64,000 nt of DNA from contig NW_027266275.1 of NCBI RefSeq assembly GCF_022045235.1, positions 36,084,001 to 36,148,000 on the forward strand. The letters run 5' to 3'. The notes beneath the pieces are model-generated. The model did no database searches. It was not told the DNA's origin and saw nothing but the letters and a program-made list of their open reading frames with translations. Source of the DNA: Haliotis cracherodii (lineage: Eukaryota). Shown piece after piece: positions 1 to 64,000 of the stretch (position 1 is the stretch's first letter; the number at the start of each line of letters is the position of its first letter). A program made the position numbers and the translations under genes.

Positions 1-513
1 TCACGGCGTGTCAGCTTTATGTGGGAGGAAAGCCTGAATTGATGCAGGTCTCAGACGTTTACCACTTTGGTAAAACCCACGAGCACGGGTATGGTGCTGA
101 CAATCCTAGAAACATAATCGGGGCGAACTTAGGAGGACTGGGCCACCCGTGCCCCCTCATGATAATGAACTATGTGAGGAGAAAAATATTGAACTTTTCA
201 TTTATAACGCATTAAATCCTGATAAATGATGACAGCTAAGGTCTATGGACATGTTGTTATTGCAATGTTTCCAGTAGACACATTTGTGTAGCAGAAAAAT
301 AATATTTCTAATTTGCTATTTATAAGAGAGATCATGAGAAAGAATGTTGTGAAGTTACTTATTCTATTTGTTAGGTTCAAGACAAACATTATCGTGCAAA
401 GCATTGTCCTGTTTTCTTTCATTGTTTATCTTCTGTAATAGGCACTATTCCATGTTAATTTGGGTATAACATTTGTATTTACGCCAGTAATAACTTAAGA
501 GAAGTAGGAATTA

Positions 514-1078
514 TGTTTATTTGCCGTAAATTACCTTAAGTTTGTATTTCGATGACTAACTGCATAGAGCTACATCCCAGGTTACTGGGCCGTGCCATTT
601 TGAATCATGTCATCGGTATTTGTGTTCCCTCAGTTACATCATGTACATTACAATTATTGCATAAGTGCCATATTTTAAATTCATTTACTTCTGTCTGTTT
701 GTTAAGTTGTTATATTAGTCGTATGCTTTGTGCTATAAAAAAAATATCACAGTGCATATCCGTTCGATGACCAGCTATGACGTCATGGTTTGTTTACAGT
801 TTGACACGATCAGATGGTTGTGACGTCAAGAGTGGTGTTCAGTTATGATCCCGTTAGATCAAGATCAGCTTTGACTGGAGGTAAATGAATGCAGTGAGAT
901 TTAAAGTAGCCTACCACGCTGCAACAAAGCTAAATTGTGTAATTTAATACATCTTTATTAATATATATACTGGCTAAATTGGGTTCTGAATTCATGTAAA
1001 TAAATTTATAGTTATCGTTGACAAAGATATCCTGTTCTGCGTTTATCTGGTGGATATACAAACTGTGGTTAATCCAAC
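514..1078 (+). mobile_element. Possible LTR of an LTR retrotransposon
   Basis: Purine run aagagaagtaggaa just upstream, tgtt...aaca termini, internal aataaa. No partner LTR or coding domain seen. Confidence 0.3.
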
Positions 1079-3190
1079 ACTCTAGATCTGTCGAACTGTT
1101 CATGATTGATCAGCAACTTACCAATTAACAATATCAGAACACTAGTCTCAGCAGAATAAGGATCATTATAGAGAGTGTGGCATATAATTAGCAGTTAAAT
1201 ACCTAATATCAGTGCAAAAAAAATGAAGATATATATAAATTTCAATCAAAGGTTTTTCACAGGAATGATGAAAATATCTGGGTTAGATGTGAAATGACAG
1301 TAAAGTTACTGGAGATAATATCTTTTTGTGCTTAAAGTACACATACCTGGTAACTATCACAACAATGTGAAACATGACAATAAGCATGATAAGAGAAGTA
1401 ATTATACCAATCACTGTTACCACGGCAACCAGTCACACTCGCAAACCATGTTAACAGACAATCCATATGCAGTCTAATTTACTGCAACACCGACCTGCAG
1501 TTATTCCCAGCTTAATGGAATGTTATTTATAAACTTTGTCATGTAGATGATAAAGAATGACTAATCATACAAACTAGGTCACAGTATGGACTATGTGCAC
1601 ACCATATTATGTGAACTGGGACATAATAATCTGAACAAGCTACTTTTCTAAGGTTTGTTTTGCATCTTGCTTAATGCCACACAGAGCTATATTCCAGCTT
1701 TATGACAATAGCTAGTAAATTATCAGGTCTGGACGAGACGAGCCAGTGATTGACTAATATGAGGAACCATCCACGCCATCAGGGTCAAATGACGCTAACC
1801 AAATCACACAGACTGACCACCTGATCCACTCAGTCGCCTCTAAAGGCAAGTATTGGTTGCTGTGGACCTGTAACACAACAGGTGACTTTTGTAAGGACTT
1901 CTATGAGACCACATGTAACATGTTTCAATGTTGGGCAGGACCAAAGCCCATGTAACTATCAGGAGTTAAGTGATCTCAACAAAAAGCAGTCAATATACCA
2001 ATGCTGCCTAACTGCGACATGATCGGTTTCAAAGAGTCAAACATGTTTTCAAATGTTATGACTCTGGTATGAAAGAGAGGAGACATTGGGTTCCACAACT
2101 ATCAAAATAAACAGAATCTAATAATTCAAACACAATTTCGGGTTGATAAGTAGGCATTTTGCCAGATACACTCCATCTTGATTAATTGTGTACAAGATTG
2201 CCGGGAAATAGTTAAAGACAATAAAAAGCATGTCTTATATTAAATACCTTGGACATTTAAATACAACATGTATAATTACCCGCAGTTTTCCAATCGCAGC
2301 CTATGTAGTTTAGTCTGCTGATAGCATGTTTCAAAGCATAGCTGGCCTCAACTGCCTCAACATGTTCACAAATACTGATAAAAAAAGATGTGTCTTTTAA
2401 GGCCTTGCAAGATGTTGATGGTGTTTTGACATTTTTTTCTTGAATTTTCTACAAACTGATCTCATTGGAATGATGAAGTTTAGTTACTATTTTTTAAATC
2501 AAATTTGCTCATTTGTTTGATATTTATCAATGTGAGATTGAGACGGGCAACAGGCAATTTTAGTATGATGTTGCATTGAATTTACCAAAGTCATCCCGTG
2601 ACAAGTTTTCAATGTCTATTTAACACAAACTCATGATAATTAAGTCTTTCCTAATACATCTGTATGAATATATAGGTAAGAAAACAAAATTATTGCTACT
2701 ATCTTGAAATATATTCTTCTGAGAGTTTGTATGTCTGTTGTTGCCTTGGTTTGACTCTTGCTATGGCTACCGATTGGTGACAAATTGCTTACGATTAAGG
2801 CATTAATCAACAAAAAAATAACATGCATAATTTTTCAGATTAAGCTTATATACTCTACATACATTTACCCCCATTTTAGGCACATGCAAATATTATTTCT
2901 AAATCGTGCAGCTATTATGATCTTGGGACTTAAAAACATTCATCAGGTCAACTGAATATCTTCACTTCTGAAATCCTGTTTTCAACATGTGTTTAGAGTG
3001 CCAGAAACACACGTTGCCTGCAGGCTTGTGGCTATGCATTGAACTTGTGTCACGCTTGAAGGCTAGGATAGCAAGTAAATGGAGATTAGAAATGTGCATG
3101 TACCATCGTCTTTATATGCCATACAACGATATATTAAATACCACAAGTAAATAAAGACATATACTTTGCATAGTTACGCTGCCAACACAC

Positions 3191-3298
3191 CTTTTCACAT
3201 AGTGTTTTCACTTGGTTTTCTGACAGTTGCTTGCACTCGTTCAGTTGCTCTATCCATTGGTCAAGTTCTTTGGCCGAAGCCCTATCTTCCACCATCAT
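3191..3298 (-). CDS. PPP2CA: Serine/threonine protein phosphatase 2A catalytic subunit, first coding exon (rest of gene lies left of the window)
   Basis: Minus-strand translation [36 protein letters not shown] matches the PP2Ac N-terminus ([25 protein letters not shown]). It ends at a phase-0 GT donor (3190-3189), the same position as vertebrate intron 1. An upstream acceptor ttttatttcag lies at 3350-3340. No exon 2 (GDVHGQ) seen in 1-3190. Confidence 0.93.
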
Positions 3299-3618
3299 CT
3301 GGACAGATTTGATTTAAACTTCAGTTTCGAAAACAATGTCTGAAATAAAACAAAATTTAGAAATATGAAGAAACTCTGTGGTCACAAAATGAACGCTGTT
3401 CATAGGATCAAGACCAGACAAAATGGCCGCTGATTTTGCTTTTCGCGAATGACGTCATAACAACATGCACATAAGAAATGTTTCCAATAAATATAAAAGT
3501 GGGCTGTGCATTGAGACCAAACTATTTCCATTCGTTTACTGGAAGTCTTACACATCTAACTGCAGAGGAAGAAAGTTGTTCAAGCCATAATAACTATAGA
3601 ATATGATAATTAGTTTAC

Positions 3619-3797
3619 CTGCCGCCCCGGCTTCGAAACAGGAGATACAAATCGCAGCACCCTCTGGCGGGTGTAAGGTGCGCAACTTCCGCCCTGCAAT
3701 CTTTCTTTTTCCGGTCGGCCATACACCTAAATGGCCGTGATTCCATAGGGGGCTTTGATAATCCATTATTATCAGTAAAAGCTGCTACTAAATCGCC
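3619..3797. promoter_or_regulatory. Compact bidirectional promoter region PP2Ac/RACK1 with TCT/5'TOP initiator
   Basis: Pyrimidine tract ctttctttttcc at 3701-3712 (TOP/TCT-like start, expected for RACK1). ETS/GABP core acttccg at 3685-3691. CTCF-like ccgccagagggtgctg on the minus strand at 3655-3670. YY1-like aaatggccg near 3730. Minus-strand donor cag|gtaaac at 3618 suggests a non-coding PP2Ac exon just left of 3660. Confidence 0.65.
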
Positions 3798-9219
<5,422 letters not shown>

Positions 9220-9279
9220 ATGACAAAATGACAAATGTCAATGCTCTCGAACAGGGCACAATTTCTAGGCTTTGCCTGA

Positions 9280-9285
9280 AATAAA
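9280..9285 (+). terminator. RACK1 polyadenylation signal AATAAA
   Basis: AATAAA 60 nt after the stop, followed by a GT-rich tract (tgtgtgtttgt). Confidence 0.75.
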
Positions 9286-11324
9286 AAAAACATGTGATGT
9301 AATTGTGTGTTTGTCGATTATATTTCATGGGGTAAAGTTTGTGGTCTGAGGGAAAAAAATCTGCTTGGTAATTTAGACTATTGTCTGGCTATTAACGGTA
9401 ATGCTAATCTTGTGTTCCTCTTACCAGTACTTGGTAATTTCTAAGAGTTATGTCCCTTATGCAAGCTCCCTTCAGAGTCTACATTCAAATCTCACACAGC
9501 TGTACTATATCAAAGGGAAGTAACTATTAAGAAAAGAATCTTAGACTGGTACCCTGTCCTTATTGCAGTACAGTGAGGAGCGCAATCGCACTGGGGCAGG
9601 CTCACCAGTCTTAAAATAATCTGTTCTGCACATATCAGAAATAAGTTATGACGTCATTCTACATGTATCAAGGGAGATGAACCGTATTTTCTAAGCTTTT
9701 CAGTGCGAGAATTATTCGTCACCACTCGCCCCTTTCCGTAACTTGCAAGAAGACTCGAACCCCTATCAATGAATGTTATGTGAGAAAATACGACAAACCA
9801 ATCAGAATGCGTGTATGACTTCAAGTTCTTCGTCAAAGAATCCCTCCGAAATAATTTTTGATTTTACATATGTCTTGCATCGAATGTGCGTGAACACGCT
9901 ATCGCTGAGAAGAGCTTGGATTTCCCTATAGAACTCGGAATATTTAACATAATGTGGAGAGTTTAACACACTGTATGGAACTTTTAAAAGGGACATTACT
10001 CTAATTGATTGTTATTACATCACATTCGTCACCACTGGCATGTTCCATGACCTACAACAAGGCTCGTCCCGCTCTCGAAGGAAGAACGCCATGCGTTGAA
10101 ACGGGGCAAGCCAATGAGAAAACGCGTCAGGATATGGGTACCTCAATTAATATAATCCCGAGTATTTAAATTAATTTTGGGAATATTCTTTTGTGTATAT
10201 AATGTGGAAAAATGTAGATTGTCAGTTCTGCGCCGCAGTGTATACGGAGAACATGATTGTGTTATATTAATGTTGTTACTTGTAGGGCCATGTTGGTTGA
10301 TAAATTCAAATGTACACGTGCATTTGTTTACATTTAGGAAACGGCTCCCTTGACTGCGACATCCGTTCACTTGAGCCGTCACTAGTCTTGCCTCTCCAAA
10401 ACTACATTCAGTGTAATATCCATTTTGATGGTACACCAAGACATCAAAAGCGACTATGCTTGTAGGAGGCAACCAAAGGGATCGGGTGGTCAGGCTCGCT
10501 GACTTGGTTGATGCATGTCATCGTATCCCAGTTGCGTGGATCGATGCTCATGATCACTGGATTGTCTGGTCCAGACTCGATTATTTACAGACCGCCGTCA
10601 TATTGCTGAGTGCGGTGTTGAACAATAAACAAACAACCATAAAATATAAACCAAAATTATTTACTAATCACCTATTTAAAAACACATTTAATTACCTGTT
10701 ACATATGTAAATATATGTTACATGTGTAAATGTCACATCATCACACACACCAACACTCCCACACAGTTTCATCTTTTAAAGATGTTCATGTTTAATCAAG
10801 CACATCGTTTGTACTCTGCTACATGTCTTTACACAAGCTGATAAGATTGTAATTCTTCCTTTTCTTAACACCTTACTAATTTGCAAATAAAAGATGAACA
10901 GCTGAGGAGGAATTAGTTGAATGTCTTGCCAGATATACTTAAGTACACAAGAATATACAAGTGTATATATCAGTAAGGTTCAACAGGAATAAGCGTGCAC
11001 TGCTGTAAAACCAATCTTGCTGTAGAATGCGGGTAGAAAGAGAGTTATTGTTCTTATATGAAGTAGTTCGCGTGTTCATACTCCAATATTGAAACCTTCG
11101 ACAGGGGCACGAGTCTACATTCGACTTGTAACGTAATGGGACGAGTTTGTCACGAATGTGTATATCATAACACGATTATCTCCCTTAGACCATTAACTGC
11201 ATTGATGGTGCGGCACGGCTTCCCGATTTCACAATTCATCGCGCTGGCGGGGTTATCCTTAAACAACGTTTATATAAACGACTTGTGTTAACTTCTATCT
11301 TGATTCATTGTTCGTTAATTATGT

Positions 11325-11560
11325 GGGGGATCCGGGGTAGAATAGGTCTTCAGCAACCCATGCTTGTCTTGAGGCGACAAACAGGATCGGATGGTCAGGC
11401 GAGCTGATTTGGTTGATGTATGTCATCGTATCCCAATTGCGTTGGTCGATGTTCATGATGTCAATCACTGGATTGTCTGGTCCAGACTCGATTATTTACA
11501 GACCGCCGTCATATTTCTGGAATATCGCTGAGTGCGGCGTTAAACAACAAACAAACAAAC
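11325..11560 (+). mobile_element. Nin-domain (RUDI/HaSE-like) SINE, representative of at least 12 copies in the window
   Basis: Conserved core catgcttgtc(gtaa)gaggcgac(t)aa-cgggatcgggtggtcaggctcgctgacttgg...ccagactcgattatttacagaccgccg, (AAAC)n tail. Other copies near 10450-10640, 32257-32500, 34590-34850(-), 34970-35310(-), 42005-42249(-), 48918-49185, 54125-54663, 55993-56115(-), 57465-57810, 58428-58628(-), 59667-59870. Confidence 0.85.
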
Positions 11561-12399
11561 GTTAATTATGTACGTCTTTTGGGATCATGAGACGACATAT
11601 GCCACACAAACAGATCTACGGAAAGTATCCTAAGCATCTGATGCCTTTTTGCAAATGGTCAATCTTTCAGAACATCATTGCGGCACAGTGAATTTCATAG
11701 GTCCCGATTTACCTAAGAGTATTTTGTCATGAACCCGTATCATATTAGATAAAAACTTTGACGTCGCAATATATATTTTATAATGGCATGTAATGTGCAG
11801 ACGACGTGACATTTATTCTATGATTTAACGTGTTGGATTTGGGCGTCTTTACTTATTTATGTGTTTCTCACCCCATGGCTTTCCCATGGAGGGGCAGTTT
11901 CCTTATTGCAGAATACCTATTCAAGGCTTTGACGATCTATACCAAATATTGACAATTTAATCCTATGTATGGGCGACTATTATGTTAATATGTTTCCTAT
12001 TTATGAAATTAGAAAGACAGACGGACCTTGTCAAGTAAAGTTTAAATTTTACAAAAAAGAAATGCAAAATATCCTTTAGTGAATCAGATTTCATATTTTT
12101 AAAACTTTCGTATGGATATAATAGAAAATGTTTAAGTCTTTGAAAGGCATTCAGAAGTGATACATATAAGGAAGAGTATTTATGGAGGTGTACTTCTTTT
12201 TTTATGAGGAACACAACATTTCAGAGTATATACTTACTCCTTCAGCAAGTGAATAAATACAATGGAATAGAGAAGAACAAAAATAGTAAGATAACAAAGG
12301 TGGAAACTTAATAAATTAAGCCAACAGATACTTGGCGCTGATAGGTGATTAGCGATGGACAAATGGAAGCCAACAGAACAGAGATAAATGACAAACTTT

Positions 12400-12641
12400 G
12401 AACCCCATTAAATTACCAAGCCCCGTATGCATGAACAACAGTGGAGATCCACAAGAAGCCACCTACAGACAGAATATCAGTCTGCTCGAAAGGATCTGTG
12501 TTCTGGCAAAGATGGCAAATCCTACATCAGCGACCCCTCTTTCGTCAACCAGGTGAAAGAAGCTAACCTCACAGCCACTATGGTCGGCTATGACGTCGTC
12601 GACCTCTTTACCAACATACCTCTACCAGACGCACTTGACAT
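12400..12641 (+). pseudogene. Penelope-like element reverse transcriptase, 5' fragment
   Basis: SFVNQVKE...MVGYDVVDLFTNIPLPDALD, the PLE RT motif (S/G)xDVxxLFTNIP. Confidence 0.8.
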
Positions 12642-13990
12642 TGTTATATGTGCTGGTGTATGTTTGAATATGGGGTGTATGTATACTTTATTTGTTGATC
12701 AGTAATTAGGTGCAAATAGAATTGACTTGAGGTGAGGGGTTTTCAGTTGAGACAATTGCTTGTTATGAACAGCTTGTGATCTGACTGATTCAAGCGAGTA
12801 GCTTTTGTGTGCAGTTGTGTGTGTTAAAACACTTGTGTAGTAGTGGAAGTGCAATGGTGTTTGTAATTTGGTGATGCAACAGTCTTCTTTGTTTCCTCCT
12901 CCAGAAGAATCTATAATGTTACTCTGTGAAATGGCACCATGTCGGGGCTGACAAAAACTGAGATCATATTGATGAGCCTTCAACTATGTAGCACTGTGCA
13001 ACAACGATGTCTGATGCAGACTGAGATCATATTGATGCGCCTTCAACTATGTACCACTGTGCAACAACGATGTCTGATGCAGACTGAGATCATATTGATG
13101 CGCCTTCAACTATGTAGCACTGTGCAACAACGATGTCTGATGCAGACTGAGATCATATTGATGCGCCTTCAGCTATGTACCACTGTGCAACAACGATGTC
13201 TGATGCAGACTGAGATCATATTGATGCGCCTTCAACTATGTAGCACTGTGCAACAACGATGTCTGATGCAGACTGAGATCATATTGATGCGCCTTCAACT
13301 ATGTAGCACTGTGCAACAACGATGTCTGATGCAGACTGAGATCATATTGATGCGCCTTCAACTATGTACCACTGTGCAACAACGATGTCTGATGCAGACT
13401 GAGATCATATTGATGCGCCTTCAACTATGTAGCACTGTGCAACAACGATGTCTGATGCAGACTGAGATCATATTGATGCGCCTTCAACTATGTAGCACTG
13501 TGCAACAACAATGTCTGATGCAGACTGAGATCATATTGATGCGCCTTCAACTATGTACCACTGTGCAACAACGATGTCTGATGCAGACTGAGATCATATT
13601 GATGCGCCTTCAACTATGTAGCACTGTGCAACAACGATGTCTGATGCAGACTGAGATCATATTGATGCGCCTTCAACTATGTACCACTGTGCAACAACGA
13701 TGTCTGATGCAGACTGAGATCATATTGATGCGCCTTCAACTATGTAGCACTGTGCAACAACGATGTCTGATGCAGACTTGGAGAATCCTACCCCTGGTGA
13801 CTATGTCTTTATGTTTTAATAATGCGATATTGCTTGGCCGAAATTATTGCTAGGATGGCCTTTGTTATTATGTATGCCAGTATTGTGGGTAATGACTAAT
13901 TCTTAGTGTAGAATTAATAAACTTTTCTTAACTGCAGTTAGATTGTTGTGTAATCCATTTTTATTGTGCGAGTGGTTTTGTTTGACCACA
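12642..13990 (+). mobile_element. LTR-like insertion carrying the 63-bp tandem array
   Basis: Starts TG exactly where the PLE RT breaks, AATAAA near 13915, ends ...CACA. No clear TSD. Confidence 0.35.
12957..13778. repeat. 63-bp minisatellite, 13 near-identical copies
   Basis: Unit actgagatcatattgatgcgccttcaactatgta(g/c)cactgtgcaacaacgatgtctgatgcag. Confidence 0.97.
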
Positions 13991-13991
13991 A

Positions 13992-15783
13992 CTCAATTCA
14001 ATTCTTTCTTGTATGAAAGGCCACAGGCCCATATAGAATGGAGTTACATAACATATTTATAAGATACAAAGTCAAGGTAACAATTCACTTCATAATGCAT
14101 GATGTATGTTCAAAGCCAGGTGATGATGTGTTAGAAGATCTTATAGCATTAAAATGAGAAAAAGACCACTGTGGCAAGTACTTGTTTCTCAGATTTTCGT
14201 ATATAGGGCCAATAAACTTAAAATGGTATTCATCTTCGACAACAATATCACAGAATGGGCATAACATTTTTCAACAGTTGAAAATCTCCCTGTGTGAATG
14301 TTTAGATCATTCAGGCCAAGTCTAAAATGAATAATGATGTTACGAAAATTCCTGTACCGTAAGTTTGATAAATAACATTCTGGTTCAAGCAATGACTTGA
14401 AGTGGCGATTAGTATCATATCTTGAACTTTCGTAAATATCTGAATACTGATGAAACATATCAATGGCACGCATGCGAAAGTACTTAATGAAAACATGTGC
14501 ATTACCAATTGTCTGGGAGAGCCAGATGAAACCAAAGCCATATGTAAAAAGCAATGTAGTATACAAGAAGCCCGCGTGTTCTTTCCAAGACTATCTAGGT
14601 GTACAAGCATGTTGTAGGCTTTCTTAGGTAAACGGTGTTCAGGCTTTCTTTATTTTACATCAATACTTCAAGCAACGAGTGTACCCTTACCTTTGAAACA
14701 ACATTTCACTCTTGCGGGCACTCGACCACCTCTACCAAATATAACACTATTTGTTTTATCAAGATGAATACTAAGTTTGCATTTATCTAAATATTCCGAA
14801 AGTATGCCAAGCTGCTTCTGCAGACCAATAATAGTACTAGACATCAAAATCGCATCATCTGCAAAAAGTAGTATGAAAAGTTCTATTATGTCAGGGAAGA
14901 GCTGGACGCCATGTCTACCAGACTGCATGATATCAACATATAACTCATTTATAAAAAAAGAGAGAAAAGTATAGGACTTAAAACACTTTGGCGTAAGCCT
15001 ATCGGGTGATTAAAAAAGTCACTTTTAGTATCACCACAGCAAACAAATAAGTTTACATTTGCATACATTGATTTAACAATAGTAAAACATTTTGCTTCCT
15101 AAACCCTTATTTTTCAAACAGCTCCGCAATTTTGCTCTATTTACAGAATCAAATGCCTTTTTAAAATCAACAAAGGCCACGTACAGCTTGCATTTGCTGT
15201 TGGATAAATATTTCTCAATGACTGCATACAAAGTAAATATGTGGTCAAAAACCGAATAGTCCTTTCTAAATCCCGCTTGTGTTTCAGGAATCAAATCTCT
15301 CATATTTGACCACTGTGTCTATTATTGATGATAGTGAGTGAGTATGGTTTTACGCCGCTTTTAGCAATATTCCCGCAATATCACGGCGGGGGACACCAGA
15401 AATGGGCTTCACACATTGTACCCATGTCGGGAATCGAACCCGGGTCTTCTGTGTGACAAGCGAACGCTTTAACCACTAGGCTACCCGACCGCCCTTATTG
15501 ATGATAGAAGTAAATGCTTTACAAAGAATACTAGTGAGAGATATACCCGATAACTGTCAGGATTGTTTACGTTTCCATTCTTAAATAACGGAATAATAAT
15601 AGATTTTGACCAGACAGAAGGAAAAACACCTGTATCAAAAATCAGATTGAAACATTTAACCAGAAAAGGCATAATATCAGGTAATGAGTACTTAAGCATT
15701 TCAGCTATAACACAATCAGCCCCTGCCGATTTCCTGTAATTTGGAAGTGCAACAGCCTTATTTGTTGCCGCCTCCTGTAGTAT
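13992..15783 (-). mobile_element. 5'-truncated decayed non-LTR retrotransposon (RTE-X or CR1/L2-group RT)
   Basis: Frameshifted RT motifs KSAGAD, IIPLFK.G, QAGFRK, FVDFKKAFDSV, LFADDA. C-terminal CPFC..EDEYHF. 3' ggcctgtggcc hairpin and (AATTG)n tail near 13992-14030. Confidence 0.88.
15334..15494 (-). mobile_element. tRNA-derived (ACTC)n-tailed SINE (HaSE-like), representative of at least 8 copies
   Basis: A-box tagcctagtgg, B-box ggttcgattcc, TSD ttattgatgatag. Other copies 18207-18370(-), 38018-38185(-), 44972-45140(-), 49410-49572(-), 57130-57291(+), 60510-60677(+), 61124-61296(-), most with clear 10-14 bp TSDs. Confidence 0.92.
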
Positions 15784-16587
15784 CTTTAACAACATTCTCC
15801 ACAACAAGCTCCAAAATAGAATTGAAGACATAGATACCAAACACCATAGACAGCATCATGAAGCTAGGCTCCAGCTGCTTTGTCTCATCATATTTTACTT
15901 TCAAAACCAAGATCTACAATCAAATCCTCGCACTGCTTATGGGCTCCCCTCTATCTCCACTCATCAATGAAATCTTCATGACACCCTTTGAAGAACCAGC
16001 CCTCTCCACAGCACCATTCCAACCCCTCTGCTGGTACCGAAGAGTAGACGACACATTCACCACCATAGCCCACCAGAACGACCCCACAGAGCTCCTAAAA
16101 CATCTCAACGTCCAGCACCAGAGAATCCCGTTCACCATGGAGGCCGAAACCAAACTCTTCCATTCCTAGACGTGTCCCTCCAAACCACAGATGGACTAAG
16201 AACATCAGTTTTACTGCAAGCCAGCACACAGCGTACATCCACAACAACTCCTGCCACCCTCCCCAGATAACACAATCCATCATCTACACCCACACTCGAC
16301 CCTCATTCCCTCAGCAGTGAACTGGACCATCTTAAGGAAACAATCACTGCCTTCAACAGTTACCCTGCCCACCTAGTCTCCAAAACCATCCGCAAGACGC
16401 CCAAGAACTCTGATCACAGACCTTAACCTGCCCCATCGCCCATCAGAATCAGCATACTCTACCAACGCCTGGTCACTCATCAGATTTCCTGCCTCATCAA
16501 GAACAAGGTCAACATACTCACCTTTCCTAGCGGCAAGTTCATCAAGACCTATCTACAAGCCAATGGTAGAGGCACAAGCAGAGGGTG
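15784..16587 (+). pseudogene. Penelope-like element RT, middle fragment
   Basis: YFTF..KIYNQ..L.MGSPLSP, WYRRVDDTF, FTME.E, PFLDV motifs, decayed. Confidence 0.85.
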
Positions 16588-18585
16588 TATATTGAACAAC
16601 AAAAGTTCCTGTGACTTTGAATAAGATTTGTTGCAAAGTTTTTTACCAAATCTGAAACAATTTCGCTTTGCAACAGATAAAAGACTCCTGTAAGTGTTCA
16701 AATGGTTTAATTTGCCATACTGACTTCAGAAAATGCGTGATTTCATAAAAAAACATGAACATGCCAAAATGACAATTTAAAAACAATAGCGTGTGTGTCC
16801 ACCTCTGGTTGCGATGCAAGCAACACATCTTCGTCTCATGGAATGGACCAGGCGTCGCACAAAGTCCTGTGGGATATCTGTCCATATCTGCTGGAGTATG
16901 TTTCGAAGTTCCTGGAGTGTATGTGGAACACGTGGTTAACGTCGCAGGCGCCGATCAATCTCATCCCACGTGTGCTCGATTGGTGAGAGATCAGGGGAGC
17001 GAGCCGGCCAGGGGATGACATTCACGTTGTATTGTTGAAGGGACGCCTGAACAAGTCGAGCAATACACTTAGTGGCATAAGCCCAAACTCTCCCTGTCAG
17101 CATCCCCCCTCTCACTGAATCTGATACTCTTTAGCCATGATCTTATCAGTTGTTCCCCTGCTCCAGTGAAGCAGGCATGGGCAAGCTGGTCCGAGTTTGT
17201 TTACATTAGGGCACTAGTGGCATGGGCCAGCATGCCACACTAGGATTAAGACATAACACTCTCCAACCTAAACCAGAGTGAAGGAAACTGCAGAGACCAC
17301 ATGGAATCATCCAGACCACATGGTCACTTGTGGAATAAAGTAGTGCAACACTCATCTATTGTTTTGAGAAAGAAAGTTATTGAATTGTCAGCGAAATCAA
17401 CGAAAGAAAACGCATTTTCTCCATCCTCAGGTAAGCATTTGACGTAATCATTAATTTTACATGATTGGAATACAAAATATGCTCTAATGTGTATGTTTAT
17501 GTAAACTGATTATGTGTATATGGTGTATGTCGACTATATTGCCTTTGTTCTGTAATAGAATGTTTTGCAATTAACACATCTTATCTTGTCTTACCTACAG
17601 AAGAGTTTCGATATATTTATATTGTATTTGTAACAAACTAAATACCTAAACAAATCAGATGAATCCCACATATATGTAAATTTAATTTAGGTCTGTGATC
17701 CCTCTTATCCAGATGTTTCATATACTTATTACATATACCTAAACTAGTCTGTTGATTTGTAGACAATCAGAATGTGGAACTTGTATGTACTGTAATTTTA
17801 TACCCAATGAACCTATGTTAATACATGTAAGTGATCATAAATACTGTGGTCAAAGTAGATGACGTTTTAAAGTATTTCAGTGCATAAACATAATATTCAT
17901 TATCCGATAAAACTAACCAAACCCTTTCCATATTCATAAGAAATCTCAGTCTATTGTACGATTATGACTATATAATGAACATGTGTTTTAGAATCACTGT
18001 CAGATTGTGATGATACCAGGTGTTCGCCACATTCGTTACCATTCACATATATTACCAGTTCAAAAACATTTAACAGCTTTTAAAGCCTATTCTGATATAA
18101 AAAGATATGGACTAGATGGTCACTAATCACTGAAATAGTGTAATTCCGTAATTATACAATATTCATCACCGAAATCAAAGCTAGGTGAACCATCTAGTTA
18201 CTGGGATGAGTGAGTGAGTATGGTTTTAGGCCGCTTTTAGCAATATTCCAGCAATATCACGGCGGGGGACACCAGAAATGGGCCTCACACATTGTACCCA
18301 TGTCGGGAATCGAACCCGGGTCTTTGGCGTGAAGAGCGAACGCTTTAACCACTAGGCTACCCGACCACCCTAGTTACTAGGATGATTATAAGAACATGAT
18401 ATCATCTGGATAAGCTAGTTCTTCATGTATTCTCATAATTTCCAAAATAAACAAAATACTTAGAATTTTATACACATATAGATACACGTCTTACACAGTG
18501 AATAACACATGTATTCAATTATTAGCTGTTAAATAGTGGTCAATTTCACTTCCAGGTATGATGAAATACAAGGAAAGAAGGTGTC

Positions 18586-21500
18586 TTGGGTTCTGCTCAC
18601 ATTTGGGACTGCCTTCAAATCATACAAGATGAAAACACCTCAGAAAAATGGAACAAATTTGAGGATTTTATAAATTTCCTGAAACAGCACCAGACTTCAG
18701 AAGATGATGTGAAAGATATCCGAAGAGACAATATATTGCGATCATTGAAGAAACATAGAAATTGTGTTCGTGTGATTGAAAAGAATACTTGCAAGAAAGG
18801 AAACGTGCTGTCTGTAAATGAGACTCAGTTAAATTTCAAAGCATTTTTAAGATACTGTTTTGATCATTGTGACCGTATCAAAGTATGTGGCAAAGTTGTC
18901 AATGCAGTTCAATCATGGGCTCTGTCAGAAGGAAGTTCAAGCGCTGATGCTCTCTTTGAATTTTACACTGTTGTGAGCAGGTCGGTCTTTAGATATGATA
19001 CAATTGATAAACTCTTGTGTGACAAAATACATTGTGTTGAAATTCCTTGTTTGTAAAAATCATACGAAAAGAACTTTGAAAAGGAAGAATGGGAAAATAT
19101 TAAAATATTTGAAGTTCACTTCTGGAATAGCATCAAAGATGAGTCACCAGTTCATTCTTCTGGCTACAGTAGTGATCTTTCAATCACAAAGCGTCAGGAA
19201 CTGTTTAGTCAGTGTAAATGAATTTATACATTGAAAGAAACCCTACTCTACTCAAGTAAAGACGCAATTAAAACCAACTCTAATAGAAAACTGGCAGCAG
19301 ACAACATTGAGGGAGTTGTGTTAGAAGCAAAGACAAAGCACCTCCCGTCATTGCTTGATGAAACAATCACAGATCTACTGGAAGACAACTTTCCAGGTAC
19401 ATTCTATCAAGCTGTTTGTCTAGACTGTGAGCAGATCTGCAAGGCAAAGCATTCCCCTGGCATTCACGTCTACTTGGAAGTGACGGAAGATGCTGGTGAA
19501 ATAAATATTGACGACACTTTTACTTTGATTAAAAGTGAACTTGCTTGTCATCACAAAGAAAGGTGTGCAGAGGTTGTGATTTTCGAAAGCAAGACCTTCA
19601 AAAGTTACAGCATGGGTAACAGAGTCACCAAAAGGTTCCATCTCCGCGATGACGTCAGTCAAGGTAATCTATCCCGAAGGACATCCACATTCAAATCAGA
19701 AGACTTCTTTGAAGAAAGTGAAGAGGATCTGAGGGATAGCATTTGTCCGACATGCGCGCCAGTGCTTACACACACTGATCCGTTGGACTTACATTCATTT
19801 GATATCTTCACAGAATGGAAATTTTTAGTACCCCTACCTTTCCAAATTGTTCTTGAAACATTCATTAATTTCCAAAGTGTAAGAAAGTCTCAGAGGCCTG
19901 ACAAATTTGTAAAGGAAAGGATAGAGAAGCTGTACCTCCTTTATGATGCCATGTTGAACATCAACAACAAGAACTATGCTGGCATTAATCAAGAAATTAA
20001 CACCGATGAGCTTTCAGCGTCTTACCACAGCATCACAAATGTGTTTTCTGTAACATCACATGGTGGGCTTACTGGCAGTCTGAAGAATGCAACTGAAAGA
20101 CTACAGAGACAGGCAGACCCTGACAAGTGCTATTATAACACTTTCATAAAAAAATATGACCTTGACTATGAAGCACAAGATGGCCACAAGCACCAGGTTT
20201 CCCTTCAAGATTGCCACCTTATTTTCTGTTTGGACAATCTTGTTCGGTTGTCCTTTCACAGGGATCCAGACAGAGGAGATTCTAGGTCCTCACAAATATG
20301 CACTTTGCCAATAACCTTGATGGGAATACCAAGGAATACTGCAGTTCTCCAAGAATGGCATGATGACAACATATGTGATGGCACATCCACATGTCAATGC
20401 AGAGAAGCAGTCAAGATGAACAAAGAGGATTTAAAACAGTTGCAGAAGAATCCCAAAGGGCCGACTTTCAAATGAAGCTTACTTGGAATTTACATTACCT
20501 GTGGTCTGAGATCGACCAAACAGTAGCCGCATCACATTTGACAAGTGCAATACATAATATATTCAATGGGCATGAAGCTGCTGGAGGACAGGAAGACACA
20601 ATGGAAAATGTTGTATCTGAAGAATGGCATGACTCATACAACAACGAACTGGACACAGTGCTAAGACAACTTGACAAAGAAGAAGGTCTGATGGACATGT
20701 CTCTTTCTGACATTATGTCAGATACTGAGTTTGACGGTAGTTGTGAAAGCTTGATGCCAGATTCAGACTCAGAATACAATCAGAATGAGATGACAGATGT
20801 TGATCTTGAGCTTGCACAGATGAATGACAGTTTAAGTGTTTTGAATTTAGGATGCTCGCCCCTACCTAACAATCAAGGAGACATGTCATCTGTGGACCTG
20901 GAGGCCAATGTCACTGTCATTGAAGATCTCATCTCCACACTGGGATACACAATTTACAAACCCCCCTCTGTCTTGGTAAGGCATCCACCTCCAGCAATTG
21001 GCAGAGATGATGACATTCATAAAATGCGTGACATTTTGAATGACATACTGGTCAAATCAGCAGCAAACCCTGATACATGTCGCATTTTGTTTGCTCCTGA
21101 CAACAAAATAGGAAAGTGCCTTTTCAAGCTGATGGATGAAGACATGCAATTTAGGAAATATCTACCAGAATTTCCACTACTACATCTGCGGAAGTCAAGG
21201 ATTGTGAACCTTTGCAGTGCATACAAAGATGCTGGCCTCTTTCATATCCTGAGCTACATGCACGACACGACTGAAGACTGGAAGAAACTCGTCAGCACAG
21301 AAAACATTGAAGCAGCAACCCACAACGTCCGAAGAGTTTCCTATGCGCTTCACGTAGCCTTCATGATAAAATTCCTTTCAACAAAAGCCCCAAATGATGC
21401 AAAGATTATATTTAACTCTTTGAAGAAGAAAGCTCTGACGATTGAAGCCAGATGGATGGAAGATTATTCCGTTTTCATGAAGGAAGGAAGTAAAACAAAT

Positions 21501-23991
21501 GCCACATTTTCTTTGCATGCAGAAATGCTGAGTCACTGTGATGAAATTCTTGCCCTGGCAGTTGCAGAGAGGATTGGAGGTCCAGACGGTTATAATCATA
21601 TGCTTTCAGCTGTTAAGACACCACTGCCATTTTCTTTCCTAAATGGAGCAAGTTCATATGAAGCCTTTTGTTGTCGACTGCTCTATGAGCACTACAGTTC
21701 GGGTCCATTTCATCAACATATGAAGCAATCTTTCTTCAGCAAGTGAAGGTAATTTTGCCTTAGATACCCAACGAGAAATGGAACATAAAGATGCACTCAA
21801 GGGTTTCAGGCCAAGATCTACTGTTACATCTGTTCTTCCGCGGATGTCACTGATAGGTTCTTGGATATTGAATCTTTCAGGGAAGAAAACAACACAAGCC
21901 AAACAAAGGAAAATGTCAACAGTAAAACATGGCAAGACCTTAATCACATCTATCCCACTGCTGTCCTTATACTTAGACAAGGAGGACTTGACATGAAGGC
22001 AGAGACCATTCCAAGAAATGTCTATGCACCTAAGCCAACACCACTGCCAGAAGTTGCACTGGACAGGAACACCTATGAAGTTGGAAGTTATCTGATTGAC
22101 AAATTTGTATTTGAGAGCAATTTCCATGAGTCTCAAGAAGATGAAAAACCTTCAATTGACTCAAACTCAAAGGCTAAAGAACTTGTGAAGAAAGTTCAAA
22201 CAATGAAGGGCGTGACAGTAAGAAGAATGAACTGCAAAAGTCAGGTACCCACTGAGGAAAAACAAGTTAAAGAAATAAAAAGGAAGAGAAAAGTAAAGTC
22301 CCTCCTGGGTATTGCAGAAAGCTTGTCATCAGAAATGAAATGTTGTCAGGCAGTTGTCAAACCCGACTGTTCAAAGTCAGCAGTGCAAAAGTCAACTGGC
22401 ATGAAAAAAGCGCTTGTTCATCAACTTGAGAAGCTACTGCAACAGGACCATCAGGATGGAGGCACCACCACAGAAGACATCCTAAAAGAATTACTTCAAA
22501 GTGGAATGAAAGATTTTCCAGTTGGTTTGCTGTCAAACGTATCAGCTGCTATTGTTGAATTTGCAGGACAAAAATTCAAGACAAGAGGGAGATCTGGCCA
22601 GGAATATTTGAAGATGGTAGAAGATAACATAAAGAAAATCTTGAGACACATGCCATCTACAAAACACATTGTGATATGTGAGGAAAAGTACAAGTTCACT
22701 CCTGATGACTTCAAGGCTTCAACAAGAGTGAATAGAACCAAATCGCAGATTCAGTCAATTTCCCTCCTGAAGAGGGGCGACGAAATCATCAGCAGTTCAG
22801 TTTTTGACAAAAAGGCAGTTGTCGGAACTGAAGAAGGTAAATCCCTTATAAGCTGTTTTCTGGTCAAGTCACTGGGTATTGACATAGAAATCAAACTGGA
22901 CATTGACAGTGAGTGGATCACTGATGGCTGCATCTGCGACAGAGAAAATAACTGTAACTGCTCGACAAAGTTTGCAATATCAACCCGAAATATATTTTCA
23001 AGGGAAGGCTTTGTGCAGCAAATTAAGCTTGAGAATATTCAACAAAGGAAAGGAGAGGCGGAAATGTCCCAAATGGACTGGCTGGTGCACATCTCATCCA
23101 GTCTTGAAGCTACAGATGAAGTTGTGTCAGTCGTGACATCTGGGGACATTGACGCCATTTCAATTCACCTTTTTGCTCTTACAACTCTGTGGCCTAGGAA
23201 GGATGACAATTCTTTCAGAAACAAAGTCCATGTTTTACTGCAAAAGCCAGGTGGTGTTGATGTCTATTATATCACTGGCATTATTATGGTGCTGGAGAAG
23301 AAACTTGGGCCAAATGCAGGAATGAAAGTTACCATGGGACTATGCCTTGGGGGAAATGACTACTTGCCAAAGTATTCTGGAGTTTCTCACGACAAGATCC
23401 TGAGAACATTCGTCGACAATGCCAACTTTTCCAGAATTTGTTCTGTTTTGATCAGCGAGGCAGTGGTCTTGTGTCAAAGGAAACCCACCATGAACTCATA
23501 AAGTCAATATATTGTCCAAGCACGTTGGCTTCTCAAAAGCTGACCTTTGAAGAAGTACGTCAGCTATCAATGAAACATCCTAAGAAACAAGACTTTGCTA
23601 GACCCCAAACTTGGCTTCCCCCAAAGAGTGCACTGGACCAGATTTGTCTTCTTGTAGATTATCAGGTCGAATATCTTTTTCTAGCTGGCAACAACTCAGC
23701 AATTCTCCCAAACTTCCTTCAAAAAGGCTGTCTCAGAAAGAACAAAGAAGGGATGTGCATTACTATCTTGGAGATGAAGTGAGCACAGAGAAACTGGAGG
23801 ATTTTAAATTAAATTCCAGAAGCGACACTGCTGAAACGTATCATGGACTGCAAAATACCACAAAAGAAACTGGTCAAAAGAAAGAGGACACTAGAAGATA
23901 TCACCACAAAGAGTTGCCAGGAGAAAACAGAAACCAGTTACATCAACTCCAAGGTACACGTATATGCCATTTCTCCTGTCTTCTACATTAG
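18586..23991 (+). pseudogene. Academ-type transposase with XPG/FEN1-like nuclease, multiply frameshifted
   Basis: Consecutive overlapping ORFs. Candidate catalytic motifs CLDN (20233), APDN (21099), PEFPLLH, LDTQREMEH (21760-21786). PIN/XPG-like GEAE, SGDID, LGGNDYLP..GV (23050-23390). Confidence 0.78.
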
Positions 23992-25505
23992 AAGTATTAC
24001 CAGTAAAATACTGTATGCATCATGCTTTTAATAATTCAAATAATCTGGTTTACTATTATTTTGATTCACAGTATTGTACTTATGTCTCTTATATAGCAGG
24101 TTAAGGAACTGCTTACAAACATATAAATTTTCATTGTCGCAGCCAAAATGCATTCAGTCAACACTAAATGTTTTTCCTTTTTTCCTTACTACAGGAAATA
24201 GTACCACAGATTCCTGTTCTGTTTACCAACCTGTGGAATAAACTATTCATCGTGATGTGTTTGAAGTTGGAACATGGACTGATCAAGAAAATGTGATAAT
24301 ATTCGCTGCCATACTGAAGATGTGTCAAGTATAGTGCAAGGCAAGGAGTGCGAGTATATCAAGCAGATCCAAAGGGTGCAGATATTTATTTGCTGAACAT
24401 TTGGTACATTAAATACATCCATTTTGTGTTTGGTACAGTCACGGGAATGTATGAATGTACTTGCTCTCGTACTAGTAGTGGGCAGTAAGACCATGTCTAT
24501 AGCATCTGTTGTTTTATAAAGTCGCTAACAGACCCTTTAGAGATGTTACTAATTATGACAAATCACCAAAATAATGCAAGTGTCCACCCCTAGACGTCGT
24601 CATATACCGGTAGCTGGAATATTGCCGAGTGCGGTGTTAAACAACAAACACACAAATATGCATCATGATATTAATGCGAGTAGCCCCGCCTGAACTATAA
24701 AACCTAATCGGCGAACTATTACAACAAAACTTTTGCCATCTTCACAAACTTAACTTCAACTGCTTGACATGAAATGAAAGCATGAGATTCAAATATCGTA
24801 TAGTTTTTTTTTATTCTATAAGACTGCTTTATGTTGCCGGACTTATTTAACTACGAAGGTGTGCAGCGTTTTCCTTATAATGTTAAATCTTTAAATTATC
24901 TGACAGGTTACCAAGAACGAAGACGACGTCACAAACGGTTGGCAACTGTCATAAACGGGTGATCAACCTGTGTAAACAAACTGACCATACCTGAAGCACT
25001 GTCCACGTCTAGCACTCAAGGCCATGTGCAGTGAATTTGACATGACATGACAATGTAATCCAATTTGTCCAGATAAAATGGGTCACTTGCATCTTGGTAT
25101 TATTTTCATACTCACATACTCACATTAATTTCATGATTTACAGTATGTCATTTGCTGGATCCACTTTGTATGTATTGTTTCTGCTACATGTAAAAACTTG
25201 ATTTATCAATTATGAAAATTTGTTTGAATACTTCATTAATGTTTACTGTGTTACTTTGATATTTTCATGCATAAATGACTTAATAAAAATTTCATGGTAA
25301 ATGAGTTATATTTTGTAATGTGTCTTCTCTGCTTTGGAAAGCATTAATCAGGCCACTATGTTATGCACTATTAATGTATATTTAAATGGTTTAGCTACAA
25401 GTTGACCAATATTTATTCTTTTAATCTGCAGAAAATTTAATGGTGTTTCAAAAGTAGTTTAAAAACATTAAATATCAATATTTTAATAGCAGACAATTGT
25501 TTCTT

Positions 25506-25513
25506 CACACACA

Positions 25514-25572
<59 letters not shown>
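25506..25572. repeat. (CA)n microsatellite
   Basis: Direct observation. Confidence 0.97.
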
Positions 25573-25575
<3 letters not shown>

Positions 25576-26638
25576 GTCTGCTACAGATGAGCTTGTGGTC
25601 ATTAATCAGTTGTGACAAGACGACCCCTGCTGATAGGGCTGATAGCAGGGAGTTTTGGGGGGATTGGAATGCAGTTTGCGGTTCCTCACTTTGAGGATTT
25701 CTGAGACCCTTATTCCACTAACTGAATATGAAGCCGGGCGTTGTCATGTTGAAAGGTAATGCCTGGGCCATGACGACGCTAAAACTGTAGAACAACAGGG
25801 CCGATGATCTTGTCACGGTAGCGCTGTCCATTGAGATTTCCCTCTACCACTATCGAACGGGTCCTCTGTCTTGCTGTAATCCCACCCCATACCATAACGC
25901 TGCCGCCCCCGAACTTATCTTCTTCCATGACACAATGATTGACGTCACGTTCACCTCGACGTCGGTACACTCGAATCCGTCCATCGCTGTGGCTGAGGTG
26001 AAAACGAGACTCGTCAGTGAATAGAACTTGTCCCCACTGCATGGCCGTCCAGCGTAGACGCTGTCTGCACCACTGTAGACGTGCTTGACGGTGGTTTCCT
26101 GTCAAAATGGGACGTCTGGCGGGTCTTCTGGCGACAATCCCTGCACATCTGAGGCGACGACGTACGGTTTGTATAGATATTCGTCGAAGGCCAGGGATGC
26201 TTCTTGCAGTCACTATTGCTGGCTGGAATCGATTTCGTAGGTGTTGTTCGAATCCAGTTGTCTTGTCGGTTATTGGTTACGCGTAGCCTGCCACTCCGAG
26301 TATGGTTTCTGACTGCATTCGACTGTTGCCAACGTTGCCATAAACACCAAATGGTGTTTCTGTGGACGTTTAATTGTCTTGTGGTTGTTATCAGCACGAT
26401 GCGAAACAATGCATATGGAATCCCGTTAAAGCACATGTTTTCATACTCATTCTTGGATAGTGAAATGCATGGGGCTTGCATAAAAGTCAACTTTTGCATG
26501 GAATGCATGCTTTTCTGTAGCAGTTGCGTTTTTGTGACTTGATTCCATACATGTACTACAATATTGAAAACCAAACTTTACTTGTTTGAAAAATACACTA
26601 AAATATTGGTGTCACAGGATATTTTGTTGTTGAGTATA

Positions 26639-26960
26639 TGTAACAGATCCCCTGCAACTGTGGCCACCAATACATTGGAGAAATCCCAAGACCTCTCAAC
26701 ACCAGACTCTAAGAACACCAGACCTCTGTCAACAAACTTGACCTAAAATCCGTTAGCAACTATCAGCGTCAAATATCTGTTTTTTTTCCCTTGTTAAGTT
26801 TCAACCTTTGTTATCTTATTACTTTTGTTGTTCTTACAGGTACATTTATTTGTTCTCTGCCTCATAGCATTCATTCACCCAATGAAGGAGTAAGTATATA
26901 TTCCGAAACGTTGTGTTCCTCATGATAAAGAAGTTGATATCCATAAATTCTTTTCCTTAA
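26639..26960 (+). mobile_element. Penelope-like element 3' end: GIY-YIG endonuclease fragment and pseudo-LTR tail
   Basis: Joined across the Tc1 it reads RGCM*QIPCNCGHQYIGE..RPLNTRL*EH, followed by a T-rich tail with a hammerhead motif. Confidence 0.85.
26876..26915 (+). ncRNA. Minimal type I hammerhead ribozyme motif, degenerate (CCAAUGA core)
   Basis: cac-CCAATGA-a-ggagta..tattcc-GAAA-cg-tt-gtg in the PLE tail. Confidence 0.55.
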
Positions 26961-27777
26961 ATGTTTAATTGTTTTCTATTTTCACAGCTCAACGAAAATA
27001 GTACAACTGGAGTGAACATCGTCAAAAAATACATCTCACAAATGTCACTCAAATGCCAGACCTATTTAATAGGATTGGCATTTATTTGATCTGAGGTTTC
27101 TGCAAATAAATATGAATCAGAATGTCTTGAATGTTCTTGAAATAAAACAAACGATCGAATCACGCATTGGTGTTTTAATAGTGGTAACTGACCCATACGT
27201 TTTGTCTCCCCTTTGGTTTTCGTTTGTGTTTATATGAAGTATGAAATGGAAAATATACGCACGGATAGATGGAATCACTGTAAAGTTACCAGATTGGCTC
27301 ATTCCAAGTGACCCAGGGTATAGGTTGAACAGGCTGTGTTGGTGGGAGTCAAGCTTATTGTGGTAAAAAGTCCTCATCGCTGAGAGAATCCCCAAACGAA
27401 GTAGTGAGGAGGTTTTCAAAGGTGATAGAACTTTATGTCTGCTTTAACGACAAAGGCTGCACAATCCCGAACTTCACAAATAACACAGAGGCCAGTCTGT
27501 GCGATCGCAAATGTCGCAGGTTTTCGTGCCATGTACTTTCTCAAACATCAACACATCGCTTTATGTTGGCACTACAGTGGATGCGAATCCTATATCGCAG
27601 CACAGAAATAAAAGTAGCAAAGAGTTGCTTCCATTCCAAGTTTCAACAGTACACTTTATGTCATGAATATATATGGCCATGGTTTTCAAACCATTGTTGA
27701 AGCTTGAAACCTTTTTTTTCAAAAATAATTATGGAAGCTCTGAGCCACCGTCTCAAGGGAGGTCTTATCTCCCACAG

Positions 27778-27945
27778 AATACACAACATGAGGTGTCCGA
27801 AAAAAGGAGGTGGTTCAGGTGTATCAAGGAGGTCAATTATGATCATTCTGCCCTTCACGTCAATGTCTTTGGTGTAGTGTTCTTGCACTATTCGCCAGTA
27901 GACCTGATACAAGGTCTTGTTTACAAGCTGGTTGATGATGGTCAT
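27778..27945 (-). pseudogene. Ras-like GTPase fragment (switch I to G3), copy 1
   Basis: TIINQLV...Y..IVQEHYTKDIDVKGRMIIIDLLDTP aligns without gaps to AIINQLI...Y..TIQERFITDIDVNGRHVVLDIFDTP of the intact gene. No P-loop. Confidence 0.75.
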
Positions 27946-28089
27946 AGACGATACATACTGACGTCAACGTTGTGTGGAAACAACACCACCATCCCTGTCT
28001 GACAAGGATGGCCACTCCCTGTCTGTCGTCATACACTGATCAACACCATCAACAAAAATAGTATCCTAAAATCATAATATACATACATA

Positions 28090-29329
28090 TACTTTTCAAA
28101 AAAGAAACTTGTCATAGATGTAAAACCACTTTTGACCAAATATCTAAAATAATTACGTTAAATGAGAACCAAATAAGTCAAACAGAAAGAGGACGTGTCT
28201 ATAATTCGCGAAAACACATGCAAAGCACATAAACGTAGCGTTTGGGGATCAATTTTACAGCTTCATCCAAACGCAACCGCCTGTAAAAAACGTGCAGCAC
28301 AGGATCCTGCATTTAGGCATGCAGGCCCCCCTGCTGAATGGGTATAAAAATCCACATCAACGGCTGTTCATACAGTCCTTATAACGGCAGTAGAGGCGGT
28401 GACAGAATGCCAAGACTGAATGTAGCTCAACGGAACAACGCCATTGGGAGATTACAAGCTGGATCAACACAGCAAGAAGTGGCCAGGCACTTAGGCGTAT
28501 CGAGACAGACAATCTCCGCACTGTGGACCCGATACAACAACACCAACCGCGTCGACGACAGACCAAGGTCAGGAAGACCAAGGGTGACAACCCAAGCACA
28601 TCGATACATCCGGCTGCGACACCTCCGAGGCCGCACTACCACAGCAACGTCTACAACCACACAGATCCCTGGGGTACGCAGAATATCAGATCAAACGGTA
28701 CGCAACAGACTGAGGGAGGCTGGACATTATGCACGAAGACCTATTCGACGTCATGTATTGACCCCACGTCATCTGGCGGACTGTCTGCTTTGGTGCCAAC
28801 AGAGGGTTAGATGGGCACGTGCAAGGTGGAGAAATGTCCCGTTTCCTACTCACACGTGCTGATGGGCGCGCACATGTCTACAGACGTCGGGGTGAACGTT
28901 ACGCCCCCAACTGTGTGCAGCAGGTTGTCCCATTTGGCGGCGGGGTGTCATGGTATGGGCCGGAATTCATCACGGTGGTAGGACGCCTCTCGTGCATGTA
29001 GCAGGTGCATTGACAGGTGTGCGTGTGACTTGATCCTACAGCCTTACGTTCTTCCTCACGGCAACGTTCATGACTTGATTGCATCTATGGGTCGCCGGCG
29101 TCAAGTGGTGATTGATGCACGTGTTGGCACAACCGATACTGACATTTTCTGTACCCATGTGACATTAACTGTATCGTGTGTCTGTCTAGGTGACACGATT
29201 AATGTTTTGAACATTGTGTACATTGATCTTCAAACAGTGTTTCAATCATGGTTTCTGTGTCCTACTTTGACACAATCGCATTATGTTACATTTTGAAAGT
29301 CAGTGTCAAGCTTCTTTTTTTGAAGAGTA
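28090..29329 (+). mobile_element. Tc1-like transposon, internally deleted
   Basis: TA flanks, TIRs tact(t/c)ttcaaaaaagaa.cttg. Transposase MPRLNVAQRNNAIGRLQAG...RPRSGRPRVT from 28407, with the catalytic region deleted or frameshifted. Confidence 0.9.
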
Positions 29330-31320
29330 TATATGCACATAATTACACCCACCCCCCACCCCCCATTTATCCTTCCAACTAGCCATACACTCAACTATAT
29401 ATGCACTCATTTACATACATATATAATACATTTCATTTAAATGTTAATCTAAAACAGAAGTTCACAAGACACAAAACGCTATGTACTAACTGAGAAGGAT
29501 TATTCTCTTGAACATTTGTTGTAGTGTTGAAGCAAGAGTATATAGTATGCAGTTTGGTTTGAATAACCAGCACAGATGGTCTATACTGTAGTATTCATGT
29601 AATGAAAGTCACTATTCAGTTTTGCAAGATTTGGCGATGAGATTTGTTCGCAGCACATTATTAAATGGACACTGTCAGGGAATTAACTCTCAACTTTAAC
29701 CCCGCTACTATTACAGAGAGCACACAGCCTTTGTTCAATAGGTGTCTTAGGTTTGGCAGGACATCCAATTACAGGTGATCACGTCAGAACAACCTTTCGC
29801 GAACTATGACCGACCAATGAAATAACTAACAGGAAGTTAACGTTAGCCACTTAGAAGCAGCTTTCCCAGCTTTGCGGTACTAGTTTCAAACTTGCGACTT
29901 CCATTCCAGACTAAGTATTTCGAATAAGTCATACAGTCCGTAACAGTTGTTTTGTGTTGAGCTTTAGAAGTTGCATGATTAGAAAACATATTCCGTTAAC
30001 AATGTAACATAACAATATGAATATTTCATTCATATTTTTTATCACGTGTTTGTATCGTTATCTATCGTGTAGTTGTCCGATTTTCGACCACGAACGTTCA
30101 TGTAACCGAGGTTGTGATGGCAACAAGAAGGTACAACACAGGCTACGGGTGTGAGTCTTTATTGCCTTAGTACTATTATGACACCCTGTAATGTACAAAA
30201 CAATAAGATTATAAAAACAGTAGTACACAGGTTCCATACACACATATATAAATACAATACACAGCACCTTTCATTTAATATAAACAAAGTCCTTTAATGA
30301 TTACATGAACTAATAATCAATGATATATAAAATCATTATCTTAACCCTGAAGTAAACAAACGATTTATCAGGGGCGATAACTCGATCCCGACATGGTCCA
30401 TGGTTCTAAAATACAATGAACATTACAAATACAATTACCACTTTGTTGTAACTACTATATTAATTCATTAACTGATCATACATTTAGTATGATACATTAT
30501 TTACAAAATATATTTCATGACACGACAAACATGTAAAGTATCCGTACCCTGTGGGTGACACTGGGGTGTTTGTCCTCTCAAGACAGCCGCCTTCCTTGGA
30601 CGTTAAGTAGCAATAAGCACACTCCTAATTACAGAATCAACTCTGAATAAGTGAAAGATAAAGAATACAATTGAAGAATTGAAGGAAAAATAACTGACTA
30701 CACACTATCATACAATGATTGACATTGCATATAAATATCGTATTTACACAATTATAAGAATCAACGCATTCACATCGAATTATTTATCCCAGATCTGTCC
30801 AAGTCCAAATGGTTGACGGACTTCTGAATTGGTGTAGTGTCAAGTGCAAGATGGATGAAAAGTGCACAGTTTGAACAAGCCAATGAAAACAAGGCTTGGG
30901 TTAGAACAAAGAGAAGAAACAATGACACAAACATGGACCAACCCAACCACCCTCTACATTATAAATAAACTAATCCAGAAGCCCATTATAGATATTGAAT
31001 TAAGAACCTACTTTCCTAACAACTTAAAAATAATATTACAAACCTAAAGGACCTCAAATAGATAAAACATATGTACAACAAAACTGTATGTTAACACTTG
31101 TGTCTGCCACATTGATACTACTTAATTTCGTTTATCCGACATACTCCTTAATCCGACATAATCATATGCAACCAACAATGTCGGATTAACGGGACTTGAC
31201 TGTATATGTATATTATGAATTTAGGATACTATTTTTGTTGATGGTGGTGGTCAGTGTGTGCCGTCAGGCAGGGATGGTGGTGTTGCTTCCACACAACGTT
31301 GACGTCAGTATGTATCGTCT

Positions 31321-31488
31321 ATGACCATCATCAACCAGCTTGTAAACAAGACCTTGTATCAGGTCTACTGGCGAATAGTGCAAGAACACTACACCAAAGA
31401 CATTGACCTGAAGGACAGAATATTCATAATTGACCTCCTTGATACACCTGAACCACCTCCTTTTTTCGGACACCTCATGTTGTGTATT
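31321..31488 (+). pseudogene. Ras-like GTPase fragment, copy 2 (inverted duplicate)
   Basis: Same peptide as 27778-27945, within an inverted copy of about 27590-28086 at about 31203-31675. Confidence 0.75.
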
Positions 31489-33465
31489 CTGTGGGAGATG
31501 AGACCTCCCTTGAGACGGTGGCTCAGGGCTTCCATAATTATTTTTGAAAAAAAAGTTACAAGTTTCACAATGGTTTGAAAACACGGCCATATTCATGACA
31601 GTTGACGTACATAAAGTAAACTGTTGGAACTTGGAACGGAAGCAACTCTTTGCTACTTTTATTTCTGTGCTGTGATAACAGGAGTAAGACGCTTAAGTAT
31701 CAGTTGCTTATTACACTTAGTTTCAAAATAAAGAATGCGGATTCAAAATAACTCTGAATTTATGATAATCAGAGCTAAATTTCAAAATATATGACAAAAT
31801 CATGACAAACAACAGCAAAATAACAGGCCTGTGAGGTGTGAAACTACATACTCTTAGGCGATAAGTACCTCCCTGGCGAGTGTTGACGTCGTTTTTCTGT
31901 TTTTGATCAGTCACGAAGTCGGCGAGCCTGACCACCCGTTCCCGTTAGTCGCCACTTACATGTACGACAAGCATCCTGCAGTTTTGGTCGGTTGACGATG
32001 TATCACTTCACCGCACACAGTTGAGATATAGATTGTTCTTAAATCATGTTTAATAGATCTAGATGAAAAGAACAAGAAAAATGGTATAGTCTGTATTTGA
32101 TGACAATAGATAAACACATGGTGGAAACAGATTCAGACATTTAGATTATAAAAATTCAATAGAGACATCTGACAAGGTTCGATTCCAATATCAAGACAGG
32201 AGAGAGTATATGCTTCCGTCAAATGAGAATTTCTCCCCTCATCATTAAAAATAGGATCCGTGAAGATCCGGGGTGGAACAGGTCTTCAGTAACCCATCCT
32301 TGCCGCAAAAGGACACTGTGCTTGTCGTAAGTGGTGACTAAAGGGATCGGTTGATGCATGTCATCGTATCCCAAATCCGTGGATCGATGCTCATGATGTC
32401 AATCACTGAATTGTCTGGTCCAGACTCGATTATTTACAGACCGCCGCTATATAGCTGGAATATTGCTGAGTGCGGCGTTAAACAACAAACCAACCAAACC
32501 AAATGTTTCGATTGTCTGTGGTCTGTGACTTTATGCCCTAAAACTAGTGCTAGCCCACTGAGATAAAAGGCCATATTGTTTAACCCTCTCAGTGCCGAGA
32601 GCAAGACAGATAAAGAACAAGTACCATCTTTTAACATTTACTGGTGTGACGCGGCCGGGGATCGAACTAACCAACCGCTCTCCGGGCATAGTGGGGCTGA
32701 TATGAGTGATGTTAGAGATAAAACCTCCTGTTGGTATTGTGCTCACAATTTGGAACCAACCCTTTGGGATTCCAGTAAGAATATTGGTCCCCAGTAACCT
32801 ATGCTTGTCGCAACAAGCGTCTAAAAAGATCAGGTGGAAATTCTCGCGGACTTGGTTAATATCATTAATCGATGCTAATGATATCAATCACTGTATTGTC
32901 TGATCAAGATAAGATTATTTACAGATTACCGTCACATTAGAATATAATGAATGCAGCGTTAAACAATATTTTTCATTGAATATCTAGTAAACTACATGCT
33001 TCAGATAAAACAGTTGCCAACCAGGCACCTAAATTAATTACATTTTATTTTAATCAAGTGGGCACAGGTCTTCCAGTCGTCTAAGGCGCCGTAATGAAGA
33101 GTTGCATCCCTTGGGCACGCCCAAAACCTATGATCGTGAGTTCGAATTCTGGTTCGCCTAGATTATGTTTCTAGGTTTGTCAGCACCATACCTGTGTTCG
33201 TGTGTTTCACCAAAGTGGAAAACGTCTAAGACCTGCATTGCATTTGGCTTGTGATATTACTGGAATCGTGTTCAAAGCAGCATTAAACTCAACCCGCTCA
33301 CTCGCCAAACAAAGATTGCAGGTGATGATATATATAGAAGAAATATTCTATAAAAAGACATGTTCAATTGCCTGTAAGAAATTTATTTTAACATTAACAC
33401 TTGCAATCAACAACAAGAATTACTCATGCACAAGCCAATAACAAACAGATTTATTCATAGACGTC

Positions 33466-33515
33466 TGACGTCAGCAGTGTTTTTCTTGGAAATTAATCCT
33501 CCAGTACATATAAAA
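33466..33515 (+). promoter_or_regulatory. CRE plus TATA promoter of Ras-like gene 1
   Basis: TGACGTCA 33466-33473, TATAAAA 33509-33515, CCAAT 33435-33439. Conserved in the paralog (51253-51302). Confidence 0.7.
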
Positions 33516-33603
33516 GGTGAAGACAAATGCGTGTTGGTATCACTTTCTTTCTAGATCTCGAGAGTGTCATATCTGAGCGTTACAAGGTTTTCATCTGATA
33601 AAC

Positions 33604-34242
33604 ATGTCCTTGCCTGTACCATCAGTCAACTCTTCCACGTCTGGATCGGAGGGATCTTTCAGGATCACTGTGATGGGAGCTTCGGCAGTAGGTAAGAGCG
33701 CCATTATCAACCAGTTAATCTATGGAAAGTTTCTCCGAGGCTACGCGGCCACGATACAAGAACGCTTTATTACGGACATAGACGTGAACGGCAGACACGT
33801 CGTGCTTGACATCTTCGATACCCCCGGGGCCTACTGTTTCGCCAACGTAAGGAAACTGGCCATGACCAACGCCGATGCCTTTGTGTTGGTGTATTCTGTG
33901 GGAGACGAGTCATCCTTTGAGAACATGGCTAATCTGAGACATTTGATTGTCCAAGAGAAATCTGTCGACGTTCCTATCCTTGTTGTAGGAAACAAGACTG
34001 ATCTGACAACCACCGATCGCTTCATATCCAAAGACAAAGCTCAATGCATGGTGTCAAGCGGCTGGAATCACAGCTATATGGAAGCCTCTGCCAAAGACAA
34101 CGCCAACATTTCCGAAATATTCCAGCTGATTGTGAGCCAAACAAGATCCTATTTAACCGACAAAAGACGGCGCATGACTACGCCAACTGCCGCCCTAAAG
34201 ACACTTAGACGCAAACTGACGAGGTCCAAAACCTTCAACTAA
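33604..34242 (+). CDS. Intronless Ras-family small GTPase (RASD/Di-Ras/Rap-like), 212 aa, no CAAX
   Basis: G1 GASAVGKS, G2 YAATIQE, G3 DTPG, G4 NKTD, G5 EASAK. Basic C-terminus. ATTAAA at 34408. Confidence 0.92.
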   Translation: MSLPVPSVNSSTSGSEGSFRITVMGASAVGKSAIINQLIYGKFLRGYAATIQERFITDIDVNGRHVVLDIFDTPGAYCFANVRKLAMTNADAFVLVYSVGDESSFENMANLRHLIVQEKSVDVPILVVGNKTDLTTTDRFISKDKAQCMVSSGWNHSYMEASAKDNANISEIFQLIVSQTRSYLTDKRRRMTTPTAALKTLRRKLTRSKTFN

Positions 34243-35322
34243 TATAAAAGTTCTCACCATGGTGGTGGTCACCGATTGAATGGTCTCACTGAAGTGCTGA
34301 TTGTTATGCTTGAACATTATGACCTTTTTATGATGAATGTCCGCACTTAACTGAATATTCTAAGCATGATAGGTTCATATAACTGTCTAGTTTATTGTAT
34401 ATAAAATATTAAATCTGAAGCCTGTTGTTCTGTGTTTTTTCCAAGCAGTGGATATTAAGACTGACTACTTCTTGCTTAACAAAGGTATAAGAATCTATAA
34501 CGAAACGTCACTATCAAACGAATCTACATCACTGCATGGCAGCTGGTGGCGCATGTCACAGACGGCTACCACTTAGGCGCATGATTTTGTGTTGTTTGTT
34601 TGTTGTTTGACGCCGCACTACGGAATATTCTAGCTATATGACGGCGGTCTGTAAAATAATCGAGTCTGGACCAGACAATCCAGTGATTGACATCATGAGC
34701 ATCGATCCACGCAATTGGGATCGATGACAACCTAGTCAGCGAGCCTGACCACCCGATCCCGTTGGTCGCCTTTTACGACAAGCATAGTCGCCTTTTAGGG
34801 CAAGTATGGGTTCCTGAAGACCTATTCTACCCTGGAATCTTCACGGGTCCTTAGGCGCATGATCCAAGTACACGATTCCTGATTCTAAACTATTTATACA
34901 TACGAATCCGACTGAAGGAGTAATAAAAAGACATCACATATTCATACATGAATACACAGATTTTGTGTGTTGGTTTGTTGTTTAACGCCGCACTCAGCAA
35001 TATTCCAGCTACATGACGTCGGTCTGTAAATAATCGAGTCTGGACCAGACAATCCAGTGATTGAAATCATGAACATCGATCCACGCAATTGGGATCGATG
35101 ACATGCCTCAACCAAGTCAGCGAGCCTGACCACCCGATCCCGTTAGTCGCCTTTTACGACAAGCATAAGTCACCTTTTACGGCAAGCAAGGGTTGCTGAA
35201 GACCTATTCTACCCCGGAATCTTCACGGGCCCCACGCAATTGGGATTGATGACATGCATCAACCAAGTCAGCGAGCCTGACCACCCGATCCCGTTAGTCG
35301 CCTTTTACGACAAGAATACGGC

Positions 35323-35326
<4 letters not shown>

Positions 35327-35413
<87 letters not shown>
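35327..35413. repeat. (GA)n microsatellite
   Basis: Direct observation. Confidence 0.97.
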
Positions 35414-35419
<6 letters not shown>

Positions 35420-35771
35420 TTGCCTTATCATTTTTTTCTTGAAATATCAAGATACTCATTTGAAATTTCAAGTTATTTTTAAATGGCCCTAATAGGTTTC
35501 CGTACCTGACTCCTTGACAAAGTCAGTCATAATTCCCTTACTTAAGAAAGGAAACAAACAAAATCCAGATAATGACCGATAAATATCTCTTTTGTGTGTT
35601 CTACAGTTTATACCTCCATATTAAAAACCAGACATCTAATTGGGCAAATGTTAGAGATAAATGTGACAGAAATTCAAGCTGGTTTTCAACGGGAAATTCT
35701 GCAATGGATCATGTTTTCATTTGCAAGTGAACAAAACTGTTCCCTTTGTTGACATTCGAAAGGCACTCGAC

Positions 35772-36225
35772 GTCAGTACACTCGAATCCGTCCATCACTG
35801 TGGCTGAGGTGAAAAGGAGACTCGTCAGTGAATAGAAACTGTCGCCACTGCATGGCCGTCCAGCGTAGACGCTGTCTGCACCACTGTAGACGTGCTTGAC
35901 GGTGGTTTCCTGTCAAAATGGGACGTCTAGCTGGTCTTCTGGCGACAATCCCTGCACATCTGAGGCGACGACGTACGGTTTGTGAAGATATTCGTCGTAG
36001 GCCAGGGATGCTTTTTGCAGTCACTGTTGCTGGCTGGAATCGATTTTGTAGATGTTGTTCGAATCCAGTTATCTTGTCGAATATTGGTTACACGTGGCCT
36101 GCCACTTCGAGGATGGTCTCTGACTGCATTCGTCTGTTGCCAACGTTGCCATAAACACCAAATGGTGTTTCTGTGGATGTAAAGTGTCTTGCAACATCAC
36201 GTTGACTCGATCCTGCTTCAAGCAC
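35772..36225 (-). pseudogene. Tc1 transposase N-terminal fragment (duplicate at 42735-43190)
   Basis: ISSQTVRRRL...FTDES.F, paralogous to 25961-26370. Confidence 0.88.
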
Positions 36226-36523
36226 ATTGCTTGTGATTTATTGCTTTGATCATTGTCGGGGCTGATTATCTAGCTGGCTTCCCTTTGTCCACAGCCATTT
36301 CCATTCTATTACCTATCAGTGCTAATTACCCCCGGCCTCGCGCGTGCCCATTGCACATAACTAATCAGTGATAATTTAAGTCCTGGTTTCCAGTTCCGTC
36401 GCTAGCAACTATCAGCGTCAATTATCTGGTTTCTTTACTTGCTAAGTTTCCACCTTTGTTATCTTATTACTTTTGTTATTCTTACAGGTACGTTTATTTG
36501 TTCTCTGCCTCATAGCATTTATT

Positions 36524-36563
36524 CACCCGATGAAGGAGTAAGTATATACTCCGAAACGTTGTG
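36524..36563 (+). ncRNA. Minimal type I hammerhead ribozyme motif (CCGAUGA core variant)
   Basis: cac-CCGATGA-a-ggagta-agtata-tactcc-GAAA-cg-tt-gtg: helix I cac/gtg, 6-bp helix II, palindromic helix III. Confidence 0.72.
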
Positions 36564-38202
36564 TTCCTCATGATAAAGAAGTTGATATCCATAAATTCTC
36601 TTTCTTAAATGTTAAATTGTTTTCTGTTTTCACAGCTCAACGAAAATAGTACAACTGGAGTGAGCATCGTTAAAAATACATCTCACAGATGTCACTCAAA
36701 TGCCAGAACTATTTAATAGGATTGGCATTTATTTGAACTGAGGTTTCTGCCAAAAAATATGAATCAGAATGTCTTGAATGTTCTTGAAATAAAACAAACG
36801 ATCGAATCACGCATTGGTGTTTTAATAGTGGTATCTGACCCATACGTTTTGTTTCCCCTGTCCGTTTCGTATGTATTTATATGAAGTATGAAATGGAAAA
36901 TATACGTACGGATAATTGGAATCACTGTAAATGTTACCAGATTGGCTCATTTCAAGTGAACCAGGGTATAGGTTGAACAGGCTGTGTTGGTGTGAGTCAA
37001 GCTTATTGTGGTAAAAAGTCCTCATCACTGAGAGGATCCCCAAACGAAGTAGTGAGGAGGTTTTCAAAGGTGATAGAACTTTGTCTGCTTTAACGACAAA
37101 GGCAACACAATCCCGTACTTCACAAATAACATAGAGGCCCGTCTGTGCGATCACAAATGTCGCAGGTTTTCGTGCCATGTACTTTCTCAAACATCAACAC
37201 ATCTCCTCGCTTTATGTTGGCACTACAGTGGATTCGAATCCTACATGGCAGCAGGGAAATAAAAGTAGCAAAGAGTTGCTTCCATTCCAAAGTTTCAACA
37301 GTTCACTTTATGTACGTCAACTGTCATGAATATGGCCGTGTTTTCAAACCATTGTGAAACTTGAAAGTTTTTTTTAAAAAATAACAAGAGTTTGCCACTA
37401 ACGTGACTATATCCCCCGCCCCTGTTGCAGAATTTATGACATAATTAAATCCAAACAAACCCTAACCTTTTTTAACCGAGGTGGTACTTGTCATGGTAAA
37501 TGTAAAAAAAGAAAGAATTTGGAACCTTAGTCCATCTTGTTGCCATGGAAACGTTAAAAATAAAAATTTCTAAAATTTCTAAATAGCAAAAGGCACAAGT
37601 TCAGCATGTACCTGACAAACCTGCGAAGTTGGATGGAAAAATATTGAACGGTTTAGGATTTATGCTCTGGAAACGAACCCTACCCTAACAGAACCTAGGG
37701 CCATCTTGTTGTCATGGAAACGTAAAAAAGAAAAAATTCTAAAATTTCTAAATAGCAAAAGGCAGCAGTTCAGAATGTACGTGACAGACCTGCAAAGTTT
37801 GATGAAAAAATATTGAACGGTTTATGAGTTAGGCAGGATGCACACTTCGACCATTATTTTTGACGCATGCGTTAGGGTGCGATTTTATCAACACACAATA
37901 TGCGAATTACATGCGTTCTGTCATGCGATGAACTATGCGATAATTGTCTTTTCATTTCTTTTAGAATTAAGGCCTCTAAAATAGCTTGCCTTGTCCTTTT
38001 GGAGGAGTCTGAGGATGAGTGAGTGAGTGAGTTTGGTTTTACGCCGCTTTTAGCAATATGCCAGCAATATCACGGCGGGGGACACCAGAAATGGGCTTCA
38101 CACATTGTTCCCATGTCGGGAAATCGAACCCGGGTCTTCAGGGTGACGAGCGAACGCTTTAACCACTAGGCTACCCGACCGCCCCAGTCTGAGGATGAAG
38201 AA

Positions 38203-40069
38203 ATGGAGGAGGAGGAACTTTGTGTATGTCTGGCAATGTTTGAGAAAGAGAAAGGGGGTAAGAGAAAATTGTGGATCCATCCTTTCACCAACAATCGTCT
38301 GGATGAGGGATCCTACCATCGTTTGGTGAAGGAACTAGAATGGGATTGTGATGAGTTCCATGGATATTTCAGAATGTCGAAAGATATGTTCGATTACGTT
38401 TTGGCGAAAATTAAAGATGTCATCAAAAGACAAGACACACGGCTCTGCAAGTCCATTTCACCTAGGGAGAGATTGGCAGTTACATTAAGGTCAGTTACTT
38501 TCATTTAGCGTTGGTTTAAAAAAGAACAATATTCAAAATCATTGAATATGATCTTTAATTCTTAATATCACCCACTGTGTATGGTACAAAATAAGATTTT
38601 AAAAATCTAAATAAAATACTATTTGTCAAATATTGTGAGCCATACTCTTTGTCAAGTATTGTGAGCCATTCTGATTGTCAAATATTGTTACATATTCCAC
38701 ATTGGTGGTTGGTATTCAAAAGTACCCTCTTGCTGTGGGTAATAACTTCGATTGTAGACATCTGAACCAAAAGTAGCTTCGTGGAACACCTGAGCAATTT
38801 TGATTTTGACCATGCTCTTGCTGGATTCTGAAAGTTGACTCAGTTGAGCAGCATATGACATCATAGGACACTGGCAAATATTTTATCCCGTTGTTCTTGC
38901 CTCTCCTGGTTTCTCTCACGACTCTCCTTTAACATCGACACTATTTGAGATGACTCTTTGTTGTTGGATTATTGTTTCACTTGTTTCGTTTTGGGTGGTG
39001 CGGGTGAAGGAGAAACAGACCTTGATGAGCAGCTTGGAGAGGAAGACACAGACATGCTACGTTTCTTCCGCCTGAAATAGATAGAAATGATAGTTAATGT
39101 TTTTACATATCAAATGAAAAATGTGCTTTTTATTTTCAGATATCTGGCCACAGCGGAATCTTTCACGTCTCTTTCCTACAACTATAGAATCGGAGCAACA
39201 ACTATTGGTCTCATTGTGAAGGACATCTGTGCTGCTATCTGGCAGACAATGCAGCCAGAGTTTATGAAGGTGCCATCAACATCTGATGATTGGAGAGAAA
39301 TAGCCAATGGGTTTGAGGAATCTTGGCAGTTCCCAAATTGCTGTGGAGCTGTCGATGGAAAACATGTAGTGATGAAAGCCCCACCCAACTCGGGATCAGT
39401 ATTTTACAATTACAAAGGCACATTCTCCATCATCATCCTGGCTGCAGTTGATGCCTAGTACAGGTTCATCACAATTGATGTAGGATCATATGGTATGAAC
39501 AATGATTCTGGCGTATTTCGCTCATCAAAATTTGGACAGGCACTCAAAAATGAATCTCTCTTGTTGCCACAAGACAGTGCACTCCCAGGAGCTGAGGAAC
39601 TTGGAGAACTCCCCTACGTATTTATTGCTGATGTACGTTTGCCCTTGCTGAAGAATCTCATGAGACCATATGGAGGTCGAGGAAGAACAGAAGAGGAGCG
39701 TATTTTTAACTATCGCCTCAGCCGAGCCAGGAGGATAGTCGAGAGTGCTTTTGGGATTCTGGGTACAAGATGGAGAGTATTTCACACCAAAATAATGACG
39801 GAACCGAGCACAGCAAAGGAAATTGTAAAGGCAACGTGTGTTCTTCACAATTTCCTTCAAAGTGCTTCTGGAACAACCAACGAAACACTCACCCAGACCA
39901 TGCACGAGATGAGTGTTCAACGCTAGCAGGGCTGTCCAATTACACTAGACGAAACAGCAAGGTTGCTGAACAAATCAGAGACACCTACAAGCATTACTTT
40001 AACAATCAAGGACAACTAACCTGGCAGACCGAACTTGTAAGGAAAGGCTTGTTTCCAACGAAAGATTAA
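38203..40069 (+). pseudogene. Harbinger (HARBI1-like) DDE transposase, exons ending 38489 and starting 39140
   Basis: FRMSK..F, ISPRERLAVTLR|YLAT, FPNCCGAVDGKH, FIAD, RARRIVESAFG. Premature TAG at 39456-58, frameshift near 39920, SINE in exon 1. Confidence 0.92.
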
Positions 40070-40706
40070 TGAACTTACATAAGTTCAACTTGTTCTTGCA
40101 GTGGGGATATTTGTTCGTCATCACTATAGAGATCATCTTGTTCCTGGACGTCAGCGTCTTCTTTGTCGCTTGGCATGTTGCTGTCAGTGCTGCAGAAGAA
40201 GGGGATTGTTGACTTTACTTATCTAATTTGAAACAGTGATAGCTTTGTTTGACATGATTTTATTACCAGTAAAATAGTAAATAGTTTACCAATCATCCTC
40301 CATATAATCATCCAAGAACACAAAGGACTTAAACCAGGACCATTTTGGTTCCTATATGTCGGCAGTGCCAGCACCACCTTTTCTGCTTTCTTTCAATTCT
40401 CTTTTTTGCGCTTGTACGTGTCCTTTAAACTTCTCCAACAAGTTTTAGCTGAAACAAATAAACACCATTGTAATTTTTAGATAAAATATTGCAATTGAAG
40501 TTTATCATGCTGTATTTCCTTTTTTACTTACCTTCAGAAGTGCTGACATTCAGAGAATTTGCAATTGACGTCCAAATATTATCGATGACATCAATATCTC
40601 TATAATCTTTGGACCTCTTGTCATACAGAGTTGGGTTTCTTTCGACGAGACTAATCACCTCGTCATTGTTGATGCCGGAACATTTAGCTTGCTTTTTGCC
40701 TGCCAT
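38688..40706 (-). pseudogene. Harbinger accessory MADF (Myb/SANT-like) plus BESS-like gene, 4 exons
   Basis: Exons 40706-40532, 40448-40290, 40189-40079, 39071-38688, all GT-AG. LVERNPTLYD..W..IA, W.SLKDTY, KWSWF..F.FL, TDSN, then a BESS-like SYAAQL..L..SKSMVKIKIAQVFHE. Contains stops and frameshifts. Confidence 0.82.
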
Positions 40707-41191
40707 CCTGTGTGTTGATGCACAAAAACACAATAAAATACAGTAAAATACAATAAATGTATAAGATAAACATGCACAAGCGTGTGATTTGGTAGTTTAC
40801 ATTGCGTCATAGGAAAACGGAAAATAACGGAGCAAATCACCTGTTTCATACAACACGAGCAGCCATGTTGTTGGAAAACCCCTTTCTAAAGTGCCAATTT
40901 ATGACGTCATCAATGGATTTCCCTTGTGATTTGGAATGCGTTGCGTTAAAAATAGGAGCACCTCCTATCCAAATCGCATCGCAATCAATTTTCGCACGAA
41001 GTGTGTGACCTTAATGACAAAACCACTTCTTGCGTTTTTTGGATCACATCCCACGACGCAACGCATTGAAATTCGGACGTAGTGTGCATCCCGCCTTATG
41101 CTCCGAAACGTGACGGACGGACGTATGTTGGGCGGGGGATAATTATGGAAGCCCTGAGCCACCGTCTCAAGGGAGGTCTCATCTCCCAAAG

Positions 41192-41359
41192 AATACACAA
41201 CATGAGATGTCCGAAAATAGGAGGTGGTTCAGGTGTATCAAGGAGGTCAATTATGATCATTCTGCCCTTCACGTCAATGTCTTTGGTGTAGCGTTCTTGC
41301 ACTATTGGGCAGTAGACCTGATTAAAGGTCTTGTTTACAAGGTGGTTGATGATGGTCAT
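41192..41359 (-). pseudogene. Ras-like GTPase fragment, copy 3
   Basis: MTIINHLVNKTFNQVYCPIVQERYTKDIDVKGRMIIIDLLDTP. Confidence 0.72.
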
Positions 41360-41486
41360 ACACGATACATACTGACGTCAACGTTGTGTGAAAACAACTC
41401 CACCATCCCTGTCTGACAAGGATGGCCACTCCCTGTCTGATATGATAATCAGAGCTTAATTTCCCGATATAACAGGCCTGTTCTGA

Positions 41487-41657
41487 AGCTATATGGAAGC
41501 CTCTGCCAAAGACAACGCCAACATTTCCGAAATATTCCAGCTGATTGTGAGCCAAACAATATCCTATTTAACCGACAAAAGACGGCGCATGACTACGCCA
41601 ACTGTCGCCCTAAAGACACTTAGACGCAAACTGACGAGGTCCAAAACCTTCAACTAA
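41487..41657 (+). pseudogene. 5'-deleted copy of the Ras-like gene (G5 to stop, plus 3'UTR)
   Basis: SYMEASAKDNAN...RSKTFN* nearly identical to 34072-34242, fused to upstream sequence through a ttctga junction at 41481-41486. Confidence 0.9.
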
Positions 41658-42249
41658 TATAAAAGTTCTCACCATGGTGGTGGTCACCGATTGAATGGTC
41701 TCACTGAAGTGCTGATTGTTATGCTTGAACATTATGACTTTTTTATGATGAATGTCCGCACTTAACTGAATATTCTAAGCATGATAGGTTCATATAACTG
41801 TCTAGTTTATTGTATATAAAATATTAAATCTGAAGCCTATTGTTCTGTGTTTTTTCCAAGCAGTGGATATTAAGACTGACTACTTCTTGCTTAACAAAGG
41901 TATAAGAATCTATAACGAAACGTCACTATCAAACGAATCTACATCACTGCATGCCAGGTGGTGGCGCATGTCACAGACGGCTACCACTTAGGCGCATGAT
42001 TTTGTTTTGTTTGTTTGTTGTTTAACGCCGCACTACGGAATATTCTAGCTATATGACGGCGGTCTGTAAAATAATCGAGTCTGGACCAGACAATCCAGTG
42101 ATTGACATCAGGAGCATCGATCCACGCAATTGGGATCGATGACAACCTAGTCAGCGAGCCTGACCACCCGATCCCGTTAGTCGCCTTTTACGACAAGAAT
42201 AGTCGACTTTTACGGCAAGCGTGGGTTGCTGAAGACCTATTCTACCCCG

Positions 42250-42397
42250 NNNNNNNNNNNNNNNNNNNNNNNNNNNNNNNNNNNNNNNNNNNNNNNNNNN
42301 NNNNNNNNNNNNNNNNNNNNNNNNNNNNNNNNNNNNNNNNNNNNNNNNNNNNNNNNNNNNNNNNNNNNNNNNNNNNNNNNNNNNNNNNNNNNNNNNN
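42250..42397. other. Assembly gap (N run)
   Basis: 148 N, at the position of the SINE/(GA)n tract of the paralogous unit. Confidence 0.99.
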
Positions 42398-43486
42398 TTT
42401 CTTGAAATATCAAGATACTCATTTGAAATTTCAAGTTATTTTTAAATGGCCCTAATTGGCTTCCGTACCTGACTCCTTGACAAAGTCAGTCATAATTCCC
42501 TTACTTAAGAAAGGAAACAAACAAAATCCAGATAATGACCGATAAATATCTCTTTTGTGTGTTCTACAGTTTATACCTCCATATTAAAAACCAGACATCT
42601 AATTGGGCAAATGTTAGAGATAAATGTGACAGAAATTCAAGCTGGTTTTCAACGGGAAATTCTGCAATGGATCATGTTTTCATTTGCAAGTGAACAAAAC
42701 TGTTCCCTTTGTTGACATTCGAAAGGCACTCGACGTCAGTACACTCGAATCCGTCCATCACTGTGGCTGAGGTGAAAACGAGACTCGTCAGTAAATAGAA
42801 ACTGTCGCCACTGCATGGCCGTCCAGCGTAGACGCTGTCTGCACCACTGTAGACGTGCTTGACGGTGGTTTCCTGTCAAAATGGGACGTCTAGCTGGTCT
42901 TCTGGCGACAATCCCTGCACATCTGAGGCGACGACGTACGGTTTGTGAAGATATTCGTCGTAGGCCAGGGATGCTTTTTGCAGTCACTGTTGCTGGCTGG
43001 AATCGATTTTGTAGATGTTGTTCGAATCCAGTTATCTTGTCGAATATTGGTTACACGTGGCCTGCCACTTCGAGGATGGTCTCTGACTGCATTCGTCTGT
43101 TGCCAACGTTGCCATAAACACCAAATGGTGTTTCTGTGGATGTAAAGTGTCTTGCAACATCACGTTGACTCGATCCTGCTTCAAGCACATTGCTTGTGAT
43201 TTATTGCTTTGATCATTGTCGGGGCTGATTACCTAGCTGGCTTCCCTTTGTCCACAGCCATTTCCATTCTATTACCTATCAGTGCTAATTACCCCCGGCC
43301 TCGCGCGTGCCCATTGCACATAACTAATCAGTGATAATTTAAGTCCTGGTTTCCAGTTCCGTCGCTAGCAACTATCAGCGTCAATTATCTGGTTTCTTTA
43401 CTTGCTAAGTTTCCACCTTTGTTATCTTATTACTTTTGTTATTCTTACAGGTACGTTTATTTGTTCTCTGCCTCATAGCATTTATT

Positions 43487-43526
43487 CACCCGATGAAGGA
43501 GTAAGTATATACTCCGAAACGTTGTG
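43487..43526 (+). ncRNA. Minimal type I hammerhead ribozyme motif (duplicate)
   Basis: Identical to 36524-36563. Confidence 0.72.
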
Positions 43527-45157
43527 TTCCTCATGATAAAGAAGTTGATATCCATAAATTCTCTTTCTTAAATGTTAAATTGTTTTCTGTTTTCACAGCT
43601 CAACGAAAATAGTACAACTGGAGTGAGCATCGTTAAAAATACATCTCACAGATGTCACTCAAATGCCAGAACTATTTAATAGGATTGGCATTTATTTGAA
43701 CTGAGGTTTCTGCCAAAAAATATGAATCAGAATGTCTTGAATGTTCTTGAAATAAAACAAACGATCGAATCACGCATTGGTGTTTTAATAGTGGTATCTG
43801 ACCCATACGTTTTGTTTCCCCTGTCCGTTTCGTATGTATTTATATGAAGTATGAAATGGAAAATATACTTACGGATAATTGGAATCACTGTAAATGTTAC
43901 CAGATTGGCTCATTTCAAGTGAACCAGGGTATAGGTTGAACAGGCTGTGTTGGTGTGAGTCAAGCTTATTGTGGTAAAAAGTCCTCATCACTGAGAGAAT
44001 CCCCAAAGGAAGTAGTGAGGAGGTTTTCAAAGGTGATAGCTGCTTTAACGACAAAGGCAACACAATCCCGTACTTCACAAATAACATAGAGGCCCGTCTG
44101 TGCGATCACAAATGTCGCAGGTTTTCGTGCCATGTACTTTCTCAAACATCAACACATCTCCTCGCTTTATGTTGGCACTACAGTGGATTCGAATCCTACA
44201 TGGCAGCAGGGAAATAAAAGTAGCAAAGATTTGCTTCCATTCCAAAGTTTCAACAGTTCACTTTATGTACGTCAACTGTCATGAATATGGCTGTGTTTTC
44301 AAACCATTGTGAAACTTGAAAGTTTTTTTTAAAAAATAACAAGAGTTTGCCACTAACGTGGCTATATCCCCCGCCCCTGTTGCAGAATTTATGACATAAT
44401 TAAATCTAAACAAACCCTAACCTTTTTTAACCGAGGTGGTACTTGTCATGGTAAATGTAAAAAAAGAAAGAATTTGGAACCTAAGTCCATCTTGTTGCCA
44501 TGGAAACGTTAAAAATAAAAATTTCTAAAATTTCTAAATAGCAAAAGGCACAAGTTCAGCATGTACCTGACAAACCTGCGAAGTTGGATGGAAAAATATT
44601 GAACGGTTTAGGATTTATGCTCTGGAAACGAACCCTACCCTAACAGAACCTAGGGCCATCTTGTTGTCATGGAAACGTAAAAAAGAAAAAATTCTAAAAT
44701 TTCTAAATAGCAAAAGGCAGCAGTTCAGAATGTACGTGACACACCTGCAAAGTTTGATGAAAAAATATTGAACGGTTTATGAGTTAGGCAGGATGCACAC
44801 TTCGACCATTATTTTTGATGCATGCGTTAGGGTGCGATTTTATCAACACACAATATGCGAATTACATGCGTTCTGTCATGCGATGAACTATGCGATAATT
44901 GTCTTTTCATTTCTTTTAGAATTAAGGCCTCTAAAATAGCTTGCCTTGTCCTTTTGGAGGAGTCTGAGGATGAGTGAGTGAGTGAGTTTGGTTTTACGCC
45001 GCTTTTAGCAATATGCCAGCAATATCACGGCGGGGGACACCAGAAATGGGCTTCACACATTGTTCCCATGTCGGGAAATCGAACCCGGGTCTTCAGGGTG
45101 ACGAGCGAACGCTTTAACCACTAGGCTACCCGACCGCCCCAGTCTGAGGATGAAGAA

Positions 45158-47050
45158 ATGGAGGAGGAGGAACTTTGTGCATGTCTGGCAATGTTTGAGA
45201 AAGAGAAAGGGGGAAAGAGAAAATTGTGGATCCATCCTTTCACCAACAATCGTCTGGATGAGGGATCCTACCATCGTTTGGTGAAGGAACTAGAATGGGA
45301 TTGTGATGAGTTCCATGGATATTTCAGAATGTCGAAAGATATGTTCGATTACGTTTTGGCGAAAATTAAAGATGTCATCAAAAGACAAGACACACGGCTC
45401 TGCAAGTCCATTTCACCTAGGGAGAGATTGGCAGTTACATTAAGGTCAGTTACTTTCATTTAGCGTTGGTTTAAAAAAGAACAAAATTCAAAATCATTGA
45501 ATATGATCTTTAATTCTTAATATCACCCACTGTGTATGGTACAAAATAAGATTTTAAAAATCTAAATAAAATACTATTTGTCAAATATTGTGAGCCATAC
45601 TCTTTGTCAAATATAGTGAACTATACTCTTTGTCAAGTATTGTGAGCCATTCTGATTGTCAAATATTGTTACATATTCCACATTGGTGGTTGGTATTCAA
45701 AAGTACCCTCTTGCTGTGGGTAATAACTTTGATTGTAGACATCTGAACCAAAAGTAGCTTCGTGGAACACCTGAGCAATTTTGATTTTGACCATGCTCTT
45801 GCTGGATTCTGAAAGTTGACTCAGTTGAGCAGCATATGACATCATAGGACACTGGCAAATATTTTATCCCGTTGTTCTTGCCTCTCCTGGTTTCTCTCAC
45901 GACTCTCCGTTAACATCGACACTATTTGAGATGACTCTTTGTTGTTGGATTATTGTTTCACTTGTTTCGTTTTGGGTGGTGCGGGTGAAGGAGAAACAGA
46001 CCTTGATGAGCAGCTTGGAGAGGAAGACACAGACATGCTACGTTTCTTCCGCCTGAAATAGATAGAAATGATAGTTAATGTTTTTACATATCAAATGAAA
46101 AATGTGCTTTTTATTTTCAGATATCTGGCCACAGCGGAATCTTTCACGTCTCTTTCCTACAACTATAGAATCGGAGCAACAACTATTGGTCTCATTGTGA
46201 AGGACATCTGTGCTGCTATCTGGCAGACAATGCAGCCAGAGTTTATGAAGGTGCCATCAACATCTGATGATTGGAGAGAAATAGCCAATGGGTTTGAGGA
46301 ATCTTGGCAGTTCCCAAATTGCTGTGGAGCTCTCGATGGAAAACATGTAGTGATGAAAGCCCAACCCAACTCGGGATCAGTATTTTACAATTACAAAGGC
46401 ACATTCTCCATCATCATCCTGGCTGCAGTTGATGCCTAGTACAGGTTCATCACAATTGATGTAGGATCATATGGTATGAACAATGATTCTGGCGTATTTC
46501 GCTCATCAAAATTTGGACAGGCACTCAAAAATGAATCTCTCTTGTTGCCACAAGACAGTGCACTCCCAGGAGCTGAGGAACTTGGAGAACTCCCCTACGT
46601 ATTTATTGCTGATGTACGTTTGCCCTTGCTGAAGAATCTCATGAGACCATATGGAGGTCGAGGAAGAACAGAAGAGGAGCGTATTTTTAACTATCGCCTC
46701 AGCCGAGCCAGGAGGATAGTCGAGAGTGCTTTTGGGATTCTGGCTACAAGATGGAGAGTGTTTCACACCAAAATAATGACGGAACCGAGCACAGCAAAGG
46801 AAATTGTAAAGGCAACGTGTGTTCTTCACAATTTCCTTCAAAGTGCTTCTGGAACAACCAACGAAACACTCACCCAGACCATGCACGAGATGAGTGTTCA
46901 ACGCTAGCAGGGCTGTCCAATTACACTAGACGAAACAGCAAGGTTGCTGAACAAATCAGAGACACCTACAAGCATTACTTTAACAATCAAGGACAACTAA
47001 CCTGGCAGACCGAACTTGTGAGGAAAGGCTTGTTTCCAACGAAAGATTAA
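45158..47050 (+). pseudogene. Harbinger transposase, copy 2 (exons ending 45444 and starting 46121)
   Basis: Same motifs and the same premature stop (46437-39) as copy 1. Confidence 0.92.
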
Positions 47051-47688
47051 TGAACTTACATAAGTTCAACTTGTTCTTGCAGTGGGGATATTTGTTCGTC
47101 ATCACTATAGAGATCATCTTGTTCCTGGACGTCAGCGTCTTCTTTGTCGCTTGGCATGTTGCTGTCAGTGCTGCAGAAGAAGGGGATTGTTGACTTTACT
47201 TATCTAATTTGAAACAGTGATAGCTTTGTTTGACATAATTTTATTACCAGTAAAATAGTAAATAGTTTACCAATCATCCTCCATATAATCATCCAAGAAC
47301 ACAAAGGACTTAAACCAGGACCATTTTGGTTCCTATATGTCGGCAGTGCCAGCACCACCTTTTCTGCTTTCTTTCAATTCTCTTTTTTTGCGCTTGTACG
47401 TGTCCTTTAAACTTCTCCAACAAGTTTTAGCTGAAACAAATAAACACTATTGTAATTTTTAGATAAAATATTGCAATTGAAGTTTATCATGCTGTATTTC
47501 CTTTTTTACTTACCTTCAGAAGTGCTGACATTCAGAGAATTTGCAATTGACGTCCAAATATTATCGATGACATCAATATCTCTATAATCTTTGGACCTAT
47601 TGTCATACAGAGTTGGGTTTCTTTCGACGAGACTAATCACCTCGTCATTGTTGATGCCGGAACATTTAGCTTGCTTTTTGCCTGCCGT
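45669..47688 (-). pseudogene. Harbinger MADF-BESS-like gene, copy 2
   Basis: Paralog of 38688-40706. Start codon is ACG, exon 2 keeps frame. Confidence 0.8.
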
Positions 47689-48230
47689 CCTGTGTGTTGA
47701 TGCACAAAAACACAATAAAATACAGTAAAATACAATAAATGTATAAGATAAACATGCACAAGCGTGTGATTTGGTAGTTTACATTGCATCATAGGAAAAC
47801 GGAAAATAACGGAGCAAATCACCTGTTTCATACAACACGAGCAGCCATGTTGTTGGAAAACCCCTTTCTAAATTGCCAATTTATGACGTCATCCATGGAT
47901 TTCCCTTGTGATTTGGAATGCGTTGCGTTAAAAATAGGAGCACCTCCTATCCAAATCGCATCGCATGGCATCGCAATCAATTTTCGCACGAAGTGTGTGA
48001 CCTTAATGACAAAACCACTGCTTGTGTTTTTTCGATCACATCCCACGACGCAACGCATTGAAATTCGGACGTAGTGTGCATCCCGCCTTATGCTCCGAAA
48101 CGTGACGGACGGACGTATGGACGGACAGACGGACGGAGCCCGTTTCTATATTCCCCGCCAACTTTGTTGGGCAGGGGATAATTATGGTAGCCCTGAGCCA
48201 CCGTCTCAAGGGAGGTCTCATCTCCCACAG

Positions 48231-48398
48231 AATACACAACATGAGGTGTCCGAAAAAAGGAGGTGGTTCAGGTGTATCAAGGAGGTCAATAATGAATATT
48301 CTGTCCTTCAGGTCAATGTCTTTGGTGTAGTGTTCTTGCACTATTGGCCAGTAGACCTGATACAAGGTCTTGTTTACAAGCTGGTTGATGATGGTCAT
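48231..48398 (-). pseudogene. Ras-like GTPase fragment, copy 4
   Basis: MTIINQLVNKTLYQVYWPIVQEHYTKDIDLKDRIFIIDLLDTP. Confidence 0.72.
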
Positions 48399-50169
48399 TC
48401 ACGATACATACTGACGTCAACGTTGTGTGAAAACAACTCCACCATCCCTGTCTGACAAGGATGGCCACTCTCTGTCTGATATGATAATCAGAGCTTAATT
48501 TCCCGATATAACAGGCCTGTGAGGTTATGAAACTACATACTTTTAGGCGATAAGTACCTCCCTGGCGAGTGTTGACGTCACCCGTCAGCCTGACCACCCG
48601 TTCCCGTTAGTCGCCACTTACATGTACGACAAGCATCCTGCAGTTTTGGTGAGTTGACGATGTATCACTTCACCGCACACAGTTGAGATATAGATTGTTC
48701 TTAAATCATGTTTAATAGATCTAGATGAAAAGAACAAGAAAAATGGTATAATCTGTATTTGATGACAATAGATAAATACATGGTTGAAACAGATTGAGAC
48801 ATTTAGATTGTAAAGATTCAATAGAGACATCTGACTTGGTTCAGATTCCAATGTCAAGACAGGAGAGAATATAAGCTTCCGTCAAATATGATAGTCTCCC
48901 GTCATCATTAAAAACAGGACCCTTGAAGATCCAGGGTGGAATAGGTCTTCAGCAACCCACGCTTTCCGTAATGTGCTTGTCGTAAGTGGTAAGATGCGAC
49001 TAACGGGATCGGGTGGTCAAGCTTGCTGACTTGGTTGATGCATGTCATCGTATCCCAGTTCCGTGGATCGATGCTCATGATGTCAGTCACTAGATTGTCT
49101 GGTCCAGACTCAATTATTTACAGACCGCCGCCATATAGCTGGAATATTGCTGAGTGCGGCGTTAAACAACAAACCAACTAAACCAAATGTTTCGATTGTC
49201 TGTTGTCTGTGACTTTATGCCCTAAAACTACCAAAAATAGTGCTAGCCCACTGAGGTAAAAGGCCATATTGTTTAATCTCTCAGTGCCGAGAGCAAGACA
49301 GATAAAGAACAAGTACCATCTTTTAACATTTACTGGTGGACGCGGCCGGGGATCGAACAACCAACCTTCTGCTCTTCGGGCATAGTGGGGTTGATACGAG
49401 TGATGTTAGAGTGAGTGAGTTTGGTTTTACGCCGCTTTTAGCAATATTCCAGCAATATCACGGCGGGAGACTCCAGAACTGGGCTTCACACATTGTACCC
49501 ATGTCAGGAATCGAACCCGGGTCTTCGGCGTGACGAGCGAACGCTTTAAACACTAGGCTACCCGACCGCCCCTGTGATGTTAGAGATAAAACCTCAAATT
49601 GGTATTCTGCTCACAAATATGGTGCCAACACTTTAGGATTCCAGTAAGAATATTGGCCCCCAGTAACCTATGCTTGTCGCAACAAGCGTCTAAAAAGATC
49701 AGGTAATTCTCGCGGACTTGGTTAATATCATTAATCGATGCTAAAGATATCAATCACTGTATTGGCACCTAAACTAATTACATTTTATTTTAATCACGGG
49801 GACACAGGTCGTCCAGTCGTCTAAGGCGCCGTAATGAAGAGTTGCATCCCTTGGGCACGCCCAAAACCTATGATCGTGAGTTCGAATTCTGGGTCGCCTA
49901 GATTATGTTTCTAGGTTTGTCAGCACCATACATGTGTTCGTGTGTTTCACCAAAGTGGAAAACGTCTAAGACCTGCATTGCATTTGGCTTGTGATATTAC
50001 TGGAATCGTGTTCAAAGCAGCATTAAACTCAACCCACTCACTCGCCAAATAAAGATTGCTGGTGATGATATATATAGAAGAAATATTTTATATATATCAA
50101 CCTTTATTTCACGTACTGAAGAGGCCACAGGCCTATAGTACAATTTGAAGAATATACAATTTTATACAA

Positions 50170-50810
50170 TTTATGTACATATCTCACCAAATCACCTCAC
50201 GTCATTCCACATCGCATCTCAACACAGTCACATATTTTCACACATACCGTACAACCCCATACCCTGTAATTTCATAATTTCTATTTTACCATATCACAAC
50301 TTGTTATATCATACAACATATTCTATAACATCATATCATATTGTATCATTATTATAAGATCATACTATATAGTATTATTTCATATACCATTATCATATCA
50401 TAACATACCATACATACCATCGTACCATATATCACACCTATATTATATCACATTATAACATGTCATATCACACAACACATTAGCAATTTCATAGCTTGTC
50501 CCATCATATCTTATCATATCATACCATATAATGCCATGTCATTCCATGCCAATTTATATCATATCAATCAATCAATATTTATTCAACACTGGAAGACCGC
50601 AAGCCATATAATGTGTACACTAAAAAACAGTATTTACCCAATTTCTATAATACACATAACATATTGCATCATATCCCCTCATGTATCATATCACACCATA
50701 ACACTTATCATATCATATCATATCACATCATGTCATTTCACATCATATCATTTCATATACATATAACTATACTAAACCCTTTGTAATATCACGTCCCACA
50801 ATATCATATG
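50170..50810. repeat. Degenerate (CATAT)n pentanucleotide repeat
   Basis: Runs of catat/tatca/cacat, absent from the paralogous upstream region near 33350. Confidence 0.85.
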
Positions 50811-51390
50811 ACAGCCTTATAGTTTAATACCATTTCTAACTCTTTTCTTTGTAGTTTATTCAAATGGCAAAGATCTATAACAGTGTACTTAATGTATATA
50901 CACAATAGTTTCCTAATACCAAGCAGCTAAGATTATTCTTTCATAAGGTTCTGTCGGTATAAAAAGGCATAATATATGTACATGGAAACATTTTGTAAGA
51001 TACTTCTTTTTGTGTTTGACAGCAGTGTTACAAATTTAATAAAATTAAGGTACCTGTAATAATAAGCTTGCAGGTATTTTTCTCTAAGGTGTAAATACAC
51101 TGGACATACAAGTAAGAATGCAAGTAAATATTATAAAAAAATGACATGTGCAATTACCTGGAAGAAATGATATTTTAACATTAACACTTGCAATGAACAA
51201 CAAGAATGACTCATGCACAAGCCAATAACAAACAGATTTATTCATAGACGTCTGACGTCAGCAGTGTTGCTCTTGGAAATTAATCCTCCAGTGCATATAA
51301 AAGGTGAAGACAAATGCGTGTTGGTATCACTTTCTTTCAAGATCTCGAGAGTGTCATATCTGAGCGTTACAAGGTTTTCATCCGATAAAC

Positions 51391-52029
51391 ATGTCCTTGC
51401 CTATACCATCAGTCAACTCCTCCACGTCTGGATCGGAGGGATCTTTCAGGATCGCTGTGATGGGAGCTTCGGCAGTAGGTAAGAGCGCCATCATCAACCA
51501 GTTAATCTATGGAAAGTTTCTCCGAGGCTACGCGGCCACGATACAAGAACGCTATATTACGGACATAGACGTGGACGGCAGACACGTCGTGCTTGACATC
51601 TTCGATACCCCCGGGGCCTACTGTTTCGCCAACGTAAGGAAACTGGCCATGACCAACGCCGATGCCTTTGTGTTGGTGTATTCTGTGGGAGACGAGTCAT
51701 CCTTTGAGAACATGGCTAATCTGAGACATTTGATTGTCCAAGAGAAATCTGTTGACGTTCCTATCCTTGTTGTAGGAAACAAGACTGATCTGACAACCAC
51801 CGATCGCTTCATATCCAAAGACAAAGCTCAATGCATGGTGACAAGCGGCTGGAATCACAGCTATATGGAAGCCTCTGCCAAAGACAACGCCAACATTTCC
51901 GAAATATTCCAGCTGATTGTGAGCCAAACAAGATCCTATTTAACCGACAAAAGACGGCGCATGACTACGCCAACTGCCGCCCTAAAGACACTTAGACGCA
52001 AACTGACGAGGTCCAAAACCTTCAATTAA
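51391..52029 (+). CDS. Intronless Ras-family small GTPase, paralog 2, 212 aa, no CAAX
   Basis: All G boxes intact, 5 aa differences from 33604-34242, CRE and TATA upstream. Confidence 0.92.
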   Translation: MSLPIPSVNSSTSGSEGSFRIAVMGASAVGKSAIINQLIYGKFLRGYAATIQERYITDIDVDGRHVVLDIFDTPGAYCFANVRKLAMTNADAFVLVYSVGDESSFENMANLRHLIVQEKSVDVPILVVGNKTDLTTTDRFISKDKAQCMVTSGWNHSYMEASAKDNANISEIFQLIVSQTRSYLTDKRRRMTTPTAALKTLRRKLTRSKTFN

Positions 52030-52909
52030 TATAAAAGTTCTCACCATGGTGGTGGTCACCGATTGAATGGTCTCACTGAAGTGCTGATTGTTATGCTTGA
52101 ACATTATGATGTTTTTGTGATGAATGTCCGCACTTAACTGAATATTCTAAGCATGATAGGTTCATATAACTGTGTAGTTTATTGTATATAAAATATTAAA
52201 TCTGAAGCCTATTGTTCTGTGTTTTTTCCAAGCAGTGGATATTCAGACTGGCTACTTCTTGCTTAACAAAGGTATAAGAATCTATAACGAAACGTCACTA
52301 TTTTAGTAACATAAAGAAGTCGTAGACATAAACGTTCTGTCTACCTTGTCATCCGTTAACTTCCATGAAATCCCTATCAAACGAAGCTACATAACTGCAT
52401 GGCAGCTGGTGGCGCATGTCACAGACGGCTACCACTTAGGCGCATGATCCAAGTACACGATTCATGATTCTAAACTATTATTCATACGAGGCCGACTGAA
52501 GGAGTAATAAAAAGACATCATATATTCATACATGCATACAGAGACAGAGAGAGAGAGAGAGAGAGATGTGTTCAAATTGATCCATCCATCCATACTCTCT
52601 AACAGCAACACGAGAGAGCAACACTGGTGGACACGCATGGAGTAGCTGATCCTGTGTTGTTCGATTCCCTTGGACATGGCGACATTATAATTGGAATGTT
52701 AAAATGTTCTGAACCTGTCATATTTCCATTCTTAACAATCTTATTAAACAAGCTCTTTTATTCTGAGGTATTTCCTGGCGAGGGAAGCCTTTAATGGGTC
52801 ATTTGCTCTATTTTTGTTATTGAAATATCAAGATACTCAGTTGAAATTTCAAGTTATTATCTTGAAATTTCAATAATAAGAATTTAAGAAATGGCCCTAA
52901 TAGACTTCC

Positions 52910-53420
52910 GTACCTGACTCCTTGACAAAGTCAGTCATAATTCCCTTACTTAAGAAAGGAAACAAACAAAATCCAGATAATGACCGATAAATATCTCTTT
53001 TGTGTGTTCTACAGTTTATACCTCCATATTAAAAACCAGACAACTAATTGGGCAAATGTTAGAGATAAATGTGACAGAAATTCAAGCTGGTTTTCGACGG
53101 GAAATTCTGCAATGGATCATGTTTTCATTTGCAAGTGAACAAAACTGTTCCCTTTGTTGACTTTCGAAAGGCACTCGACTCGTATTAAGCTTTGAAATTG
53201 TTTCTTCGCATCTGGTTTACGCGGGACAAAGTTAAGTGCCCTTAAAGCCATTTGTACCTCGATGAAAACATGTGTAAGATTCAGCGATGGTGTGTGCTAG
53301 ACTGTCATATCGGTTTAATACAAGGCTGTATATTTAGCCCTCTTTTATTTTAATTCTTTATCAATGAAATTTAATTATCTTTGGAAACTTTAGACCAATG
53401 GCCATAATGCCACGTTGTCG
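52910..53420 (+). pseudogene. Decayed non-LTR RT fragment (truncated copies at about 35505-35771 and 42468-42734)
   Basis: IIPLLKKG...PDN.R.ISLL, IQAGFR, FVDFRKALDS. Confidence 0.72.
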
Positions 53421-55409
53421 TGCTTTGGTTAAGTTTGACACCTTTTGCTTGTTTTTGTATGGGCGACAACGCGAAACATAGTTGAGACCATTTATCTTTG
53501 CCTTTGTCCAAATTGTGCTGTTGAGGATAAAAAACTTTCCGACGCAGAGGGGTATTGTCATAGCTTTCTTATAACACCAAATTTCTGTTATTTGGAAATA
53601 TATCTCAATCAACTAATATTTGTAAATTAATATGACTCTTTTAAAGGTAAATTCAATGTAGGCAATGCACAAACTGACCGCCGCGTACCAGTGATTTATA
53701 TTTCACATAATATTTATATGGCTAAACACACTGTGACCCCAGCACTGATCCAGAGACTCATTATGCAAATCTACCTTGTCAGACTGACACGAAGGGTCAT
53801 TCTCTCATGGTGCCAGTGATTAGTGTCTTAACATCAGGTCACATGGTCTGCGCACATTTTCTTTCCGACCACGACCTATACTGACCAAAGTTTAGGATCA
53901 TGGATATTTTTATGAAATTGTGTGCTCAGGCTTCTATACCAAAACATATTCCCCAAAATATTCACGATCTCCAAGTTTTTTGTTCAGTATACTAGTATAT
54001 TGAAAGTGAGGAGTGAATGGTGAACATTCAAGCAACCTCATTTTGTCATGTTTTCATTGTAATTTTGTTCATTCTCTAAAATAAAAATGAGTTTGTTTGT
54101 TTGTTGTTTAACGGAAAGAATAAGAATGCTTGCCGTGAAAGGCGACTATGCTTGTTGTAAGAGGCGACTAACGGGATCGGGTGGTCAGGCTCGCTGACTT
54201 GGTTTATGCATGTCATCGTATCCCAACCTTAAGTCGACAAAAATAGAACGGTGTGTTGTTAATTTATTATGGCATTTCTAAAAAACGTTTCCAATCACGC
54301 CAAATTGTCAATGGAACTATTTAGAACCACACTGAATATTAGTGATAAGAGTATTTGTTTCTAAATGCTATATACGTCTGTTATAGACCATTGTTTCAAT
54401 GGTCTTGCACACAGCTCGTAAGTGATACCAGCTTATAGTTAGAATGATCAGTAAGGTCACGGGACCCGTGAAGATCCAGGGTAGAATAGGTCTTCAGCAA
54501 CCCATGCTTGCCGTAAAAGGCGATTATACTACCATATTGCATGGATCGATGCCCATGATGCCAATTAGTGGATTGTCTGGTCCAGACTCGATTATTTACA
54601 GACAGCCGCCATATAGCTGGAATGATGCTGAGTGCAGCGTTAAACAACAAACAAATAAAACCAAGTAAGATCACGGCAAGGTTTCGGAATTGGAATATGC
54701 ACCGCATTTGGTCACAATGAAGGGAACTTATCCGTTGTCGAGATATAATCAAATATAGTTAACAATGTCTCTAAACAGGAATCAGGTAAATTTTTAAGTG
54801 ACTGATAGTAGATATTATCAGCACCTGTAGCCGTGTCATGAGCTTGCCGTAAGGTGGTATGCAGCTCATAAATGGAAAATATTTCATTATAATCCTTACC
54901 ATTATCAAAAGTGAAATTAATTTTCTTTTTTTCCTGTTCTTTAGATTTCTGAAACTTTGGAGGTATAATTTGATGAGGATGAATGTTTAGCTAGTTTCTC
55001 CTAATTTATTTGCCTATGAGATTTATCGGTTAATAATGTCACTATCTTTAGGATCGTGAACACTAGATTTGGAACTTTTACCTTTAATCCTTTGCAACAT
55101 ATTCCAAAACTTAGACATTGGTGTTCGGGAATTTCTTTTTGAAACGAACGAGTTTTTGCATTGAAAATTTATTCAAGTTATGGGCAGTTGGATTGTGATG
55201 GAAATATTTCTCTGCCTTTTTTCTAGCTTTCCTAGCTGAAACCGGTTGCAAAATCTGGTTGCGCATGAATATTGACATATGTCCAAATATGGGCATTGTT
55301 TACATTCCTATGCATACGCATTAACATGCGCCTGGAGTTGTGTTTTCAAACATAACAGCACCGACGCTCAAGATCCTTTTGGAAGAATTTCTTCAACTTA
55401 TGAGTACTA

Positions 55410-55737
55410 CCGTATTCGACGTAATAATCGCCTAGGGCGCTCTCAAAATTAGAAATAGGGGGCTCTTATTAGAATATTATTTTGGTGGAAAAAAAACAGA
55501 GTTGAAAGATAAATTTCGTGGTTTATGGTGACAGCCTGAAATGTTTATGTACGACAGATATATTTTTCCAGAATTAAATTGCCCATAATTAAGGGTGCAT
55601 ATAACGCACGAGTGTGCAAATACGCGAATAAATAAGTCTTGTGTACATTGATCAATCGGAAGGGTTGCTAATTGGGATTGTATACTAGCCAATATATCAG
55701 CAAATATCGCTGTGGGCGCTTATCACGTCGAATACGG
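55410..55737. mobile_element. Tc1/mariner-type MITE
   Basis: TA flanks, TIRs ccgtattcgacgt.ataa.cgcc / ggcgcttatcacgtcgaatacgg. Confidence 0.8.
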
Positions 55738-55741
55738 TAAG

Positions 55742-55915
55742 TAAGGATAAGATATATGGATGAACAACTCTTTATTACAATAACCTACTTAACCGTATAA
55801 AACACTTGTCAACCATACCCTGTACATCACTTGCTTAATAACGGTGTGACAAGCACACCGTAACGTCGCTCCTAATTGTAATAAAGAAGTTGTTCACCCA
55901 TATATCTAATCCTTA
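55742..55915. mobile_element. MITE with about 40-bp TIRs
   Basis: taaggat.agatatatgg.tgaacaact..tttattacaa / ttgtaataaagaagttgttcacccatatatctaatcctta. Confidence 0.75.
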
Positions 55916-56160
55916 CTCGTTAACTGAAGATCTGGTTACTGACGAATTTGATACTTTAGTGGTTGCTTCAGAAGGTGTTCTAGTGACGGAAGCTTGGTTG
56001 GTTGGTTTGTGTTTAACGCCGCACTCAGCAATATTATTCCGGCTACATGACGGCGGTCTGTAAATAATCGAGTCTGGACCAGACAATCCGGTGATTGACA
56101 TTATGACCATCGATCTACTTAAGAATAGAGAATTGTTTGGTGTTGGCAGATTAACAGTTT

Positions 56161-56499
56161 ATATTAATTAGATCATCCTCTGGCATTGGTATAAGCGTTC
56201 CCATGACAACATTTAAATCCAGCGCAAATTTGCACTTGTGTCAATTTACATTTGCACCTGCTCCAGACATATACCCCGTTCACATGCGCCTCTATACATA
56301 TGTGTGTATATGTGCATACGTGTGTAGAAATACATACGTGAGTTCATGTGAACGCGTTGACTCATGTGTGTATATTTATACCAGGAGCAAATTTGCATCA
56401 TGTCTGGAGCAGGTGCAAATGTAAGTTTAAATTTGCACTGTGTGTATATGTTGCAATGTGAACGTTTATGTCAACGTAAGAGGATGATCTAATTAATAT
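56161..56499. mobile_element. Foldback MITE
   Basis: atattaattagatcatcctct / agaggatgatctaattaatat, plus inner ttacatttgcacctgctccagacat / atgtctggagcaggtgcaaatgtaa. Confidence 0.75.
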
Positions 56500-58745
56500 C
56501 TGTCCTTTTGCCAACTTTTATGTGTATATGCAGAGTTGAGCGTACGGAGTTTTCTTATGGTTTCAAGGAGTCAACATTTTGTGTAAAAATTAAATCAAAC
56601 ACATGTGGCTTCACGCGAAAATAATTTTGGGTGAAGTAACTCTCTTTTCATGAAACTTTTATTGGAGTGAGTGAGTGAGTTATTATTTAACGTCACATGG
56701 GCAGTATTTCAGTTCTTTTATTGGAAGACAACCTGTTTTGTGTTGAAAGTCGTTAACAGACAATTTACATACTTTATTTACACACCTAAGATGCTTTTCA
56801 TGTGAACGCATAGTAAATTTACATATACGCAGGTATGTATAGGTACACATGTGTAAAATTACTTACGTTAGTAAATGTTATTCATGTAAACGGGCTCATG
56901 GTGTAAATATACATACGTAAGTAAACGCGTTCACATGACAAGTATGCACACGTATGTATATTTACACACATATGCAAATATACACATATATGTATAGAAA
57001 TGCATGTGAACGGGGTATAAGGCATCATGCAAGAGTCTCATCACACGGAATAGCCACGGCCGAGGCTGTTCTTGGTTGAGTATTGATTTAAACAATAACA
57101 TAGGAGTCTGTTGATGGGCTTTCATAGGAGAGGAAGGGTAGCCTTGTGGTTAAAGCGTTCGCTCGCCACGCCCAAGAACTGGGTTCGATTCCCCACATGG
57201 GTACAATGCGTGAGGTCCCTTTCTGGTGTCTGCCGCCGTGATATTGCTGGAGTATTTCTAAAAAAAGTGGCGTAAAACCATACTCACTCACCAGAAAAAT
57301 GACAATCATCTTTAAACGTTGTGAGACTGGTGGTCATAACACTGTCATTTCTTACCTCAGTCGTCACTGAACCAATTTAATTTACACAGAATTACCAAGC
57401 AACAGATGACTCTATAAAAACTGTTGCAGGAATGTGTAATGATTAAATAGACATTAAATTCGTAATGTCGTAAAAAGGCGACTAACGGGATCGAGTGGTC
57501 AGGTTCGCTGACTTGGTTGATGCAAGCCATCGATCCCAATTGCGTGCTGACCCGTGAAGATTCCGGGGTAGAATAGGTCTTCAGCAACCAATGCTTGCCG
57601 TAAAAGGTGACTATGCTTGTCGTAAAAGGCGATTAATGGTCAGGCTCGCAGACTTGGTTGATGCATTTCATCGATCCCAATTGCGTGGATCGATGCTCAT
57701 GATATCAATCACTGGATTGCCTGGTCCAGACTCGATTATTTACAGACCGCCGTCATATAGCTGGAATATTGCTGAGTGCGGCGTTAAACAACAAACCAAC
57801 AAACAAACAGTTGTCAATTGAAAAAAAAAACTATCTCGGTATACTTTCTTTTGCCCCTCGGTTTATTTAACAAAAACAAAATCAAACCCTGTCCCTGGTC
57901 TATAGCGATTATCTTTTTACATATACCTCGCATTGTAGGAAAATAAATAATGTTCCTTTTTCTTGGAGAAAGATGTCCAAAGAATATTATTTATGTTATT
58001 TATTTCTTAACACCTGTTAGTGTTGAAAAAATAATTGCTTCCATCGTGCTCAACTACACTGTCGTTCAGACAGTTGTCTACAGGTAACCATGGTTATCGT
58101 CCAAACTGATGATTGTCCATTCACATTCATTTTACAATTGTCTTTGTGTGAACAATAATAGGTTAAATGAAGACTGACATGTGACACGATCTTGCATGCC
58201 CCTTACCATGTTTGAATTGATGATGTATTTTGCGAATTTATTGTTTTAGTTTCCTACTGACTAAGCAAAAGTAGAATTCATTTTTGGATATAATATCGCT
58301 AACTTAAGATATTTTCAGTTGAAAATCAATATACATTTATGATAAATCAACTGAGAAGTATAGTTTCCTTTGCTCCTCGGTTTAGACATATTAAATAAAG
58401 ATAAACGTCAGACGTAATTGTGAGTGTTTGTTAGTTGTTTAACGCCGCACTCAGCAATATTCCAGCTATATGACGGCGGTCTGTAAATAATCGAGTCTGG
58501 ACCAGAAAATCCACGGATTGACGTCATGAGCATCGACCACGCAATTGGGATACGATTTCATGCATCAACCAAGTCAGCGAGGCTGACCACAAGCATAGTC
58601 GCCTTTTAAGGCTAGCAAGGGTTGCTGATCTCGTAATTGTGATTGTGATTCGGTGATTGTCCACAGTGAGGAAGGGGAAGAGGAAGATGAAACTTAATTT
58701 ATATATTAATTTTGATTTAGGTTACAACAAGGTATCATCACTATC

Positions 58746-59615
58746 TAATAGTGATTCTACCATGAATTTGGAATTTACTCGATTCCGATTGGTCAATAAG
58801 AGGCTATTAAATCACAATAAACCCCCTCTGATTGAAACAGCTGGTTTGACGACCGCATCATCGCGGAAGCTGATATTCACAGAATAGTACTTTTTTCAGT
58901 CATTGTCGGTAGGCATATTTAAATAATTATATCTACAATTACAGGTTACAAAATGCTAAGGTGCAGTTACTACAATATTCAAAGGACGCGTAGCAATGCA
59001 TTTCGTGCAGAAAACACAATAGAAATCTACAAAGGGAATGTATTTACGTTTTGGAGACATCAGAGAGCTTGGAATTTGGGCACTTTTCTATATACGACAG
59101 TGACGTCATAGCTTTTGCGTCACAATGACCGATATGACGTCATAATGGTGACGCGCGATGTAGAGCGAAAGCCTTGCAAAGTTTGCTTTGTTTTCTTTAC
59201 GGATGCCCACCTTATGTTAGCTTACCAAGTTGCCGTGCTTATGTGCTTTCAATGACTGTCATATGTTCGTGAAGTATTACGGTGCAAACAAACTGCTTGA
59301 GTATACACAGCACCATATTTTGTTCGGTGATTCCGGAATTCAGATCGATAACCCACTCAAAACGCTGAACTCAACCCATGCCACTTCACACAGTATATTT
59401 GCTAACAAAAAAGAGTTCGCATTTTATTTACTCATGGTAGAATGGAAATAAACATACTGTGTTTTCAATGTTGAGCAAGGTAACCTGTAGATTTAACCGC
59501 GCTAAATTTAACATTTGAAACCTCACGCTACGCGTTCGGTTCCAATTCAATTTAGCGCGGTTAACCTACATTTAACGTAGCTCTACATTGAAAACACAGT
59601 ATGTTTATCTCCTAA
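58746..59615. mobile_element. Non-autonomous element with subterminal inverted repeat and long terminal hairpin (Crypton- or Helentron-like)
   Basis: attctaccatga (58754) / tcatggtagaat (59432). Hairpin arms 59448-59471 / 59585-59608 (24 bp perfect) and 59493-59508 / 59549-59564. Confidence 0.6.
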
Positions 59616-60489
59616 TTCATAAATACATGATCACAATATAGTCCGAATGGTTCAATCGACTCAATGGACCCGTGAAGATCCGGGATAGAATAGGTCTTCA
59701 GAAACCCCTCCTTGCCGTAAAAGGCGACAATGCGTATCCTAATTGCGTAGATCGATGCTCATAATGTCGATCACTAGACTGTCTGGTCCAAATTTGATAT
59801 TTTACAGACCGCCGTCATAAAGCTGGGCTATTGCTGAGTGTGGCGTTAAACAAGAAACAAACAAACAAACAATCGACTCAAAGCCTTTAGTAATTTCTAA
59901 TGGTAATGGAAAGGGTTTTGTCGCTTTTTTAACAAACCTGTGAACGTATCCGCTCATGGAGAGGTTAATTAAACACGTTTGTTACATGTATTTCATTACT
60001 CGGGGTAATAATCGCTATATTCCTGATGATCGTGGTGGAGAATATTTGATATGCATGTGGTTTAAGTTCAGCATGTCACAAATTATATGAAACTGGGTCT
60101 AATTAAATATACTACTCAATGTATGCTAAGGATAACATTTTAATGATATCCAAAGTCATCCAACAAATTGAAATGTCCCGGTACACAATTATTGGGTAAC
60201 CCCTATAGGACCCCAGTTTTATGAATGAACCGATCTCCATGTCCTACAGCGGGCTACGCTGACAGGTGTGTGCTACATGGATGAATTCTGGCTATGTACG
60301 TGAGACCGTATGCTGGTGCAGTCAGACTGAACTTCATCATCATGGGCGATAACGCATGATAACGGCATGTGACGCGCGATAACGAGTAGGCACTGATATT
60401 ATTGTAACAAATAAACTTACTTAGAGCAGGAGATCATTATCGGTATTGGCTACTCAGGACACCCTCTCAGGACACCCTCTCAGGACACC

Positions 60490-60818
60490 CGGTCCTTCCA
60501 GCAACTCTAGGGGCGGTCGGGTAGCCTTGCGGTTAAAGCGTTCGCTCATCATGCAGAAGACCCGGGTTCGATTCCCGACATGGGTACAATGTGTGAAGCC
60601 CATTTCTGGTGTCCCCCGCCGTGATATTGCTGGAATATTGCTAAAGGCGGCGTAAAACCTAACTCACTCACTCACTCAAGCAACTCTACAGGAACTCAGC
60701 AATCTTCTCACTGAGGAGTGGGACAATCTTCCCTTGGCAACCATTCAGTCACTTATTAGCAGCATGAGATTACGGTGCCAGGCTGTGATCGCATCACGTG
60801 GATCGCATACACGCTAAT
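60490..60818 (+). pseudogene. Tc1 transposase C-terminal fragment interrupted by a SINE
   Basis: LQELSNLLTEEWDNLPLATIQSLISSMRLRCQAVIASRGSHTR*. Confidence 0.75.
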
Positions 60819-63315
60819 CAGCGTAATGTAAATGACCTTGGTCTATTGTGTATATTTGTACAGGTCTTTTAAGCACCCCTATATTTACGGTGCTTAAGGA
60901 TCAACACATGACCACGTCATAAAGAGTTTTGGCTGCAGACGAATGATAGTCACCAGGCGATTCAGGCAGACTGGGCGGAAGAGAGAGTGACAGACCTCCT
61001 GTCACCGTCACCCAGGAAACTTAACATGCGTATCCTCCATCTGAGGAATGATATTACTGTGACGTCATTATCTGAGACAGTTATCCTGTCAGTCGCTGGT
61101 TATAGGTCCTGGGTACAATAACAGTGAGTGAGTGTGTGAGTATGGTTTTACGCCGCTTTTAATAGCAATATTTCTGCTATATCACGGCGGGGGACACCAG
61201 AAATGGGCTTCACACATTGTACCCATGTCGGGAATCGAACCCGGGTCTTCAACGTGATGTGCAAACGCTTTAACCACTAGGCTACCCGACCGCCCCGGGT
61301 ACAATAACAGGTTATAGGTCCTGGCTACAGTAACAGGGCGTGCAGACGACTAAGAGACGTATCTCCGACACTGTCAAGCATGTCCTGCTTGACTGCATTG
61401 ATTTTCCCATTTATGGGATAATCTCAAAGTGTCATCGCTCAAGGATCTCTTTTATCAAGTAAGTTCTCATTTAATTATTGTTTTTTAAAAAGAAATAGAA
61501 GTCCCCATGGACCCTAGCATGGTGATCTACCTTCAGCTGCTGGCGATCTATAGCCCGTGTTAATTGTACCGTTATTTATAGTGATACCTTTTAATAGTTG
61601 TATGCTAGTTTTAAATATTAATCTGTGATATTCCACTAATTTTAGTGTCCATCAATGACAGATTTTAATTTAGTTAAAATGAATGCATTAAAAATGTATA
61701 ATTGCTCGTCACGATATGGTTGAAATATTGCCGATGTGACGTAAAGCATTAACTCACTCACTCACTCACATATACGCACGTATGTATAGGTACACATGTG
61801 TAAAATAACTTACGTTAGTAAATGTTATTCATGTAAACGGGCTCCTGGTGTAAATATACATACGTAAGTAAACGCGTTCACATGACAAGTATACACACGT
61901 ATGTATATTTCATTCATTCTCAGCTAAATGGTAAATTACACACTTGTGCTGTCCCCTGCGGAAAAAACCTGGTTAATATCTTAGCTGAAAATATATTTTC
62001 TGTTACAAATCATATAATGCAAGCTGAACGGCTAAATGAATACACATGTTGATGTACTTCGTTCAGTTTGTATCTTCACCAGTCTATAGTGTTGCTTATA
62101 AAGTCGTCCCCAGCCTTGTCCCCGTGCTCAGTGTGTGACTTTTCCACTGAATAATTAAATATTCTGCACATTTATACTGCACTTTACTCTTTTTTTTCAT
62201 GCGTAATGATCATATATCATCATTACCAGCAGTTTTCAAGCAATGGTTCTGATAAAATATCTTTGGCTAGTAATATTCTACTGTCCCCGATTTTACCATC
62301 AGATACGTTGGTCACTTTTGTGTGAAGAAGTCACACACCAACTAAACAAACATTATAACACAATGTGTCAGATATGATTTGTTCAAGCATAGTCTTAACA
62401 CTTTTTATCATCAATTTCTTAAACAACTTAAAGAAAAAACATGAATCACAAAATCACAAAATTATACCAGCTGGGTACGATACTTTTATTTATTGCCGCA
62501 CACGCCTGATAAACTACAATATATGATGTTGTGTTTGTTACTTTCATAAAACAACGTGTCACCTATGAGAAATGTCCATCCCAAACCTTGACATGAGTAT
62601 ACTTTCGAAATTTCTGACCAATTCGCAAAGTTGTCATCAGATACAATTTTGTCAGATACGTTAGATAACACCAGCAACATCGGAAGATGATCATCGAACT
62701 TCAGTAATCTCGATAAGTTGAATCTTATCAATGCACATGCGTGCCGTGCGACCTCTCTACTTCCGATTTTCAGCCAAGAACGTCCTGCAACCTGGTTTCG
62801 GTTCTCAACAATCCATCACAAACTGGTAAGTAATCTTTGCCATCTTAGTAAATGGGTCATCTGAATTGAAAGCCACCCCATAGGTGATAATTATTTGATA
62901 AAATAGATTCTGTTCATTAGGATGGAAAAAATGAATCCCTTACTGTATATTAGCAATTCCCAAAGAGCATGTTTTCCAACCTAACGTATCTGATGCCAAC
63001 CTAACGTAGTTTACGAATGTAATTTAATGATTAGATATGTTTCTGAAGTGAAGACCACAACTTTTCTACTGATGTTTTCTGTCGGTATGCATTTCATTGA
63101 TAGGAAAAGTACTATATTTTACTCAAGCTCCTGTCTAAACACCTAAATACCAACTAACGTATGTGATGATTTTTATAACGTATCTGATGAAATTAGCATA
63201 TTTCACAAAGAATAAAGTATGAACATTTTTAAAGGGTGGCTATTTCATAGTGCAAACATCTCTTTCACTTCGACGACTGTTTCAGCATGTTTTTGTCTAT
63301 GCTTGATTTTAGAAA

Positions 63316-64000
63316 ATGGCGAAAACAGACGCAGAAAACCAAAAGGTGTATCGGGAAAGAAAGAAACGAAATGACAGTCAATATCTAGCCAAAGAACGTG
63401 CTCGAGTCAAAGGGTACAGAATACCAATTGATCAAATGCAAACAAAGAAAAAAAAGGCAGTTCGTGAAAGGAATAAACTCTATAGTAAAGCATACCGGGA
63501 TCGAAAGAAAACACAGAAACAAGCACAAGGTGCCAGCGTAGTTGAGGTCACAGATGTGGTCGTTGATGCAGAAACTGACCAGGTCGGCACAGTATCAAGC
63601 AGTACTGATGCATCTCGGCAGTCAAGGTCACGCCCAGGTTCTTTCTTGGTCAAAATGACTTTTCCAAATAAACAGAGAAAACCAAAACGCTCGTGTGCAC
63701 TGAAAAGAGCAAATACAAAAGTAAAAGAGTTGACTGAACAACTTTCTAGCTACAAAAAGAAGCAACAGAAATGGAAGAAACGATATCAGAGGATGAAGGC
63801 GAAGTATGGGACATCCAAACAGACTAACCGCAACAATACTGAAAATAGCTCGGATCGGACGACAGACAGTCTTCAACAACAGTCTGAAGCAACACCTTCA
63901 ACAAAAACCAGAAATGATCTCCGGGAAAACGGTGTGAGTCCCAGTCAGTTGCCAGCCACTGTTGTGAGACAATTAACAATGGCTAATGTACTTTTTGGAG
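63316..64000 (+). CDS. Open ORF running off the window (at least 228 codons), resembling the N-terminus of a DNA transposon protein, possibly Sola2-like
   Basis: MAKTDAENQKVYRERKK...ERARVK...ALKRAN.KV..L...WKKRYQRMK...TPSTKT...VVRQL.MANVL. No stop. Acceptor ttttag just before ATG and donor g|gtaagt near 62826. Catalytic domain not in window. Confidence 0.55.
   Translation, partial: MAKTDAENQKVYRERKKRNDSQYLAKERARVKGYRIPIDQMQTKKKKAVRERNKLYSKAYRDRKKTQKQAQGASVVEVTDVVVDAETDQVGTVSSSTDASRQSRSRPGSFLVKMTFPNKQRKPKRSCALKRANTKVKELTEQLSSYKKKQQKWKKRYQRMKAKYGTSKQTNRNNTENSSDRTTDSLQQQSEATPSTKTRNDLRENGVSPSQLPATVVRQLTMANVLFG

Follow-up and report, generated by a model that had tools for sequence, protein, structure and literature searches.

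AcademX is said, by Kapitonov and Jurka in 2010 and by Kojima in 2020, to be a lineage within the Academ superfamily. Its proteins carry a C-terminal Cys8 zinc finger, and DUF6589 is taken here as the mark of ordinary Academ-type transposases. The modules that transposases acquire are usually DNA- or chromatin-binding ones. In the available excerpt of PMC10045372, AcademX elements are described as having terminal inverted repeats and target duplications of 3–4 bp.

Like AcademX, the lineage described here encodes one large protein in which a DDE transposase is followed by an XPG-type motif set, and its elements have inverted ends and 4-bp duplications. It is unlike AcademX in having a predicted FAAL-type lid at the N-terminus in place of Cys/His finger-like modules, an acidic disordered insert between the first and second Asp, and a CxC..CxC cluster inside the putative nuclease. 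One copy lies in the window, that is, the whole 64,000-nucleotide stretch of Haliotis cracherodii DNA analyzed. No paper joining an Academ-type transposase with a captured adenylate-forming or DIP2 domain was found in the literature; the lineage itself may already be included in Kojima 2020, Yuan and Wessler 2011, or Repbase.

The window copy and its mobile relatives

An open frame of 417 aa on the + strand (19222–20475) contains the residues quoted by an earlier note on this DNA, and R-x-H-L-R-D (19633–19650) and the first Asp motif CLDNL (20227–20241) lie in one shared frame, as that note had claimed. Its placement of the domain at 19291–19671 was right as to location but not as to the end, the folded domain running from about 19303 to 19698, slightly further 3'. 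The lid segment has 17 matches in its own genome, among them P0001 (G000:C3), an unbroken frame of 1801 aa with the domain order lid, DDE transposase, XPG-type motif set. Identity of the window to P0001 is 43–76% across 18598–23954. The window ORF is a fragment of a larger coding region and, given its stops and five frame changes relative to P0001, the window copy is dead. The features are collected in Table 1.

Table 1. Features of the element in the window, with the evidence for each.
Feature	Position	Strand	Evidence
Likely left end of the element	17064..17081	+	starts TAC, like family A
Short high-copy repeat within the element's 5' part	18207..18370		at least 40 genomic matches at 93–98%
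Transposase N-terminal part (P0001 1–238), stop-broken	18565..19302	+	tblastn, P0001 4–601 in one frame
Predicted FAAL/DIP2-type ANL C-terminal (lid) subdomain	19303..19698	+	AlphaFold, Foldseek, VIA, motif counts
Cys/His cluster within the lid	19417..19467	+	motif counts over 159 domains
R-x-x-L-R-D motif, also in the last DIP2 domain	19633..19650	+	residue counts
CxxC pair and helical region up to the transposase core	19744..20226	+	C379 and C382 in 86/86 rows
Predicted DDE/RNase H transposase core, spread across three frames	20227..21780	+	conservation, VIA
Putative core residues: first Asp, second Asp, His, Glu	20233, 21099, 21183, 21775	+	triad assignment putative
Acidic disordered linker inside the transposase core	~20560–20900	+	
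Putative XPG/FEN1-type nuclease region	22554..23363	+	motif pattern
Coding-region C-terminus with basic tail, without Cys8 finger	23423..23954	+	tblastn to P0001 1625–1801

When six related repeats were compared, the match started at 17061–17064 in all of them. The C45 copy of the same genome matches 17059–20300 at 80–93% and lacks, at the corresponding place, the short high-copy repeat, which we take to be SINE-like. Neither a matching right end within window positions 23950–32000 nor a target duplication of the window copy was found. The first 200 bases of the element (17064–17261) are common to about 39 shorter repeats at 75–96%, the remainder of which is unlike the window; in two of these repeats the end is a long internal stretch resembling a palindrome. 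The N-terminal part at 18565–19302 gave no family match, and its model secondary structure comprises an alpha/beta domain and a long helix. Residues 1–111 of P0001 (window ~18565–18930) have a strand-helix order that we take to be like that of a Bro-N/KilA-N DNA-binding domain; none of 64 members matched a family of this type in Pfam or PHROGs.

Other features were seen elsewhere in the window. Transposase fragments at 25779–26577 and 27593–31677, the second between inverted arms of ~490 bases, are presumably Tc1/mariner-like, judging by their motifs. A 307-aa open frame at 12930–13853 is made of ~14 tandem 60-base units, and decayed reverse-transcriptase fragments on both strands at 14189–16270 are assumed, again from motifs, to be LINE-like.

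Two mobile families were characterized. In family A, the ends are imperfect (TAC...GTA) and every copy (3/3) carries a 4-bp duplication, two of the sites being TA-rich. The seven copies of family B examined, 8–9 kb long and 87–99.7% identical, all terminate in 18-bp inverted sequences (CAG...CTG) and show 4-bp duplications (7/7). Copies of family B with perfect ends and introns lie at G000:C12, C23, C34, C38, C67, and C31 (L022–L036), and a long CA-type repeat separates its two ORFs. Family B contigs in two of four public runs (from two studies), presumed to be RNA, join a GT donor to an AG acceptor lying 186 bases further along, the whole domain exon being spanned by one spliced contig; in the other two runs, family B is read through unspliced. 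Family B has likely been active recently. A decayed relative at L034:4252-4812 (G000:C6) has a 60-base stretch containing R-x-H-L-R-D tandemly repeated four to five times.

Identity and predicted fold of the N-terminal domain

Taken alone, the window segment matched no Pfam family or PDB chain at E<=10 and no ESM Atlas cluster. It scored 7.4 bits against a bacterial FAAL lid profile, a value reached by 0/500 shuffles; its score with the profile of DIP2 C-termini was 3.4 bits, reached by 9/500. A word-based search with P0001 200–400 returned 0/636 candidates. The window sequence alone thus gives a weak likeness, and family-level tests were therefore needed. An alignment, A1, was made of 31 homologues with the full segment and three copies from the own genome (34 sequences). 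In a PDB search, the A1 profile placed FAAL chains first (7r7e/f/g, E 0.002; 3kxw, E 0.078), and a second, largely separate alignment again placed FAAL chains first (E 0.007). GRK2 and IpgC also appeared in the PDB sequence searches and were set aside as short chance matches. In Pfam, the DIP2-like family PF23024 was matched by 8/34 A1 members (best 2e-4), the window not among them, PF24919 by 2/34, and PF14535 by 1/34, all under the curated cut-off where scores were shown.

The profile-profile comparisons drew on four sets: 159 domains from transposons, 107 lids from bacterial FAALs (picked by a single motif pattern, 117 before de-duplication), 56 DIP2-FLD2 lids, and 35 DIP2-FLD1 lids. Transposon lids matched the bacterial FAAL lids at a probability of 97.4% (E 1.5e-11) and the last DIP2 lid, FLD2, at 93.6% (E 2.1e-7), and the own genome's DIP2 last exon was matched at 94.4%; the figure for FLD1 was 1.3%, and reversed-profile controls gave 0.3–1.0%. 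The DIP2 exon of this genome is identical to a protein recorded at NCBI under Haliotis, in keeping with a host of abalone type. These profiles give good support to homology between the segment and FAAL/DIP2 lids. The DIP2/FAAL C-terminal likeness first proposed for the window is thereby borne out at the family level, in the profile-profile probabilities and in the predicted fold.

The AlphaFold model of the domain has a pLDDT of 88.2. Searched with Foldseek, as the earlier note had proposed, it gave a match list headed by FAAL C-terminal subdomains and containing, among the matches listed, only ANL enzymes (top 7r7e, E 5.8e-4, TM 0.65). VIA aligned the domain model to 7r7e with a Z of 14.8 (rmsd 3.2, 132 aligned), the first unrelated fold reaching 6.8; the lid inside a 1190-aa model (residues 239–366) gave a Z of 12.7 (rmsd 2.2). 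The VIA lists, too, had FAALs at the top and consisted largely of ANL enzymes. A viral fold library gave no match at E<=0.001, its top named rows being acyl-CoA synthetases. The segment is thus predicted, from these models, to be a FAAL/DIP2-type ANL C-terminal subdomain. Its predicted fold is common to the FAAL C-terminal subdomains of Synechococcus olefin synthase (7r7e), a Legionella protein (3kxw), and mycobacterial FadD23 and FadD32 over 115–132 residues, and it resembles FAAL lids in conserved H-x-P-x-x-x-E, Glu, His, Arg, and terminal Leu positions. It likewise resembles the C-terminus of DIP2 FLD2 (PF23024; Mug62-like PF24919), with profile matches of 93.6–94.4% and L-R-D common to both. 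FLD2 is also without the lysine (Glu in 56/56), but unlike the transposon lid it has shorter loops, is still joined to its core, and is 89–100% conserved in animals.

Unlike a FAAL, the transposon lid resides in a transposase, is without an adenylation core, hinge motif, and catalytic lysine loop, and has an added Cys/His cluster. When the DIP2 core (445 aa) and the 190 aa that precede FAAL lids were compared with 21 full-length proteins, the probability was 0.1–0.2%, and PF00501 was found in none of 29 homologues; in the model, the lid is flanked by helical stretches that run into the RNase H core. The hinge motif, presumably A8, occurs in 0/159 transposon lids and 111/117 FAALs, and the lysine-loop motif, presumably A10, in 10/159 and 109/117; Lys occupies the aligned column in 24/159 transposon lids and in 106/107 FAALs. 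The "AMP-binding" label of the earlier note was therefore misleading, the adenylation core being undetected and the catalytic lysine motif lost. According to the available excerpt of PMC8460268, the lid of ANL enzymes functions only against the core. With the core undetected, the hinge absent, and the lysine loop nearly so, catalysis is therefore unlikely, and to judge from these motifs the lid is likely not an enzyme.

The Cys/His cluster is found in transposon lids only and is missing from FAAL and DIP2, the strict pattern occurring in 52/159 transposon lids and 0/307 reference lids. His293 and at least two loop Cys occur together in 89/159 domains, His alone in 10, Cys alone in 3, and neither in 57, counts that include related sequences and hence are not independent. 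This pairing, 89 together and 13 apart, suggests that about half of the family has gained a zinc site.

The Asp of R-x-x-L-R-D is present in 136/149 transposon domains, 55/56 DIP2-FLD2, and 7/107 FAAL; its Leu, in 91/149, 55/56, and 0/107, respectively. His251 is present in 158/159 lids and His322 in 151/159, and His251, His322, Arg345, and Asp350 are retained in 88–99% of rows. Between the window and P0001, pN is 0.39 and pS 0.82 in the lid domain, which on this measure is under selection; against family B, the contrast in the lid is small (pN/pS 0.54 against 0.63). The lid is among the fastest-evolving regions, with a mean pairwise identity of 0.23 as compared to 0.51 in the core. No dN/dS value is given because dS is saturated in most pairs.

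Distribution and classification of the lineage

A total of 78 homologues was found, with Mytilus, Mactra, Mercenaria, Littorina, and Haliotis as named sources. The lid profile matched all 32 homologues having both flanking segments; 31 have the full-length lid, and Mytilus P0047, in which most of the lid is deleted, matched partially. The presence of the segment in other copies and species, which the earlier note had proposed to check, is thus seen in these 32/32 homologues spanning the region and in the 17 own-genome matches. A search with the lid profile returned 298 representatives at E<=0.001. Domain context was read for the best 150 of these, of which 142 were new (113 with transposon flanks and 29 fragments of 111–276 aa); the 148 weaker ones could hold the lid in other contexts. 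The lids of transposons form one side of a branch with support of 100/99. When 15 ordinary Academ-type loci (10 kb each, six frames) were searched with the lid profile, nothing significant was found (best E 0.076). Being in 32/32 homologues and undetected in these 15 loci, the lid therefore marks the lineage and not Academ-type elements generally.

The genome itself contains at least 47 DUF6589 matches, several of them in open frames of 1000–1850 aa, and none of the 47 falls on the lineage's long copies. About 17 DUF6589 fragments form a tandem array with ~5.2-kb spacing at G000:C12:46065000-46204000 (L186–L200). The 47 matches in this gastropod may be compared with the statement, in the available excerpt of PMC10294476, that Academ elements among molluscs are almost limited to bivalves.

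The model of residues 1–1190, made from 67/132 aligned rows, has a pLDDT of 85.9 and a pTM of 0.79. VIA matched it to the P-element transposase 6p5a over 431–1105 (Z 10.7, 372 aligned, rmsd 6.0), with weaker matches of model residues 431–1111 to ISCth4 (7.7), Hermes (7.1), and integrases (~7); Foldseek alone found nothing at E<=0.001. Like the Drosophila P-element transposase, Hermes, and ISCth4, the predicted protein has an RNase H core with a large helical insertion. It is unlike the P element in its accessory domains and shares 8% identity with it, and the match gives the fold class, not superfamily membership. From their conservation (83/88, 81/81, 79/79, and 76/77 rows), D542, D839, H867, and E1069 are inferred to be the catalytic set.

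The C-terminal third of the lineage protein had no Pfam and no PDB match. Its residues E1333, E1375, E1376, E1503, E1505, D1533, D1535, and D1604 are present in 31–32 of 32 rows, and their acidic spacing is one that we take to be an XPG/FEN1 nuclease pattern; Atlas leads for the region were Pox_G5 (0.82) and XPG (0.79). The XPG half in ordinary AcademX-type ORFs aligned weakly but collinearly with this region (360 columns, E 6.8e-4, as compared to E 0.6 for the reversed control), and ordinary Academ-type ORFs did so with the second-Asp/helical region (E 1.6e-3). The first-Asp region gave no alignment to these ORFs, and the profile probability of the lineage against them was 16–27%. The C-terminus of P0001 and of family B is a basic tail without a Cys cluster, the Cys8 finger being present in the ordinary ORFs L202 and L203; a TCR/Cys8 family search found one unrelated place only. 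On the basis of architecture, 4-bp duplications, and the weak collinear profile matches, the lineage is filed as a divergent AcademX-like branch, and its membership in Academ/AcademX is likely on these comparisons. The distinct Academ-like lineage that had been proposed from the window is thus upheld, in that the lid is family-wide and undetected in the 15 ordinary loci. L203:2139-7679 (G000:C45) is an intact Academ-type ORF of 1847 aa with Cys-rich N-terminal modules and no lid. In its nuclease half it comes nearer to the lid lineage than any other ORF of this genome (profile probability 65%), and the L203 type is possibly the sister of that lineage.

Origin and proposed role of the lid

We favor, at a probability of roughly 60%, a cut-and-paste transposon in which the lid lies ahead of the predicted DDE and likely XPG regions, was captured once, and serves as a non-catalytic structural or binding module. 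The capture would have occurred in an ancestor of the lineage. The lid would form part of an N-terminal arm, where ordinary AcademX-type proteins carry Cys/His finger-like modules, and may have a part in binding the ends of the element or in transposase assembly. A zinc site would have newly formed in about half of the family, and the XPG nuclease would process the cut ends.

The earlier note had spoken of a captured host domain. A FAAL/DIP2 lid in a transposase stands; host DIP2 is one candidate donor, favored by L-R-D but not separated from bacterial-type FAALs by scores, loops, and trees. An origin from a bacterial-type FAAL by horizontal transfer, which would leave the role unchanged, seems unlikely, although several observations point to it. 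The highest single scores of the transposon profile are those of bacterial FAALs (up to 49.5 bits, as compared to a DIP2-FLD2 maximum of 26.6), the loop lengths of the lid are nearer FAAL than FLD2, and the host DIP2 gene has an intron inside the lid domain where transposon copies have none. A constrained tree uniting both DIP2 domains also scores 7.1 log-likelihood units above the free tree (p-AU 0.74). The median scores are 22.7 for FAAL and 25.0 for DIP2-FLD2. Against such a donor, L-R-D is common to FLD2 only, consensus columns split six for FLD2 and five for FAAL, and no bacterial clade groups with the transposon lids in trees. These lie beside DIP2-FLD2 in a tree of 76 rows (SH 92) and in one of 40 rows from which nine long or odd transposon rows were excluded (90/42), an unstable placement. 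The FAAL set was drawn from one motif pattern, and the sampling was confined to bacterial FAAL, DIP2, and transposon lids, with fungal, plant, and protist FAAL-like sequences outside it. A search of the host DIP2 exon against plasmids gave no match.

Convergence on a small alpha/beta fold, with no descent from an ANL enzyme, is largely refuted. It could appeal to the 10–15% sequence identity between the lid and solved lids, to the best unrelated folds at Z 6.8–7.1 over both models, and to the lack of a database match for the window sequence alone; yet sequence-only profiles pick the same subfamily as the fold searches, the motifs are collinear over 113 columns, and the Z values of 12.7–14.8 are far above the unrelated rows. 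That the lid is passenger cargo with no role in transposition, retained merely by being in frame, is very unlikely: its full length in 31/32 homologues, across lineages with saturated synonymous sites, the near-invariant His251 and His322, and the confident predicted fold outweigh its low conservation, the deletion in P0047, and the lack of a lid in ordinary Academ-type elements. It is also quite unlikely that the lid mimics host DIP2, docking on the DIP2 adenylation core or a partner and so linking the transposase to a lipid or chromatin pathway or disturbing one. R-x-x-L-R-D is a putative surface motif of the transposon family and the last DIP2 domain, not of FAALs, two trees set the transposon lids beside FLD2 without strong support, and FLD2, the second FAAL-like domain of DIP2, is described as itself degenerate in the available excerpt of PMC9342972, all of which would suit a mimic. 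The DIP2 C-terminus, however, is 89–100% conserved in animals and transposon lids are 23% identical among themselves, which is unexpected for the mimic of a fixed surface, and the hinge that positions the lid on the core is lost.

Returning to the captured, non-catalytic module, a wider proposal is possible though doubtful. An unnamed, recently active XPG-bearing DDE branch may have swapped its N-terminal zinc fingers for a lid derived from the degenerate second domain of DIP2, a lipid-activating enzyme, and rebuilt zinc-binding on it, with the lid contacting a host factor. If this is true, the subdomain of a metabolic enzyme would have been repurposed as a part for transposition control, the candidate contacts being the core of DIP2, one of its partners, and the ends of the element. 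The gain does not imply new chemistry, since the lid appears catalytically dead. Having no Pfam signature, the lineage is easily overlooked when mollusc repeats are annotated. Deletion tests are practical, given one copy intact in a single ORF and a spliced family of many near-identical copies, and the lid offers a direct way into accessory regions that have gone unstudied in Academ-like transposases. An adenylate-forming-enzyme lid that is free-standing and fixed throughout a lineage would be an unexpected gain for a transposase.
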